DNA of 64,000 nucleotides, taken from positions 1 through 64,000 of the IMG/VR virus record IMGVR_UViG_3300048548_000653; one strand, 5' to 3'. Positions within the stretch are counted from its first letter, which is position 1. Every line of letters starts with the position of its first letter. The notes beneath the pieces are model-generated. The model saw only the letters and a list, made by a program, of their open reading frames with translations, was not told the origin of the DNA and did no database searches. The position numbers were made by a program, and so were the translations under genes. This document shows, piece by piece, positions 1-64,000 of this stretch. The DNA is from a virus.

Positions 1-80
1 AAAAATTTGCTGTAATCAGCAGATTCTTGATGATCCCAGCTATTGTAACTTGCTTCTTTTATAATTTCTCTAAATCTCAC
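1..80 (-). CDS. partial CDS (N-terminus MRFREIIKEASYNSW...), probable virion internal protein
   Basis: GTG at 80 overlaps the upstream stop; open frame to the window edge; shares the M-R-x-x-E-[IL] leader of neighbouring late genes. Confidence 0.55.
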   Translation of the reverse strand, partial: MRFREIIKEASYNSWDHQESADYSKF

Positions 81-1201
81 GCCGGTGTCCACCTTTTCCT
101 TGGTACTAATTTTACATTGCCAAACTTCTTATCCATTCCTGCATAACGAACTCTTCCTTCGCCATTTGTGTCCCAAATGTCTCCTTGTTCGCCTTCAATT
201 TGGTCTATAATTTGATCCTTCATACGTTGTATCATTTTCACAAGTTCAAATATAGCACCAATGGCTTTTGTTCTTTGATTAAGTTCGCCTATTTTGGCTT
301 GCTTTGGAGCACTTACTTTACTGCTTTGCAACCATTGAAAGAAATGCTGTTCACTTAGGCTATCTAATTGTTTTGCTTTTGCTGTTTGATTTACATATGT
401 ATAAATTATATTTTTTAAATCACTTAATCCAGGTACACTTGCTAAAAATTCATCCATTTTAGGACCTTGTGCTTTAACAAATGATTCTACTTTGTCAATT
501 GCTGTTGTATTTACTTTAACTGGCTTTGTGTTATAAACTGGCCCTAAAACAACTACATTTGGATTTAAGTTAAAGGCACTAAAGTCTTGCATAGGTTCCT
601 GTGTTGCATCAGGTGCACCAAATTCTGGAAAGTAAGCGTGTCCGACAACCATTATATTTGCTTTTGCAATTTGTCTACCTAAGTCGCTATCTGCTTTTAC
701 GTGATAGCAAGTTTCGGATTTTGGATTTGGACAAAATGTATACACGCCATTTTTTTGTGCCGGTTGATCTAAAAATAATCCATCAGCATAAACATAACCT
801 ACAAAGTCACTTGGCGTTGCTTTATCAAAATCATTGTATAGACTTGCAAATTTATTACCAAATTCTCTACGTGCAGCAACTTCTTCTGGTGTTTTAGGAT
901 TACCTGATTTATTTATTATAAAGTCTGCTACTTCATCTGCACTTGTAGCGGCAGCTCCTTTACTCCAAGCATTGTGTCCTGCTAATACAAGTGGACCGCC
1001 TTTTTCTGCTCTTCCCCAATATATCTGTGGATTACCGTCCCACTTCATACGTATGCTGTTGCTGCCTTCTTGGCTTGCAAAATCTTTTAAATGTTCCAGA
1101 GCTTCAATTGTCCCGGCACTGCCATAGAAAAATACTAGATCCTCTAAATGGTTAAATGCTCTACCAAGTTGTTTGGCTTCAACTAGTTCTGCATATCTCA
1201 T
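77..1201 (-). CDS. DUF6267-like phage protein with KxDG (ligase motif I-like) sequence
   Basis: HLEDL and RMKWDGNP motifs, C-terminal EGRV...VKLV; MRYAELVE leader. Confidence 0.6.
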   Translation of the reverse strand: MRYAELVEAKQLGRAFNHLEDLVFFYGSAGTIEALEHLKDFASQEGSNSIRMKWDGNPQIYWGRAEKGGPLVLAGHNAWSKGAAATSADEVADFIINKSGNPKTPEEVAARREFGNKFASLYNDFDKATPSDFVGYVYADGLFLDQPAQKNGVYTFCPNPKSETCYHVKADSDLGRQIAKANIMVVGHAYFPEFGAPDATQEPMQDFSAFNLNPNVVVLGPVYNTKPVKVNTTAIDKVESFVKAQGPKMDEFLASVPGLSDLKNIIYTYVNQTAKAKQLDSLSEQHFFQWLQSSKVSAPKQAKIGELNQRTKAIGAIFELVKMIQRMKDQIIDQIEGEQGDIWDTNGEGRVRYAGMDKKFGNVKLVPRKRWTPA

Positions 1202-1941
1202 AACATTCTCACGCTGTTCAAAGTTAAGCCTGCTAGTTGTTTAATTCTATCCAACTCTACTGATTCTGTTTTCCAGTTACGATCTTGCTCTAGTTCTGCC
1301 ATTAATGCATCTGCTTCGTTAGGTGGCAACTTTGCCATTATGGTTTCTAAGCTACCAAGATCGTTAGCATTTGCGGCATCGCCTAACAATGCTTTTGCAA
1401 TATCATTTAGATCGCTAGAAATAAATTCACCTGCTTTATTTTGTTCTGTGCGGTAAAATAAACCTTTCCAAGCACTCCACAACATACCTTTGGCTTTTGC
1501 AAGTTTTGCAATAGCAAGTTGCTTGTGTATACCTTTATACTTAGAACCTTGTGGTATGTCGTGTTTATGAAATTTGCTTACAACGGCTGCATCATCAACT
1601 ACCATTATATCTAATTGATGACTTTCGCCGCCAAGTGGCATTTGTACGTGTACATTTGTGCCTATAACTTTTGTGTTGAAACCTTTTTGGGTAATGTAAT
1701 TACTCAATGCTTGTTTTGCTTCTTTAACGTTTGTGCTTTTAAAATAACTTATCACAGCATTAGCATCAACAATTACATCTAAGTCCCCAGAGCGTTTACC
1801 TGGTGTAGGTGTAGCAGCACTGCCTACAGGAATACATTCTATACCTGTGCCTTTGAGAATCTTATTGTTCACTAGATCTAAAAGTTCTTCTATAGCATTG
1901 TGATCAAAATCACTAGTACCATCAAATACTCTGCCGCCCAT
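1198..1941 (-). CDS. Pol-beta superfamily nucleotidyltransferase
   Basis: GS-x10-GDLDV motif plus third Asp in QLDIM; C-terminal ESVELDRIKQLAGL. Confidence 0.65.
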   Translation of the reverse strand: MGGRVFDGTSDFDHNAIEELLDLVNNKILKGTGIECIPVGSAATPTPGKRSGDLDVIVDANAVISYFKSTNVKEAKQALSNYITQKGFNTKVIGTNVHVQMPLGGESHQLDIMVVDDAAVVSKFHKHDIPQGSKYKGIHKQLAIAKLAKAKGMLWSAWKGLFYRTEQNKAGEFISSDLNDIAKALLGDAANANDLGSLETIMAKLPPNEADALMAELEQDRNWKTESVELDRIKQLAGLTLNSVRML

Positions 1942-1978
1942 CTTTTTCTCCTGTTATAGAGTATTTATCGCCTAGTAT

Positions 1979-2007
1979 ATATTAACATAAAGAACTTATT
2001 ATGTCAA
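1979..2007 (-). promoter_or_regulatory. sigma70-type promoter
   Basis: TTGACA-N17-TAATAT on the minus strand; a TAAATA late-type site follows near 1962-1967. Confidence 0.6.
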
Positions 2008-2162
2008 TCTTTTTCTATTTCACACTTACCTTGCTTGCCACAATGTGGACAATGGAATGTATATCTATCAATACACATTTTTTCCATTGTTGCATATGTA
2101 AACCAATTTTTACACTTGATACAAGTTAGATGCCAAATAGTTTCTTTTACTGCTCGAAACAT
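2004..2162 (-). CDS. small Zn-ribbon protein, 52 aa (not in ORF track)
   Basis: MFRAVKETIWHLTCIKCKNW...FHCPHCGK, two CxxC pairs; ATG overlaps the upstream TAA. Confidence 0.65.
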   Translation of the reverse strand: MFRAVKETIWHLTCIKCKNWFTYATMEKMCIDRYTFHCPHCGKQGKCEIEKD

Positions 2163-2386
2163 TATTTTACCCTTTTGAAAAAGCCTTCAGGTGAATGTAT
2201 AGCAGTTATAAGTTCTTCCCACATTTTTGGATTCAATTCAAGTACAAATTCGACATCTAGTGCTTCATCATCTTGTGTAATATAAACTATATCGTCGTAT
2301 GAACGTACTTTAATATCACCGTAAGTGCCGGTGTCATCCATTACAGTTATGCAAATCTCATCGTGATCAAATTCTACTGTATACAT
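2162..2386 (-). CDS. hypothetical phage protein
   Basis: 74 aa ORF preceded by TAAATA. Confidence 0.6.
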   Translation of the reverse strand: MYTVEFDHDEICITVMDDTGTYGDIKVRSYDDIVYITQDDEALDVEFVLELNPKMWEELITAIHSPEGFFKRVK

Positions 2387-2409
2387 AAAAGTATTTAGTT
2401 TTCTTAGTT

Positions 2410-2484
2410 TGGCATAGGTGCAAAGAATCGAACTCTGTCTTTCGGATTTGGAATCCGACGTGCAACCATTAACACTTCACCCAT
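2410..2484 (-). tRNA. tRNA-Trp(CCA)
   Basis: Cloverleaf; anticodon arm TCGGA-TTCCAAA-TCCGA; GTTCGATTC T-loop; encoded CCA. Confidence 0.92.
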
Positions 2485-2488
2485 AAGA

Positions 2489-2565
2489 TGGTACTCCCCG
2501 AGGGACTCGAACCCCCAACCAAAGCGTTATGAGCGCTCTGCTCTAACCAATTGAGCTAGAGGAGT
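2489..2565 (-). tRNA. tRNA with CAT anticodon, probably Ile2 (lysidine) rather than Met
   Basis: Loop CTCATAA; C4-G69 and C5-G68 pairs typical of TilS substrates; A73; encoded CCA. Confidence 0.85.
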
Positions 2566-2573
2566 GTTATTCT

Positions 2574-2647
2574 TGGAGCGGGTAAGGAGAATCGAACTCC
2601 TGTCTTCAGATTGGAAATCTGTAATAATACCATTATACGATACCCGC
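2574..2647 (-). tRNA. tRNA-Gly(TCC)
   Basis: GCGGGTA/TACCCGC acceptor stem, U73, loop TTTCCAA, encoded CCA. Confidence 0.92.
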
Positions 2648-2649
2648 TT

Positions 2650-2739
2650 TGGCAGTGAGACTGGGATTCGAACCCAGGGAACGCTTTCACGTTCTTCGGA
2701 TTAGTAATCCGACGCTTTCGGCCACTCAGCCACCTCACC
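2650..2739 (-). tRNA. tRNA-Ser with ACT anticodon
   Basis: Long variable arm GAACG-TGAAAG-CGTTC, G73, anticodon arm TCGGA-TTACTAA-TCCGA, encoded CCA. Confidence 0.88.
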
Positions 2740-2930
2740 TAATCTATTAGAAAGTTTATATCCTCTAAGTCTTCTCGTAAAACAAAATCATCAGGTAACT
2801 TTACACCATTGCCTTCTTTAATGTGTTCGACCATCTGCTTTATGTCACGAATACTAAAATTTGTATGCTTGTTTATAACATTCGTTGCTTCTACAAAGTT
2901 TGCATTTGGTTTGTATCCAATTACCATCAT
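2739..2930 (-). CDS. hypothetical protein
   Basis: Translationally coupled ORF. Confidence 0.55.
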   Translation of the reverse strand: MMVIGYKPNANFVEATNVINKHTNFSIRDIKQMVEHIKEGNGVKLPDDFVLREDLEDINFLID

Positions 2931-3112
2931 TTTGTTTTTACTCCAATATCATTGAGCATCTGTGATGCAAGTGCAGTAGTGCGCAATTGAGTTTCAAGAA
3001 ATTCCATTTCGTCACAAATACTTTGAGCTTGAATTGTTTCCCAAAGTAAACCGTGTGTCCTATAAGGCTGTGTAAATGTGTGCTCGATACTGTAAAATTT
3101 CATATAACTCAT
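2927..3112 (-). CDS. hypothetical protein
   Basis: AGGAG RBS; early promoter upstream. Confidence 0.55.
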   Translation of the reverse strand: MSYMKFYSIEHTFTQPYRTHGLLWETIQAQSICDEMEFLETQLRTTALASQMLNDIGVKTK

Positions 3113-3172
3113 TGTCTACTCCTACATAAACAAAATACTACAAGTTACTGTATCAGTCAACCGAAAAATGTA

Positions 3173-3385
3173 TTAATTATCCACCCATTCAACTTCATCT
3201 ATATCATAGATTAAATCAAAAGGCACAACCGCTTGCTCTGAAGAAGACAAATCCTGTACCTTAACAAGTTTTTTATCTACATCTCGTAGTAAAATTAAAC
3301 CAAACTTTTCTTCATCGTTTACTTTATATTTACAGGCATATGATTCACCTGGTGTAATATCTAAAATATCAATCATCTTTATCAA
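3173..3385 (-). CDS. hypothetical protein (possible SH3-like barrel)
   Basis: ORF within operon. Confidence 0.5.
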   Translation of the reverse strand: MIKMIDILDITPGESYACKYKVNDEEKFGLILLRDVDKKLVKVQDLSSSEQAVVPFDLIYDIDEVEWVDN

Positions 3386-3569
3386 ACTCTACTATGTTAT
3401 CATTTCGTACTATACTTAGCTTCGGCTTTTTTACATCTTCAAAAACACGATCAAATGTTTCATCAATATCCTCAGGCAAGTCTTCAAACTCAAAGTCTAA
3501 TTTTTCTTCGATTCTTTCAAGTCTGTCTATAATATCATACAGAATTGTAAATATCTCATTGCCAGACAT
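3369..3569 (-). CDS. hypothetical acidic protein
   Basis: Coupled to upstream stop codon. Confidence 0.55.
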   Translation of the reverse strand: MSGNEIFTILYDIIDRLERIEEKLDFEFEDLPEDIDETFDRVFEDVKKPKLSIVRNDNIVEFDKDD

Positions 3570-4081
3570 TATTTTGCCCTTAATTTTACTTCAACAGGAA
3601 TACGGTCACCAACACGGTAATCATTAAACGTGTAAGCTGTACCGCCAAATCCATTCCACTGGAATCTAATTTTATAATCTTTTATAACAGTGACTTGTTC
3701 TCTTGTCATAACTTCAGTACACTGACGTTCGTTTCTATACCCTGTAACAACTTGTTGAGATTGTTTGTTATCTGCTGCAATAACTCCACCTAAAATTGCA
3801 CCTATAGCAGCACCCTTATCTTTTCCTGTGGCACCTTTTCCTAACAGTCCGCCAATAATCATACCGCCTAGTACATCACCGCCGCTTGCGCCGTTGCCTT
3901 GAGTTTGGCCATAAATCGGAACACTTACATCTTGACATTGTGTAGTAGGTGTATTTCTATAAACTGATTCGTATCTTGGATTAATTTGGGTTACAGTTGC
4001 ATAAACTGTTTCCGCTTGAGCTGATATTGCAGTCGTTGCGATTGTTGCAAGGATAGCAGTAGTTGTTAGTAATTTTTTCAT
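3569..4081 (-). CDS. secreted glycine-zipper 2TM protein
   Basis: Signal peptide; GGDVLGGMIIGGLLG...GAAIGAILGGVIA. Confidence 0.75.
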   Translation of the reverse strand: MKKLLTTTAILATIATTAISAQAETVYATVTQINPRYESVYRNTPTTQCQDVSVPIYGQTQGNGASGGDVLGGMIIGGLLGKGATGKDKGAAIGAILGGVIAADNKQSQQVVTGYRNERQCTEVMTREQVTVIKDYKIRFQWNGFGGTAYTFNDYRVGDRIPVEVKLRAK

Positions 4082-4137
4082 AGTAGCCTCCGTGTGCCTA
4101 TATTTATTTTATAACACAATAAAAAATAATAGTCAAC

Positions 4138-4677
4138 CTAATTTTTCCAAAATCCTGATATTTGTAAGGTATACTTTGGTGTTAGTCCTGCATTAGCACT
4201 TAGATGTAAATGATCGCTATCCCAAATAAATCCGTCACCTGCACTCCAATGTGTGCTTGTTTGCCATTGTTTATCTTTGTCTTGATAGTTAATAAAATGC
4301 CCTGGTGCCCAGTCTTCTAGGTAAATGTTAGCACGAACTTTTTTTCTGTCATCACCGGGATACATATTGTTTATTTTAAAAAAGGTATCTCTGTGCATTG
4401 TGATAGTGTTACCCGGTGGCTGAAGTATTGTGCTTACAGTTATAGGCTCAATGTTGAGTTTTGCACCTATTTCATTGTAATCTATATCACCATTATCAAA
4501 CCATAGTTGTTGTATTTTGGTGTTATCTTCACTGTAACTTTCAGGAAATCCGCCAAATGTTTTATGTATGTCTTCTTGCTCACGCACCTGATAACTGATA
4601 CAACTACCTTTGTGTTGCTCATAATCTGCATTCAAGAATACATTAAAATTATAATCTAATTTAGTTGTAAGTATCAA
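4138..4677 (-). CDS. 2OG-Fe(II) oxygenase / cupin-like protein
   Basis: PGNTITMHRD (HxD), HLSANAG, KYTLQISG. Confidence 0.7.
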   Translation of the reverse strand: MILTTKLDYNFNVFLNADYEQHKGSCISYQVREQEDIHKTFGGFPESYSEDNTKIQQLWFDNGDIDYNEIGAKLNIEPITVSTILQPPGNTITMHRDTFFKINNMYPGDDRKKVRANIYLEDWAPGHFINYQDKDKQWQTSTHWSAGDGFIWDSDHLHLSANAGLTPKYTLQISGFWKN

Positions 4678-5021
4678 TAGTTTGCTGTGTCCTCTGTACC
4701 GTTACCATAGTACTTATCAATTTCCGTTGATGTAACACGATCGTAACGGAAACTTCTCCACGCACTTGGTTCAATATCAATTGCCCATACTACTAAAGTT
4801 TTTTCTTCTAGGTTGCGTATTTTAGTTTGACTCAGTTTATCATCACGTTGAGCAGGAGGTAACATACTAGGTATTAATGTACACTTCATTTTACGTTCAT
4901 CGCCACTGAGTTTTTTAAATGTTACATCTACAATTTCATTACCTAACATTTCTACTAATTCTTCTTTAGTAGGGATGCCTTTAAGTGCTGCTACTGTTTC
5001 CTGTACTTTGGTTGTACTCAT
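4674..5021 (-). CDS. WYL-like SH3 barrel protein (DUF2693-like)
   Basis: VTFKKLSGDERKMKCTL ... WRSFR. Confidence 0.7.
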   Translation of the reverse strand: MSTTKVQETVAALKGIPTKEELVEMLGNEIVDVTFKKLSGDERKMKCTLIPSMLPPAQRDDKLSQTKIRNLEEKTLVVWAIDIEPSAWRSFRYDRVTSTEIDKYYGNGTEDTANY

Positions 5022-5604
5022 TTACTTTCTCCAATATGTTATTCCAACTTACGTCTGGATTTCCTCTAATACTCAAAACAACTCTCAATTTATCAGTATC
5101 GTTGCGAGCTCTGTGCATAACGTCTGTGCGTAAAAGTGTAACGCCATTGATCACACAAGACTCTGCACATATATAATCATCGTGTAGTCCTTGTGGCATT
5201 GTGGCAACACCGCCGTGTACAATATTTTCATTGCCAAAATCATTTACATCATCTTCAAACCATTCATTGTAACCACATTCGCCATTTAAAATAGGAATGT
5301 TGATTGCCCATTGTCTCATTACATCACTGTCCGCTACTTTATCTCGATGTAAAAATAATTTTTTATTTGGCTTTGTTACAAATACCTTAATTGTATCTAC
5401 ATCAATGTCAAATTGATTTAAAATATTATCAATAGGCCAGTTATAATCTGTAGCATTAATCAAGTAACTAGTATAGGCATTTATAAAATTAGAATTAAAT
5501 TTAATTTCTTTTGGGTTATCTATATAGTAGCCAATATTTTCTTTATAGGTATTCAACATACCTTCTTGATCAAAATCAATATTTATTGACTTACTGTATT
5601 TCAT
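4981..5604 (-). CDS. 2OG-Fe(II) oxygenase-like protein
   Basis: [24 protein letters not shown]. Confidence 0.65.
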
Positions 5605-6218
5605 CTACCATCTATAACTTTGTCTGCTAGTCCTGCATCCACTGCTTCTTGTGCTGATAGGAATGTATCAAACTTCATAGTGTCAAACAGTTCTTCAAAG
5701 GTTTTGCCTGCACTGTTATGTTTTACGTACAACTCAGTTAGACGCTTGTTAAGCCTCTTACCTTCATCAAATGAACGTATGGCATCTTCCATTTGTAGTT
5801 CTTGTACGTGTACACTACCGCTTGTGCCACGTGTACCCGAGCTTACTCTGTGAATCATTGTACGTGATTCTGGTAAAACATATCTATGTCCAGCGGCACC
5901 AGCTTGTGCTAGGAAACTGCCCATACTTGCTGCCTGTCCCATTACCATTGTATGCACAGGTGCTTTTACAAATTGCATTGTGTCATAAATTGCAAGTCCT
6001 GATGTAACACTACCACCTGGGCTGTTTACATACAACTTGATTGGCTTATTTTGATTTTGACTTTCTAAGAATAGCATCTGTGCTACAATAAGATTTGCCA
6101 TAGTGTCTTCAACAACACCTTGCATCATAATAATACGGTCTTTTAGCAGACGACTATAAATGTCATAACTGCGTTCACCTTTAGATTCACTTTCTACAAC
6201 AATAGGTACGAGTGGCAT
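5601..6218 (-). CDS. clpP: ATP-dependent Clp protease proteolytic subunit
   Basis: [33 protein letters not shown] (Ser), MIH (His), DTFLSAQEA (Asp). Confidence 0.95.
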
Positions 6219-6265
6219 AAATTATTCCTTCTTTTTGTTTATTGTATACTATTTTTTATGATTGG

Positions 6266-7537
6266 TCAATCATAAAGTTTTTTTAATTTATCTAATAAAT
6301 TAACCATTTGAGGGTACAAATAATCTTTATAACTTTGATTACGTGCAGCATCCAAAATAACAGTTTCTCTATATAATTTTTTCTGTTTACCTTTTTTTAT
6401 ATTTTCTGGAACATCCATTGCTTTTTCAACAAATTCTTTTAGAACGTCTAATCCCAAATACTGGTCTCTGTCTTCTGGTTCATCTATATTACTAATTTTT
6501 TTATGTACATCTTTCAACATTTTATTTGGTAAACTTGAAATATGTATTCCTCTGTGTTGTGGATATACTTCACTGTAAACAATGTTAATTTTCTTTTGCA
6601 ATTTTTTAGCCCAATTTACATAGTCAGGAACATTATGTAAGTTGTGTGCTGTCACAACCATATTTAAGTCAATTAATTCTACATTGTCTAAAGCTGCATA
6701 ATTTTTAACATTTTTGTTCAAAATATTCCAGTCAGCTTCGTGTCTGATATATTCATAAACTTTATCTGTGCCGTCGATACTAAACGTGTTAAAATTTTTC
6801 TTAAAATGTTTTATAATATCAATAACTCTGTCATCAATCATTGTTGCATTTGTATGAAAGTGTAATGTTGTATCTTGAGCAGCTCCTGTTTTAATATATT
6901 GCTCTAATAACCGTATTATATGTTTGTCATAAAATGGTTCACCGCCGCTTGCTTTTAAAGTTTTTATCTTGTGTGTATTTTCATACAACCATTCAAATTG
7001 TTTAGATTTGGCTGCTTCTTTGCGGGGATATTTGTGAGCCATAGCACCGGTGATATTGGCAAATTCATTTCTAGTGCCTTGTGCTTCTAATATATCAAAA
7101 TCTATGTTTAACCTATTACTATTTGACACATCGCACATTCTACAACGAAGATTGCACACATTGCTTAAAGTAATATCAATAGTAGCTAATTGGGGATTTT
7201 TTAGTTCCTTTTTCGGCATTGAATCTCTGCCTTGAGGTAAACTATACATTCTAAAACTTGTTTGCCCGTTATCTTCAAGTTTCCAGCAGATGTCACATAA
7301 AGGATTTCTTACACCCTTCAATGCATCTTTTCTAAGCTGCTGCATCTCTTTAGAATTAAATAATTCTTCTGGTGTTTTTAAATCCATATTTTCAATTTGC
7401 AATCCTTCATTGTATGTATTAAACATCATACAACAAGGTGAAGTAGCTGCAAGTTTTTCTCCTTCCCACATTTTAAGTGTAATTTCGTGGAAAGGATAAT
7501 AACAGAACGTATTATCCTTGTTTGGTTGATTTTTCAA
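6266..7537 (-). CDS. radical SAM protein with N-terminal twitch/SPASM-like Cys cluster
   Basis: CNLRCRMC, SGGEPF, FSIDG; N-terminal C..P, PCC and CDIC. Confidence 0.85.
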   Translation of the reverse strand: MKNQPNKDNTFCYYPFHEITLKMWEGEKLAATSPCCMMFNTYNEGLQIENMDLKTPEELFNSKEMQQLRKDALKGVRNPLCDICWKLEDNGQTSFRMYSLPQGRDSMPKKELKNPQLATIDITLSNVCNLRCRMCDVSNSNRLNIDFDILEAQGTRNEFANITGAMAHKYPRKEAAKSKQFEWLYENTHKIKTLKASGGEPFYDKHIIRLLEQYIKTGAAQDTTLHFHTNATMIDDRVIDIIKHFKKNFNTFSIDGTDKVYEYIRHEADWNILNKNVKNYAALDNVELIDLNMVVTAHNLHNVPDYVNWAKKLQKKINIVYSEVYPQHRGIHISSLPNKMLKDVHKKISNIDEPEDRDQYLGLDVLKEFVEKAMDVPENIKKGKQKKLYRETVILDAARNQSYKDYLYPQMVNLLDKLKKLYD

Positions 7538-7787
7538 TATTTTGTAGCCTTGATTTCAATACCAAATTTTCAACGAGTATTTTGGTCATACTTGCCATCA
7601 TAATAGTTTCTCTATAATGTTCTGGTGTTTCATACATCTGAGTAAGTACATTGTTTGCTACCATATCATAGGCAGCGTCTTCACTCATATTTAAAAAACT
7701 ATAATCAATTGAATCTTTTACATCAATATCTTTTGCAAGTTCAATAATCTTTCCAATTGCTTCTGTTTTTGATAATTTTTCTGTCAT
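7512..7787 (-). CDS. hypothetical protein
   Basis: ORF within operon; likely start MTEK. Confidence 0.55.
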   Translation of the reverse strand: MTEKLSKTEAIGKIIELAKDIDVKDSIDYSFLNMSEDAAYDMVANNVLTQMYETPEHYRETIMMASMTKILVENLVLKSRLQNIEKSTKQG

Positions 7788-8011
7788 TGGTTTACATACT
7801 CCGGCCAAGTAGATGCAAATTTATCTGCATCTGATTTATTTTCAAAATAAAACGTATCTTCATAGTTATCAGTATATATTGACACATCCCATTGCTGTTT
7901 AAGTAATGCTTTACAAAAGTCTTTGCCTCGACTACGCAAATCACTATGTAGCCTTACAGTATATCCAGGCTTCCAAGCTAACTTGTATTCAAATATTTCT
8001 ATAGGCGTCAA
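7784..8011 (-). CDS. hypothetical phage protein
   Basis: Coupled ORF. Confidence 0.55.
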   Translation of the reverse strand: MTPIEIFEYKLAWKPGYTVRLHSDLRSRGKDFCKALLKQQWDVSIYTDNYEDTFYFENKSDADKFASTWPEYVNQ

Positions 8012-8211
8012 TGCAAGTATCCGTAAGCTTCTTCTTTGTTGACATCAATGCCCCATTTTTCTTGTATTAAATTTACAATTGCATCAGGAATATCTTCGTC
8101 TTCGGCACCTTGAGGTACCCATATACCTTTTAAGTTGCCGTTTGTATCTAAAATAAATCCATAATCGTCTTCATCTATTGTATCTTCGAATCCTAAGTAA
8201 TCGTGACTCAT
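8008..8211 (-). CDS. hypothetical protein
   Basis: GGAG RBS before MSHDY. Confidence 0.55.
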   Translation of the reverse strand: MSHDYLGFEDTIDEDDYGFILDTNGNLKGIWVPQGAEDEDIPDAIVNLIQEKWGIDVNKEEAYGYLH

Positions 8212-8369
8212 CACTACTCCCCTAATGTAAAGTGTCTTCCTCGCTATAATTCTCATATTCTTTGATGCAAATAATGTCTTCTGCTTTTCCATCAAATGTA
8301 TTTAATGCATCGGTCAAATTCATAGCATAGATATGATGTTCAACTTTTAAAGTATCAATTACAAATGTT

Positions 8370-8582
8370 TTAATCATCCTGCGTTTCCCAATGCTTCAAT
8401 ATTTCTAGTTTTTCGCCTTGACCTTTGGTTTTGATGTAGCCATTTTTTATTAAACTATCAATGACTCCTTCAACCAAATATGCTTGATTTTCTTTATCAC
8501 CTATATAGCGTCCTACAAAAGTAAAAATTATTGCAGTACCAAATAACCAATAAGTTACTTCATTGTATAATATATCTAACAT
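8370..8582 (-). CDS. small membrane protein
   Basis: One TM segment; TAAATA directly upstream. Confidence 0.55.
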   Translation of the reverse strand: MLDILYNEVTYWLFGTAIIFTFVGRYIGDKENQAYLVEGVIDSLIKNGYIKTKGQGEKLEILKHWETQDD

Positions 8583-8589
8583 AATGTAT

Positions 8590-9312
8590 TTACACCTTTT
8601 GTGATCTAAGTTTTACGTAATTCAAACGAGTCATTGGCGTTTTAGTATCACGCTCAACATCAGTGCCTTTTATACGAGCAACAATATCATATGTTTCTCC
8701 AACAGCATACAAAAGCTTGTTTGTAAAACAAACAAGGTTATTGCCAATAGCACCGAAATGCATATAAGCAGGTTCGCTTATCCAGTCACCGTTCAAAGGA
8801 ATAACTTTTAATATTTCAATCTCACTGGGTTCAAGTTTATCACCTACAAGATGTTTGCTTTCTGTAAACTCAGTTTTGATTCTTTGCTTGTATAATCTGT
8901 CCTTTACTTGTCGTTCAATAAAAGCAGGTAAGTATGCCAATAAACCAATACGTCCAATGGGCATTTCGTCACTGCTATATGCTGCAAACAAATCTGCTTC
9001 AAACTGTGGTAAATCACCCATTGCTAACAAAGTGTAACGGCGCATATGTTTCTTGCCTTCAGCAACGTCTGCACGGTCTTGATCTGTGACTACAAGTGGA
9101 GTAAAATCTTCTGGAATAAAAGGACTTTGCTCGTTGTGCGCACTAGCGGTATACGCAATAAGTTCTTTGTTGCTGTAAGTTGGCGGGTTTTCGCTGTGTC
9201 TGCGTGTATGTTTTTCATAGCCTTTGTTAGCCTTATAAGCCGCATAAGCAAGCTCTATCAAGTATTCTGTTTTGTATGCTGTCATATCAACTGATGCCCT
9301 TGTGTGTGCCAT
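8590..9312 (-). CDS. hypothetical protein, possible C-terminal OB fold
   Basis: The promoter at 9329-9357 places the start at 9312 or 9285; ends TRLNYVK. Confidence 0.6.
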   Translation of the reverse strand: MAHTRASVDMTAYKTEYLIELAYAAYKANKGYEKHTRRHSENPPTYSNKELIAYTASAHNEQSPFIPEDFTPLVVTDQDRADVAEGKKHMRRYTLLAMGDLPQFEADLFAAYSSDEMPIGRIGLLAYLPAFIERQVKDRLYKQRIKTEFTESKHLVGDKLEPSEIEILKVIPLNGDWISEPAYMHFGAIGNNLVCFTNKLLYAVGETYDIVARIKGTDVERDTKTPMTRLNYVKLRSQKV

Positions 9313-9328
9313 ATAATGTTTATATATT

Positions 9329-9357
9329 TTTATAGCAGCTGGATTGTATATTGTCAA
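9329..9357 (-). promoter_or_regulatory. sigma70-type promoter
   Basis: TTGACA-N17-TATAAA. Confidence 0.65.
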
Positions 9358-9365
9358 GCTTTTTA

Positions 9366-10289
9366 TTACGTTTCTTCAAACAAATTTGTTGTAAAAAATT
9401 GTTTGTCCATTTTATCAAACATTGCTTTATCACGCTCAATCAATATTGCATTTCTGCCACAAGTATCGGCAGCAATTCCTGTGCTACCGCTTCCTGCAAA
9501 TGTATCTAATATTGTATCACCTTTGTTGCTTAGTAGTTCAATAAAGTATTGTAATAATTCTACTGGTTTTTGTGTTGGATGTATTTTGTTTACTATGCCG
9601 CCACTGAATGTAATTGTATTTGGTATAATTGCTTGTATTTTACCATTTTCAACTTTTCGTTTTGCAATCATTTGTTCTGCTTCAAACAAAGCGTCAGTAA
9701 AAATTTCATCCATACTTGTTTTGTTTATATTATTTTTTACCATTTTATAAACAATACTACTAACTTTATCAGCAACTGCATATCTATCTACAATGTTACC
9801 CCAGTCGGTGGCACTGTTAAATGTTCTTGGTCCTTTGGGCTTGATACCCCACAATATATATTCGCAACCACTTACTGGATTTACTTTCCTATTGAATGGA
9901 ACTGCTGCTGGCTTTTTCCAAGTAAAGACACGCTTAGGTTCAAAGCCATTTGCCTCCATAATTTTATATAGATAAGATACATATTGATCACTTATAAACA
10001 CTGCAAAGGCAGCACCTTTACGCATTTTAGCAAACCATAATTTGCTCCATTCATCGAGTTGTAATAAAAATTCTTCGTGTGTAACACTATCCCAATCTTC
10101 ATCAAACCCTTCGCCAAACTTTTGATTGTGTATACTATTTTTGTTTTCACCAGTTTCTTTATCAACCCATTCCGGCTTTGCGCCCTTATCGCTGATGTTA
10201 TATGGTGGATCTGTAAGTAATAAATCTATGCTGCCGTCTGCAACGTTATCAAGTTGTTCTTGCATAGCACCTTGATAAGTTGTAATCAT
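9366..10289 (-). CDS. beta-class N4-C/N6-A DNA methyltransferase
   Basis: DLLLTDPPYN, HPTQKP, LDTFAGSGSTG. Confidence 0.92.
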   Translation of the reverse strand: MITTYQGAMQEQLDNVADGSIDLLLTDPPYNISDKGAKPEWVDKETGENKNSIHNQKFGEGFDEDWDSVTHEEFLLQLDEWSKLWFAKMRKGAAFAVFISDQYVSYLYKIMEANGFEPKRVFTWKKPAAVPFNRKVNPVSGCEYILWGIKPKGPRTFNSATDWGNIVDRYAVADKVSSIVYKMVKNNINKTSMDEIFTDALFEAEQMIAKRKVENGKIQAIIPNTITFSGGIVNKIHPTQKPVELLQYFIELLSNKGDTILDTFAGSGSTGIAADTCGRNAILIERDKAMFDKMDKQFFTTNLFEET

Positions 10290-11488
10290 TATAGACCTTT
10301 CAATGGCTCTACGCCCATCCAATTATGCCAAGCACTTGTAGCACGGCTCCAGTAAACTGTTTTCCAATTAGCAACATCGCTAAAGTTAGTTTCTTTAATT
10401 ATACATTGATTATTTTCAATGTCAAGTACAACAAACATAGGTTCATTAAGAAACTGTGTAGCAATAATACTTATTTCTTTGACTGCATTTTCACCCCACA
10501 AGCGGCTTACCAATGTATTGATCGTAAAATCAATAGGGTGTAAACTTCCTTCGTTCCATAATGCTTCAGGACGTCCACCTGCGTCAGGCATACCTAAGCC
10601 ATTATGTTCTGGTGTATTTTGGATATAAGTATAAAACTCTTTATATGATGTTTTAGCTACAAATTTGGATAATGCATCTCTATCAGTGCCACCTACCCAA
10701 TCAGTAATTGCTTTAACTTCAGGACAAAGTTCAGCGGCATATTTTACAAAATCATTTCTATTGTGTGTTGCTACACTATATAAAAATTTGCCTGTTGTAG
10801 TGTATGTATCAATAAATTCTGCGAATGCACTTAAATTAACTTTGCCACCAGTGCCTCTACCTTTTGCACTTACACCTTGTCCATCTACATAAAAGTCTGC
10901 AATTTTATGATTGCTACCTTTTGGAAAATATACAGTGTGTCCTTTCAATACAAAAGAATATGCACAAAGGACTTCACCGTAATCGCTTGTAATTCTGTTT
11001 ACATCTGCTTCACGTATAGCTTCTAACCCTTCAATTGGCCATTCTGTTTCTACATTGTACAACAAACTAAGTAAAAAATCGCTAAATTCACTGTCTGCAA
11101 TACCAGCTCTTACTGCTGTTGCAAACTCTTGCTTGTTATCAAATGTTTTACCATTCAATCCTAGTGCATCAGGTGTAAATTGTTTACGAGACATATTGCC
11201 TTCTTTTGGTACATTGAATTGTACACCAACTTTTTCACCTTTGAAGTTTACAACCAATCCTTGGTCTCCGTAGTCTGGACTTCTGCTGTAATATTTGTAA
11301 GGTACAGTGTTGTATGTAAGTCCGACATTGGCAAGACTTTCTTGTAACTGCTCAAATGTATTGAGTCCGCAATTACTTTTAAAACGTAAATGCACCGGTG
11401 TTTCACCGTTGTGCCTTGTAACACGATCTTTGTTCAGTGACAATTTTTCAACTAAAAAATTTCTAAGTTCAGTTTCAGGGTACTTCAT
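10289..11488 (-). CDS. putative PD-(D/E)xK restriction endonuclease
   Basis: DYGE...IADFYVDGQGVSAK; coupled to the MTase gene. Confidence 0.55.
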   Translation of the reverse strand: MKYPETELRNFLVEKLSLNKDRVTRHNGETPVHLRFKSNCGLNTFEQLQESLANVGLTYNTVPYKYYSRSPDYGDQGLVVNFKGEKVGVQFNVPKEGNMSRKQFTPDALGLNGKTFDNKQEFATAVRAGIADSEFSDFLLSLLYNVETEWPIEGLEAIREADVNRITSDYGEVLCAYSFVLKGHTVYFPKGSNHKIADFYVDGQGVSAKGRGTGGKVNLSAFAEFIDTYTTTGKFLYSVATHNRNDFVKYAAELCPEVKAITDWVGGTDRDALSKFVAKTSYKEFYTYIQNTPEHNGLGMPDAGGRPEALWNEGSLHPIDFTINTLVSRLWGENAVKEISIIATQFLNEPMFVVLDIENNQCIIKETNFSDVANWKTVYWSRATSAWHNWMGVEPLKGL

Positions 11489-11883
11489 ACCTGCGTCCAC
11501 TTCTTGCTTGCTAAGTTGTTTTCTTCAGCCCAGCGAATAAACAAACCTGTTTCACGACCGTGTGCTTCAATTTCACTAGGTCTATCCCAATACTCGATAT
11601 GACTTTCACTGTTTTGTGCAAGTTGTCCTAATTCATACTGTTTTACGTGTACAATTTCGTGTGCTAATGTAGTCAATAAATCACGTAAACGCAAACTACG
11701 CTTTATATCGATTTCATATTCGCCGTTGTCTACTTGCACACATCCACCAAGACTGTGCTCATTTGTAAGTCTACGAAAGTAAACTTCGATATCTGGATTA
11801 ATTTTAAACTTGTTACACACAAACTCAATTATGCTATAGGCATATCTACGTTGCTGTTTAGTTCCGCCTTGTACATAAATCAT
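11485..11883 (-). CDS. zincin metallopeptidase (SprT/ImmA-like)
   Basis: TLAHEIVHVKQ, PSEIEA. Confidence 0.8.
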   Translation of the reverse strand: MIYVQGGTKQQRRYAYSIIEFVCNKFKINPDIEVYFRRLTNEHSLGGCVQVDNGEYEIDIKRSLRLRDLLTTLAHEIVHVKQYELGQLAQNSESHIEYWDRPSEIEAHGRETGLFIRWAEENNLASKKWTQV

Positions 11884-11910
11884 TGTACCCTCATACGTTG
11901 CTTATATACT

Positions 11911-11939
11911 AATATAGCACATAGTATAACGATTGTCAA
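11911..11939 (-). promoter_or_regulatory. sigma70-type promoter
   Basis: TTGACA-N17-TATATT. Confidence 0.65.
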
Positions 11940-11940
11940 C

Positions 11941-12159
11941 CTATAATCTTCGGGTAATGCGACCCTTCTCAAGGTCATAAGGAGTCATTTCAATTAAAAC
12001 CCTGTCACCTGCGACTAGTCTTATCTTAAACTGGCGCATTTTACCGCCTGTATAACATATTACTAAATGTTTATTATCAAGTTCTACCTTAAACATTTGA
12101 TTTGGCAGCACATCAATTATGCTGCCTTCTACTTCTATTATATCACTATTTTTTGCCAT
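11941..12159 (-). CDS. infA: translation initiation factor IF-1
   Basis: IEVEG..VLPNQMFKVELDN..GKMR..IRLVAGDRV..TPYDLEKGRI. Confidence 0.95.
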   Translation of the reverse strand: MAKNSDIIEVEGSIIDVLPNQMFKVELDNKHLVICYTGGKMRQFKIRLVAGDRVLIEMTPYDLEKGRITRRL

Positions 12160-12328
12160 TGTCTACTTTTGTAATGGAGATGCTGCCTTTCTCATCTTGT
12201 GTTATCCTTAAAACATCACCAGGCTTCCAGCCCATTTTTTCACTAACTTCATCTGGAATTTTCATAAGAACGTTATCAGGATTATCTGGATCATCCTCAA
12301 ATATTTCCTCAACTTTATATTCTATCAT
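12146..12328 (-). CDS. AbrB/MazE-like DNA-binding protein
   Basis: LMKIPDEVSEKMGWKPGDVL. Confidence 0.75.
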   Translation of the reverse strand: MIEYKVEEIFEDDPDNPDNVLMKIPDEVSEKMGWKPGDVLRITQDEKGSISITKVDNGKK

Positions 12329-12335
12329 ATGCTAT

Positions 12336-13058
12336 TTATGCCTTCCATACTGAAGCATAGTAACCCTTACCGTTTGTATCGCCGCCATAGTTCTCAACTT
12401 CAACACCATCATACTCAACTTCGGTAATTGTATCTTCTCCATTTAAATATTCCGTAGTACGGATTCTCAGTTTTTTGATATCAAATTCGCCTACAGTTTC
12501 GGCTACGCCTTCAAAGAAACAGCCTTTTTCACTGCTGTACATTTGTGCAATATATTCCGTACCTTCTGGCGTATCGCTGCATACATCCATTTCGACTAAT
12601 GTTTCCCAATCTTCGTCGCTATCAACACAATCCGAAATGTTTTTATTTTCAATAACATCTGCAATCCATTTGCCGTTATATTCATCCGATTCTACTTCGT
12701 CTACAGTAATGTTTGAACTACTATATTCACCGCCCCAACTGTGTTCAAATTCAGTAGGTGCTTCGTACCAACTACTGCGCCAACTTTCTCCGTCAGCATC
12801 GGGACTCATTAAAAAGTCTGCCTCAGAAGGAATTTCAGTAATTTCGTCAAAATCAAAATCGCCGTCTTCCGAGTTGACTAGGTAATTGACAAGATCGTTA
12901 TCGCCGTGTTCCTCTACTTGTTTGTTCCAAAACTCAAATGCTGGTTTAGTCAAGCTCATATATGCCGACTCGCCGCCATATCCATTTATAATAATTTTAT
13001 AGTAACGAGGTCCAATAATCTCATCAACTAATTCTTTTTTTTCTTCACTGGTTGCCAT
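12336..13058 (-). CDS. acidic hypothetical phage protein
   Basis: Start moved downstream of the TTGACC-N17-TACACT promoter. Confidence 0.65.
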   Translation of the reverse strand: MATSEEKKELVDEIIGPRYYKIIINGYGGESAYMSLTKPAFEFWNKQVEEHGDNDLVNYLVNSEDGDFDFDEITEIPSEADFLMSPDADGESWRSSWYEAPTEFEHSWGGEYSSSNITVDEVESDEYNGKWIADVIENKNISDCVDSDEDWETLVEMDVCSDTPEGTEYIAQMYSSEKGCFFEGVAETVGEFDIKKLRIRTTEYLNGEDTITEVEYDGVEVENYGGDTNGKGYYASVWKA

Positions 13059-13125
13059 AGTTTCTTCCATTCTATATTCTAACACGACTAGTGTAACATA
13101 AATATTCTTGGAGGTCAACCTTTTT

Positions 13126-14052
13126 ATGAATTCAACATTAGTTTGTGTAATATGTGATAGAGATTTATGGAACTTTGAATTACTAGTAAGATCTATAAAC
13201 AAATTTTTACAGCCTTGTAGATTAGTTTTTATTTACAATGAAGATGCAGCAAGATATCCTCATTTTAGAAAATGGTATAAAGAAACTTGTGATCCTCTTT
13301 TAGTAAAATTTGATACAAAACTATATCATAAGGATTTATTTTTTAATGATTATGACTTGAATGACATAGAATATAGGCTACATACTGAGCCTATTTATAA
13401 TCAACAATTGTTAAAGTTATTTGTATCAGATATAGTCACAACAGAAAATTACACTGTATTTGATTGTAAAAACTTTTTTGTAAAGCCTTGTAGATTAAGT
13501 GACGTAAAACAAACACATCCTGAAGATATATCATTTGCCGATCATTATTTGAGATCTTGGTGTATGGTTTGCTGTGCAAAGCTAGATGTAAGATTTAGAG
13601 GTGTGCAACATTTAAAACTTAGTACGAATATAACTCCATTTGTTATGAAGAAGAAATCAGTACAAAAACTTGTAAAACATTTCAAAGGCAAAAAAGAATT
13701 GCACAAGTGGATGCTAAGTTGGTGCGGTGAATATTCTAATATGGCTGAATTTTATCTATATGAAATATATTGCATTGCAAAAGGTATACAAGATCAAGGA
13801 AATGTACCAGGTAACACATTAACCATTTGGGAGCATTGTTTTAAAGATCCGCGAATGTTAAAAGGATTAGAATTTTATATAAAAAGTGAAGAGCATAATG
13901 CAGCTTTAATGGGATACAAATATTTTGTAGCTGGATTACATACACATACAAGAAAATATTTAGATCCTAAAGATATAAAAGAATTATTCAAATACTTTGA
14001 TATGGAAGACTGTTGGCCGGAACGAGGATGCCCTTTTATAAAGGCAGTTTAA
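13126..14052 (+). CDS. glycosyltransferase-like protein (DUF6492-like)
   Basis: RSI.KF, QQLLKL, FDCKNFF, EFYLY. Confidence 0.55.
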   Translation: MNSTLVCVICDRDLWNFELLVRSINKFLQPCRLVFIYNEDAARYPHFRKWYKETCDPLLVKFDTKLYHKDLFFNDYDLNDIEYRLHTEPIYNQQLLKLFVSDIVTTENYTVFDCKNFFVKPCRLSDVKQTHPEDISFADHYLRSWCMVCCAKLDVRFRGVQHLKLSTNITPFVMKKKSVQKLVKHFKGKKELHKWMLSWCGEYSNMAEFYLYEIYCIAKGIQDQGNVPGNTLTIWEHCFKDPRMLKGLEFYIKSEEHNAALMGYKYFVAGLHTHTRKYLDPKDIKELFKYFDMEDCWPERGCPFIKAV

Positions 14053-14095
14053 TGGTAAATACCTATAGAGCGTGAGGGCGCTTATTGGAGCAAGA

Positions 14096-14374
14096 ATGGA
14101 CTTTTTATCACTAGTAGCTGATGTTGGTTTTCCTATTGCCGCAGCGGGTGCCGCAGGGGGATTTGTTTTTTTAACACTGAAGTTTATACTAGCAGGTGTT
14201 ACTTCAAGTGTCACAACACTAAAAAATATAATTGGGCAACTGGATAATCGTGTCCAAACTATGAATAATGATCTTGTTAAGATTGATGCATTATTAAGTT
14301 ATGCATTAAACGTTAGACCAAATACAGATCGAATCGCAGCAAATGAAGGAAAAGATGATGCCAGACGGGACTGA
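14096..14374 (+). CDS. GFPI-type membrane plus coiled-coil protein (holin-like), paralog 1
   Basis: VGFPIAA TM segment; LDNRVQTMNNDL. Confidence 0.7.
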   Translation: MDFLSLVADVGFPIAAAGAAGGFVFLTLKFILAGVTSSVTTLKNIIGQLDNRVQTMNNDLVKIDALLSYALNVRPNTDRIAANEGKDDARRD

Positions 14375-14552
14375 TGACAAAGGCAAGTTAGAACTTGCAA
14401 TAAGAATTTTAGGAAACGAATTAGTTGCATTTAGAATGGACGTAGACGATTTCAAAATGAAATGGCTAGTTATGGGAGTAGTTGCTATAGTAGCACTAGG
14501 TTGGACTGCTGGAGAATTTGGGCCAGCACTAATTAGTATGTTCGGTGAATAA
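14355..14552 (+). CDS. small membrane protein
   Basis: GKLELAIRILGNEL followed by a TM segment. Confidence 0.6.
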   Translation: MMPDGTDDKGKLELAIRILGNELVAFRMDVDDFKMKWLVMGVVAIVALGWTAGEFGPALISMFGE

Positions 14553-14906
14553 ATGGATTTAGGCAAGGTAATAGCAGAGTATGGATTTCCTATTGTTGCA
14601 ACAATGGGTATGGCCTACTTTATATTCTTTATTTGGAAATGGGTTACAAATGAAATTGACGTAGTTATTGGTCAAGCAATGGGTACACTAATTAAACTTG
14701 TTGACCGTGTGCGTATGCTAGACAATGATCTTATCCGTTTAAACAGTAAACTAAGTATGGTTTTAGAATATCGTGCAAAACTTAATCCTCAACGTCAAGA
14801 CGAGTTACAACGTTTAGTTGATGAATACAAAACCCAAAGCAATGATTTTGATTCAGGTGGCAACAAAGAAACTAAAGAGCCGTTAAAAAAGAGAACGGCA
14901 AGGTGA
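14553..14906 (+). CDS. GFPI-type membrane plus coiled-coil protein, paralog 2
   Basis: YGFPIVA TM segment; LVDRVRMLDNDL. Confidence 0.7.
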   Translation: MDLGKVIAEYGFPIVATMGMAYFIFFIWKWVTNEIDVVIGQAMGTLIKLVDRVRMLDNDLIRLNSKLSMVLEYRAKLNPQRQDELQRLVDEYKTQSNDFDSGGNKETKEPLKKRTAR

Positions 14907-15028
14907 GCGGTCCTGTTCGCCAGTGTAAAACTTGCGGACACGATTGCCATTGCAATAAGCCGGATTGTTCTAAGTGTGTAAATGATGTTTGCTTCAGATG
15001 TGATTGCGAAGATAAAATAAAAAAATAA
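14903..15028 (+). CDS. Cys-rich metallothionein-like peptide, 41 aa (not in ORF track)
   Basis: GTG overlaps the upstream TGA; MSGPVRQCKTCGHDCHCNKPDCSKCVNDVCFRCDCEDKIKK. Confidence 0.6.
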   Translation: MSGPVRQCKTCGHDCHCNKPDCSKCVNDVCFRCDCEDKIKK

Positions 15029-15036
15029 GTAAATGT

Positions 15037-15309
15037 ATGAGATATTATATTGGACAATGCGAATATAAATGGTCGCACGTCAACAAGCCAATGGAAGCGA
15101 TGTGGATACAACGAGAAATTGGTGCAGATATTTTTAAAACAGTAGAAGAAAATGATTGGCAGTGGGTTTGGTTACGTACTAATAGTCAAACTTTACCAGA
15201 AGACATTTATTGTCGTTGTGACATTTACGTAGAAATACCAAATAGCAAACAGGGTACTTTGTTTATGTTAAAGTATCCTAGCGCAAAACTAGTGGAGAAA
15301 GCATTATGA
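15037..15309 (+). CDS. hypothetical protein
   Basis: ORF within operon. Confidence 0.6.
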   Translation: MRYYIGQCEYKWSHVNKPMEAMWIQREIGADIFKTVEENDWQWVWLRTNSQTLPEDIYCRCDIYVEIPNSKQGTLFMLKYPSAKLVEKAL

Positions 15310-15533
15310 TGTGGGTAGACTATAATATTGATAGTATTCCTGGCGGTAAAGGATTTAAGGTGAAGGGCGATTGGGAAGGTGAAGTAATGGGTGTAGCTCA
15401 AGATGGCACACAAAAAGATCATTGGTTATACAAGCCCGGCGATGTATTTGTTGTAAATGAAAGTGGTTGGTTAGTTAAGACTGACGAAGTGAATGCACTT
15501 CTTCTGAAACACGAGAGTACGAATTCTGAATAA
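15306..15533 (+). CDS. hypothetical protein
   Basis: Coupled ORF. Confidence 0.6.
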   Translation: MMWVDYNIDSIPGGKGFKVKGDWEGEVMGVAQDGTQKDHWLYKPGDVFVVNESGWLVKTDEVNALLLKHESTNSE

Positions 15534-16143
15534 CTTCGGCAACCTGATGTGATACCATAGTTTCATAATGCGTGTGTGCTAGTTCTACCTTATCCATATC
15601 ATTCCTTGATTGCATACTTTCAAGTGTAACAACGCCGTCATTAGGGCCTCCGTGATATGGTACCATTCCGCTAGTAGTAATTATCTGTGTCCAAGGAATG
15701 TTTAATTTTACATCAGTTGCATTTTTTATAGGCAAACTTCTACGACCTACATCTCTAAATAATGGATAACTAGGAACAATATATTTTGCCCAGTCTGCTG
15801 TCCAGCTTCCAGCAAACGGTGTGCTAATACTTACACCTCCTACTATTCTATGCATCTGTGTTAGGTGTAAAGCATATAATCCACCCATACTGTGTCCTAT
15901 GACAAAGTGTGGTCCTTTGTTTTGAATTTGTTCGCTTATCTTATCAAGATTATAGTAAAACTTATCAGCACTACTATAATTTACAAAAATTTCATTTGTA
16001 AATTTAGTTTTATTTCGTAAATAATTAAAACTTAAACTAGTTTGGTTTGCCCCGTGTATCCAAATAACATTTATGTCATCGGTTTTACGCTTTTCTTCAA
16101 CAAAAGGCTTATTAAAATAATTCTTGAACAATAAATGCAGCAT
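15475..16143 (-). CDS. alpha/beta hydrolase
   Basis: WIHGA, GHSMGG, STPFAGS, NDGVV, HYE. Confidence 0.85.
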   Translation of the reverse strand: MLHLLFKNYFNKPFVEEKRKTDDINVIWIHGANQTSLSFNYLRNKTKFTNEIFVNYSSADKFYYNLDKISEQIQNKGPHFVIGHSMGGLYALHLTQMHRIVGGVSISTPFAGSWTADWAKYIVPSYPLFRDVGRRSLPIKNATDVKLNIPWTQIITTSGMVPYHGGPNDGVVTLESMQSRNDMDKVELAHTHYETMVSHQVAEVIQNSYSRVSEEVHSLRQS

Positions 16144-16146
16144 ATA

Positions 16147-18192
16147 TTATTTACTTGTGGCCACAAAAACGCCATTCCAATCTGAAGGCAAGTCTTGTGT
16201 TTTCATATACTCGCATCGTTCAATCCACATATCATAATATTTTTCCATTCTATGGTCAAAATTAGTGTATATTGTTTTACATAAACGTATAGCTTCATCC
16301 CAGTCCTGTGCTTTATATGCAGTATGCATATCGGCGTGTCTACGTTGGGGAACAGACCAAGCAGGTGGACCGCCATCGAGTACTGTATATATACTAAGTC
16401 CTACACTTTTGCCTTTGACTTGCAAGTCATCTACTTTGAGATAGAAGAAATCGTCTTTTGTTTGCTCGTATGTAGATTCTCCAACAAGTAGTAGACATCC
16501 GTACTCTTTACACTTGCTTTCTACTCTTGCTGCGGTGCTGACAGCGTCTCCAAGGACATCATATGAATGACGTTTAGTACTTCCCATTTCACCAAGGTAA
16601 CCCAACCCTGTGTTGATACCAGCACCCATACCAACAGCAGGACGACCATCAGGTATAATAACTTTTTCATTAAATTTTTCCACTGCTTTAAGCATATCTA
16701 AGCCACACTGTACTGCTGAACGAGCGTGGTTAGGATCATCTATAGGCGCATTGTGTATGTGCATACTTGCATCGCCTATGTACTTGATAATCATTCCATC
16801 CATATCTAAAACAGGTTGTGTAATACTGTCCATATAGCCATTCATAATTTTAGTAAGACCTTTAACATCATCACCAAAAGATTCACCTAGTGGTGTAAAT
16901 CCACGCAAATCACTGAACACTATACTAACTTCTTTTTTCATTCCTTCTTTGATTAAAGCAGGATTTTCTTGTAACATACGCACAACTGTAGGAGATGCAT
17001 ATCCAGCAAACTGTTTTTTGATAGCGTTCTTTTGTAAAAACTCGTCAACAAACTTTAATACATAACGTATTAATCCTACAAGAATTAAAAATGCAGCAGG
17101 TAAAGCACCGTCTACGAGCAAGGCATACTGTGCAAAAATATAGTTGCTACCATAAATGCTGCCGCCAACTGCAAGCACAAAAAAGGCTATACCTACATAT
17201 GTCCATCGTGCGATTAAAATTAGTACTATACCTACTGCTATAAAGGCGGCTAACTCTGCCCACTGTTCTGCGTCTGGATGTCTGCTAATATTTGATTGAT
17301 TAAACACTGTTCCTAGCATTGCTGCTTGTACTTCGTGTGGAAATACGCTGCCTGCTGCTGTTGCTAGTGGCTGTGTAAGCCCTGCTGCTGTTGGTCCTAC
17401 AAACACTATACCGCCAGCAAAGTCATCTGGTAAGTCTACTGCGCTCACGCTTTTGCTGCGTTGGCTCCAGTCTATCCACACTTCGCCTGTAGGTGATGTT
17501 TGTATTATACCAAACTGCGGTATGCGTAGTTTGTCTACACCCATAGGTGATAGTTTGATTTGGAACGAAGGATCACCTGCTAGAACACGTAGCACTTCCA
17601 TTGTAACATTTGGATACAATGTGCCGCCGCTTTCAACCACTAAAGGTATTCGTCTTGTTACGCCGTCTACTTCTGCCCAACTGTTGGTTATTCCACTGCC
17701 TACTGCCGAGAATTCCACATCAGGTACATTAGCAATAATACCAGGAACACTAGGAATGGTACCAATATAATCGCTGTTAACAATAGTAGCACCAGGATTG
17801 ATCGCTTCATTCTTATTCTCCTCTGCACCCAACATTGTAACGATAACAGGCAATTGCTGCATAGTTAAGGCTAATGTAGCATCTTCACCTGATCTGTCTG
17901 TTTCCGACATCAACACATTGAACACCACTAGTCCAGCGCCTCTGGCATATAAATCCTCTATAAGGCTACCATAATCACCTCTCGGCCACGGCCATTGTCC
18001 GTATGCCTCTAAACTTGGTTCATCGATGTTCACTGTGTAAATGTTGTTTTCAACAGGTTGTTGATTTACAATAAGTGTGTCAAAGTATCGTAGTTTAAGA
18101 CTTTCTAAAAATGGTGGATTACTTTGCATTACCCACGCAAGAATGCCCAAAACTATAATGCTCCATATTGGGGAAAATATTAGTTTTTTCAT
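16147..18192 (-). CDS. CHASE2-domain class III adenylate/guanylate cyclase
   Basis: GQWPWPR, DGVTRRIPL, TM bundle, FSDLRGFT, KYIGDA, GAGINTG, YDVLGDAVSTAARVE, VKGK. Confidence 0.92.
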   Translation of the reverse strand: MKKLIFSPIWSIIVLGILAWVMQSNPPFLESLKLRYFDTLIVNQQPVENNIYTVNIDEPSLEAYGQWPWPRGDYGSLIEDLYARGAGLVVFNVLMSETDRSGEDATLALTMQQLPVIVTMLGAEENKNEAINPGATIVNSDYIGTIPSVPGIIANVPDVEFSAVGSGITNSWAEVDGVTRRIPLVVESGGTLYPNVTMEVLRVLAGDPSFQIKLSPMGVDKLRIPQFGIIQTSPTGEVWIDWSQRSKSVSAVDLPDDFAGGIVFVGPTAAGLTQPLATAAGSVFPHEVQAAMLGTVFNQSNISRHPDAEQWAELAAFIAVGIVLILIARWTYVGIAFFVLAVGGSIYGSNYIFAQYALLVDGALPAAFLILVGLIRYVLKFVDEFLQKNAIKKQFAGYASPTVVRMLQENPALIKEGMKKEVSIVFSDLRGFTPLGESFGDDVKGLTKIMNGYMDSITQPVLDMDGMIIKYIGDASMHIHNAPIDDPNHARSAVQCGLDMLKAVEKFNEKVIIPDGRPAVGMGAGINTGLGYLGEMGSTKRHSYDVLGDAVSTAARVESKCKEYGCLLLVGESTYEQTKDDFFYLKVDDLQVKGKSVGLSIYTVLDGGPPAWSVPQRRHADMHTAYKAQDWDEAIRLCKTIYTNFDHRMEKYYDMWIERCEYMKTQDLPSDWNGVFVATSK

Positions 18193-18359
18193 TTATTCAA
18201 ATCTATCCAAACACAATCTACAGTTTGATTTCTATCTGTCACAAGCACTGCTGCTTTACTTAATGCTGTAACACAATCTTCTTTGTCAGCATAATTAGCT
18301 AAGTGATAAAGTTCCATTTCCTGAGTGCTTGTTAGTGCTAACCATATTAGTGCCCACAT
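18189..18359 (-). CDS. small secreted two-Cys protein, 56 aa (not in ORF track)
   Basis: MWALIWLALTS...EDC...VDCVW; stop overlaps the cyclase ATG. Confidence 0.6.
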   Translation of the reverse strand: MWALIWLALTSTQEMELYHLANYADKEDCVTALSKAAVLVTDRNQTVDCVWIDLNK

Positions 18360-18523
18360 AATACTTTCTCCACTAGTGCTGACTTTAAATGCTCACCATT
18401 TTTAACTAGAAACTCTCTAATGTGTTTGTTGCTTGCGTCTGCTAATATCGACATTTCTTCTCCAACCATTACTGTATCTGCAGGTAATTTGTCAGCCACA
18501 GGTATTTCCTTTTCAAATTTCAT
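18347..18523 (-). CDS. hypothetical protein
   Basis: AAGGAGAGGGCA before the ATG. Confidence 0.55.
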   Translation of the reverse strand: MKFEKEIPVADKLPADTVMVGEEMSILADASNKHIREFLVKNGEHLKSALVEKVLCGH

Positions 18524-18543
18524 TGCCCTCTCCTTACGAGTAT

Positions 18544-18918
18544 TTACCAAGTTTTTTTATTTAACTTAGCTTTTAATGAATCCTGCTCTTCACGCTTCTT
18601 CCTGGCTTTCTCAACTTCTGCCATAGTATCTTCATACCAGTTTTCATTGTTTACTTTAGCAGTCTTTTTCCGTACTCTGGGTTGGGAATGTCCGGGTACT
18701 TCCAATATAGTACTGGGCTCTTTTTCTCTTTTGGTTTCAATTTGAATCCTTTGTGCTGGTGGCGGAAAATTGTTACGGAGTCGTTTGATTCGTTCTTGTA
18801 GTTCTTTTTGTTTTGACTCATAGTATCTTTCATACATTTTTTCCTTAAAACGTTTGTCTACCATTTCTATTATAAATGGTTGTAAAAAACGTGCAAGTAA
18901 ACGGCCTAACATTACCAA
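18544..18918 (-). CDS. hypothetical basic protein
   Basis: ORF within operon. Confidence 0.5.
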   Translation of the reverse strand: MVMLGRLLARFLQPFIIEMVDKRFKEKMYERYYESKQKELQERIKRLRNNFPPPAQRIQIETKREKEPSTILEVPGHSQPRVRKKTAKVNNENWYEDTMAEVEKARKKREEQDSLKAKLNKKTW

Positions 18919-19394
18919 CTTCCATTAATTTTTCCGATTATGTAAACTACAAACACAAGCAAACCTGCACCTATAATTGCTGCTATTGACCCAACTATCC
19001 ATTCTACAATAACTTGTTTGCGTTCTTCTTTTGCATAAACTTCGGCAGCACGTTTTTTACGCATTTCACCTTCAATGCGTACAATTTCGTCCCAAGCACT
19101 TGGACCGTAGTAAAAGCTGATGTGCGTTTTCATTTCTTCACGCATTTCTTTTGCTTTCTGTTTGTGTCCCCAAATTTCTAGAGCATTTTGCTCTATTTGA
19201 CTTGCGCCAAACAGTTTTTTGAACATTGGTGGATTTTGTGCTTGTTTGTGTGAAAAGTCTAAATCACTCATTGCGCCTGCCCACTGCGATAGTGTGCCTG
19301 CCATATCGTGCAGTTCTTTTCCGGTGTCTATTGCTGACTTGATTCCGCGATATGCTGCCGTGGCCAGACCAATAGCTGATACTGGATCTATCAT
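18912..19394 (-). CDS. C-terminally membrane-anchored coiled-coil phage protein
   Basis: MIDPVSAIG...; C-terminal TM segment. Confidence 0.7.
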   Translation of the reverse strand: MIDPVSAIGLATAAYRGIKSAIDTGKELHDMAGTLSQWAGAMSDLDFSHKQAQNPPMFKKLFGASQIEQNALEIWGHKQKAKEMREEMKTHISFYYGPSAWDEIVRIEGEMRKKRAAEVYAKEERKQVIVEWIVGSIAAIIGAGLLVFVVYIIGKINGSW

Positions 19395-19436
19395 TTGCCC
19401 TCATTTCTAGTAGATGCCCTCTACTAAAGGTATTTA

Positions 19437-21344
19437 TCAAAACTGGATTTTAAGACCAACACTTAACATATTGCTACTAGCGTCATCACTGATACTTCTT
19501 TGAAAGTCGCCTACAAACTTTACATTTTCTGTAACTTGCTTGTCAATGCCAATACCAATATTTGTAGTACCTTCGGTGGTTCTACTAATATGTGCTGTAC
19601 CAAAGTCGAGATCAAAATTAGCACCTAGTGTAGCATAACGATACGATTCATCAATTGCTTCGTGAACTATAGCACTTTGTACACTTCCTGTTTCTGTATA
19701 AGCATCTGTTGAACGCTTGCCTGCTACAATACCTAGCACTGGACGAACTTGTCCTGTGTTTGGTTCAACTTCTACATTTACCCAAGTGTCACTAATAGCA
19801 TATTCGCCTTGGTTAGTAAAGGTACCAATGTGTCTTTCATATGTAATATCTTGACTAGCACGATTGATTGTACCACGTACTGTGAATTCATCTAATGCTT
19901 TGCTTGCTCCTACGCCCATATGTAGAGTGGTCATATCACCTGTACTACAAGCGTCAGCTTTTGTAGTTATTCTGTTGATACCACCTTCAATGGTGATTAA
20001 ATCGTCTGTAGTGGTCGATCCACCGATACCTAACACACGACTTTCAGCACTACATCCGTGCCCTAAATCTGATGTAATACGGCTACCAGCTACATAATCA
20101 GCAAAACCCAAACTGTGTAAGTCTACAGCTTGTCCAATCTTTTTACCAGTGTCCATACGTCCTGTAAAGCTGCCTGGGTCAGTTACAGTTGATACTGCTA
20201 CTGAATCTGCTGCTGCGCTTGAAGTAAGTGTGCCATCAGTGTATGTATTAGTAACCATAGGTGTTGTAACTATTGTAGTAGTTTCTCTTGCTATAGTTTG
20301 CACGCCTGCTGCTGTTGTGCTATTGTGTGTAGTTTGTGACTGTGTTAGCACTGGCATACTAGTGTCTACAACAGTTTCAGTTGTAATCACTGGTTCTGCT
20401 GCTCCGGCTGCTGCGTCTGTAGCACTACCAACATCTTCTAATGTACCCCAACTACTGATGTCACCACCGCCACCTGCGCCTGCTGTAATAGCAGCATCGG
20501 CAGCATCAAACGCACTTGGTCCAAATATGTATGCGTAACTTGCTGTAAGTATATCGCCTGTGCTTACATCGGCCCAGTTCCAACTTAGTCCAATAGTGTT
20601 GTCGCCTGTGTTTGTGTTTGACTCTGAGTCAAAAGCATTTTCTGTATAAGCATCTGCCTCTGTTGACCAGCCTGTAATACCTGCATCAACGTTAGAGTCT
20701 GTAGAGTACAGTCCTAGGGCATAGCGTGATACTGTTGCTTCTGCAAATGCTACGTTACTATCTGGAATAACACCATAACCTAGCACGTTGTCTGTAGCAC
20801 TAGTATCGCCTGCTTCTGGCATAGCATCTGGATCAATAAAGCGTCCAAAGCTAAGTGCAGTAGCATCACTACCTGCTGTAATCTGTGTGCCAATCTCAAT
20901 GTGTTCTGATGTATCACCTAATGTATATGTGTTTTCTATTTCCCATCCACTGTGAGCAGAATTTGTACCAGTCCAAGTAAGTGAATTATCACCGTTTGTT
21001 AAACCATCTGCATCTACCCAAGTACTTCCGCCCTGGTTATTATTTTTGCTGTTAGTACCATCTATCTTAATAGCAAAGCCATCAAACGGTGAACCTGGTG
21101 TTAGGTAGTCGCCTTGTGCGCTATCTGCTGGAAATGTGCCTGAACCTGTGCTGTCAAACTGTAGTCCTGGACGAGTGCTTCCGCCTGATCCAAAAGTACC
21201 TGCTGTGCCATTCACTCCGGCTTTTACATAACTGTTTTCTAGTACACCCATACCTGTTGCTGTTGTACTAATGCTACTTGTATCTGCTAATGCTGTTGTA
21301 CCAAGTAGTGCTGCCATTACACTGGCAATCATTATTCTTTTCAT
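19437..21344 (-). CDS. autotransporter-like outer-membrane protein
   Basis: Signal peptide, Thr/Gly/Asp-rich passenger, Thr-rich linker, beta-barrel ending LSVGLKIQF. Confidence 0.7.
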   Translation of the reverse strand: MKRIMIASVMAALLGTTALADTSSISTTATGMGVLENSYVKAGVNGTAGTFGSGGSTRPGLQFDSTGSGTFPADSAQGDYLTPGSPFDGFAIKIDGTNSKNNNQGGSTWVDADGLTNGDNSLTWTGTNSAHSGWEIENTYTLGDTSEHIEIGTQITAGSDATALSFGRFIDPDAMPEAGDTSATDNVLGYGVIPDSNVAFAEATVSRYALGLYSTDSNVDAGITGWSTEADAYTENAFDSESNTNTGDNTIGLSWNWADVSTGDILTASYAYIFGPSAFDAADAAITAGAGGGGDISSWGTLEDVGSATDAAAGAAEPVITTETVVDTSMPVLTQSQTTHNSTTAAGVQTIARETTTIVTTPMVTNTYTDGTLTSSAAADSVAVSTVTDPGSFTGRMDTGKKIGQAVDLHSLGFADYVAGSRITSDLGHGCSAESRVLGIGGSTTTDDLITIEGGINRITTKADACSTGDMTTLHMGVGASKALDEFTVRGTINRASQDITYERHIGTFTNQGEYAISDTWVNVEVEPNTGQVRPVLGIVAGKRSTDAYTETGSVQSAIVHEAIDESYRYATLGANFDLDFGTAHISRTTEGTTNIGIGIDKQVTENVKFVGDFQRSISDDASSNMLSVGLKIQF

Positions 21345-21406
21345 TTTTTACCCTCTTGTTATGATGCCGGTTGCGCCCTCACGCCGCGGTCCATATTCTT
21401 TGATTG

Positions 21407-21754
21407 TTATTTAAGCATAATCTCCAATCCAAAAACTACGCCGATATCTTTACTTTCTATGCCTGGTGCTAAGAACATTCTCATTTTACCTACGTCATAT
21501 GTGCCTCTGACATACGGAGTAAGTGATCCATTGTTGTAGCCTGTTACAAGTGCAGCTTCAAAACCAAAGTTGTTTATTTCTTGTCTGTGTCCTGCATATA
21601 CACTTAAATTTTCTAAACTGTTATAATATGCGCCTGTGATAAAATTTTCGTGTTCAAACCTAATATGGGGATGTACACTATTGTAGTGATCGTCAAATCC
21701 AAGATGTAAACTTAAACCTAAACTTAATGTGAATGCTTCAATTATACTATTCAT
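21407..21754 (-). CDS. small outer-membrane beta-barrel protein
   Basis: LSLH, GAYYNS, SVYAG, LVTGY; alternating-strand pattern. Confidence 0.6.
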   Translation of the reverse strand: MNSIIEAFTLSLGLSLHLGFDDHYNSVHPHIRFEHENFITGAYYNSLENLSVYAGHRQEINNFGFEAALVTGYNNGSLTPYVRGTYDVGKMRMFLAPGIESKDIGVVFGLEIMLK

Positions 21755-22434
21755 TAGTTGTTCCTATTAACAGACAAACTACAACCATTACTGTTAGTAC
21801 AATATCCTGTGACGCTATAATGGCTAGATGCAGTTGAAACATTCTGAGTAAGTTCAAAGTTGTATGCACCGCCTGAATTTGTTAAGTCAACTTCTGCTTC
21901 TGCATATTCAGTTCCTCTTTGCATAACATCAACTGAGTGTCCGTCTCCTGTGAGTACAACATCTGCCCATTTTTGCCCACCATTGCCTCTTTGGTACAAG
22001 TTAACTTCGTTGTCATCACCTTGTATTTCTACAAAGCCATCGTGTCCTTGTTTTCCCATTTGCGTATGGTTAACTTCATTGTTATCACCATTTACTATAT
22101 TTGCAAGGTGATGTGCTGCGCCTCCACCACTTCTGTTTGTGTCTGTTTGCGCACTTCCCACTGTGTTTCCATCTCCAGTTATAGTCCAATATGCTTCGTG
22201 TCCACCTTCTTCGTCTATGTCAATAGTGCCATCTACGTGCATACCTTGACGAATTGTAATATTGTTAGAACCACCATTGCTGTTTAAACTAACATAGTTG
22301 TCCTCGCTACGCTGTTGCACTTCCAATTCAAGGTTGTCGCCTGCTTGGTTTATATAGATTTCGTTACTAAAAGCCACGTTGGGAAATATTAATACTATTC
22401 CCGCCGCCCACGCCAACACGGTAGCCGTATGCAT
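21754..22434 (-). CDS. curlin-like repeat secreted protein 2
   Basis: Signal peptide, NEIYINQAG, repeated GDxN-x-V-x-x-x-Q-x-G units. Confidence 0.7.
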   Translation of the reverse strand: MHTATVLAWAAGIVLIFPNVAFSNEIYINQAGDNLELEVQQRSEDNYVSLNSNGGSNNITIRQGMHVDGTIDIDEEGGHEAYWTITGDGNTVGSAQTDTNRSGGGAAHHLANIVNGDNNEVNHTQMGKQGHDGFVEIQGDDNEVNLYQRGNGGQKWADVVLTGDGHSVDVMQRGTEYAEAEVDLTNSGGAYNFELTQNVSTASSHYSVTGYCTNSNGCSLSVNRNN

Positions 22435-23485
22435 AGAAGCCCTCCTGTTCCATATCTATATTATATCCATAACCTTGATCCAATGTAAGTTGGAATATGT
22501 GTTGATCGCCTTCTTGCCTACGCACTATAAAATTAGGATAATTTTCATCGTAAAAAATATTAGTTTCAGGGTCTAGTCCTAAAAGCTTTACATCTAATAA
22601 TTCTTGGTTTTGTACAGAAAGTTCGTCAATCCACTGTGCTAGTATTTCTGCCAACTGTCTCTCCATTTCGTCAATCCACACAGGATTCAAGTAAGTCATA
22701 TTATCCAAATCTGTAACCCAAATACTTTTTATATTTTCAACTAAAGGATCTCTATCTAACTCGTCAAAATTTAAAAAGTCAATGTCTAATAAATTTGTAT
22801 TTGGATAGGTTTTGGTTATTTCTTCTGTGTAAGGTGAAACTTTACGTACAAGCAACATTGCTGTAAGCATATTCTCAGGTAAATCTAATATTACACTTGG
22901 GCCTGGAGTTGCACCTCTATGTGGCACCACAGTGGTTTGATAAGCTTGATTCATTATAATTTGACCAACATCTGATTCTACTGATATTTCTCCTATAACA
23001 CAAGAACCACTAGCGTCACAACTTGGTAACAGTGTTATCATTGATCCACCTACTTCGTCAATAATCATCATAAAGTCTGTGCCTCGCACGTTTATTGTAG
23101 CACTTGGTGTTCTTATATTCACTCTTTGTCTGCTATTCTTTGCTATTTGTCCTGATGCATATCTAACTGCTCCTAGTGTGGCTTTCATACTCAGCGCACC
23201 AGTTTTTGTGTTGGGATCATATATAAATTCGTCTATGGTCATACGTGAATGTTCTGTTACATCAACACGAGTGTCATCTATAAAGTCCATACGCATTGAA
23301 CCTTTGCCTGTAACGATCCTATCGTTCATTTCAAGACCAAGTCCTACTTCGCCAGTGTATTTTTCTGCTTCACGCTGAATTGTGCTAGAACCTTTATGTT
23401 CTGCTATTTTGCCAATATTTGCATACACTGGGGTTGTTAGTAATAATGCACTAATCAGACTGCGTAATATCAACGTCTTGTCCAT
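22367..23485 (-). CDS. secreted FecR-domain protein
   Basis: Signal peptide; MNDRIVTG, F.DDT, IDEFIYDP, RTPSATINVRGTDF. Confidence 0.85.
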   Translation of the reverse strand: MDKTLILRSLISALLLTTPVYANIGKIAEHKGSSTIQREAEKYTGEVGLGLEMNDRIVTGKGSMRMDFIDDTRVDVTEHSRMTIDEFIYDPNTKTGALSMKATLGAVRYASGQIAKNSRQRVNIRTPSATINVRGTDFMMIIDEVGGSMITLLPSCDASGSCVIGEISVESDVGQIIMNQAYQTTVVPHRGATPGPSVILDLPENMLTAMLLVRKVSPYTEEITKTYPNTNLLDIDFLNFDELDRDPLVENIKSIWVTDLDNMTYLNPVWIDEMERQLAEILAQWIDELSVQNQELLDVKLLGLDPETNIFYDENYPNFIVRRQEGDQHIFQLTLDQGYGYNIDMEQEGFYAYGYRVGVGGGNSINISQRGF

Positions 23486-24188
23486 CGCCTGAGAATGTAG
23501 CATCTACTGTGTTATCTTTTACACCACTTTGTTTAATTTTGTAGTTGCTGCCGCCGCCGGTGATATCTAGTGTTACACTGTGTCCTGCGCTGTCTCCATC
23601 GCCGTCTTGATCTATTTCGACTAACACACCGCCTTGTTCTGTTGTGTAAGTTGATGATGAGTCTGAGGTTGTAGCTGACGAAAGTGTAGAATTATTGTCT
23701 ATTGTAACATTGACTACCGCACTTGTGCCGTCAACTTCTGTGATCAATATGCTTCCGTCGCCCTCTACTGTAAAATCAATTTGCGCTCCGTCTGCATCTG
23801 CTGTTTCACCAATTTCTAAATAATACTTGTTGGTATCTCCTGTAGTTGCAATATTCAGTGTGACGTTTTCACAGTTTACACCTGAGGTATTATCGCAGAC
23901 TAAATCAACAAAATTGTTGTTGCCTGTAAAAGTCCAAGTACCAGTATATGTATTACCTTTTATTTTTGCATCAATTATGTTTGCATTACCTGTTTGAGTA
24001 ATACTAAAAGTCATATCATCGCCATCAAGCATTGCGTCGGTGGTTGAATCACCAAATTCGTTGTCAGTCCCATCTTGTGTAATATCTAAATCAAGGGTGT
24101 CACCTATTTGTGTAATGTAAATCTCGTTTGCATTTGCTGCACTTACGAGAACCAATGATAGGATGAACCCATATAATATTGCCCTCAT
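23451..24188 (-). CDS. curlin-like repeat secreted protein 1
   Basis: GGAGGTG RBS; signal peptide; NEIYITQIGD.LDLDITQDG.DN repeats. Confidence 0.75.
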   Translation of the reverse strand: MRAILYGFILSLVLVSAANANEIYITQIGDTLDLDITQDGTDNEFGDSTTDAMLDGDDMTFSITQTGNANIIDAKIKGNTYTGTWTFTGNNNFVDLVCDNTSGVNCENVTLNIATTGDTNKYYLEIGETADADGAQIDFTVEGDGSILITEVDGTSAVVNVTIDNNSTLSSATTSDSSSTYTTEQGGVLVEIDQDGDGDSAGHSVTLDITGGGSNYKIKQSGVKDNTVDATFSGDGQDVDITQSD

Positions 24189-24218
24189 ATTTTTCCACCT
24201 CCGGCTTTTAGCCAAATA

Positions 24219-24278
24219 TATTTATAATATGTTGATATTATTATAAATACAATGTTATTTAGTGTAAATATTTTTACA
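24219..24278. promoter_or_regulatory. back-to-back TATAAATA late promoters plus TGTAAA-N4-TTTACA palindrome
   Basis: 11-bp inverted repeat at 24219-24229/24239-24249; palindrome at 24263-24278. Confidence 0.55.
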
Positions 24279-24294
24279 GTAAAGCGGGTATATA

Positions 24295-24564
24295 ATGAAA
24301 CTAAATACAGTTATGATGGCATTAAAACAAGCAGAAAAAAATCATAAAGAACAGCAGGCCTTTTGGGATGTATTTGACGAGATATGGCCGCCCGAAGAAA
24401 GACAAGATGATAAATGTTTGCACCAAGAAGTAGACGATTTTATAATAGATAGGATTGCAGCGGCTCTAAAAGAGTGCAATCACAATCGCACACACACTGC
24501 TGATAAGTTAGGAATAAAAAGAGAAACCTTATTGGCTAAGATGAAGAAGTACTGTCTTGTTTAA
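24295..24564 (+). CDS. Fis-type (HTH_8) DNA-binding protein
   Basis: IAAALKECNHNRTHTADKLGIKRETLLAKMKKY. Confidence 0.85.
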   Translation: MKLNTVMMALKQAEKNHKEQQAFWDVFDEIWPPEERQDDKCLHQEVDDFIIDRIAAALKECNHNRTHTADKLGIKRETLLAKMKKYCLV

Positions 24565-25336
24565 ATTTCCATAGATTTTGTGCAGCACCTTGATAAATCA
24601 TTTCAATTACTGCGGCCTCGATGGCTTGACGCACGGCATAATTTGATGCTTCATTTACACTATATCCAGTTTCGATTTCTAATGCTTGTGTACCTAAATC
24701 AAAAAACTTGAATGCGTTTGCACCTTGTCTGTAACTAGCAATTGATTTTTCTGCTGCTACGCTTACCAATACACGACCTGTGCTTACGCTTACAAGACGC
24801 ATTGCAACTGTCACAGTATCAACTCTATATTCTACCGCAGTACCGATTCCCATATACATAGCACCATTGCCGCCTGTAGAAATATTACTGTCATATCCTA
24901 TAATACCGCCTTCTAGTAATATACCTGCAAATTTCATAGGTGATAGAGAAACTTCTTTTTCACCATAGTTTTCCCTTGTATTGCGTATAACCTGACGTTC
25001 TTTGATCACGTGATCCATTCCACCTCGTTCTACAACTTCAAACCAAGTACCGTTGCCTGCTTGCAATAGTGCATCTATTACCCAAACTTCTGCACCTTGT
25101 GTAACTGCACTACTCAAGTTTGAAATACTTTCAGAGGGTTTACGTTGCCCTGTTTTATCTGCAAACTCATAAACACCTACTGTCATTACAGGACCATCCA
25201 ATGGCTGAAGTTTATTTAATTCTTCTACCATTGGATTATCCTGCACTTTTGCAGCATTTTGCAGCATAGTTGGAACTTCTCCTTGTGTTGCACAACCTGC
25301 AACAAATAACATTGCTAATATTGCTATAAATTTCAA
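24536..25336 (-). CDS. csgG: CsgG/HfaB-family curli secretion lipoprotein
   Basis: Lipobox VAGC, VYEFADKTGQRKP, AVTQGA, WFEVVER, EGGIIGYD, YRVDTVTV.MRLVSV.TG. Confidence 0.9.
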   Translation of the reverse strand: MKFIAILAMLFVAGCATQGEVPTMLQNAAKVQDNPMVEELNKLQPLDGPVMTVGVYEFADKTGQRKPSESISNLSSAVTQGAEVWVIDALLQAGNGTWFEVVERGGMDHVIKERQVIRNTRENYGEKEVSLSPMKFAGILLEGGIIGYDSNISTGGNGAMYMGIGTAVEYRVDTVTVAMRLVSVSTGRVLVSVAAEKSIASYRQGANAFKFFDLGTQALEIETGYSVNEASNYAVRQAIEAAVIEMIYQGAAQNLWKFKQDSTSSS

Positions 25337-25806
25337 AAGTTAAATTCCCCCATTCCTGGTATCACTATTTCCGTGTAGCCATCTGGACCATCGATAATAA
25401 GTGTTATACTTCCTGTGACTTCATCTTTGCTCCAAGCAATTTCTGCTCCTTCAACTTCTGTGGTTCCTGAATTAGAACACGCAGGCTGATCATCTGCTCC
25501 GCAGGCTGCAAACATATTGTCAACTAACTGTTTACTAAGTGTAGCATATATACGTGATTCTAAGTTACGGATAAACTTATTAAGCACCGTGTTTTCAAGT
25601 TCACGCTCAATGCGTTCTGCTTCACGTTCCGCATCTTTTCTGATATCTTCTTTACGATTAAAAGTAAGTTGTTCAAGGCTCAACATATGAGCACTGTAGC
25701 CTTGTCCTGTAAATGTAGGAGATTTAAAATTGTGTACTAAATCGCCGCTGGCTACTCCGGGGGTAACCATTAATATGAAAAAAATAATTTTAAAATAATA
25801 TTGCAT
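25333..25806 (-). CDS. csgF: CsgF-like curli assembly protein
   Basis: Signal peptide then LVHNFKSPTFTG, resembling the CsgF N-terminal pore-binding peptide; adjacent to csgG. Confidence 0.75.
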   Translation of the reverse strand: MQYYFKIIFFILMVTPGVASGDLVHNFKSPTFTGQGYSAHMLSLEQLTFNRKEDIRKDAEREAERIERELENTVLNKFIRNLESRIYATLSKQLVDNMFAACGADDQPACSNSGTTEVEGAEIAWSKDEVTGSITLIIDGPDGYTEIVIPGMGEFNF

Positions 25807-25838
25807 AAAGCTATTTATTAACAAAAAAGTTGAGAATA

Positions 25839-26909
25839 TTAAATCATTGCTTTGTTTAAAGTAAGTTGAGCCCATTGTTCTCGGCCAGCACCTGCTTGTG
25901 TTGGTATAACACTGATTGATAAGCCGCCTGCGTGTCCGCCTGTTCTGAATGCTTGTAAATCTGCTGCATTTTTTAGCATTGCAGTTTTTTGATTAGGAAT
26001 ACTCATTAGCAATAGTGCATCAAAGTCGTCTCTATTTTTATACCATTCAAAGTTTGCAGCCAAATAAGCTAGTTCAACTTGTGCTGTGTCTTCAGTTGTT
26101 GCAATTTTATCTGCAACTGATGCAGCATAATTCTCCATATCCATTTGCAGTAAATCAAGCATTAATGCTTTTCTTACCTTTTGGTTTTCTGGAACATTTG
26201 TAGGAAGGTCTTGATTTAAAGCAGCCATAAAAGGTCCTAGTCCGAGACTTCCGCCTTTTTGTCCAATGGCTCCAATTACTGACGGTATTTTTTCTTCATA
26301 CTTTTGTAGGACTGCACGTTTTGCTTTTTGACTTCCGCCACCGTAACCGATACGTCCACCACTAGAACTCATAGCTGCTTTAAGTTCTACTTTCCCAATT
26401 CCATCTATTTCTAAATCGCCTTCGCCTTGTGCAAGTCTAATTTTGTTTGATAAACAGGCTAGTCCATATTCGCCTGGACCTTTTTGTTTTTTACCTACAC
26501 CATATGCTGCTAATTTTCTAAAAGCTGCACCTCCGGCTTCGTCTCCAAACACTGCGCTAAAGGTATTGAGTGGCTTTGACAGAGATGTAATATCTACTAC
26601 GCCGCCGCCTTCTAATCTTTTAAGAAGAGCGCTCATTGTTTTATAATCGCTTTCGATTGTACTAAAAATTTTAGTCATATCTTGGCGCACTAGTAACTTT
26701 TCTTTTTGACCCATATTTTCATCTTGAAGAGGAATATCAAAAGCATTGTCAATGTTACTACTAATAGTACCACTGTTAAGTATTTTCCATATTCTATCTA
26801 ATAAATTAGCTTCATCTTGATTATCTGCCGACAATCCGGATATAGTTGATATAATTTGATCTTTTTCTTGACTTAAGTCTGTGTATTCAACAAGGTCTTT
26901 ATAACGCAT
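25839..26909 (-). CDS. PD-(D/E)xK nuclease-like protein with virion-type leader
   Basis: GPGE...GDL...VELKA; MRYKDLVE leader; TAAATA upstream. Confidence 0.55.
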   Translation of the reverse strand: MRYKDLVEYTDLSQEKDQIISTISGLSADNQDEANLLDRIWKILNSGTISSNIDNAFDIPLQDENMGQKEKLLVRQDMTKIFSTIESDYKTMSALLKRLEGGGVVDITSLSKPLNTFSAVFGDEAGGAAFRKLAAYGVGKKQKGPGEYGLACLSNKIRLAQGEGDLEIDGIGKVELKAAMSSSGGRIGYGGGSQKAKRAVLQKYEEKIPSVIGAIGQKGGSLGLGPFMAALNQDLPTNVPENQKVRKALMLDLLQMDMENYAASVADKIATTEDTAQVELAYLAANFEWYKNRDDFDALLLMSIPNQKTAMLKNAADLQAFRTGGHAGGLSISVIPTQAGAGREQWAQLTLNKAMI

Positions 26910-26930
26910 TTTTCACTCCTGATATTGTAT

Positions 26931-27617
26931 TTAGTCAATGTCAGGGAATAAACATTCCTGTACGAATACTCGTACATCCTCTTCGTCGAGTCCTAAACTG
27001 GTCATTGTTTTAGGAGTGTGCGGATTTTGTTTTTGATAATGTGCATAACGATTCTGTGCTGTTTTTACTTCGTCTGTATCTGCTGTATGATTATGATTAC
27101 CAATGTCTGTAAGATAAGCATCTACACTGTCTAAACTCAACTCTAACAGTTGATCAAGTTCTTCACGTTTGTTCACATTGCCTGCTGCTACCATATGCGG
27201 TGAGAAGATTGCTTGAGCCCATTCAGGTAGTTCACGTTCTTTGCGCCATTCAAGTTTGCTTACTTCGTCACCAAATGCTTCAATCATTGGATGATCGGCA
27301 TCTATAGTTCTACTGTAGTCGTGGAAGAACCCTGTAATTTTATTTTTACCAGCAATAACATCTAGTCCAAAAACAGGACCGTTATTGTCTAGTCTTGGAA
27401 AAACACAACAATGCATCATCCACAAACCTTTGGTTTCACGCACATCCACAACATCAATGTGTGCTCTACGATAGCTGTCACTTTGCCATACTCTGTTTAA
27501 CCAACCAGGCTGATTGAATCTATCCATTCCTGGCTCTTGTATTTCTGTACCCGTAGCGTCAAATGCATCAATTAACCTGTCTTGTATTTCTATTAAGGTT
27601 TCCCAAACTTCACTCAT
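26931..27617 (-). CDS. pcyX: ferredoxin-dependent bilin reductase, PcyX type
   Basis: RRAHIDVVD, LWMMHCCVFP, FGLDVIAG, FHDYS, LPEWA..IFS, QKQNPHT. Confidence 0.85.
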   Translation of the reverse strand: MSEVWETLIEIQDRLIDAFDATGTEIQEPGMDRFNQPGWLNRVWQSDSYRRAHIDVVDVRETKGLWMMHCCVFPRLDNNGPVFGLDVIAGKNKITGFFHDYSRTIDADHPMIEAFGDEVSKLEWRKERELPEWAQAIFSPHMVAAGNVNKREELDQLLELSLDSVDAYLTDIGNHNHTADTDEVKTAQNRYAHYQKQNPHTPKTMTSLGLDEEDVRVFVQECLFPDID

Positions 27618-28137
27618 TATTTAATTCCTCAAACAATTTGGTTGCATATTTAAAACAAATATTTGCTTCCTCTGCCATTTCGTCATCCAACACAGTACGA
27701 ACTTTTATTTTAAGGTCTTCGACATTATCAAAATCATACATAACACCTTTTGTAAATGGAATACGTTTTTTAATCATTTGACCTCCATACATATCTCCAA
27801 AGTGTCTAACATAAACGTGGGCCATTAGTTCATCACTATCAAGTGTAGGAAGGTAATTAATATAATCTACAGCACTAGGTTTTAGTTTATCTTTTGTTCT
27901 TTTAAAACCATATTCGTGTTCTAATTCTTTTAAATCAATACTAATGCGTTTGGCTCTGCGTATGTCTTCAATGCCGTCTAAGTCAGCTAATGATTCAAGA
28001 GAACCGTAGATAATAAATTGATTGTACAAGTAGGTGTGATATTGTTCAGGAGTAATACCATTCATAAGTTTCCTGGCAAATGCTGTTCTTTCAGCATTTT
28101 GATGATTCTCCCAAGTAAGTTCTTTAAGTTTGCTCAT
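27610..28137 (-). CDS. hemO: heme oxygenase
   Basis: LKELTWENHQNAE, AHVYVRHFGDMYGGQMI, EANICF. Confidence 0.92.
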   Translation of the reverse strand: MSKLKELTWENHQNAERTAFARKLMNGITPEQYHTYLYNQFIIYGSLESLADLDGIEDIRRAKRISIDLKELEHEYGFKRTKDKLKPSAVDYINYLPTLDSDELMAHVYVRHFGDMYGGQMIKKRIPFTKGVMYDFDNVEDLKIKVRTVLDDEMAEEANICFKYATKLFEELNNE

Positions 28138-28436
28138 TCTTCCTCAATTTTTACATTTAGCTGAAACCCATTTTGCCTTGCTAAATTTACAGTTTCCGTA
28201 GCTTTTTGTTCTGCTATTTCGTAACTATATATACCTGCAACTCCGCTTCCTTCTTCGTGAATTTGAATGGTTAAAGCAGAAGCAGTTTCAAAAGAGTGTT
28301 TGAATATTTCTTGTAAAATACTTACAACAAAATCCATTGGTGTTTTATCATCATTAAGGAAAATGACTTTGCAATCCTTAGGTTCTGAAATATCAATTTC
28401 AATTTTTTCGTCAATTACTACATCAGTTTTATTCAT
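28134..28436 (-). CDS. clpS: ClpS N-degron adaptor
   Basis: VIFLNDDKTPMDFV, IHEEGSG, YEIAEQK. Confidence 0.93.
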   Translation of the reverse strand: MNKTDVVIDEKIEIDISEPKDCKVIFLNDDKTPMDFVVSILQEIFKHSFETASALTIQIHEEGSGVAGIYSYEIAEQKATETVNLARQNGFQLNVKIEEE

Positions 28437-28446
28437 ATTTTTCTCC

Positions 28447-28474
28447 TAAAAATGGGGGGCTGTTACTCCCCCAT
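28447..28474 (-). terminator. hairpin/terminator after hsp20
   Basis: TGGGGGAGTAACAGCCCCCCA followed by TTTTT. Confidence 0.55.
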
Positions 28475-28479
28475 AACTA

Positions 28480-28926
28480 TTAGCCTTCAATTGCATCAAA
28501 GTTTTTGATAGAAATTTTCTTTGGTTTCTGTGCTTCTGGTACATTGCGCACCAAATGAATGTTAAGCATACCTAGTTCAAGCCCGGCTTGTTCTACTTCA
28601 ATATGCTCTGCTAGAGTAAACTCTCTACGGAAGTTGCGTCCGCCAATACCTTTGTGTAGGTAGTTAACTTCTTCATCTCCTTTAGGAGTAGTACCTTCAA
28701 CAGTCAATACATTTTTCTCCAATGTAATGTCTAAATTGTCCATACCAAATCCAGCAACCGCCAACGAGATCATATATTCGTCTTCGTTGATTTCTACTAC
28801 ATTGTATGGTGGGTAACCTTGTGATTTACTGTTTGCAAACTCTTTGTTGAGTTGGTTAAACATTCTATCAAAGCCAATAGTTGCTCTGTGAAATTCAGGT
28901 AGGTTTAGTGTTTGTAATCTTGTCAT
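28480..28926 (-). CDS. small heat-shock protein Hsp20 (IbpA-like)
   Basis: IGFDRMF, YPPYNV, LAVAGF, YLHKGIG.R.FRREFTLAE. Confidence 0.93.
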   Translation of the reverse strand: MTRLQTLNLPEFHRATIGFDRMFNQLNKEFANSKSQGYPPYNVVEINEDEYMISLAVAGFGMDNLDITLEKNVLTVEGTTPKGDEEVNYLHKGIGGRNFRREFTLAEHIEVEQAGLELGMLNIHLVRNVPEAQKPKKISIKNFDAIEG

Positions 28927-28976
28927 TTGTTTCTCCTTATAAAGCAAGAATTATATTGAGCCCTTTCGGCGCTCAC
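28927..28976 (-). promoter_or_regulatory. ROSE-like RNA thermometer
   Basis: 5' hairpin TGAGC-GCCGAAAGG-GCTCA, then TTCTTGCTT-TAT-AAGGAGAA, in which UUGCU pairs with the SD. Confidence 0.7.
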
Positions 28977-28978
28977 AG

Positions 28979-30118
28979 TTATTTACCAATTGTCGATGAT
29001 TCATACACCGAATTGTGTGTTTGTGAGCAACGAATAAAAGTTGCACACTTACTAAGTTGCTTGAGTTTTAATGCACCTGTATAGGTACACGCACTACGCA
29101 CTCCTCCAAGGATCTCTTGTACTGTTCTAGCTACAGGTCCTCTATAAGGCACAAGCACTGTGCGTCCTTCTGATGAACGATAATTTTTTAGTCCACCAAA
29201 ATGCTTGTCATTTGCACTTTCACTACTCATACCGTAGAATTGCACAAAATGTTTTTCTTTAAACTTTCGAGTCCTTCCATCATCCTGGAATTCATCTGTA
29301 ATATACTTTCTAGTAATTACTTCGCCGCCGCCTTCATCGTGCCCAGCAAGCATACCACCAAGCATAACAAAATCTGCACCGGCTGCAAAGGCTTTAGCGA
29401 CATCTCCAGAGCTATTACACCCACCGTCAGCAATAATGTGACCACCAAGTCCGTGTGCTGCATCAGCGCATTCGATGACTGCAGATAGTTGCGGATATCC
29501 CACACCAGTTTGTATCCTAGTAGTGCAAACAGACCCGGGACCAATGCCCACTTTAACAATATCAGCTCCTGCAAGAATAAGTTCCTCCGTCATTTCTCGT
29601 GTAACAACATTACCTGCAATGATTACCAAGTCTGGAAAATCGTCTCTTACTTTACGAACGTGTTGTGCAAAGTGATCGCTGTAACCATTGGCAATGTCCA
29701 TACATACATATTTAAGCCTGTAGTCACATTCTTTTTTCACTTTCAATAATTTGTTATAATCACTTTCGCCTGTGCCAATACTCATTGCAACATTTTCAGT
29801 ACGTTCAAGCCCAATATCAGAATTAAAATATTCTATCAACTCTTCAGCACTGAAAGTTTTTACAAGACAAGTAAACATTTCGCCTTCTGCTAATTTATCA
29901 GCCATACGAAACGTTCCGACACCATCCATATTGCTTGCCATAATAGGAATACCCATATAATGATATTCATCAGGCAATGGTTCTGCAATGTCGTGATCAT
30001 AATGCCGAAATTGAAACTTACGATTTAATTTCACTTGTTTCCGGCTATGCAATGTACTGCGTTTTGGACGTATAAGAACGTCTTTGTAATCTAATTTAAT
30101 GTCTTCTTCGAGACGCAT
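28979..30118 (-). CDS. guaC: GMP reductase
   Basis: [40 protein letters not shown]. Confidence 0.95.
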
Positions 30119-30382
30119 TTAATAACCTAACTGATCTTTTAATTTTATTTGATTTCTTTTGAATCGTCTAATGGCAGCTTTTTTTGCAAGTCTTTTTTTA
30201 GTGCCTTTACTTTCAAAATATTCACGCTTTCTTAGCTCTTGCATTAATCCATCTTCTGAGATCTTTTTCTTGAGCTTTCGCATTGCTTTGGTTACATCGT
30301 TGTTTATTACATTAACTTGTAAACCTTGTTTGTTCCAGTCGTCGTTATGTTTTTTTCGATTGTTTTTCATTTTGTCCTTCAT
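30119..30382 (-). CDS. rpsU: ribosomal protein bS21
   Basis: V.V.NNDV.KAMRKLKKK...ELRKREYFE. Confidence 0.88.
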   Translation of the reverse strand: MKDKMKNNRKKHNDDWNKQGLQVNVINNDVTKAMRKLKKKISEDGLMQELRKREYFESKGTKKRLAKKAAIRRFKRNQIKLKDQLGY

Positions 30383-30755
30383 TGGGTTCAGCTAGCCAAG
30401 TTAGATCATATATTCTATTAAGGCTAAGTTTAGTATAAGGTGTAACATCGTCTTTTGTCAAGTAAAAAACGTTGGGTAAACTAATTAAGTAACTAGAAAA
30501 TTTCTTTTCTAAAATTGGCATTTGATCTAAATCCAAAATAACAGTTTCGCATATTTTTGCTATTGCAAGTAACCACGCAATATCTGTTTCTTCTTCTGTT
30601 TGTGGATCATACAAATAAACATTAATTGATGTGCTTACAGTTTCAAGATATTTTTGAAAATCATTACGCACATCTGTACTGGGATTTACTAGTAATATAT
30701 TTTTGTTTTGATTGTGTAAAATATCCGGTGCTGTAATTACATTAATCTTTGTCAT
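30345..30755 (-). CDS. hypothetical phage protein
   Basis: INVITAPDI; coupled ORF. Confidence 0.65.
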   Translation of the reverse strand: MTKINVITAPDILHNQNKNILLVNPSTDVRNDFQKYLETVSTSINVYLYDPQTEEETDIAWLLAIAKICETVILDLDQMPILEKKFSSYLISLPNVFYLTKDDVTPYTKLSLNRIYDLTWLAEPNEGQNEKQSKKT

Positions 30756-32937
30756 TCGAACCTATTTTCTGCCATACGCTTTCTTGGTTTTGTTCATTGT
30801 TTTGTACGTAACCTGTGTATTGTTTGCCTTTGGCATCCTTTGCTATAAAAGATATATCCCAAGGCAAATTATCAATGTTACCTAATATATATTGTTCTTT
30901 TACATCTTTGGCGGTTTGATCTGGATTTTTTAGTTTCCATAACCGTTTAGCTTCTTTAAACTCTTCGTCGGTTTGTTCTTTATGTTCTACTTCTAATCGT
31001 CGTTGTTCTTGTCTGGATTCAAGAACTCTGTCGGCAACACTTCTTCCATCATAGCCGGTTCTATCATTGTTATACAACTTGGCATAGGAGACTGAATCAA
31101 AGTCTTCTCTGGTACTGGTTCCTGTTCCTGGCTCTCTGGTATTTTCTTCAAGTCGTCCAACATCGTCTCGTGATTGTGCATATTCATCATACTGATGATC
31201 ATTGCTTTTATTGTCATTGTTATTTCCCTCCGAGCCTAGCCGAAGACGCTCCTGTCTGCGCATCTCAAATGTGGCTTGGCTCGCTATAAGCAAAAGGACC
31301 GCTAATGGATCGAATACAAATATAATTACTATAATTACCCATCTTACCGCTTCCTCTAGTACATCTTTATCAGCTTCATCGTAAATGAATTCTGCAAGAT
31401 ATTTAATTGGTCCTACTTCTGCTTCAAGTTTCCTATATTCTGCTTGTAGAGTATACTTGTCTTCAGTTAAACTGTCAATAGTATTATTAAATTCTACAAT
31501 CTTTTTCTGTTGAGCATTTACTAATACTTCAACGTCTGTGTCTTTGCCTACTGTTAGGCTATCACGCAATCTTTGTATAAGATTATTGCTGGCTGCAATT
31601 TGTGACTCTGCACCGGCTCTAAGATCTTTTATAGTTTGTCTGGCAGCATTGATACGTGGATCGTCTGCTTTACGTAAGACAGTAATTTGCTCTTGAGCAG
31701 TTTGCCTTGCACTCCTATTAGAAGGAATATCAGTATTCAAAACATTGTCAATCTTTAATTGTATATTAGATTTTGTTTCTTTGGCTTCATCAATACTATT
31801 TGATCTAATTTGATCAATTGCATCTAAAAGACTTTGCTTACGCTGTAGTATAGTTTCAGTCTGCGGTCCACGCAAATCTTTTACTAGATCTGTTAGTCGT
31901 GTTCTTTCAACATCTAAGGTGCCTTGTGCTTGTGTTCTTAATTCTATTGCTTGTGTTTGTAATGTGTTTATACGTGATTGCTGTGCGTCTACCCATTTAG
32001 CAAGAGCAGTTCTAGTGTTTCCGCCAAATAGCCCGTCACTGGTAACACCTATAACCGCCTGACCTTCTTGTATCTTGGCACGTTCTGTACTTTGCAATTT
32101 ATTAGTAGTAACTACAATTGCATTTTCTATATCGGCAATCTGTTGCTGTAATGCTTCAATTGCACTGTTGTCGATACTTACTTCACTTATACGTTGTTCG
32201 TATTCATTTGCTTGTGTGTTGATACGTTGTAAATCTTCATCTAGTTGTGCAATCTGATCGTTATAGGGTTGCACTTGCTCTTCTATACTTGCAACTGTAG
32301 TAGTTTCTAATTCTCCTCTGTAGCTATCAGCTACATCTCTTAGACGCTGTAATTCGTTATCTAAACTTGTAATTTCTTCTTCGTATACAGCCACACGATC
32401 TTCTAAATTATCCAGTTGTGTTTGTATGATTACATTTTGTTCATCTATAGCAGGTTGTATACGTTCGTAGGCAGTATCGATACGAGTTTGTTCTTTATCT
32501 ATTTGTGCTTGAGTTTCGTTGTTGCCAATGCCTACACTTGCTTCAGCATCAGCAATACGTGTTTCTGCTCTACTAATCAAGTCTTGTATTCTTAGCACTT
32601 CTTTATCAATGCGTTCTATTTGTGCTAAGCCTTCTTCGGCAGCACTAGTTTGTTCGATATGTGCTTTTGATAAGAAACCAAAAATACCCATACTTGTTAT
32701 AAACATTAAAACTATTACACTGATACTGAGATAAGTTTTGAGCCACCATTTTGCTTTATCCCAATACCAATGTAGCCATACTGCCGTAACAAGTTTTCCA
32801 ACTTCAAGAGCTGTGCCCATAACTATAATAGGTATGGCGGCTGCTGCAAAAATTGCCACAAGGCCGCTTACCGAGTAGTAGATAGCAACGGCGCTAATAG
32901 TAAGCGCCGTTATCATTACAAAGAAACCAAATATCAT
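30742..32937 (-). CDS. multi-TM long coiled-coil protein with embedded peptidoglycan-binding-like motif
   Basis: Three N-terminal TM segments, heptad repeats, Q..IGV..DGLFGGNTRTAL, EVGPIKY, IFVFDPLA TM segment. Confidence 0.7.
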   Translation of the reverse strand: MIFGFFVMITALTISAVAIYYSVSGLVAIFAAAAIPIIVMGTALEVGKLVTAVWLHWYWDKAKWWLKTYLSISVIVLMFITSMGIFGFLSKAHIEQTSAAEEGLAQIERIDKEVLRIQDLISRAETRIADAEASVGIGNNETQAQIDKEQTRIDTAYERIQPAIDEQNVIIQTQLDNLEDRVAVYEEEITSLDNELQRLRDVADSYRGELETTTVASIEEQVQPYNDQIAQLDEDLQRINTQANEYEQRISEVSIDNSAIEALQQQIADIENAIVVTTNKLQSTERAKIQEGQAVIGVTSDGLFGGNTRTALAKWVDAQQSRINTLQTQAIELRTQAQGTLDVERTRLTDLVKDLRGPQTETILQRKQSLLDAIDQIRSNSIDEAKETKSNIQLKIDNVLNTDIPSNRSARQTAQEQITVLRKADDPRINAARQTIKDLRAGAESQIAASNNLIQRLRDSLTVGKDTDVEVLVNAQQKKIVEFNNTIDSLTEDKYTLQAEYRKLEAEVGPIKYLAEFIYDEADKDVLEEAVRWVIIVIIFVFDPLAVLLLIASQATFEMRRQERLRLGSEGNNNDNKSNDHQYDEYAQSRDDVGRLEENTREPGTGTSTREDFDSVSYAKLYNNDRTGYDGRSVADRVLESRQEQRRLEVEHKEQTDEEFKEAKRLWKLKNPDQTAKDVKEQYILGNIDNLPWDISFIAKDAKGKQYTGYVQNNEQNQESVWQKIGSNDKD

Positions 32938-32949
32938 TATATTATTTAA

Positions 32950-33432
32950 TCACTCCCACCGGTAGAATATATGCGCACCTATCCTACCTACTAATTGTAG
33001 TGTCTTTGCCCAACGTGGAGACACATATGTAGCGTGATAATGTGTTGCGCCTTCGGTAATGCCACGATATTTGTCAAACTTAATTATTCCCCAAGCAATC
33101 ATTTGTGCTTCAGCCCAACGATCTTGATCCTGTGGATTATCTGACTTACCATCACAGTACCAGCTAAATTGGCAATTCTTTTTTCCTTTTTTATATCCAT
33201 CGTGTACAACATCACAAATTGTGTTTGGATAGCGGCTGTCATTTACTCGATTTAAAACCACATCTGCCACTGCTGCTTTATCGGCAAGATTACTCCCTCT
33301 TGCTTCATAATAAACATTTAGAGCTAGACAATGTTCTTGAGGATGAGAGCCAAAGTCAAATAAGTTATTTTGTGCTTCTGCTTCTACACTAGATGCAGCC
33401 AGCAAAAAAACTGCTGTTAAAAATTTTTTCAT
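32950..33432 (-). CDS. SleB-like cell wall hydrolase (Hydrolase_2)
   Basis: CLALNVYYEARG, VLNRV..YPNTIC.VV, CQFSW, GATHYHA, IGAHIFY. Confidence 0.92.
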   Translation of the reverse strand: MKKFLTAVFLLAASSVEAEAQNNLFDFGSHPQEHCLALNVYYEARGSNLADKAAVADVVLNRVNDSRYPNTICDVVHDGYKKGKKNCQFSWYCDGKSDNPQDQDRWAEAQMIAWGIIKFDKYRGITEGATHYHATYVSPRWAKTLQLVGRIGAHIFYRWE

Positions 33433-33444
33433 ATCTACCTTTTA

Positions 33445-33801
33445 TTAATTTCTGCGCATTGCGGAGATGTCTTTTGCATCTTCTTTTCTATCCGCAAATA
33501 CTGGTACCATATTGCTCTTGTGCATTGTTGCAATACCTAGTAATTGGCGTTCACCTGAATATACCATAGACTCTTTTGCTGGACCGTGTCCTGCAATATT
33601 ATTGCCTAATTTGACTGTTTCATTTGTACTGTAATCAGGTATCTCGTTTGTGTGCTTGGCTGTGCTTTTGCCAACTCCCATAGACTCAAGCCACTTTTCG
33701 TGTTCTGCTTGTTTCGCTGCAAGACGTTTATTCCTGCTAGTCTTTTGTTTACGATTATACTTTGTGGTGGTCATATAAGGACCAACTAAGTGCATCGACA
33801 T
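33445..33801 (-). CDS. hypothetical phage protein
   Basis: GIATMHKSNMVPVF; early promoter upstream. Confidence 0.7.
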   Translation of the reverse strand: MSMHLVGPYMTTTKYNRKQKTSRNKRLAAKQAEHEKWLESMGVGKSTAKHTNEIPDYSTNETVKLGNNIAGHGPAKESMVYSGERQLLGIATMHKSNMVPVFADRKEDAKDISAMRRN

Positions 33802-33831
33802 AATAAACTCCTGTATTGTTATTACTACATT

Positions 33832-33860
33832 AGTATATACAGGAGCTATTACTTTGTCAA
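33832..33860 (-). promoter_or_regulatory. sigma70-type promoter
   Basis: TTGACA-N17-TATACT. Confidence 0.7.
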
Positions 33861-33861
33861 C

Positions 33862-34101
33862 CTAAAAACTTCGAGGTCTATTGTATTGTTTTAAATTGCT
33901 ACGATCTCTCGGCTTTGGCATTTGTTTGCCCGTCATAGAATTGTATTTCTCACTATGTTCTTTTAAATAAGCTAATCTATCTATAAGCCATTGATAGTTA
34001 GGATGAGTTTCATCTATTCGTTTCAACTGATCTTCTACATTTGAAACTGCACGATGTATCCAGCTCCTAATTTCTGCAATTGTTGTGTAATTAGTGTTCA
34101 T
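33862..34101 (-). CDS. hypothetical protein
   Basis: ORF. Confidence 0.5.
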   Translation of the reverse strand: MNTNYTTIAEIRSWIHRAVSNVEDQLKRIDETHPNYQWLIDRLAYLKEHSEKYNSMTGKQMPKPRDRSNLKQYNRPRSF

Positions 34102-34109
34102 TAGCTAAT

Positions 34110-34586
34110 TTACTTTCCTTCCATAAGTTTTTCAGCTTCCTCGACTGCTTCTTTACTTACCACACCTTCACGCAACAGTTTCTCTCTATTGGCCATATGC
34201 TTCATTTGTATTTCTTCTTTACTACCGCCAAAGTATGCAACGCAATGTCCTTCTGCTATCATAATATCAGTCACTAAGTCGCCATTTGGTGCTCTAAAGT
34301 CACCCAAGATGCGGCCAAACTTGCCCTTCATATCTTCGCCGTGTTTGTTTTCAGTTGTGATAAGTTTTCCACCATTCTCAAGTAATTCTTTTAATCTTTT
34401 CTTTGCAGCCAGTCCAAAAACTTTTTCTACTTTATCACTAGTGCGTGATTCTGGGGTATCAATGCCCATAATTCTTACACGCTCATCTTTTAACCATACG
34501 TTGAATCCTAGGTCAATGTCTACGTCTACTGTATCACCGTCAACGCATTTAAGTAGTATTACGTCATATTCATTTTGTGTTTGCAT
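34110..34586 (-). CDS. thermonuclease (SNase-like)
   Basis: VDGDTVD, RVRIMGIDTPESRT, GKFGRILG. Confidence 0.9.
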   Translation of the reverse strand: MQTQNEYDVILLKCVDGDTVDVDIDLGFNVWLKDERVRIMGIDTPESRTSDKVEKVFGLAAKKRLKELLENGGKLITTENKHGEDMKGKFGRILGDFRAPNGDLVTDIMIAEGHCVAYFGGSKEEIQMKHMANREKLLREGVVSKEAVEEAEKLMEGK

Positions 34587-34620
34587 TTTTTGCCCTCTCT
34601 AAATAATGTGCCCGTATTAT

Positions 34621-35175
34621 TTATGGAGAAGTATTCTGATGCCACACTGCTAATTCAAATATTTGTATATCTTGGGGTTGATCTAACACCCATTTAACCG
34701 TTTCTGCAACTTTACTAGGCGGCATTTTCTTAATATGCCTGAGAAACTTTATCATATCAGTGTCTGTCCAACCAATAATTAAATTTGTTACTCTACAATT
34801 AAAAGTACTAACACCGGCTCTCATACGTAATGTTTTGGCTTTAACATTTTCATCTAGTTCTTGCTTGTTTTTAACGTAGTTACCAAACCCTGCTTGGAAT
34901 TCTGGATATTTACTAGAACTATTCATATTGATAATAGTTTTATGTTTATATTTCCAATCTTCCCAAAACAAATCAAATAATTTTGTTTGATAATTTTGAA
35001 ACTGTGCATTGTTTATAAAAACATCTGCATCTTTTGCAAGCTCATATATTGCATCAGGTTCATTTATGTTATAACCATTTGTTCTACTAAAACCAACAAT
35101 TTCGTGTTCATTCTCTAACAGTTGTTTAATTGCATTGCCAATTCCTTTGGTATGGCCTGTTAATGCAATCTTCAC
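34621..35175 (-). CDS. short-chain dehydrogenase/reductase
   Basis: TGHTKGIG, FINNA, YVKNK. Confidence 0.85.
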   Translation of the reverse strand: MKIALTGHTKGIGNAIKQLLENEHEIVGFSRTNGYNINEPDAIYELAKDADVFINNAQFQNYQTKLFDLFWEDWKYKHKTIINMNSSSKYPEFQAGFGNYVKNKQELDENVKAKTLRMRAGVSTFNCRVTNLIIGWTDTDMIKFLRHIKKMPPSKVAETVKWVLDQPQDIQIFELAVWHQNTSP

Positions 35176-36860
35176 GCTAACATTTCTTCCTGTTTTAATG
35201 ATTGTACGTGATTTATCAATTTAAGTTCAGTGTGATAATTATCAATCCATTGTCTGTTTTTTTGATAAACATCCTGTGGTACAACTTTAGCTGTTAATAT
35301 TTTCACTGACTCTAAATGATTGTATCCTAAACTACGTAGCCTTGGATACGCCCAGAAATTGGTGTTGTAACTAAAGTGTCTTTCAAATGCTGTCTTAGGA
35401 TGATCCACTAACATTTTTTCCCATTCGATTGCAATTTTTTGTGCATCGTGTAGGTCCATACTGTTATGCTTCCAATAGTAGTTTGGATAATATTCTAAAT
35501 GTATTCCGTATGGGTTATCAGGCTTACCTGTAAATGCAGGAGACTTACTATCGTTACCGTCACTTACAAAGAATAATTCATATTGTATTTTGTCTAGCAC
35601 TGTTTGCTCTTGGAACCATTCTGCTGTTTTTATCAAACTTTCTTTTGTTTCGCCAGGCAATCCAATAATCATACTAGCAAGAATAAAAACATCGTCTTGT
35701 GCAACTTCACGCATCCAAACTAATATTTCTTTCATACGTTCTGGATCTAATCCTTTACCTGCAAGTTTACCTGCTGTATGATCAAGTGTTTCTACACCCA
35801 AGAACACACCTTTGCAACCCATATCAATCATTTTATGCCACATTTCAGGATACTTACTAAACATATCGGGCCTACAATAACTAATCCATTCCATTTTAAA
35901 CGGCAAACTTTTTATGACACTGTGTAACATATCTATTTTTGCTGGACTGTCGTTAACTGTATCATCTGTGAGCATATATCCTGTGACACCAAAGTTTTCA
36001 TAGTTGTACATAAGTTCTTCACGCAAACAATCTTTGTCCTTAATAAGTGTGCCTCTAATGTCATAGAAACAAAACTTACAACCAAACCTACAACCTTTGC
36101 TTACCTCAAGTGGTAACCATTCGCCATTCTTAATAGCCATTGAGTGTTGATAGTTGCTTTGTAATACTTTTGCACCAGTTGATGCCATTTTTGTTTCGTT
36201 GATAAAAAAGATACCATTTTTTTCGTGTACCTTTTTTGGATCAAGATTTCCATTTAAAAATTCTACTATGGTATCTTCTGCATAGCCATTAAACACATAG
36301 TTAATGTGTTTTTGGAAAGCTACCGGAAATTTTGCCTCTGGTCTTGTTTTAAAATGTATTTTATACCATAAGTCGGTTATAGCGCCACCTAGTATAAATT
36401 CTATATCAGGATTTATATCCTTAATTTTACTAAACCATTCATCTACTTGTCGTTGTCTTGTAAACCATAGGTTAAAATCTTGTGCTCTTGGATTAAATGT
36501 ATTCAACAAAAATGTTGTGCTTAATCCAATATAAACTGTGTCTTCATTTATAAAATTTTCTAAGTAATCGTGAAAGTGCTCAATTTTTGTAAACCAATCA
36601 ATAACTACAACTTCCCAGTCAGGACAATTTTGATGTACAGCACTTGCCACTGCATAAGGACCCATATACCTACTCCAAAAAGTATATTTGTTATTAGATG
36701 AAATCATTTTGACTTCATACTTTTTGTTTGATTTTTCTTGTTGTTCAATATGCAAATTATTAAACGTGTCTTCATCTAAATCTTGCAAAGAGTCTTGTGT
36801 TTGTCCAGAGATGTCATTATCAAATATATCGTTGAGTAGAATGATTCTGTTCTTACGCAT
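35172..36860 (-). CDS. B12-binding-type radical SAM protein
   Basis: KGCRFGCKFC, DDTVND, GVET, IIGLPGET. Confidence 0.85.
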   Translation of the reverse strand: MRKNRIILLNDIFDNDISGQTQDSLQDLDEDTFNNLHIEQQEKSNKKYEVKMISSNNKYTFWSRYMGPYAVASAVHQNCPDWEVVVIDWFTKIEHFHDYLENFINEDTVYIGLSTTFLLNTFNPRAQDFNLWFTRQRQVDEWFSKIKDINPDIEFILGGAITDLWYKIHFKTRPEAKFPVAFQKHINYVFNGYAEDTIVEFLNGNLDPKKVHEKNGIFFINETKMASTGAKVLQSNYQHSMAIKNGEWLPLEVSKGCRFGCKFCFYDIRGTLIKDKDCLREELMYNYENFGVTGYMLTDDTVNDSPAKIDMLHSVIKSLPFKMEWISYCRPDMFSKYPEMWHKMIDMGCKGVFLGVETLDHTAGKLAGKGLDPERMKEILVWMREVAQDDVFILASMIIGLPGETKESLIKTAEWFQEQTVLDKIQYELFFVSDGNDSKSPAFTGKPDNPYGIHLEYYPNYYWKHNSMDLHDAQKIAIEWEKMLVDHPKTAFERHFSYNTNFWAYPRLRSLGYNHLESVKILTAKVVPQDVYQKNRQWIDNYHTELKLINHVQSLKQEEMLA

Positions 36861-36927
36861 TAATAAACCTTTTTGTATTTTTTATTATTATACTACAGAA
36901 TAGAATAATATGCAACTATTTATAGAC

Positions 36928-36952
36928 AAAAAAAGAGCCCGGAGGCTCTTTT
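36928..36952 (-). terminator. intrinsic terminator after porin
   Basis: AAAAGAGCCTCCGGGCTCTTTTTTT. Confidence 0.7.
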
Positions 36953-36974
36953 AAATTTTTGTTTATTTTATAGT

Positions 36975-37766
36975 TTAGAATGAAAATCCAACTGATACTG
37001 ATGGAGTTAATTCTTCTTTATCGATATTATAGTTCACTCCGCCTTCGAGCTCAGCGCCACCTAGCAACATAGTATATTCACCACCGATATTTTGTAGTGC
37101 GTCATCTTGATCACCGTTTGTGTATGCTGTTAAACCACCAAGTCCTGCTGTACCTTCGTATGCAAATTTACTCGCATCCATATCATATGACATAGCGCCG
37201 CCTAATACTGCTCCGCCAAAAGCAAAGTCGCTTACACCGCCGCCGATTACTGTGTTTTCACTGTCCAGGTTATAATCTAATGCGCCTGTAACACTTGCAA
37301 TACCTGCGTCTACAGTGTATGCACCTTGCACGTTACTGATATCTGTTACATCAGTTGTCCAATCAGTAAAACCAAGTGCTACACTTGCTGCACCTGCTGT
37401 AACTTTAACAGATTCAGTCATAACTGGCGCTGTCAATGTGTGATTGCCTTCTGCATCTGGCATTACACCGTTGTCGTCGCCAATTGCAATTCCAACACTA
37501 TTTACAGTTGTACCAACTGTCCAATTGTCTAGTGTAATTGAACCGCCGTCTACTGCACTTAAATCTAGATCAACAGTTGCCAATCCACTAGCATTGATAT
37601 CTAAATCAAGTGCCATTGCACCACCCCATTTGTCTGTGGTTGCATTTTCTGAGAATGTTAACTCAACTTCGCCTGATAGTGTCGGTCCCGATACTACTGC
37701 TGGCGCTTCAGCAAATGCCGCTCCCGCGACGAACATTGCTGCTATTGTGGTAAATACGTTACGCAT
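36975..37766 (-). CDS. alphaproteobacterial porin-like outer-membrane protein
   Basis: Signal peptide, LSGEVEL, beta-strand pattern, terminal VGFSF. Confidence 0.8.
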   Translation of the reverse strand: MRNVFTTIAAMFVAGAAFAEAPAVVSGPTLSGEVELTFSENATTDKWGGAMALDLDINASGLATVDLDLSAVDGGSITLDNWTVGTTVNSVGIAIGDDNGVMPDAEGNHTLTAPVMTESVKVTAGAASVALGFTDWTTDVTDISNVQGAYTVDAGIASVTGALDYNLDSENTVIGGGVSDFAFGGAVLGGAMSYDMDASKFAYEGTAGLGGLTAYTNGDQDDALQNIGGEYTMLLGGAELEGGVNYNIDKEELTPSVSVGFSF

Positions 37767-37911
37767 AATAATTTCCTTCTTTTTTGTTATGTGTTCATAA
37801 AGCAAAGGGCAAGTTCGACGCTTGCCCTTTCGCTGTGTTATTTATTACAAGCGTTGCTGTGAGTGCAACATTTTGTTATAATCTGAAATTTATGTTGTTT
37901 TTATGCAACAT

Positions 37912-38340
37912 CTATAGATCAGCCAGTAATGCTTTCATTTTCTTTTTAGACTTGCCACGCATTTTCATATCAGTGATTGCATCTAAATTAGATGTATCGT
38001 CACCAACGACTACCATTGCAATCATTCCCATTGATTTGTGTGGGGTACATTGGTATAGGTAAATGCCTGGAGCATCAAATGTAATAGCAACTTCTTTACC
38101 ATTCTTTGATTTCTTAGGTGCATCCCAGCCATCTGGACCTGCAATAAATTCTACATTGTGACCTTTTGAAGTTGGTACCCAAGTAATTGTATCGCCTACA
38201 TCGATACGAGCAATGTCTTCGGAGTAAACCATTTTAGCTCCGTCGTCACGTTTGTTTAACATTTCAATTGTTGTGTCTGCGGCTAGTGCTGGTGTCGCCA
38301 TAACTGCAAGCAATCCTAGTGTAGTCAATAGTTTAATCAT
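37912..38340 (-). CDS. pseudoazurin (type 1 copper protein)
   Basis: Signal peptide, MLNK, GHNVE, YQCTPHKSMGM; all four Cu ligands present. Confidence 0.93.
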   Translation of the reverse strand: MIKLLTTLGLLAVMATPALAADTTIEMLNKRDDGAKMVYSEDIARIDVGDTITWVPTSKGHNVEFIAGPDGWDAPKKSKNGKEVAITFDAPGIYLYQCTPHKSMGMIAMVVVGDDTSNLDAITDMKMRGKSKKKMKALLADL

Positions 38341-38361
38341 ATTTTTTCCTTTTCTATATAA

Positions 38362-38580
38362 TTATCCGCCCGGTACAAATTTATTTTTTGGTTTGTACCA
38401 AATTTTTTGGTCGTGTAGTCTGCCGAGTAATTCTTGTATCTCGTGCATTTCTTTTTTGAGCATATCACTTGTTTCGCCGTTAGCAATTGCCATTCCCCTG
38501 CGTCCTGCCTTGGCTCTAAGTGCTTGCTCTATAATTTCAATATCTCTTACTGAAAGAGTAAATTTAATATTAGGCTTCAT
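38362..38580 (-). CDS. hypothetical protein
   Basis: LSVRDIEIIE.AL...LLGRLHDQK. Confidence 0.65.
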   Translation of the reverse strand: MKPNIKFTLSVRDIEIIEQALRAKAGRRGMAIANGETSDMLKKEMHEIQELLGRLHDQKIWYKPKNKFVPGG

Positions 38581-38806
38581 CGGGTACCTCTACCACGTTT
38601 TGATTTTCTGGTAAGCATAGAACAGATGTTATTGAGTCATTGAAGCCTGCTTTTGCTATAACTTCTACTGCCAGTCTATCACTGTTATCGGGATTCATAA
38701 CATACTCCACACATTCTTCTTTGGAATTAAATTCTAGTATTGGAATTATAAAAGGGTCTGCTAATGCCATTGTAACGATAATTAAAAATTTCATAAACTG
38801 TTCCAT
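38570..38806 (-). CDS. small secreted two-Cys protein
   Basis: Hydrophobic N-terminus, F.SKEEC. Confidence 0.55.
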   Translation of the reverse strand: MEQFMKFLIIVTMALADPFIIPILEFNSKEECVEYVMNPDNSDRLAVEVIAKAGFNDSITSVLCLPENQNVVEVPDEA

Positions 38807-38918
38807 TCAACCTTTACATATTGTGCGTCTAATTCATCTCTGTACTCAATTGCATCCAAAACACAATTAAATACACGTCTAACAGTACTATCTGAAAAAT
38901 ATCCTATAATTTCAATCA

Positions 38919-39128
38919 TTACCAAACTCCTAATGTTTTAGCATTGCCTGCTATAATAAAGCAACAAGTTAATATGTGTAAGACAATCCAAAATGTTCTA
39001 AATGCTAATGCACGCCTTACATCTGTTTGTGTTATGGGTAAGAACTCTGGCTTGTCATCGTCATCAAGGCCTATTGGCATTCCTACTGTCCTTGCCCACA
39101 TTTTTAAAAAGCGTCTTTGTCCGCTCAA
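38919..39128 (-). CDS. small membrane protein
   Basis: WARTVG...RTFW...FIIAGN. Confidence 0.6.
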   Translation of the reverse strand: MSGQRRFLKMWARTVGMPIGLDDDDKPEFLPITQTDVRRALAFRTFWIVLHILTCCFIIAGNAKTLGVW

Positions 39129-39538
39129 GTTCTATTACCTCTTAGGGCAAAGTACATACCACCTACCCATAACAATACGTGTAAGTTATCATACAGTAAA
39201 ACGTCCCAAAAACTTGCTGGTTCTCCTATCCAAATAACTCCTGTCATAATACTTGCAATGGTAATACCGCTGAAGCGTGTAATTAAATCACCAATTTCTT
39301 TGGTCTTTTTCACATAACCTAGCAATCCGCCGATTAATATACCTATTGCTCCACCTATTTCACCAAGTACAACAAAAGTCCAAACCAACAATGTTAGTCC
39401 AAAGGATTCTGCTGTATCAACATCAATAGGCCATTTGTCTAATCCTTGCTGTAAGAAAACAACAATGATTGGTATACGTATGAGCCAATGTGTCATACAA
39501 AATTCTGGTATTTTACTTGTAATAGTTTTTAAGGACAT
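39125..39538 (-). CDS. DoxX-family membrane protein
   Basis: LIRIP..VVFLQQGLDK, GEIGG, ITRFSG; four TM segments. Confidence 0.75.
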   Translation of the reverse strand: MSLKTITSKIPEFCMTHWLIRIPIIVVFLQQGLDKWPIDVDTAESFGLTLLVWTFVVLGEIGGAIGILIGGLLGYVKKTKEIGDLITRFSGITIASIMTGVIWIGEPASFWDVLLYDNLHVLLWVGGMYFALRGNRT

Positions 39539-39759
39539 TTGAAATTTTTACACCCATTTAAGTTAGTAGGAGCATATACACTCCCATCATATTGCGAACC
39601 TGTTTTAGCTTCGCCTGTTTCTACACCAAAGTTACAACTGGTTACTGCTAGGAAAAAAGCAAGTGCTCCATACACTGTCCATTTGGTCCATTTCATAAAC
39701 TCGCCAAAAGTTTGCTCCGATGTAGCTTGAGCAACTGGTCGCGGATCTAGCTCCCCCAT
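39529..39759 (-). CDS. possible aa3 cytochrome c oxidase subunit IV-like peptide
   Basis: GAGGAG RBS; MGELD...EQTFGEFMK plus TM segment resembles the alphaproteobacterial subunit IV GEMD..Q.TF.GF motif. Confidence 0.45.
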   Translation of the reverse strand: MGELDPRPVAQATSEQTFGEFMKWTKWTVYGALAFFLAVTSCNFGVETGEAKTGSQYDGSVYAPTNLNGCKNFKCP

Positions 39760-39932
39760 CCAGCAAACTCCTCTTTGTTTTTCATACGTTCGTGACGTGT
39801 TGGCAGATAATGTTCGGTTATACCCAAACAGTCCCAACCTGTTTCTGCAAGCCACTCAGCTAGGTGAGTTTTACTTGTAAACTTCATAGAGAATGTTTCT
39901 CCAGATTGTCTATTTAAAATGGTATAATTCAT
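39747..39932 (-). CDS. hypothetical protein
   Basis: Coupled ORF starting MNYTIL. Confidence 0.5.
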   Translation of the reverse strand: MNYTILNRQSGETFSMKFTSKTHLAEWLAETGWDCLGITEHYLPTRHERMKNKEEFAGWGS

Positions 39933-40102
39933 TTGTTCAGTCCAAAGCAAGGTAAAATATTTAAATTACAATAACGGCCGTAATCTTCTAATCCAACCAT
40001 CATCATAAGCATTAATACGGGTAAAACAGCAATAACAAAGAATATAACTAAGAAAGCCCAGCCTAATCCTTTGGTTGTGCAATATTGTGTTTGTTCACTC
40101 AT
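39929..40102 (-). CDS. small membrane protein, 57 aa (not in ORF track)
   Basis: MSEQTQYCTTKGLGWAFLVI...; overlaps both neighbours by 4 nt. Confidence 0.6.
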   Translation of the reverse strand: MSEQTQYCTTKGLGWAFLVIFFVIAVLPVLMLMMMVGLEDYGRYCNLNILPCFGLNK

Positions 40103-40461
40103 TCGTGTTCGCCTCCCGCTGCACGGCCGTTGTACTTACGACCAGACTTCATAATGTTGTTTAGTGACGCTGGATTGTTTTCTGCTTGACGGAATGTCAC
40201 AACTGTGATTGTGATACCGCTGATGAGCAATATGTGGAAGGCTGCACTAATACCAAAAGCCAAATAACTTCCTACCATTACAGCAAAGATACCACTCCAA
40301 ATAAAGAATAGACATTGAAAGATCATATGACCTACCATAGGGTCTAAGTTGCGTAGTGGTGACTTTTCTACTGTCATAACGCTGTCCCACATCTCGCGTG
40401 GCATAGTAATTAGTGATGAAATAGTTGTTGCCCAACCAATGGGTTTACTTGGTTTATTCAT
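40099..40461 (-). CDS. 2-TM membrane protein
   Basis: SPLRNLDP..HMIFQ.L..IWS; ends GGEHE. Confidence 0.7.
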   Translation of the reverse strand: MNKPSKPIGWATTISSLITMPREMWDSVMTVEKSPLRNLDPMVGHMIFQCLFFIWSGIFAVMVGSYLAFGISAAFHILLISGITITVVTFRQAENNPASLNNIMKSGRKYNGRAAGGEHE

Positions 40462-40543
40462 TTAAGTCTCCTGTGTGTATGTACTATATATAGCAGGGTT
40501 TGACCATAAAGTCAACCCTGCTAGGGTGTGTAAAAGTGTAGCA

Positions 40544-41455
40544 CTATATAGTATTTTTTTCCTGTATAAAATTATTGTAATTACTAATTCTAAATGTAAT
40601 TCTATGTAACACACGTTCAGCAAGTATTTCTGGATCGTTTTGATCACGCTTATGTAAAGTTAATAATTGATCCATTAACACAATATCTCCTGGTTCGTAC
40701 CAATGCTGATAAATGTATTTGTCTTGGAACATATGATCATATAAACGTTGAAACAGTGTTTCGTCTTGTGTAATTATTTTACATTTATTGTTAGTGTAAA
40801 AGTAAATGCCTTTGACACCTGCGATGTTTTGTTGGAGCAACCACATTTTATAAGGACCATCTTCGCCGTCCTTTTTCATCATTTTGTACTGTGTTTCGTT
40901 TAGTCCTTTTGCCCAAACCTCTGGTGTATAGCTATATTCACAATGCACACCTTCTAATTCTTTTTTAAAGTCATCATCTAAATCATTGTATGCTAGATTT
41001 GTATTCAAATAACTTGTGCTAGTATTTTCACAACCTTCGTAACCTTGTAGTGCTACACCATCAGCACGATCCAATCCGTTTAAGTTGGCGTGCCAATCTA
41101 AAATACCACTGCTGAATATACCAGTTGTAATACCTTTTTTATTTTTTTTACCTGTCGTTCTTTGTATAGGATATAGTTCTTTGTCTTTATCCCATTTGTC
41201 AGTGTTAGGAGGAGTCTTACCAATATAAAACTCCCCTTCTTTTGTATAAATCATTTGTCTGTAGTTAGCAACTGTGCCTATACGTTCCACAAAATTAACA
41301 AACCAATATGGTAATCTTTCTTGATGCTTTAATACAACTATTAAGTCTTTGCGTAAGATATTTTTTATTTTATCAGCATCACTATCACTTAAATTTGTAA
41401 TGTCAACATTATTAATTTGTGTAGCTACACCGTTTAAACTTTCTACTTGCATCAT
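40544..41455 (-). CDS. TauD/TfdA-family dioxygenase
   Basis: WHAN, AYNDL, H.Y.PGDIVLMDQ..TLHKR, RVLHRI. Confidence 0.8.
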   Translation of the reverse strand: MMQVESLNGVATQINNVDITNLSDSDADKIKNILRKDLIVVLKHQERLPYWFVNFVERIGTVANYRQMIYTKEGEFYIGKTPPNTDKWDKDKELYPIQRTTGKKNKKGITTGIFSSGILDWHANLNGLDRADGVALQGYEGCENTSTSYLNTNLAYNDLDDDFKKELEGVHCEYSYTPEVWAKGLNETQYKMMKKDGEDGPYKMWLLQQNIAGVKGIYFYTNNKCKIITQDETLFQRLYDHMFQDKYIYQHWYEPGDIVLMDQLLTLHKRDQNDPEILAERVLHRITFRISNYNNFIQEKNTI

Positions 41456-41877
41456 TTTCTGTCTGATTTCTTTGGCATTGTAAATAATGCTCTAACGTGA
41501 TGAGGATGCTCTTTACAAGGTTGTCTAGCAAATACTACCCAACGAAATCCTTGAGCAGCAGACCAGTCTGGATATTCTTGCGCTATAAACTCTTTCATAC
41601 TTGTGCCTGTGGTAAACACATCATCACAGATCATAATCTGATCATTAGGATCGCCACTTGCATATTCTTGCATTGCTTCTGCAAATGGTAATCCACCTCT
41701 TGGTATACCTACTGCTTTGTAAAAAGGTCTATCTTGGTATTCCATAACCATTCTTGCTATGGCTCGCCATTCATCTGGATGTATTGCATCACATTCTAGT
41801 TTCCAACTCAATGGCAAACCTGCGTGTGATATAAAGTCTCCTGCTTCAAATAGTCTTGCATTTGTTCTATGTGGCAA
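41452..41877 (-). CDS. type I phosphoribosyltransferase (orotate PRT-like)
   Basis: GDFISHAG, GIPRGG, ICDDVFTTGTS. Confidence 0.8.
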   Translation of the reverse strand: MPHRTNARLFEAGDFISHAGLPLSWKLECDAIHPDEWRAIARMVMEYQDRPFYKAVGIPRGGLPFAEAMQEYASGDPNDQIMICDDVFTTGTSMKEFIAQEYPDWSAAQGFRWVVFARQPCKEHPHHVRALFTMPKKSDRK

Positions 41878-42682
41878 TGCTGGCTCCTGTAATCATTTTA
41901 ATATTCGTACTTATTTTAGCATTAAATGCTTCGTCTGTCAAATCATAATATAAGCCTTCGGATAATGCTCTTGAAAAACTTGCTGTAATACCTTTGTTTA
42001 TTGATAACCTTTGACACGCTTCTGCTGTACTATATCCACCACTTAGAAATACAACCTTTTCAACATTATCAAACACTGTAAGATTATGATACAAGTTGGG
42101 TACTTCGGGTGGTGTTAGTTTGAGGATGCACTTGCCTGGAAACTCGTCCAAAAATTCATATAATTGATACATAAGAGTATCTTCAACTTGTTCTTTGATT
42201 GGATGATTGATAGGTACTTCTGGTTCAATAATAGGTACAAGTCCGTAATCAAAAATAGTACGAGCTAGTGTAAACTGTTGCTTGAGTACAGGATGTACCA
42301 TTCCCTCACCGTGTACAATACTGCGCATCTTTGTACCATAAATCTTAGGACCAATACCGTTTGTAGCAAACTCCAACATCTGCTTTACTGGAAACTGTTT
42401 GAGTGTTCCGTCAGCATCACATCCACTGTCAATCTTTAGGAACGTGTCAATACCTTTTTCATCCAAAACGTTAACCATACCACGTGTGACTGTGTCCTGG
42501 TAGAGGATTGCTGCCCAGATGTTTGAATCGTTGAAGTCAGGTGAGTTAACCATACGCATACGCATTTCGTGTACACGTTCCATTTTGTTGTCTTCTGTGT
42601 ACTCACGTCCGTAGCGTTCTAGTACGCCACCTGTCGAACCACCACTGTGATCCATTGCTGCAATAAATCTGCGATCACTCAT
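41867..42682 (-). CDS. class I fructose-bisphosphate aldolase
   Basis: FIAAMDHSGGST, FLKIDSG, GTKMRS, VPIIEPEV, LKLT, LSGGYS, ASFSRAL. Confidence 0.92.
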   Translation of the reverse strand: MSDRRFIAAMDHSGGSTGGVLERYGREYTEDNKMERVHEMRMRMVNSPDFNDSNIWAAILYQDTVTRGMVNVLDEKGIDTFLKIDSGCDADGTLKQFPVKQMLEFATNGIGPKIYGTKMRSIVHGEGMVHPVLKQQFTLARTIFDYGLVPIIEPEVPINHPIKEQVEDTLMYQLYEFLDEFPGKCILKLTPPEVPNLYHNLTVFDNVEKVVFLSGGYSTAEACQRLSINKGITASFSRALSEGLYYDLTDEAFNAKISTNIKMITGASIAT

Positions 42683-43013
42683 ATGACTCTCCTGTTTCAC
42701 GGAAGAAGTTTTCACTCCAAAATGCCTTGTCGTCAATCCATACATCGTAGTTCTCTTTTTTGCCTACGCTGAGTTCGTGAAATTTAGCACCCCATTCAAC
42801 TAATTGATTGTTTGTTAAGTTAAAATAATCTACACCACTTACGCAGCCTCGTGCTGTCATATATTTAATTGTATGACCTGCATCGTACAATGCATTTACT
42901 CGTGCAATGCGTTCTGGCATTGGGATATGATTTGCATAATCCTTCTTGCCGCCGCTGTCTGGAATGATTACTTCCTTGCATATAGTTCCGTCGATGTCAA
43001 TTACATATTTCAT
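42675..43013 (-). CDS. HAD-like phosphatase (capsule-biosynthesis type)
   Basis: DIDGTIC, TARG, IDDKA. Confidence 0.8.
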   Translation of the reverse strand: MKYVIDIDGTICKEVIIPDSGGKKDYANHIPMPERIARVNALYDAGHTIKYMTARGCVSGVDYFNLTNNQLVEWGAKFHELSVGKKENYDVWIDDKAFWSENFFRETGESYE

Positions 43014-43083
43014 TAAATGTCCTTTTTATAAAAGAATAGCCGACCCTAGATTATAGAGACGGCTATTTGTTTTCTTATTTAAT

Positions 43084-43698
43084 TTATTTACTATCTTCTG
43101 AAAGTCGTCCATTAATATACTTTAGTAGTAATCCGTATGCTGGTAAGAAAATAACCAACCCTACGCCAATCTTCAGTACTGTTTGTGATCCTGCAATCTC
43201 CATCCAGTTTGCTGCCATATACTCATCTGCTGAGTTGTTGAATGCCACCCAAAAGAAAGTGTAACTATCAATAATATTGGCTGCTACTGTTGATACAGCT
43301 GGTGCTAACCACCAAGCCTTATACTTTTCACGCAAATACTGGAAGACATAAACGTCTAACATTGTTCCAATAGCATAGGCTGTTGCACTTGCAAAACCAA
43401 TACGCAGTGCCACTGATTGTGGTGCGCCTTCAAGCATTACAACTGCAATGCTTCCGATGATTGCCAACGGATATGCCGCTGCAATTGTTGCTCGAGCAAT
43501 ATTCTTACCTAACATTCTAACTGTTAAGTCAGTTGCTAAAACAACTAATGGGAACGTAAATGCTGCCCAAGTTAATTTGATACCAGCTATTTCTACTGGA
43601 ATAGCAACTAGTGCATTACTTACTGTGATAACAACTACGTGTAATAACACTAGTTTGAGCAACATACTTCTATCAATGTTTTTAAAAATTCCTATCAT
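43084..43698 (-). CDS. yhhQ: VUT-family queuosine-precursor transporter
   Basis: SNALV, TWAAFTFP..LATDLTVR, RIGFASA.AY, LDVYVF, IDSYTFF. Confidence 0.88.
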   Translation of the reverse strand: MIGIFKNIDRSMLLKLVLLHVVVITVSNALVAIPVEIAGIKLTWAAFTFPLVVLATDLTVRMLGKNIARATIAAAYPLAIIGSIAVVMLEGAPQSVALRIGFASATAYAIGTMLDVYVFQYLREKYKAWWLAPAVSTVAANIIDSYTFFWVAFNNSADEYMAANWMEIAGSQTVLKIGVGLVIFLPAYGLLLKYINGRLSEDSK

Positions 43699-43715
43699 AC
43701 AATTCTCCCTTGTTT

Positions 43716-44003
43716 TGGAATGAGGCCCGTTCTGTTGCTAGGTGGAACCCATACCCCGCATACCTAATTAGGCTGCAATTGCCATTGCTGGCGCACGATT
43801 GTCATTTGCAATTGTGAATGTTGACCAATAACGCAGTCATCCGGTAAACTCCACTTCACTTTCACACCTGTCGATCCTAGTTCAGCCCCATCATAATTAC
43901 TCTATGCCGTAAATTTGTAGTTTTTACGCTACAAAGTAATTATGGTGGAGCTGCCGGGTACTGCCCCCGGGTCCAGTATGCGTTCACGTTGCTTCAACGT
44001 CTA
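43716..44003 (-). ncRNA. ssrA: permuted two-piece tmRNA, alphaproteobacterial type
   Basis: Acceptor piece ...GACCCGGGGGCAGTACCCGGCAGCTCCACCA (ends 43943), then spacer, then GGGGCTGAACTAGGATCGAC (starts 43889); tag ANDNRAPAMAIAA* at 43809-43768; outer ends approximate. Confidence 0.92.
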
Positions 44004-44010
44004 CAGTCTA

Positions 44011-44039
44011 TTTATAACATAGATTTAAGCTTGTGTCAA
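44011..44039 (-). promoter_or_regulatory. ssrA promoter (sigma70 -10 overlapping TATAAATA)
   Basis: TTGACA-N17-TATAAATA. Confidence 0.7.
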
Positions 44040-44047
44040 CAGACAAG

Positions 44048-44260
44048 TTACCATTTAGTAGATTTAATTTTTTGAAGTTGACGCTGAGATTTTACTGCAT
44101 TAAGACAGTTTAATATTTTGCGCTGTTTTTGAAACGGTCTAGAATATCCATTCTTGTTTTGCCAAGTCTTATCTTGTTCCATTTCTTTTGACAGGGCTTC
44201 GCCTAACATTTTTTCCATAAACATAAGTTCATCGTCAGTTAGTAATTGTATCTTGTTCAT
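44048..44260 (-). CDS. hypothetical protein
   Basis: Likely start MNKIQ. Confidence 0.5.
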   Translation of the reverse strand: MNKIQLLTDDELMFMEKMLGEALSKEMEQDKTWQNKNGYSRPFQKQRKILNCLNAVKSQRQLQKIKSTKW

Positions 44261-44447
44261 ACCGTTTTCTCCACTCTTGTTCAAAGTTCTCATCATATTC
44301 ATAAAGAGGTGCACCATCTGCGCCGTCACGCCATAGACGATTAAAATAACTATTGTAACTACTTATGACTGTGTTGGGTGATGCGTCGAGGTGGCCTTTA
44401 ACCATATAGAATATTCTGTATTCTTCTTTAAGGTCGTTTCTCAACAT
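44235..44447 (-). CDS. hypothetical phage protein
   Basis: TAAATA upstream; YRIFYMVKGHL. Confidence 0.6.
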   Translation of the reverse strand: MLRNDLKEEYRIFYMVKGHLDASPNTVISSYNSYFNRLWRDGADGAPLYEYDENFEQEWRKRYEQDTITN

Positions 44448-44492
44448 ACTGTATTTACAAAATTGTTATACATTGGGCGCTAACATAGGTTA

Positions 44493-45245
44493 TTAATTAG
44501 ACTTTATAAGTTCGATAACAGTGGCACTAGGGTCAACGGTTCCAAACCTGTATCTATACGGAGTTTTATGATGACTACCGTGATATAGTAAGTCAAACCA
44601 GCATAGTAAATATTTTGCCTTATCCCAATCTTGTACCTCACCGTACCAATGTCCCCAAGTATTAACTATTGAAGATTGAGTTAATACCAGTATACAATGA
44701 AAACAATACAATGAAAATAAAATTGGTGAAATGAAGAACAAACCAAGTAACACACAAACATTTATTAAGATATAGTAATCAGTAGTAAATTTCATTAATT
44801 TAGAACGTTTGTACAATAAACCGTAACTTAATTCTTGTAATTTTTTATCTTTTGGTGTAGGCCAAATAAACCAACCTACAAAAAATGCGCCTATTCTTCC
44901 GTAAATTTTTGGAGAATGAGGATCTCCATCTTTGTCACTAAATTTATGATGAGTGGTATGTGAAGAAACCCAAACAGGTATAGGACCAGCACCGGATAAT
45001 GTTGATAAGAAGACTAATGTATAATGCCAAAATTTATTAGTTTTAAAAGATTGATGAGTAAAATATCGATGATATCCAACACTTGTTGAAAATAGGGCTA
45101 ATAAATATGCAATTAATATTAATAAAATACAGACTATAAGTGGAAGTATGTAAAAAGAATATATTATTCCTATTATTGCAGGTATATGTATTACCCACAA
45201 ATGTATATAATTTTTTTGTATAGTTTGAACATTAGAGTTTTTCAT
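44493..45245 (-). CDS. membrane fatty-acid desaturase (delta-9-like)
   Basis: GYHRYFTH, HTTHHK.SD...DPHSP, NTWGH, HGSHH. Confidence 0.9.
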   Translation of the reverse strand: MKNSNVQTIQKNYIHLWVIHIPAIIGIIYSFYILPLIVCILLILIAYLLALFSTSVGYHRYFTHQSFKTNKFWHYTLVFLSTLSGAGPIPVWVSSHTTHHKFSDKDGDPHSPKIYGRIGAFFVGWFIWPTPKDKKLQELSYGLLYKRSKLMKFTTDYYILINVCVLLGLFFISPILFSLYCFHCILVLTQSSIVNTWGHWYGEVQDWDKAKYLLCWFDLLYHGSHHKTPYRYRFGTVDPSATVIELIKSN

Positions 45246-45252
45246 TTAATAT

Positions 45253-45516
45253 TTATGTAAACTGTCTTTCCAGAAGATTATAATCTTCTAATGTAGTAAT
45301 CATATCGCCAGCTAGATAAAAATTCATTTCTTTCAATAGTTCTTCGTCACTGCTATAAACACCAGCACATATATAATTATTTTTATCTATGTATTTTATG
45401 ATCTCGTCTTTGTTTTTCCAATTAGGAAACCGTATCAAACATCTTGCTGTATCTTCACAAACCATAATAGTTGTAGGAACTAATTGGTATTTGTCTTCAA
45501 ATTCATATTTTATCAT
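45253..45516 (-). CDS. hypothetical protein
   Basis: Coupled ORF. Confidence 0.5.
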   Translation of the reverse strand: MIKYEFEDKYQLVPTTIMVCEDTARCLIRFPNWKNKDEIIKYIDKNNYICAGVYSSDEELLKEMNFYLAGDMITTLEDYNLLERQFT

Positions 45517-45695
45517 TATATGTCGTTCTTCATTTGCTGTATTTCTTGTCTACGATCTGTAATTAGTTTTTTTAGATCATTAAGTGCCTGCCTTGCACGA
45601 ACCGCACTAACCTTTACACCATTCTCTTCAAAGTTTTCTATTTCTTTGAGATATGTTGCAAATGCTAATTTAAGTTGTTCGTGTGTGTCACTCAT
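45516..45695 (-). CDS. small histone-H1-like (Hc1-type) helical protein, 59 aa (not in ORF track)
   Basis: MSDTHEQL...FEENGVKVSAVRARQALNDLKKLITDRRQEIQ. Confidence 0.65.
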   Translation of the reverse strand: MSDTHEQLKLAFATYLKEIENFEENGVKVSAVRARQALNDLKKLITDRRQEIQQMKNDI

Positions 45696-46260
45696 CCAGT
45701 ATTATCTCGCACACTTTTTTCCAGTCATCTACTCTTTCTACTTCAGGATGATGAAACCAAGTGTTCCAAGGATGGCTAATTAGAATAGGCTTCAAACCAA
45801 ACTTCAATCCTGTTACAGCATTTTCAGGTTTATCTTCTAACCAATACAAGCCTGTTCCGTCATACTGTTCAAGTATGTGATCTTTAGGACCATTAGCCGT
45901 AACATAATGCATTTTGTCAAAAGTCTTTTTACCAAACAAGTATCTTAGATGTCGATTCCTAGTTTCTTGAACATACTCATTTGTTCCAACTGCTGTGCAA
46001 ATATCAATCTCAAAGCCATTGTCTACAAGTTTTTGCACACCTTCTTTTGCATCACGTAGATAAGCTAAATGTGATATCCAAACGCTTTCGTTGAAGTCTT
46101 TTATAAGTCCTTCAGCTTGATCTCTATTGATATCATATCGCAGATTGACTGCATAGTTGTCTGGACTTTGTATAGCAAAGCCTTCTTCTTCCATCCACTC
46201 GTTGAATTTTGTATTCCAATCCAGTAATACTCCGTCAACATCTGTAATTATTTTTTTCAT
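45688..46260 (-). CDS. HAD-family 5'-nucleotidase-like protein
   Basis: TDVDGVLLDW, WLEDKPENA, HPWN. Confidence 0.85.
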   Translation of the reverse strand: MKKIITDVDGVLLDWNTKFNEWMEEEGFAIQSPDNYAVNLRYDINRDQAEGLIKDFNESVWISHLAYLRDAKEGVQKLVDNGFEIDICTAVGTNEYVQETRNRHLRYLFGKKTFDKMHYVTANGPKDHILEQYDGTGLYWLEDKPENAVTGLKFGLKPILISHPWNTWFHHPEVERVDDWKKVCEIILDE

Positions 46261-46279
46261 AGATCTCTCTTTCTATATT

Positions 46280-46308
46280 ATTATAGTAAATTATTACAGA
46301 ATTGTCAA
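46280..46308 (-). promoter_or_regulatory. consensus sigma70 promoter
   Basis: TTGACA-N17-TATAAT. Confidence 0.8.
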
Positions 46309-46311
46309 GTG

Positions 46312-46659
46312 TTAACTGTTTGCGTGTACTGTTGATTGAGTCACTGAAGTAATTTTTGCACCACAGCCGTATGTATCGTCTTTACGTCCTATGTTAAGAT
46401 TGTTAGCAAATACATTTGCGCTGTGTGTAGCTAGGCCTGTTTGATGTGTGCTACATCCAGGAATGGTGTGTGCTACTTCGTTATCGCCTTTTCTAACAAC
46501 CCCTACATTTTCTACAAAAACATCGCTACTACCGTCTGCTGTTACTATGTTTTGTGGAGCAGCATCGCAAGCAATGCCGTCATCAGGATCAGCATCACCA
46601 ACACTCACGTGAATTGTGTTTACTATATCTACTCCATCTTTTCTTGCAACTAAAGGCAT
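46312..46659 (-). CDS. PAAR-like spike tip (T4 gp5.4-like)
   Basis: VARK, GSSDVFV, VVRKGD..H, VFAN..IGRKDD..CG. Confidence 0.8.
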   Translation of the reverse strand: MPLVARKDGVDIVNTIHVSVGDADPDDGIACDAAPQNIVTADGSSDVFVENVGVVRKGDNEVAHTIPGCSTHQTGLATHSANVFANNLNIGRKDDTYGCGAKITSVTQSTVHANS

Positions 46660-46667
46660 AAATTTTC

Positions 46668-46961
46668 CTAAGCTAATGCAATTCCTGTGGTGCTTTGTAC
46701 ATATTGCTTTGCCATATTATCTTCTGTTTTATGGCAAAAAACCACTGCACTTTTATTTATTTTGATATTGCTTTTAGGATCTACTGTAAAAGTATATGGA
46801 CCTAATCCAATACCCTCAGGAGTAGACATTAATGCCATAGGCTTTGTAATTGTAATTGTCGTATTATCCTCTTCAACAAATCGGCAGACAATTTCATCAC
46901 CTCCTGCGGCTGTTTTAATGGTTACAGTATCATTCATTTTATATGGTGCTTCTAATAACAT
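46668..46961 (-). CDS. Sm-like phage protein
   Basis: DTVTIK..GDEIV.R, ends Y.QSTTGI. Confidence 0.6.
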   Translation of the reverse strand: MLLEAPYKMNDTVTIKTAAGGDEIVCRFVEEDNTTITITKPMALMSTPEGIGLGPYTFTVDPKSNIKINKSAVVFCHKTEDNMAKQYVQSTTGIALA

Positions 46962-47212
46962 TATAGTGTATATCCTGTTCCTGTATAGTTTGTATTTTCG
47001 ACATATGAAAGTAATTGTTCATATCCGCCTACTTTATGTCCGTTAATTACTATTTGTGGAAATGTGCGAGCTTCTGGAAATTCTTCTAAAACTCTTTCTC
47101 TTTCAAAGTCTTTTCCCATTTCTAAATATTCAAACTCAAAGTTACTTTTTTCACAAAACATCTTTGCCTTTGTACAACTCGGACACGCCGGTTTTCCCCA
47201 AATTTGTATCAT
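46961..47212 (-). CDS. glutaredoxin
   Basis: CPSC, ARTFPQI, VGGY. Confidence 0.92.
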   Translation of the reverse strand: MIQIWGKPACPSCTKAKMFCEKSNFEFEYLEMGKDFERERVLEEFPEARTFPQIVINGHKVGGYEQLLSYVENTNYTGTGYTL

Positions 47213-48312
47213 AGTGAAAATCCTTTTAGGCTGTCTTTGCTTACGTCTTGTTTGATACCACCAATAACATATGATTCAACTTCTGTCTCTTGTGGAGCAA
47301 CTTGTAGCCCAGAGCTACTTAACCAATGTTGTGTCCAAGGAAGTGGGTTGGTATTCACTGGTTGATCAAATATTGCTTGCATACCTAGTGCTTTTAATCT
47401 ACGGTTTGCAATGTACTCGACATATTGATTTAATAACGTTGTGTTTAACCCAATCATTGATCCGTCTTTGAAAAGGTATTCTGCCCAATCTTTTTCTTCA
47501 GCTACACATTCACGCCATAAGTCGTAAACTTCCTCTTGGCAGTCTTTTGCAATTTTGGCCATTTCTGGATCGTCTTTGCCGTTTGCCCACAACTTCAATA
47601 CGTGTGTGCTTAGTGCTAGATGCTGTGCTTCGTCACGAGCAATTAATGAGATAATCTTTGCAGACCCTTCCATTAATTTTAGTTCGCCAAAGCCAAACGT
47701 ACAAGCAAAACTTACGTAAAAACGTAGTCCTTCTAATATATTAACTGTCATCATTGCTAGATACATTTTCTTCTTAACATCATACATCGAACCTTCGCCA
47801 CGATGGAAATATGCATCTGCTGCTTCGTTGAATGCATCGTAGTGTTTGGTTACACTAGTTGCTCTAGCAATAATTTTTTCATCATCTAGAATAGTGTCAA
47901 ACACTTCTGCAGGATCAGCATACACATTTTTCATAATGTGTGTATAACTGCGTGAATGGATTGTTTCAAAGAAATCCCAAGTAACAATACAGCCCTCTAG
48001 TTCAGGAAGTGATACGTGTGGCAAAAATGCTAAACAAGGGCCACGTCCTTGTACACTGTCGAGCAGTGTTTGATACTTTAGATTTGCTGTAAAGATGTGC
48101 TTCTGTTCTGGACGGAAGTTTGCAAAGTCAGCTCTATCTTTTTGTAGACTTACTTCTTCAGGACGCCAAAAGTATCCTAGCATTGTTTGATTCAATTTAT
48201 CAAACACTGGAAATTTAAACACATCATAACGCTGTGTGTTTTGATCTGCTCCGAAGAACATATTCTGTTTTGTGAAGTCTACCTTCTCTTTATTAAAAAC
48301 TGTCTTTGACAT
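47209..48312 (-). CDS. nrdB: ribonucleotide reductase class Ia beta subunit
   Basis: FWRPEEV, LDSVQGR, ETIHSRSY, EGLRFYVSF, RDEAQH, QVAPQE. Confidence 0.97.
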   Translation of the reverse strand: MSKTVFNKEKVDFTKQNMFFGADQNTQRYDVFKFPVFDKLNQTMLGYFWRPEEVSLQKDRADFANFRPEQKHIFTANLKYQTLLDSVQGRGPCLAFLPHVSLPELEGCIVTWDFFETIHSRSYTHIMKNVYADPAEVFDTILDDEKIIARATSVTKHYDAFNEAADAYFHRGEGSMYDVKKKMYLAMMTVNILEGLRFYVSFACTFGFGELKLMEGSAKIISLIARDEAQHLALSTHVLKLWANGKDDPEMAKIAKDCQEEVYDLWRECVAEEKDWAEYLFKDGSMIGLNTTLLNQYVEYIANRRLKALGMQAIFDQPVNTNPLPWTQHWLSSSGLQVAPQETEVESYVIGGIKQDVSKDSLKGFSL

Positions 48313-48345
48313 TTAGATTCCTCTTTCTGTGTATCTCTATAGATA

Positions 48346-48374
48346 ACTATACAGCCATTAAGGCTGTATGTCAA
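48346..48374 (-). promoter_or_regulatory. sigma70-type promoter
   Basis: TTGACA-N17-TATAGT. Confidence 0.65.
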
Positions 48375-48386
48375 CTAGTTTTGTAT

Positions 48387-50705
48387 TTATATTGCGCAGG
48401 CTTCGCAGTATTCTTCATACTCGTCATCTGTGCCAGTAAATTCACCACGTGCCAAAGGTTGATCTACTTGTGTTTCTTCCTGTAATTCACTTGGATCAGT
48501 TTTATAATCATAAGTGTTTTGATAATAACTAGTTTTCCATCCTAGTTTATATGTTTGTAATAGGTCTTGTATCATTACACTCATTGGAACTTCATTGTCA
48601 GGATATTGTGTAGGATTGTAACTCCAGTTGCCACTAATTGCTTGATCAAAGAACTTTTGCATAACTGCAACAACATTTATATATCCTTGATTACCATTCA
48701 TTTCCCATAACAATGTGTAATAGTTCTTTAGAGTTTGGTACTGTGGAACAATCTGCTTAAGAGGCCCTTTTTTACTCTTCTTAACGGACAGGTAACCTCT
48801 AGGTGGCTCGATTCCATTTGTTGCGTTCGACACAACGGAACTGCTCTCTGAAGGCATTTGTGCGGACAATGTGCTGTGCCTAAGACCGAATTCCAATATG
48901 TCTTTCCTAAGAGATGCCCAATCATAATTTAACTTATTCTCTACAATGTTATCGACATCTTTCTTATATGTGTCAATAGGAAGAATGCCGTCTGAGTATT
49001 TAGTGCGGTCAAAGTAGTCACAAGCACCACGTTCCTGCGCTAAGTTGTTGCTGGCTTTTAACAAATAGTATTGAAATGCTTCTGTCAAATCGTGTACAAG
49101 TTTCCACGCTCTGTCTTCTTCGTAACTCACGTGATTTTTAGCAAGGTAATGTGCAAGTCCAATATAGCCTACACCAAGTGAACGTCTTGCCTTTGTGCTA
49201 ATCTCTGCAGCCTTGATTGGATAACGTTGGTAATCAATTATTTCTTCTAAAGCTCTTACTGCTAAATCACATAATTCTTCTAAATCATCTAATGTTTTTA
49301 TTGTGCCAATATTAATAGCACTTAAAATACACAAAGCTATTTCGCCTTCACTATCATCTATATGAGTAAGTGGTTTTGTTGGAAGTGTAATTTCTTGACA
49401 TAGATTACTCATATAAACAGTGTCTTTAAATGAACTGTGCGTGTTACAATGATCAACATTCATAATATAAATGCGTCCAGTTTCTGCACGTTCTTTGATC
49501 AATGCTGAAAATAGTTCCATTGCATCAACTTTCTGTTTTTTGATGCTAGTTTTTCGCTCGTACATTTCGTACATTTCTTTAAACACGTCAGGATCCCCAA
49601 AATATGCTTCGTATAATCCTGGTACGTCGTGGGGGCTAAACAATGTAATGTCGCCGCCCCCGAGCAACCTTTCGTACATTGTTTTGTTAAGTTGAATAGA
49701 ATAATCCAACTTACGAACTCTATTATCTTCTGTGCCTTTGTTGTTCTTGAGTACAAGTATGTCCTCAATCTCTTGATGCCAAAACGGGAAGTGCGTTGTA
49801 GCACTACCGCCACGTACACCATTCTGTGTGCAACAACGCACTGTTGATTCAAACTTCTTTAGGAATGGGATGATTCCTGTGTGCGCAACTTCGCCTCCTC
49901 GAATTTTTGAATTAACTCCTCTGATGCGCCCTGCGTTAATGCCGATGCCAGCTCTCTGCGCTGTGTAACGTCCAATAGACATATCACTGGCAAAAATGGA
50001 ATCAAGCGTGTCATCCGAATCAACGAGGACACAGGAGGCAAACTGTCTGACTGGTGTGCGCACTCCGGCCATAACCGGCGTTGGGATATTGATTCTAAAA
50101 AGTGAGGTCGCATCGTAGTATCTCCTTACATAGTGCATACGTGTTTCTTTAGGATAATTTGCAAATAACGTAGCTGCAATCATCATATACATAAACTGTG
50201 GCGTTTCAAATAATTGTCCATTGGAACGATCTTGGCAAAGGTATTTGTCTACAACTTGTCTTAGTCCAGCGTAGGTAAAGTTCTCGTCACGCTTGTGATT
50301 AATATAGCTATCTAAACGTTCAACTTCCTCAGATGTATAATTATTAAAAATGTCAGAATCATAAACACCTCGTTCAATATTTTTCTCAATCATTTCTTGC
50401 AATGAACAAGATTCGTAACCTCCAAATACTTCTTTATTGGTTCCATACGAAAGCAATCTTGCTGCTGCGTATTGATAGTTTGGGTTTTCCAAACTAATTA
50501 GGTCATTTGCACTTCTAACTAAAATTTCTTGAATTTCTTTTGAGCTCATACCATTATAAAATTGAATATTTGCGTTCATTTCGATTAAACTACTACTTAC
50601 TCCAGCTAAATCCTTACAAGCGTGTTCTACTACTTTGTGGATTTTATCTATGTTTAGCTCTTCTTGTTCGCCATTACGCTTAACGATCATGGTATTATCA
50701 CTCAT
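48387..50705 (-). CDS. nrdA: ribonucleotide reductase class Ia alpha subunit
   Basis: ATP cone VKRNG, QFASC, SNLCQEI, ALCILS, KTSYY, terminal CEAC. Confidence 0.97.
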   Translation of the reverse strand: MSDNTMIVKRNGEQEELNIDKIHKVVEHACKDLAGVSSSLIEMNANIQFYNGMSSKEIQEILVRSANDLISLENPNYQYAAARLLSYGTNKEVFGGYESCSLQEMIEKNIERGVYDSDIFNNYTSEEVERLDSYINHKRDENFTYAGLRQVVDKYLCQDRSNGQLFETPQFMYMMIAATLFANYPKETRMHYVRRYYDATSLFRINIPTPVMAGVRTPVRQFASCVLVDSDDTLDSIFASDMSIGRYTAQRAGIGINAGRIRGVNSKIRGGEVAHTGIIPFLKKFESTVRCCTQNGVRGGSATTHFPFWHQEIEDILVLKNNKGTEDNRVRKLDYSIQLNKTMYERLLGGGDITLFSPHDVPGLYEAYFGDPDVFKEMYEMYERKTSIKKQKVDAMELFSALIKERAETGRIYIMNVDHCNTHSSFKDTVYMSNLCQEITLPTKPLTHIDDSEGEIALCILSAINIGTIKTLDDLEELCDLAVRALEEIIDYQRYPIKAAEISTKARRSLGVGYIGLAHYLAKNHVSYEEDRAWKLVHDLTEAFQYYLLKASNNLAQERGACDYFDRTKYSDGILPIDTYKKDVDNIVENKLNYDWASLRKDILEFGLRHSTLSAQMPSESSSVVSNATNGIEPPRGYLSVKKSKKGPLKQIVPQYQTLKNYYTLLWEMNGNQGYINVVAVMQKFFDQAISGNWSYNPTQYPDNEVPMSVMIQDLLQTYKLGWKTSYYQNTYDYKTDPSELQEETQVDQPLARGEFTGTDDEYEEYCEACAI

Positions 50706-50726
50706 ATTATCTCCTGTTACTTTAAA

Positions 50727-51152
50727 TTAATTATACTGAGGCAGTTTAGAATATTGAACTTCTGAAACCAATTTATTTTGCCTATAAAATCCAACACTAC
50801 CATTATTATAAATTCCAATTGTTATATTGTCAACTGAAAGTAGATACAAATACCTACTTTTATCTCTGTCTAGTGTTATGTTTATCTTAAAATTGGCCTC
50901 AGAAAAACGGTCTGTTAATTGTAATGTGTAAAAAATTGCAAGTAATTTTTTAAATTCACAATAATCATTTTGTTGAATCATTTCCCAAGGATCGGGCCAA
51001 GTTGTTTCATCATATGGATCTGTACTAATTGCATTTGTAGGAATGTTATTCCAAAAATCAAACAGAAGTTTAAATGGATCTGCACTAGTTTCTACAGTAT
51101 TTCTTAATTTTTTCCAAACGGTTATTCTCTTGTAATAATCTAATGGAAACAT
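50727..51152 (-). CDS. hypothetical phage protein
   Basis: DPYD..TWPDPWE; start MFPL. Confidence 0.65.
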   Translation of the reverse strand: MFPLDYYKRITVWKKLRNTVETSADPFKLLFDFWNNIPTNAISTDPYDETTWPDPWEMIQQNDYCEFKKLLAIFYTLQLTDRFSEANFKINITLDRDKSRYLYLLSVDNITIGIYNNGSVGFYRQNKLVSEVQYSKLPQYN

Positions 51153-51153
51153 A

Positions 51154-52764
51154 TTAAAACATATAAGTGCTAGTAAATGTAAAGTCGTCTGAGCCAACAC
51201 CTTCGTCTAGTGTTAGATTTTTAACTTCAATCAAAATTTTGTTTGCAGATAAATTTGCTCTAAATTCTAAAGCATTTAATAATGTACTATTACCAGTAAA
51301 GGTGAAATCATCTCCAAAGTCAACGGTGCTAGTGCTTAATGACTTATTCCATTCAAAACGCCAAGTGCCTCTTCTTGCAACTGGACCCGGAGTGTTGTTT
51401 GCAGTATATCTATATTCTACAAGGATGACACCTTTATCCACTGGTGCAGGTAAGCCCATAAAATATTCATAATCAAGTTTACCTAAAATACTTGTACTTA
51501 CAGGAAAACTTAATTCAACTTTATTTGGTCCTTCAACTTCGGGTGGATAAAGTGCTGTGTTCAGTAAAGGATCAACTGTTAAATCTGCTGTACGTTGAAA
51601 AAAGTCACCAGTGCTAACGTTGCCATCTTTTCCAAATCTAATTACACTATCGGTTGCATTTTGGCTATTTGCTCCATCAGTGCCCACAAAATTAAATTTG
51701 TTATTTCTCGATGTGTTGTATTTGCCGTTGTCAATAATAATAGCCTGAGCATCTATATTATTAAAAAGCATATTTTCTAGAGTATTGTATTGCGGACCTG
51801 TCTGCTGACCTGCTGCACCAATAATGCTATCAATACCAAATTTAAAACCATAACCACAAGTTTCAATTCTTCCACCATCAAATTGATTATAACTAGTATC
51901 GTCATCTGACAAATATGCGTAGGCCATATTTTCAACGTTTACGTTTTTAAAAATGTTTTGATTAGAGTCTAATGAACCTATACTTCCACTACGTAATTTA
52001 AAAGCGCCATAATCAACATCAGCACTGTCTCCAAAACTCCATTGTCCAACAATTCTCAAATTAGTAAATAGACTATCTCTACAATTTTGTAATATAACAG
52101 TTCCACCGTAACTACTATGAGTTATTGTCATATCACGTAAAGTGATGTATCTTGGTTGATTTGTACTGTCGTTTGTGCTGTCATCTGCATAATTACCACT
52201 ACCAACACTTTCACCATTTTTGGTATAGAATGCATTAGCACCTGTGCAGGTAATCAATGTTTTACCTATACCATCGCCGACAATGTTTGCAAATGGAGGA
52301 ATAAAGATTGAACTAGTAACTTGATATTCGCCTGCCGGTATACGCAATGTAATATTTTTATTAGCACCGCCTATAGGTGATAAAAACAATTGATCAACTG
52401 CTCTTTGTAATGCTGCTGTTTGATCTGAGCCATCGCCTGTTGCACCAAAGTCTGTGACACTTACAATATCATCTAGTTTTTGTGCAATAGAACGCTGAAT
52501 AGGAGTTGCACCAGTAGCACCCGTCTGCACATTGTCATTAGTTCTATATGTGTATTGTCCTACTAGATCAAGAATGTTGCTTTTTAATGTAAGTATTTCT
52601 GTGTTACCTGTAGCAGGAGCACCTTCACTTACACTACCATTACCTATATAAAGTTTTTGTAGATCAACTGCCCATCCTAGTTCACCACTTGAAAGTTGCG
52701 GCACACCCGATACCCTAGCTTTACCTCTACGATTTTGTATCCTTGAAATCTGTACAACGGCCAT
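51154..52764 (-). CDS. virion tail-associated protein with pectate-lyase-like beta-helix
   Basis: MAVVQISRIQNRRG, GELGW, VSVTDFGATGDG.DQTAALQRA, IPAGEY. Confidence 0.8.
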   Translation of the reverse strand: MAVVQISRIQNRRGKARVSGVPQLSSGELGWAVDLQKLYIGNGSVSEGAPATGNTEILTLKSNILDLVGQYTYRTNDNVQTGATGATPIQRSIAQKLDDIVSVTDFGATGDGSDQTAALQRAVDQLFLSPIGGANKNITLRIPAGEYQVTSSIFIPPFANIVGDGIGKTLITCTGANAFYTKNGESVGSGNYADDSTNDSTNQPRYITLRDMTITHSSYGGTVILQNCRDSLFTNLRIVGQWSFGDSADVDYGAFKLRSGSIGSLDSNQNIFKNVNVENMAYAYLSDDDTSYNQFDGGRIETCGYGFKFGIDSIIGAAGQQTGPQYNTLENMLFNNIDAQAIIIDNGKYNTSRNNKFNFVGTDGANSQNATDSVIRFGKDGNVSTGDFFQRTADLTVDPLLNTALYPPEVEGPNKVELSFPVSTSILGKLDYEYFMGLPAPVDKGVILVEYRYTANNTPGPVARRGTWRFEWNKSLSTSTVDFGDDFTFTGNSTLLNALEFRANLSANKILIEVKNLTLDEGVGSDDFTFTSTYMF

Positions 52765-52791
52765 TCTTAACTCCTGAATTATTGTTAGTAT

Positions 52792-53676
52792 TTAGCCGTT
52801 GATTAAGTTAAACTGATTCTTCAACTGTGCAACTACCGCTTGCCTAGTAATGCCCATCCTTTCAGCTATCTCATTATTAGATAGATTTGCGTGATAAAAG
52901 TCAAGTAATTGTTTTAATCTTTCTTCTGTCCAACCCTTCCTTTTGTTCATATAGTCACGGTGTTCCTTATTATATTTCGCTCTTAAAACAGGATCTTTCA
53001 TACGCTCTCTTCGCTGTTTAGCTCTGTGTATTGGATCACCAGTCAACCCGTGCTTGTAATTAGCATTACCAAATCCGCTACGATTTTTGCTGTAATTTGC
53101 TTTAGTTTCTTCGCTATGACGGAACCCAAGACCGCCATTTAATTTTGCACGTGACGCCACTATTTTTTCAATAGTTTCTTTTGGTTGCTTTTTACCTAGC
53201 AAATGTGGAACTAATTCGCCGCTTGCAAACATACGTTTTTTTGTTTCGCTTTGTCTTTTGTTCATTTCAGCTGTAGGCTTCCAGCCTTTCCTACGTGTAG
53301 CCCACTCGTTTTTCATCCATTGACGTTTAGCTTCTCTTTGTTCCTCTGTCAATTTTCTGCCATACATATGATTATTAGGTCCTGATTGATCTATGTATCT
53401 TGGATCGCCTATTCCAACATTGTAATATCTATTCCAACATCTTTTTTTCCTGTTCTTTAGATATGTGTGCTCTACAAATGCTATTTCTTCTTTAGTGCCT
53501 GTAAAAATAATTCTACGTCTAAATCCTTGAGGAATGTTATCCTTTGTAAAACTCTCCATCAACGTAGATGAATGAGTATAACTATTGTCTGGACTGCCTT
53601 GATGCTTTCCTATGTAATACATTTTGTTTTTTGCATCATACCAAATGTAAACAAAGCCGTCATCCGTGTTTTTCAT
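52792..53676 (-). CDS. free-standing GIY-YIG (Seg-like) homing endonuclease with NUMOD3-like repeats and C-terminal HTH
   Basis: GFVYIW...YYIGKH, FRRRI, E, YYN; MYGRKLTEE, HSEETK; SNNEIAERMGITRQAV. Confidence 0.85.
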   Translation of the reverse strand: MKNTDDGFVYIWYDAKNKMYYIGKHQGSPDNSYTHSSTLMESFTKDNIPQGFRRRIIFTGTKEEIAFVEHTYLKNRKKRCWNRYYNVGIGDPRYIDQSGPNNHMYGRKLTEEQREAKRQWMKNEWATRRKGWKPTAEMNKRQSETKKRMFASGELVPHLLGKKQPKETIEKIVASRAKLNGGLGFRHSEETKANYSKNRSGFGNANYKHGLTGDPIHRAKQRRERMKDPVLRAKYNKEHRDYMNKRKGWTEERLKQLLDFYHANLSNNEIAERMGITRQAVVAQLKNQFNLING

Positions 53677-54343
53677 AATACTGCCTGCATCTATTCCACC
53701 ACTCTTGTTCCCACTCTGCGAACTCGTCTGGCCACAAATCAAACTGCTGATACTCCAAGCCTCTACTGCACATAAAAATGTGTCCTTCACGTATGTCTGT
53801 GCCGTGTACTTCGTTGTGCCCTAATGCATATGCTGTAAGCTGTAAATAATAATCCTCTACCCATTCAGGCTTTTTGGGTTTATTGGTTTGCTTAAAATCC
53901 ATAATACAAGGATTGCCTTTGTATTGTCCTACCAAGTCAGTAGTACCTGCATAAATGTTAGGAACATAAAGGGGTACTTCGCTTCCCCATATCTCATCTA
54001 CGTGTACCATTGCTTCATCACGTATGACACAAGCCATTTGATATGCTTGTTGTGCATAAGGATTACTACCTGCACTTTCTGTCCACACGCCGTTGTCAAC
54101 ATAGTCTTCAAGATACTTGTGCATACGTGTGCCTACGCCGCTGGCTTCGGTTACAATCTCTTGTGCTTTTTGTTCACCTACACGTTTTTTCCACGCAATA
54201 AGATGACTCATATCTTTGGTACCGCTAAGAATAGTAGTTACGCTTGCTACTGGTGCACCACCTGGTGCAGCGTAACGGCGTTTGCCATTTACTTCTACAC
54301 GTTTTAATTTTTCGTATGTATACTTAGGTTTGATTAATGTCAT
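53660..54343 (-). CDS. PD-(D/E)xK RecB-like exonuclease
   Basis: SVTTIL, GTRMH, YAGTTDL, DFKQ, QLTAYA. Confidence 0.88.
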   Translation of the reverse strand: MTLIKPKYTYEKLKRVEVNGKRRYAAPGGAPVASVTTILSGTKDMSHLIAWKKRVGEQKAQEIVTEASGVGTRMHKYLEDYVDNGVWTESAGSNPYAQQAYQMACVIRDEAMVHVDEIWGSEVPLYVPNIYAGTTDLVGQYKGNPCIMDFKQTNKPKKPEWVEDYYLQLTAYALGHNEVHGTDIREGHIFMCSRGLEYQQFDLWPDEFAEWEQEWWNRCRQYYEKHG

Positions 54344-54357
54344 ACGTTATGATAACA

Positions 54358-54654
54358 TTAAAGATCGGATAAGTCAACGGCTCGTTTTGCCATTTTTCCT
54401 ACACTGTCTCCATCAGCACCGCCTTTTGGTGCTTTGTCAACGAAACTTACTTCTTCCTGTGTGTAGTGTCCAATTAGTCCTTTGATTCTTTCGTCTGCTT
54501 GGTAAGCTGCATCAAATGTTTCATAGTTAAACTGTGGAACTTCATTGTTGTCCATCATTTTGTCTAAATCTTCAAATGAAATAGACTGGACACCTTCTGA
54601 CTTCAATAGTCGAAGTAATCGATAAAGATTGTCGCTGTTTACTTCTTCAGTTAC
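54358..54654 (-). CDS. ORF lacking a good start, probably reached by -1 frameshift from the upstream gene
   Basis: Open from the slippery site (VTEEVNSDNLYRLL...) to TAA at 54358; only an SD-less TTG near the start. Confidence 0.6.
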   Translation of the reverse strand, partial: VTEEVNSDNLYRLLRLLKSEGVQSISFEDLDKMMDNNEVPQFNYETFDAAYQADERIKGLIGHYTQEEVSFVDKAPKGGADGDSVGKMAKRAVDLSDL

Positions 54655-55835
54655 TTTTTTTTTGAAAGTGTACGTGCTAGTTTACGTGAGTCAACACTTT
54701 CACTCGGTGCTGCTCTACGATCGCCTCTCATAGCTTTTAATTTTGCAAGTGCTTGTGGATTTAATTTCAATACACCTGCATCAATCATCATTTTTACAGC
54801 CGGATCATCTAGCATAAATTCTGCAGGAACTTTGTTTCCATCTTTATCAAATGTCCAATATTGTTTACCTTTGATATTTTGTTTTGGTCCTGAACCAAAC
54901 TTATTTTGAATACTTTTTTGTAAATTTAGATCTGCAGGATCGTTGCTGTCCATTCCACCAAACTCGTCTAGTTCAACACTTTCACGTGTCTCTCTGCCTG
55001 CTGGTTCTTCGCCGCCTGCTGCTGCTGGTGCTGCTGCAAAATCATCATCTGCGGGTGGCACAACACCTGCTGCATCATCCATATCAACGGTTGGCTCTAA
55101 GCCTGCAGCCATATCGTCGCCGCCCATTGGAGGCTGCATTTCACCTTCGCCTGTCAACATCATAACACCACTACTCAGTGCGCCTCTAGTTGACTCTAAT
55201 GAAGCATAAAGTTCGTCCAAGCTTGCTTTGATTGTTTCAACATACTGGTTACTTTGATCTACGCCCATTTCGTCTCTAACAGCATCAGCAAGATCCAACA
55301 TTGATTCTGTTTTCATTTCTGCTGTATCTTCCATCCAACCTGTTACTCTGTCAACCATATCCTTAGCTGCCATAACAATCTCTGCTTGGTCTTCTGCACC
55401 TTCACGTACAACAGATTCTTTTGCTTCTGCATCTGCTTTTTTGTTACCAGCATCGACCATTGCTTTGATACCTTTAGACTTTTTGTCTTTGGCTGCTTTT
55501 TTCATTGGCTCTTTTTTGTCGCCATCTTTATCCAAATCAAGGAAATCTGGCTTTGCACCTTCTAGCATATCATCATCAATGTCACCACGTTCACTAATTT
55601 CAGCATTTAACACATCTAAAAATAATTTAGATTTTTGATACTCATCGCTTTCAACTACATTACTAAAACTTTCGTTCATTTCGATTTGACTTAGTCTTGT
55701 TCTAAGTTTGTTACGAGCATTATGTAATTGTGCTAGTGTAAAAGATTCTAATGCAATGCGTTTTCCGAAACGTTTTGCAAGGCTTTCGTTTAATTTTTTT
55801 GCTGTTACTGGTTTAGCGAACTCTGAAATATTCAT
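54651..55835 (-). CDS. acidic prohead-core/scaffold-like virion protein
   Basis: TAAATA promoter, repeated ES/LE motifs, KPDFLDLDKDGDKKEPMK, AEIVMAAKDMVD. Confidence 0.65.
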   Translation of the reverse strand: MNISEFAKPVTAKKLNESLAKRFGKRIALESFTLAQLHNARNKLRTRLSQIEMNESFSNVVESDEYQKSKLFLDVLNAEISERGDIDDDMLEGAKPDFLDLDKDGDKKEPMKKAAKDKKSKGIKAMVDAGNKKADAEAKESVVREGAEDQAEIVMAAKDMVDRVTGWMEDTAEMKTESMLDLADAVRDEMGVDQSNQYVETIKASLDELYASLESTRGALSSGVMMLTGEGEMQPPMGGDDMAAGLEPTVDMDDAAGVVPPADDDFAAAPAAAGGEEPAGRETRESVELDEFGGMDSNDPADLNLQKSIQNKFGSGPKQNIKGKQYWTFDKDGNKVPAEFMLDDPAVKMMIDAGVLKLNPQALAKLKAMRGDRRAAPSESVDSRKLARTLSKKK

Positions 55836-55869
55836 TGGTGATTTCCTATGTTATTAAAAGTATTTATCT

Positions 55870-56283
55870 CTAGTAAAAGATTATTTGTTCTAATTTATTA
55901 TTAATTGCACGTAGTTCGTCGTATGCAACACTTAATCTAATATCTAGCACATCTTTTTTGTGGTCATCTTTAGTTTTATCTATTGTATGTTGATAAAATC
56001 TTGCATCTAATTCGTGTTTTTGTATTTTTTGATCTAAAACTAGGATGTAATTTATCTTTTCATTTTCATTATATAATTTTGCTATTGCAAGAGCACTATG
56101 CTTACTATAAACTGATCCTATTTGTTCTTGTTTTTTACTATCAAATAAAATAAAGCTTTTGTCTTTTAGTTGGCGTATAACAACAGGTCCAATGCGTATA
56201 GAGTTACCTACCTTTACAGGCAAAGGATGTTTCTTCACTCCACAAGAAATGAGAGTTTTTAATTCATTAATTAGATGCTGCAT
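55870..56283 (-). CDS. hypothetical phage protein
   Basis: LPVKVGNSIRIG. Confidence 0.65.
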   Translation of the reverse strand: MQHLINELKTLISCGVKKHPLPVKVGNSIRIGPVVIRQLKDKSFILFDSKKQEQIGSVYSKHSALAIAKLYNENEKINYILVLDQKIQKHELDARFYQHTIDKTKDDHKKDVLDIRLSVAYDELRAINNKLEQIIFY

Positions 56284-56476
56284 TATTAACCAGATACTGC
56301 TTTCCTTGATATAAGACTTTTTTAATTATATCTTTTCTTATCAAATTGTCAAGAACATATTGCTGTCTTTCTGTAAATTCTTCGTAATCACATAATGTTT
56401 CCATTTTTGCAAGTAATTTCTTTTCCTCTAAAGAAATTTGTACTCTAAGTTCATTAGTGATTTGTTTAAAATTCAT
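56267..56476 (-). CDS. hypothetical protein (winged-helix-like)
   Basis: ERQQYV..NLIRKD. Confidence 0.6.
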   Translation of the reverse strand: MNFKQITNELRVQISLEEKKLLAKMETLCDYEEFTERQQYVLDNLIRKDIIKKVLYQGKQYLVNNAASN

Positions 56477-56742
56477 TAGACTGCTGTGCTACCAGTTGTA
56501 TTAGCAGCACCCATCGTATCTGGTTGTTGCGCTTGTTGCGCTTTTGATTTTCTTGCAGCGGCAACAGCTAGAGTCGCTGCTCTAACTTGTTCGTCTGCTG
56601 ATTTTTTTTGTAAGGTAAGTTGACGCATTTGGTCTTGAATAGAAACTACACCGTCTTTTGCCTGTTGCAATGCATCTTGTGCTTGCTTAACCGGATCTAC
56701 CATTGGTGCCTCATCTAGTTTTTGTAAATCAGTGATTTTCAT
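56476..56742 (-). CDS. coiled-coil late protein
   Basis: MKITDL leader. Confidence 0.6.
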   Translation of the reverse strand: MKITDLQKLDEAPMVDPVKQAQDALQQAKDGVVSIQDQMRQLTLQKKSADEQVRAATLAVAAARKSKAQQAQQPDTMGAANTTGSTAV

Positions 56743-56999
56743 CTATTCATTGCCTTTACTCTGATACTCGCTGCATTAGTCTTTTTTGTACGTTTTGCTT
56801 TACGAGTCATTTTGCTTCCCATTCTTGCTTTGGTTATTGCTAACCTAAGTCTTTTCTTTACGTCTGGTGGAGCAAAACATTGGGCTACATTTGTAACTGT
56901 TCTACCTTTTCTTGGACCGGAGGTACATCGGTATTTTCTTACTACCTTATTTCCTCTTTTGGCGAATACCTGTCTTTCAAAAAGTTCTCTAATTAACAT
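56739..56999 (-). CDS. highly basic late protein
   Basis: MLIRELFE leader; KYRCTSGPRKGR..QC. Confidence 0.7.
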   Translation of the reverse strand: MLIRELFERQVFAKRGNKVVRKYRCTSGPRKGRTVTNVAQCFAPPDVKKRLRLAITKARMGSKMTRKAKRTKKTNAASIRVKAMNR

Positions 57000-57000
57000 T

Positions 57001-57231
57001 TTACAATTGCATAACGATAACAACTATAGTTGATAATAAACCTGCTACAATTGTGCCTGCTGCTCCTATAATAACTTTTACAAGGCTTTGTTGTCCTGAT
57101 GCCATTTGTTCGGCAATGCCGTCTAGTTTATCTTCAACAGTGCTTAGACGCTTTTCAAATTGTTCGTAGCGTAATGCACACAAATCTACGTGTGCTTCTA
57201 AGCTCTCTTTTTCGATTGATTTAGTCGACAT
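57001..57231 (-). CDS. coiled-coil plus C-terminal TM protein (XhlA/holin-like)
   Basis: LEAHVDLCA.RY, C-terminal TM segment. Confidence 0.65.
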   Translation of the reverse strand: MSTKSIEKESLEAHVDLCALRYEQFEKRLSTVEDKLDGIAEQMASGQQSLVKVIIGAAGTIVAGLLSTIVVIVMQL

Positions 57232-57307
57232 TCATTACTCCAATATATTTACGACAGGAAATAGCCTTTTCGTTACCTAATAAATGCCTAAGTGTTCTAC
57301 CACTGTA

Positions 57308-57679
57308 TTATTTATCATCAACTATACCAAAAAGAATATTAATTTTTTCTCCTTTTGTAATAAAAATTGGCTGATCGAAATTCGCAGTTTCATTTAATTC
57401 GGTCACAAAAGGAACCAGCATAAAATCTTTGCATAGCATTTCTAAATTTAAAGCGTCTTCATATTCAACAGTAAAATTCAATTGCCAAGCTTTATTGTCG
57501 CCAAATACATCGTTTTTAGTTATAAAAGGATCAAAGTTAATAGTTGGGTTTACCCTAAGTCCAATTGTGTTTATCACTGTGAGAAAGTTTTGTTTTTGTC
57601 CATATAAAATTTTGTCTTCTCTTGAAGTCCTTGGATGATTTGTAATATCAACTGTGGTTATTAAATAAAAGTTAGTATG
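57308..57679 (-). CDS. hypothetical phage protein
   Basis: TTVDIT, QNF.T..TIGLR.N. Confidence 0.6.
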   Translation of the reverse strand, partial: HTNFYLITTVDITNHPRTSREDKILYGQKQNFLTVINTIGLRVNPTINFDPFITKNDVFGDNKAWQLNFTVEYEDALNLEMLCKDFMLVPFVTELNETANFDQPIFITKGEKINILFGIVDDK

Positions 57680-58226
57680 CATAGCCGTATTCAATAATAT
57701 CCTTTAGGAATATATCCCAAACCAAGTCTCGTAATTCTGGTGTATATAAATCTTTATAATTGTGTTCTCTAGATAAGTTTAACACAGGCAAGGGCTTATT
57801 GCAACCTAATAGTTCTTGTATCTGTACAAAGTCATCTTCCAGTGTTTCGTATTTGAGTATAATAGTATGTGTACCAAACCAACTGTGCTGTGGAGTATGC
57901 AATCTATACCAATTACGAGCCCAAAGTAAAAAGGGTTGATAACTTAAATTAGTTTCAAAGTTGCTTACTCTACTCAACAACCACTGCTTGAAGTTTGTTC
58001 TGCCGCCGTCGCTGAACATATACCAACTTGCCATCCTTGCCCAAGGATTGCGTACAACACCAAATGTTTTTTGTGTGCGTGGAAAGTATTCGTTGACTTC
58101 TACAATGTGTCCGTGCTTACGGCCTTCAATAGTGGTAAAGTTTGTGTCTAGCCAATTCGAAATACTGGTGCCAGCAGTTTTAGGATTATGTATAAATGTG
58201 ACTTGCTCATTAGGTAGGTGTCGCAT
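57672..58226 (-). CDS. sulfotransferase family 2 protein
   Basis: FIHNPKTAGTS, VRNPW.R.ASWY, KYETL, D...YGY. Confidence 0.85.
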   Translation of the reverse strand: MRHLPNEQVTFIHNPKTAGTSISNWLDTNFTTIEGRKHGHIVEVNEYFPRTQKTFGVVRNPWARMASWYMFSDGGRTNFKQWLLSRVSNFETNLSYQPFLLWARNWYRLHTPQHSWFGTHTIILKYETLEDDFVQIQELLGCNKPLPVLNLSREHNYKDLYTPELRDLVWDIFLKDIIEYGYAY

Positions 58227-58242
58227 ACTATATTTACAGTCA

Positions 58243-58274
58243 CAAAAAAAGGCCCACTTAAAAAGTGAGCCTTA
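58243..58274 (-). terminator. intrinsic terminator
   Basis: AAGGCTCACTT-TTT-AAGTGGGCCTTTTTTT. Confidence 0.7.
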
Positions 58275-58297
58275 ATTATTATTAAGTTAATTAAAAC

Positions 58298-58645
58298 TTA
58301 TGCTGCGTCGAACGCATCCAAATCACGGATAAGAACAACTTGTGATGATAAATCAATACCGTCTACTGTTCCTAATGCTTGGTGTCTAGCTGTCAAAGAC
58401 GCTGCATCTGAATGATGTCCGTCGATGATTGCAAAGATTTTACCTGCTGTACCTGTTGATTTGTACATTAATGGTGAAAACTCACGTACGATTGTTTCAA
58501 TCGCTCCGCCAATTCCGTCTTTTGCTGCTAATGAAGCACCAGCGTCGATTTCGATCGCTGTAATTTGTGATGTGCTGTACTGTTCGCCGTGATCATAACC
58601 TGATCCTGTTCCCGCTACTGGGTTTACTCTTGTGAAAGCTGCCAT
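58298..58645 (-). CDS. small virion structural protein
   Basis: Late promoter, strong RBS, own terminator; MAAFTRVN. Confidence 0.6.
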   Translation of the reverse strand: MAAFTRVNPVAGTGSGYDHGEQYSTSQITAIEIDAGASLAAKDGIGGAIETIVREFSPLMYKSTGTAGKIFAIIDGHHSDAASLTARHQALGTVDGIDLSSQVVLIRDLDAFDAA

Positions 58646-58728
58646 TTTAATCTCCTATGTTCTCTAATGACCACTCCATTCTCTATGGAGTTTCTTATAT
58701 TGTATTTAGTATATTGAGATAAAAACGG

Positions 58729-59598
58729 TTACTTACGGGCTTTTTTTGCACGATTATGCAATATTTTAAGTTGATCTATATATGCAGGACCTGCTTTTAC
58801 AATGTCGTGAACTATCATAACCAACGGAAAGTACGCTGATGCAATGCTTGCAGGTATTGTTTGACCTTTGCTGATCATATTTAAAAAACGACTTACAAAA
58901 GGTAAACTGTTTACTGGCAGTATCAATCTATACATTTGTACGTCTGCCATACCCATTTTATCCGGTGTGCTTATTTTTGGTTCTGGATCAGTAGCATTAA
59001 AATCTTCTAAGTTATTATCACCAGCAAACTTGCTGAACATAGGCATAACATCACTATCACTTAATTTACTTCTAGCCGCAAACAATAAACGTGTAATGGT
59101 TGTTTTTCTTTCTGCTTGTGTGTCAGTGTTAAATGTATTCAGCCTTCTACGTATTTCTCTATATTGAGGATTAGATATATCTAAATCGGATTCTATCAAT
59201 GCTAATGCTTTAATGTCTTCCGGAGTAACACTATCGCCGCTTGCAAGACGTCTAAGGAAGCCATTTAGTTTTCCTACACTAATGACTGTAGTTTTTCTTA
59301 ATTTTGCAGCTGAATCAAAATCTTTTAATTTTTTTAGAGCAGATTCATCACCCATTATAAAATAATAAAGATTGAACAAATCTGTGCTGTCAATTCTAAA
59401 ACGATTATATTCTCTAAACATTACAGTTTTGTATGCATATTTCATAGCATCAGTTTTATGTTTGCGATAAAAACGCATAGCTTGTAAACAAAGGATTGTG
59501 AGGTATGCTTTTTCTTTACAGTCAGTGTAAGATAGCAAACGCTGATTTCTTGCATCACGAGTCATTCTTGACTCCTGTAAATCTTTTATGAAATTCAT
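58729..59598 (-). CDS. hypothetical late protein
   Basis: MNFIKDLQESRM leader. Confidence 0.65.
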   Translation of the reverse strand: MNFIKDLQESRMTRDARNQRLLSYTDCKEKAYLTILCLQAMRFYRKHKTDAMKYAYKTVMFREYNRFRIDSTDLFNLYYFIMGDESALKKLKDFDSAAKLRKTTVISVGKLNGFLRRLASGDSVTPEDIKALALIESDLDISNPQYREIRRRLNTFNTDTQAERKTTITRLLFAARSKLSDSDVMPMFSKFAGDNNLEDFNATDPEPKISTPDKMGMADVQMYRLILPVNSLPFVSRFLNMISKGQTIPASIASAYFPLVMIVHDIVKAGPAYIDQLKILHNRAKKARK

Positions 59599-59849
59599 CT
59601 TCGCTTGCTTTCTTTTATTTTTTCTACACCAACTTTAAATTTTTTACTACTACCAGCTTTGATGCTATTGATCAATCTTCTTTCAAGATCAATAGCTTGC
59701 TCAGTATCATATATTTTATGCACTTGTTCAAGTAGATTTACTGCACTATCAATAATGTTAGTGCCTGTAGTCTGAATAAAATCATCACTGCGTTCTTCAA
59801 CACGTAGATTACTTAATTCTTCTAATATACTTCTAGTGCGTTTTCTCAT
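59595..59849 (-). CDS. hypothetical phage protein
   Basis: RTRSILEEL; TAAATA upstream. Confidence 0.65.
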   Translation of the reverse strand: MRKRTRSILEELSNLRVEERSDDFIQTTGTNIIDSAVNLLEQVHKIYDTEQAIDLERRLINSIKAGSSKKFKVGVEKIKESKRR

Positions 59850-59856
59850 ACTGTAT

Positions 59857-60615
59857 TTATATCATTTTTTCTATGTTGGCAATATAGTTGACCATACTAT
59901 GATCAGAGAAGCTATCAATGCCACCTTGCTTGATACCCATCCACATACCACGCCAGCGATCTTTTGTACGCTGCCAAGTTGTGAGTTTACGCTCTAAGCC
60001 GTGTGCATTCATATAATGTTCTGTGCCGTGATGCACATAACCCATAGCTCTTAATGGCACTCTAGTAACAATATCATTATTGTTTACCCAACGATGATGT
60101 GCTACATTTAAACTACGACAGTAACCACGCCATCCTACTCTTGGCGAACCGTATGTGTACACTTCCTGTATATCTGGCATATCAACATCGCAGTTGCATC
60201 TACTAGCCATAATAGTTGTCATAGCAGCACCTAAACTATGTCCGCAAAACCAAATGTTCTTGTCTCGGTTAGTTTTACGTGCTAGGTCTTCAGATACCAT
60301 AGGCCATAGCTCATCTACTTCTGCTTTGAATCCTCTGTGTACTCTACTGACTGTTTCTGCTATCACTGGTGTTGCTTTCAAATCAGCCTTAATATCGTTA
60401 AACTCACTTGGTTGCGTTCCTCTACAAGCAATTACTAAATCTATCTTATTCATAAATCGATATGCCTGTGCTCCGTCTTTGTTGTAAAATTCTACTGTAG
60501 TAAACCCTAATTTTCTAACATCTTTTTTTACTTGGTCTATATTGTCATTGTATGCTATACTTGCTAGTTTTGCAAATAGTAAACTTCGTTCCATAAATTT
60601 CATTTCTGTAATCAT
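59857..60615 (-). CDS. class 3 lipase
   Basis: ACRGT, VHRGF, GHSLGAA, YTYGSPRVG, NNDIVTRVP, DHSM. Confidence 0.92.
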   Translation of the reverse strand: MITEMKFMERSLLFAKLASIAYNDNIDQVKKDVRKLGFTTVEFYNKDGAQAYRFMNKIDLVIACRGTQPSEFNDIKADLKATPVIAETVSRVHRGFKAEVDELWPMVSEDLARKTNRDKNIWFCGHSLGAAMTTIMASRCNCDVDMPDIQEVYTYGSPRVGWRGYCRSLNVAHHRWVNNNDIVTRVPLRAMGYVHHGTEHYMNAHGLERKLTTWQRTKDRWRGMWMGIKQGGIDSFSDHSMVNYIANIEKMI

Positions 60616-60633
60616 TTTGCCCTCCTAAATAAA

Positions 60634-61155
60634 TTACATCGGTGTGAACCTCACGTTTTCAATTACCCAGTCGATAGGTTCTTCATATGCAAATTGCAGC
60701 ATATACCTATCGTGTTCATTGTTTGTTACACTATGAATCCACTCTCCTGTATTTAATATCACAGCGTTCTCTTTGTAATAGTATGTATGCCTTTTTTCAT
60801 CTGCATCAAAGAAGTCAACAGGAGCAAACACATCCAGTGACGGAGACAGATACCAACTTACACTGCTACTCTTTTTTGTGTATTGGACAAAGTCAATATG
60901 CCTTGGAACTGGGTCGTATGGCGGATTATGTAATAGATAAACATTGTGGGGAAGTATATTCACACATTTTAACAAAGGCTTCATATCAAGGTACGGAACG
61001 TTCCTACTAATGCCGTGCATAGTTCTTTCTTTGTCTTTTTTAGCGTACTGGCCGTATCTAGTATATGTTGCCTTTTTAGCAACCTTTAGCATTTTTTTCC
61101 TAAAGTCGTCTGTGATAAAATGTTTTAGTTCGTGCCAAAAAGGTCCTTGATGCAT
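60634..61155 (-). CDS. 2OG-Fe(II) oxygenase-like protein
   Basis: PRHID, IHSVTN, RYMLQ. Confidence 0.6.
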   Translation of the reverse strand: MHQGPFWHELKHFITDDFRKKMLKVAKKATYTRYGQYAKKDKERTMHGISRNVPYLDMKPLLKCVNILPHNVYLLHNPPYDPVPRHIDFVQYTKKSSSVSWYLSPSLDVFAPVDFFDADEKRHTYYYKENAVILNTGEWIHSVTNNEHDRYMLQFAYEEPIDWVIENVRFTPM

Positions 61156-61190
61156 AATGTCCTCTCTACTTACTATTAATTATACAAAAT

Positions 61191-61219
61191 AAAAAAAATG
61201 GGTGCTAACCTTGGCACCC
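61191..61219 (-). terminator. intrinsic terminator after transporter
   Basis: GGGTGC-CAAGGTTA-GCACCC-ATTTTTTTT. Confidence 0.7.
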
Positions 61220-61256
61220 GGCGTGTGTATTACGTCACAACCCGACCCTATGGGTA

Positions 61257-62228
61257 TTAAAGGCCGTTAGGCACAATAATATAATGGATCATCAACACAA
61301 GTGCAACACTTGCACCCAAGCCTACCATCATCTTACCAAAATCCTTTGCAACAAGTGGAAACACCGACTTGGTTTTCTTCTTGCCAAAGTATGTTGCCAT
61401 TGCCAACTCACGACCTGCTAACAAACCAACAAATACCCAAGTTGTACTCATTGGAATGTCATTCAACTCTTTGAAGAAGTAAAGACACAACCAATAAAAC
61501 AAGTCAATCAAGGTTGCACTTCTAACGTAGCGTGTGTTGTGTTTCTCTAGTACAATCTTTTGGATCTTACCACCACGTTCTCTAAACATAAAGAACAAGC
61601 CTGCAACAAACACAACGCTGACGAACACCATTAAGTCTGCTGGTACTTCACGTGGAAGAAACACTGCAATATTTGCAACATCGTGTGACAACCAAGTGAA
61701 CCACAATCCGCCTGTTGCTACCCATTGTGCAATACGCCAAAACTTTTTATTGCCTTCGCTCACTGGTTTTGTTTCGTCATACCACTTGCCAAAGTATTTG
61801 TGTATAGCAAACCATACTGCATAAGCAAATGCGGCTGCTACACCATAACCCATAATGCTTTTCATCAGCATCTTCTCTAGCACAAAGGTACTAGCAAACA
61901 CTGACAGCACCAAGAAACTTGTGCTAACTGGCACACCCATCCTTGTAAGTGCTACAAGTATAGCAGGTGCGGCTGCGTGATACCATTGTACTTCTTGGAA
62001 AGGTATTTTGTTTAAGCGACCATAACTGATATCGCCTCCGTTCATATACCATCCATACCAGAGTGTATATAATAAAACAGCCGAAGCGGCTGCCCATAAT
62101 ACTTTAAAGTTGAATCGCTCGTTGTTTGATGCCATCCAAGTACCGAGCGTTTGTACTGAATCGTTTGCTATAACTGCATAGGCAGCTAGTAAGAAGCCAA
62201 CAAGGCTCCATAGTGTGAGTAGTTCCAT
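61257..62228 (-). CDS. PiT-like phosphate/anion transporter
   Basis: ANDSVQT and HDVAN repeats, PVSTS and PMSTT; about 9-10 TM segments. Confidence 0.7.
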   Translation of the reverse strand: MELLTLWSLVGFLLAAYAVIANDSVQTLGTWMASNNERFNFKVLWAAASAVLLYTLWYGWYMNGGDISYGRLNKIPFQEVQWYHAAAPAILVALTRMGVPVSTSFLVLSVFASTFVLEKMLMKSIMGYGVAAAFAYAVWFAIHKYFGKWYDETKPVSEGNKKFWRIAQWVATGGLWFTWLSHDVANIAVFLPREVPADLMVFVSVVFVAGLFFMFRERGGKIQKIVLEKHNTRYVRSATLIDLFYWLCLYFFKELNDIPMSTTWVFVGLLAGRELAMATYFGKKKTKSVFPLVAKDFGKMMVGLGASVALVLMIHYIIVPNGL

Positions 62229-62427
62229 TTCGTTCTCCTTTGTTTGACGGCTTTACCCCGTCGCTCACAAATGTAACTTTTATAAGTTACAATTTTAATT
62301 ATCATTTGTCAACCTGATCATAAATAAAACGGCCAGAAAAGAGAAGTTATTCACACCTTCGACCTGACACGTTGAAAAGACAACGGGCGTCCGCCATATA
62401 AGACAGCATTACATATTGGAGAAAACA

Positions 62428-62619
62428 ATGACAACTATAGCAAACCTGCTTGGTAGTGTAATGACTGCGGTCAGACTACCAAGAAGAAAATCAGGATTGA
62501 TGAAGATCAATCACAACCTTGAAACTTATGTTAAGACAGAATTTAACAAAGGTGATCAGGCATACGTCTTAGACTGTATGCTACGTGGAGACACTCTCGA
62601 CAGACGTAACATAATATAA
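62428..62619 (+). CDS. small hypothetical protein
   Basis: GGAG RBS; YVKTEF..D. Confidence 0.6.
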   Translation: MTTIANLLGSVMTAVRLPRRKSGLMKINHNLETYVKTEFNKGDQAYVLDCMLRGDTLDRRNII

Positions 62620-62627
62620 ACTAAAAT

Positions 62628-62659
62628 AGTAGGGCAGCTTCACAGTTGCCCTATTTTTC
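62628..62659 (+). terminator. intrinsic terminator
   Basis: TAGGGCAGC-TTCACA-GTTGCCCTA-TTTTT. Confidence 0.75.
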
Positions 62660-62819
62660 TGGGTGCGCAGATATGCACAGTTGCATTGTACGCATATCGG
62701 GTTTTTGCTATTTGCACTTGTTTTTCACGGTTATACGTGTTAAATATAATTGTAGAAGGAGAAAAACTAACGCAAGTTAGACTCGGATCACACATACATA
62801 TATAGATAGGAAAAAATAA

Positions 62820-63080
62820 ATGACTACTTTAGTAGCAAATACCTTTGAGATTGTTGGATTACACGGCATCGCCAACTTTTTCAAAAAACTAGGTGCCGAA
62901 CTCAAAAGACGTAGACGCATTCGTCAAACAATTAACGAACTATCAAGACTTACAAACCACGAACTAAACGACATTGGTCTTAGTCGCGGAGACATTTGGT
63001 ATGTTGCAAACCAGTCATACCCAAAAGCACTAAGTGGCGAAGCTGTAGAAGCAAACCGCAACTTGAGAGGTTGGGTATAA
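62820..63080 (+). CDS. DUF1127 (YjiS-like) protein
   Basis: RRRRIRQTINELSRLTNHELNDIGLSRGDI. Confidence 0.9.
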   Translation: MTTLVANTFEIVGLHGIANFFKKLGAELKRRRRIRQTINELSRLTNHELNDIGLSRGDIWYVANQSYPKALSGEAVEANRNLRGWV

Positions 63081-63271
63081 TGGAAGCAGTAGGAAACACC
63101 CCCGTACCAACACCAAAGTTTATCAAAACACTTGGCAAATATGTCGTTGCATTTGCAATGGGCGTATGGGCATTTGGTGAATCGGCAGGCAGAGCAAGAG
63201 CAGCCGCTGAACTATCACGCCAAGGCTACTACAAAGAAGCCAAAGCACTTATGTTGGATGACAACAGATGA
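63080..63271 (+). CDS. small hypothetical protein
   Basis: [22 protein letters not shown]. Confidence 0.65.
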
Positions 63272-63489
63272 CAGGTGATATAGCAACAATGGGCGCAATG
63301 ATTGGCGCCGGACTAGCAACATTCGGAATGGGTGGCGCTGCCATCGCAGTAGGAATGATTGTTGGTAGTGTACTCAAAGTTATGCCTAAGAAGCCTGACA
63401 ATGGTACAATGTTTGTCGGTGTTGCATTTGCAGAAGCATTAGGTATATTCGCATTCTTAGTAGCACTCCTACTAATGTTTGCTGTCTAA
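63268..63489 (+). CDS. atpE: F0F1 ATP synthase c subunit homolog with altered loop
   Basis: [38 protein letters not shown]. Confidence 0.9.
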
Positions 63490-63710
63490 TGGTAGGCGAT
63501 CAACACATAGAGATATCAGCACAGGTAGTACAGAAGCTAGGGTTTTATATGTTTGTAGTAATGACTTCATTGCTTATTATATGTATAGCCTTTGGCTTCT
63601 ACGCTGTGATTGATCAGTTCAAACAACCAAATTGGCAAGAAGCGTGTATCGCACAAGGCGGTGTACCAGTACAAATAGAAAAGTCAACATACGACTGCAA
63701 AGGAATATAA
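63489..63710 (+). CDS. small membrane protein
   Basis: TM segment then C..QGG.....C. Confidence 0.6.
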   Translation: MVGDQHIEISAQVVQKLGFYMFVVMTSLLIICIAFGFYAVIDQFKQPNWQEACIAQGGVPVQIEKSTYDCKGI

Positions 63711-63711
63711 T

Positions 63712-63846
63712 ATGTTTAAGAAGTTTATGAAAGCAATGGAATACAGAAGTTATTGTATGGCAATCAGGGAACTTAGAAGCAGAGGCTATTATAAAAAAGC
63801 TGAAGAAATCTCTGAGTACAAACACAAAATGTTTCCGACCTACTAA
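63712..63846 (+). CDS. 44 aa protein, paralog of 63080-63271 (not in ORF track)
   Basis: MFKKFMKAMEYRSYCMAIRELRSRGYYKKAEEI... Confidence 0.6.
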   Translation: MFKKFMKAMEYRSYCMAIRELRSRGYYKKAEEISEYKHKMFPTY

Positions 63847-63913
63847 TAGGTTGACAAACGCTAAATAATACGTTAGATTAATAACACTACACACATACAC
63901 ATAGGAGAATATA

Positions 63914-64000
63914 ATGAGCGTAGACACAAAGTACGGCGAAGCCATCTTTAAACAAACACAGGAAGTTGCTGAAATGTTTAAAGCCGCAATGCCTAAAATC
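63914..64000 (+). CDS. partial CDS (MSVDTKYGEAIFK...)
   Basis: TTGACA-N17-TAGATT promoter and AGGAG RBS. Confidence 0.6.
   Translation, partial: MSVDTKYGEAIFKQTQEVAEMFKAAMPKI

Follow-up and report, generated by a model that had tools for sequence, protein, structure and literature searches.

An ATP synthase c subunit with a rewritten cytoplasmic cap, and its orphan membrane partner, in marine T4-like phages of alphaproteobacteria

Introduction

Why would a virus carry a single rotor subunit of the ATP synthase, and carry it in altered form? Few machines in biology are as conserved as the ATP synthase rotor, and we know of no virus that carries a modified part of it. The question is posed by the window analyzed here (the whole stretch of DNA, 64,000 nucleotides), which covers the opening 64 kb of an IMG/VR virus record of 76,977 bp (GC ~37%; 24% complete according to CheckV) and which encodes, close to its 3′ end, a 73-aa protein of the c subunit family. 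An earlier note, made from the letters of the window, had read this protein as a stand-alone c subunit without the loop that couples the rotor to F1, and had proposed that it is not a helper gene but a ring-poisoning or uncoupling subunit. In the literature, we found no description of a phage-encoded c subunit of this kind; the only phage Fo genes that we found were those for a, b, and c that PMC3877843 cites from an environmental GOS scaffold of a cyanophage.

Here, we compare this protein, referred to below as phage c, with its viral and cellular relatives, and study the genes that surround it. The gene is real, widespread, and strongly selected, and its product is a new variant in a known protein family, with an orphan partner. 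Because phage c always travels with that partner, a phage-only one-helix protein (H), as an optional insert, it is probable that the pair tampers with the energy machine of the host.

Results

A c subunit with an intact rotor core and a rewritten loop

The gene for phage c lies among small genes on the + strand, where we distinguished the following features:

62629–62659, + strand: intrinsic-terminator-like hairpin and U run (predicted fold: 12-bp stem, −19.4 kcal/mol, z = −4.4 against shuffles, then UUUUU)
62722–62750, + strand: sigma-70-like promoter candidate (TTTTCA, 17-nt spacer, TATAAT; 10/12 consensus match)
62820–63080, + strand: gene E, DUF1127 protein of 86 aa that opens the operon; stop codon overlapping the F start (TAATG)
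63080–63271, + strand: gene F, one-helix peptide of 63 aa belonging to the ancestral operon; stop codon overlapping the c start (ATGA)
63268–63489, + strand: phage c, 73-aa derivative of the F-type ATP synthase c subunit
63489–63710, + strand: gene H, 73-aa orphan; its start overlaps the c stop (TAATG)
63712–63846, + strand: gene I, 44-aa helical peptide

The open reading frame of phage c is intact, opens with ATG, and matches PF00137 (ATP-synt_C) over the entire model (positions 1–60 of 60) at 47.6 bits, against a cut-off of 24; the score in a genome-wide profile search was 46.9 bits. Helix 1 retains its glycine-rich G/A-x-G repeats, and the proton-carrying carboxylate is Glu56, which sits in the middle of helix 2 in the context A-F-A-E-A-L. 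An AF2 monomer model built from 35 homologs (mean pLDDT 80) predicts a helical hairpin, with helices at residues 5–38 and 45–72. The top Foldseek matches to this model are c subunits, the best of them being 5DN6_J (TM 0.73), the c subunit of Paracoccus denitrificans, and the same chain is the top solved-structure match by sequence. The full-length profile match, the modeled hairpin, and Glu56 thus uphold what had been said of the protein at the outset, namely that both helices and the proton-carrying Glu are intact.

The loop between the helices is a different matter. It contains no R-(N/Q)-P, as had been claimed; K-V-M-P-K-K-P-D stands in for the R-N-P cap. At 73 aa, phage c is 5 residues short of the 78-aa cellular form, with a 5-residue loop gap against 5DN6_J in the HMMER alignment, which matches the ~5 aa first estimated. 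The register of the loop can be read from viral intermediates of host length that carry A-M-P-H-R and align without gaps to host R-N-P-x-x. These place V38-M39-P40 of phage c opposite host R-N-P, such that the Pro has been kept, the Arg and Asn have been lost, and the deletion lies downstream. Since K41-K42 come after Pro40, the K-K-P that the earlier note had set in the place of RNP is not its equivalent, although the broader point of the note, that the R-(Q/N)-P loop is lacking, stands.

Phage c belongs to the PF00137 family and departs from a bona fide AtpE in three respects, namely its equivalog score, its lack of the R-(N/Q)-P loop, and its setting apart from other atp genes. Against the NCBIfam equivalog for alphaproteobacterial AtpE (NF005733), it scores 60.8 bits, below the cut-off of 85, and PHROGs holds no family for it. 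A search for fused or longer forms gave a single match, a cellular a-c read-through at 57% identity, and no such form of phage c. The AtpE of Rhodobacterales (the P. denitrificans c12 ring, 5DN6 chain J) shares with phage c the Pfam family, the hairpin, the glycine-rich helix 1, a near-identical helix 2, and the carboxylate. In contrast to that AtpE, phage c has no R-N-P, has a cap that is both rewritten and 5 residues shorter, and falls below the equivalog cut-off; further, it is encoded alone beside the orphan one-helix H, whereas AtpE is encoded beside atpB and atpF.

In E. coli, work from the Fillingame laboratory reportedly found Arg41 and Gln42 of subunit c to be needed to bind and couple F1. 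The E. coli uncE polar-loop mutants (Arg41, Gln42, Pro43) resemble phage c in that a loop Arg/Gln has been lost from an otherwise intact subunit. However, those are laboratory point mutants of the sole c gene, whereas the change in phage c is natural and conserved, comes with a deletion and a partner, and exists beside a wild-type host copy. For c-rings, the cytoplasmic loop is described as a conserved R-Q-P loop (PMC5376962, PMC2914638).

Phage-type and cellular c subunits compared

A search of 5.8 billion proteins returned 457 homologs of phage c. Among the 80 IMG/VR viral loci that encode a protein of this type, none has R-(N/Q)-P, whereas R-N-P is present in every one of the best 80 cellular matches among GTDB genomes (one per species, from 185,579 prokaryote species). 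All 80 cellular matches are from Rhodobacterales (54%–65% identity), in keeping with the Rhodobacteraceae-like character ascribed to the protein from the start, and identity to Rhodobacterales AtpE outside the loop rises to 72%–80%. Among the outcomes that the earlier note had named as speaking against its reading, two concern sequence comparison, namely that cellular homologs share the altered loop, or that close phage homologs retain RNP and this one copy has drifted. The census went the other way on both counts (R-N-P in 80/80 of the nearest cellular homologs and RNP in 0/80 of the viral loci), and the loss of RNP is conserved in the phages.

The viral caps fall into at least five classes that differ in length, some of them without the Pro. 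The class to which the window belongs reads K-x-M-P-K-K-x-D-x-x-T, in proteins of 73 aa; a 75-aa form has G-E-G-D inserted, and a host-length class reads A-M-P-H-R-S-x-E-Q-N-A-N. Some c variants come from metagenomes only, such as P0110, which has an S-N-P-R loop, P0105, and P0113; another variant, P0088, lies on a 328-kb contig. A search of viral contigs seeded with P0110 recovered nothing beyond the class already known.

Phylogenetic analysis of 234 sequences by maximum likelihood placed the 138 of phage type on one side of a branch. Its SH-aLRT value is 86 when the 18 loop columns are included and 80 when they are left out, although 60 columns resolve little besides this branch. The placement fits a single capture of a Rhodobacterales atpE gene that was then remodelled.

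Outside the cap, little distinguishes the two sets. Alignment columns of phage and cellular sequences are interchangeable except at positions 30–50, the cytoplasmic cap, and at two shifted positions, 2 and 62. Of the 26 positions of helix 2, 22 reach at least 95% conservation in phages and 21 do so in cells. Glu56 never varies across the 138 phage-type and 96 cellular sequences, and its neighbors are likewise invariant in both sets. Among the short-loop genes (36 distinct), dN/dS is 0.086 overall, 0.10 for helix 1, and 0.04 for helix 2. The loop has a pN/pS of 0.21 at a pS of 0.75 (synonymous sites saturated); within it, K37, P40, and T47 are invariant, and M39, K41, and D44 are each limited to two residue types. 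The low dN/dS and the conserved new motif indicate that the gene is not decaying. The rotor core of phage c is as tightly constrained as its cellular counterpart, and in place of the old cap stands a new motif that is itself under constraint, conserved and lineage-specific, and so goes beyond simple loss. The differences cluster in this cytoplasmic cap, where the gamma/epsilon foot of F1 docks in F-ATP synthases.

A two-gene insert in an older operon

The genes from 62820 to 63846 are tightly packed, with overlaps between E and F (TAATG), F and c (ATGA), and c and H (TAATG). Gene E matches PF06568 at 52 bits as well as phrog_26566, and is found upstream of c in 73 of the 80 viral loci. Gene F has no family match in Pfam or PHROGs; its relatives in viral contigs number 220. 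Of the best 80 of these 220 F loci, roughly three quarters have I directly after F with no c-H between them, and in such c-less loci the F stop overlaps the I start. F and I, which flank the insert, look like paralogs, and a helical motif, E-L-(S)R-x-G-Y-Y-K-x-A, is common to I and the C-terminal part of F. E-F-I is an older three-gene small-protein operon with a DUF1127 gene, present in more than 200 viral contigs, and c-H is an optional two-gene insert located exactly between its F and I genes.

The insert is absent from most relatives that carry the DUF1127 operon, including close ones, and the c-less loci often share further flanking genes with the record, such as those for a 323-aa membrane protein and 5-aminolevulinate (ALA) synthase. 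The F protein of c-less loci is 85%–90% identical to that of the window, compared with 70% in a c-bearing relative (L003) whose c is 98%–99% identical; the c-H module therefore moves between cassette backgrounds. One contig from an RNA library joins position 63253 to 63712 through 13 other letters, and matches the c-less junction of relatives.

Among the relatives that bear phage c are a 221-kb record (100% complete) and a 151-kb record, both of which encode a T4-type major capsid protein Gp23 (E ~1e-146). In the INPHARED phage collection, there was no match to 55–64 kb of the window by megablast or to phage c by tblastn, so these searches revealed no cultured relative of the region. The genes for phage c and H make up an accessory module, which is carried by T4-like marine phages that infect alphaproteobacteria.

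H, the obligate partner of phage c

Gene H follows c in 79 of the 80 viral loci, and in a search seeded with H, c lies immediately upstream in all 67 testable loci. H is thus an obligate, translationally coupled partner of phage c. The protein has a short N-terminal segment, one transmembrane helix, and a small C-terminal domain with a Cys pair. In the alignment, Cys32 and G36-F37 of the transmembrane helix are invariant. The AF2 monomer model is confident for a helix at residues 3–44 and of low confidence for the C-terminal part, which one sub-lineage has lost. The conserved Cys pair in that part suggests a periplasmic location.

Single-pass helices are found with rotor rings elsewhere: small subunits lie inside the c-rings of V-ATPases, and AtpI/UncI proteins are c-ring assembly factors. 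H shares with these the pairing of a small membrane protein with a c-ring, but has no detectable similarity to any of them. Neither Pfam, PHROG, nor NCBIfam has a match for H. A profile search of 1.84 billion representatives found just seven related clusters, none longer than 104 aa, and no distant kin, and the ESM Atlas returned only low-scoring clusters of viral hypothetical proteins. Two candidate identities were set aside. For H as an AtpI/UncI c-ring assembly factor, there was no Pfam or PHROG match, and the profile search gave only the seven clusters; H as a remnant of a host b' subunit was unsupported, both in a comparison by eye with b/b' features and given the lack of a Pfam match.

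Signals for expression

Upstream of gene E, the hairpin at 62629–62659 is predicted to close the preceding gene (62416–62619) and thereby to separate it from the cassette, and a sigma-70-like promoter candidate follows at 62722–62750. Contigs assembled from RNA libraries of three metatranscriptome runs (two studies) start at 62751–62761, just 3′ of the promoter candidate, and are 100% identical to the window; one of them, 717 nt long, spans E, F, and c and extends into H. None of four RNA runs covers 62616–62723. As these contigs carry no strand or level and may derive from DNA, they are a weak hint that the E-F-c-H operon is transcribed from its own promoter. The promoter is not visibly conserved in relatives: across 70 loci, the best sigma-70-like match upstream of E mostly scores 7–9 of 12, and its distance from E varies. 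The 160 nt upstream of E contain no T4 late-type TATAAATA. An Rfam scan of 62200–64000 gave nothing.

No other ATP synthase gene among those sought

The profile set used for the record and its relatives consisted of subunits a (PF00119), b (PF00430), alpha/beta (PF00006), and epsilon (PF02823). None of these profiles had a match above cut-off in the 76,977-bp record, which extends the original statement that the window holds no other atp genes, and none had one in four large relatives, including the complete 221-kb T4-like genome. The same profiles did recover their families in most control genomes. Taken with the loss of the loop in 80/80 viral loci and the strong purifying selection, this result sustains the view that phage c is not a plain helper gene.

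Discussion

In a widespread group of marine phages, the proton-carrying core of a c subunit has been kept under cell-like constraint, its F1-coupling surface has been rewritten, and a new protein has been paired with it. We give somewhat less than even chances to the reading that we prefer, in which rings of phage c use the host's subunit a and are uncoupled from F1, acting as a leak or a dead-end rotor, while H assembles, plugs, or regulates them. The c-H module would be expressed with the DUF1127 operon from its own promoter, and phage c would enter the host membrane and build or join Fo-type rings. The phage is without a subunit a of its own, and rings containing phage c would still pass protons at that of the host. 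F1 would fail to grip these rings, which would disconnect proton flow from ATP synthesis and hydrolysis; the outcome may be a regulated leak, or a dead-end rotor that ties up the stator. H would be produced in step with phage c by way of the overlapping stop and start, and may serve as its assembly factor, plug, or regulator.

Several lines of evidence bear on this preferred reading. Given the invariant outer helix and Glu56, and a phage that lacks subunit a, phage c most likely works against the subunit a of the host, and the constraint across the whole outer helix, seen in helix 2, fits a rotor that still meets it. Since the cap docks gamma/epsilon, and since the E. coli Arg and Gln are reportedly needed for F1 binding, rings of phage c should be uncoupled from F1. 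Against the same reading, new rings would need free host subunit a, and a phage that needs ATP would seem to pay a high price for disabling its synthesis. Further, the new caps are rich in Lys and Arg and might still contact acidic residues of gamma/epsilon, and simple poisoning leaves the need for H unexplained.

The question of poisoning depends on whether phage and host subunits mix. Assembled host c-rings are stable, from which we infer that a phage-made c subunit would mainly build new rings and would rarely mix with host c, and this bears on the ring poisoning first proposed. That proposal holds insofar as it discounted drift and a plain helper; it was made without H, the optional nature of the c-H insert, and the conserved new cap motif.

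We advance only tentatively, as a possible but rather doubtful reading, that c-H is a viral effector acting on the rotor of the host ATP synthase, in which a proton-running c that F1 does not grip is combined with a plug or regulator to give a switchable leak or a block of Fo-F1 coupling. If this effector reading is true, c-H would be the first case known of a virus encoding a modifier of the ATP synthase rotor. Should the pair uncouple or block the enzyme, it would reveal a new means of phage control over host energy, membrane potential, the exclusion of rivals, or the timing of lysis in abundant ocean bacteria. It would also provide a natural "separation-of-function" c subunit for studies of Fo-F1 coupling and ring assembly, and the question would be testable because near relatives naturally differ in whether they have the insert.

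The strongest alternative, unlikely in our judgment but deserving of serious attention, is that phage c and H form a membrane complex of their own: homo-oligomeric c rings apart from host Fo, with H inside or beside them, forming an ion pore or another membrane device. Such a complex could be a viroporin-like depolarizer that serves superinfection exclusion, host shut-down, or the timing of lysis. The obligate pairing of phage c with a one-helix protein agrees with this alternative, as does the module being optional and mobile like other accessory phage genes, and so would the expectation that new subunits mostly end up in new rings. A precedent is the mitochondrial c-subunit leak channel gated by F1, in which a purified, F1-free c-ring is proposed to conduct ions and depolarize the membrane, F1 closing the channel (PMC9433415); a ring of phage c that is unable to bind F1 would lack that gate. 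However, neither the invariant Glu56 nor the conservation of the outer helix in 138 sequences, including its lipid-facing positions, is needed for a pore through the lumen. No lysis gene was recognized by eye near the cassette, where scans of E, F, and H gave DUF1127 or no family; holins and pinholins, which are small two-helix lysis proteins, lie beside an endolysin or spanin. The mitochondrial channel model is eukaryotic, and the idea of a c-ring pore is itself disputed.

We regard it as improbable that phage c is a working helper, one that couples to host F1 through its new basic cap and sustains ATP synthesis by supplying extra or altered rotor subunits that change, for example, ring size or proton affinity. 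In favor of a helper, phage c has an intact rotor core and Glu56, and the cap retains Pro40 and a net positive charge. Yet the Arg that is invariant in 80/80 host-group homologs has been lost in every phage copy, and the caps now form at least five classes, which differ in length and in part lack the Pro, a divergence that is unexpected if a single gamma/epsilon surface of the host must still fit. The score under the NCBIfam equivalog cut-off (60.8 vs. 85) and the absence of the c-H module from close relatives likewise speak against a helper. The phage-borne Fo genes of the GOS cyanophage scaffold offer some precedent, as they too belong to the membrane sector; to judge from the passage that cites them (in PMC3877843), they are three genes (a, b, and c), presumably ordinary, whereas phage c is encoded alone, without the F1-docking motif and with a phage-only partner.

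More improbable still is that the pair is a decoy or shield, mimicking host c such that it absorbs or blocks an attacker of that subunit, be it a host defense factor, a toxin, or the effector of a competing phage. The surface that faces the membrane has stayed host-like while the F1-facing cap has been freed, and conflict genes are typically found in some near relatives and not in others, as c-H is; however, no such attacker was found, no defense or anti-defense gene was recognized beside c-H, and the idea is pure conjecture. Least of all do we credit a chance-acquired host gene in decay, since, although the loop is the most variable part of phage c, drift as the cause of its loss is refuted by a dN/dS of 0.086 with saturated synonymous sites, and the new loop motif is conserved in at least 80 intact copies that share one origin and an obligate partner.

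Host and other genes of the record

Signals in the record itself point to an alphaproteobacterial host. A permuted, two-piece alphaproteobacterial tmRNA at 43719–44043 (− strand) scores 138 bits against RF01849 and 120 bits against RF04321, with a tag peptide that ARAGORN gives as A-N-D-N-R-A-P-A-M-A-I-A-A, and this alpha-type tmRNA is a strong signal for such a host. A 332-aa ORF at 52792–53790 (− strand) has at its C-terminus a weak, sub-threshold match to the domain of the cell-cycle regulator GcrA (24.9 bits vs. a cut-off of 26.9), as well as a match to the NUMOD3 motif (24 bits vs. 20.4). With the DUF1127 gene, the tmRNA and the sub-threshold GcrA match make up host signals that are alphaproteobacterial.

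Just past the window, at 65465–66664 of the record (positions 5465–6664 of L002), lies a gene for a 5-aminolevulinate synthase of the hemA type, with 566 bits against TIGR01821 (cut-off 339). This enzyme catalyzes the step with which alphaproteobacteria begin to make haem and bacteriochlorophyll, and its gene is kept also in relatives without the c-H pair. It is followed, at 66646–73768 of the record (6646–13768 of L002), by what appears by eye to be a sugar-modification-like block, with methyltransferase-like, NAD-dependent epimerase-like, and DegT-type aminotransferase-like ORFs. Accessory membrane or lipid genes near the cassette encode a fatty-acid-desaturase-like protein (44493–45245, − strand), a class 3 lipase (59857–60615, − strand), and the 323-aa multi-pass membrane protein (61257–62228, − strand), which has no family and is 88%–96% conserved in relatives. 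A cluster of four tRNA genes at 2410–2739 (− strand) comprises Trp(cca), Met(cat), Gly(tcc), and one of Ser type whose anticodon, act, is unusual. The nrdA and nrdB genes of a class I ribonucleotide reductase, ordinary for large phages, occupy 47209–50705 (− strand).
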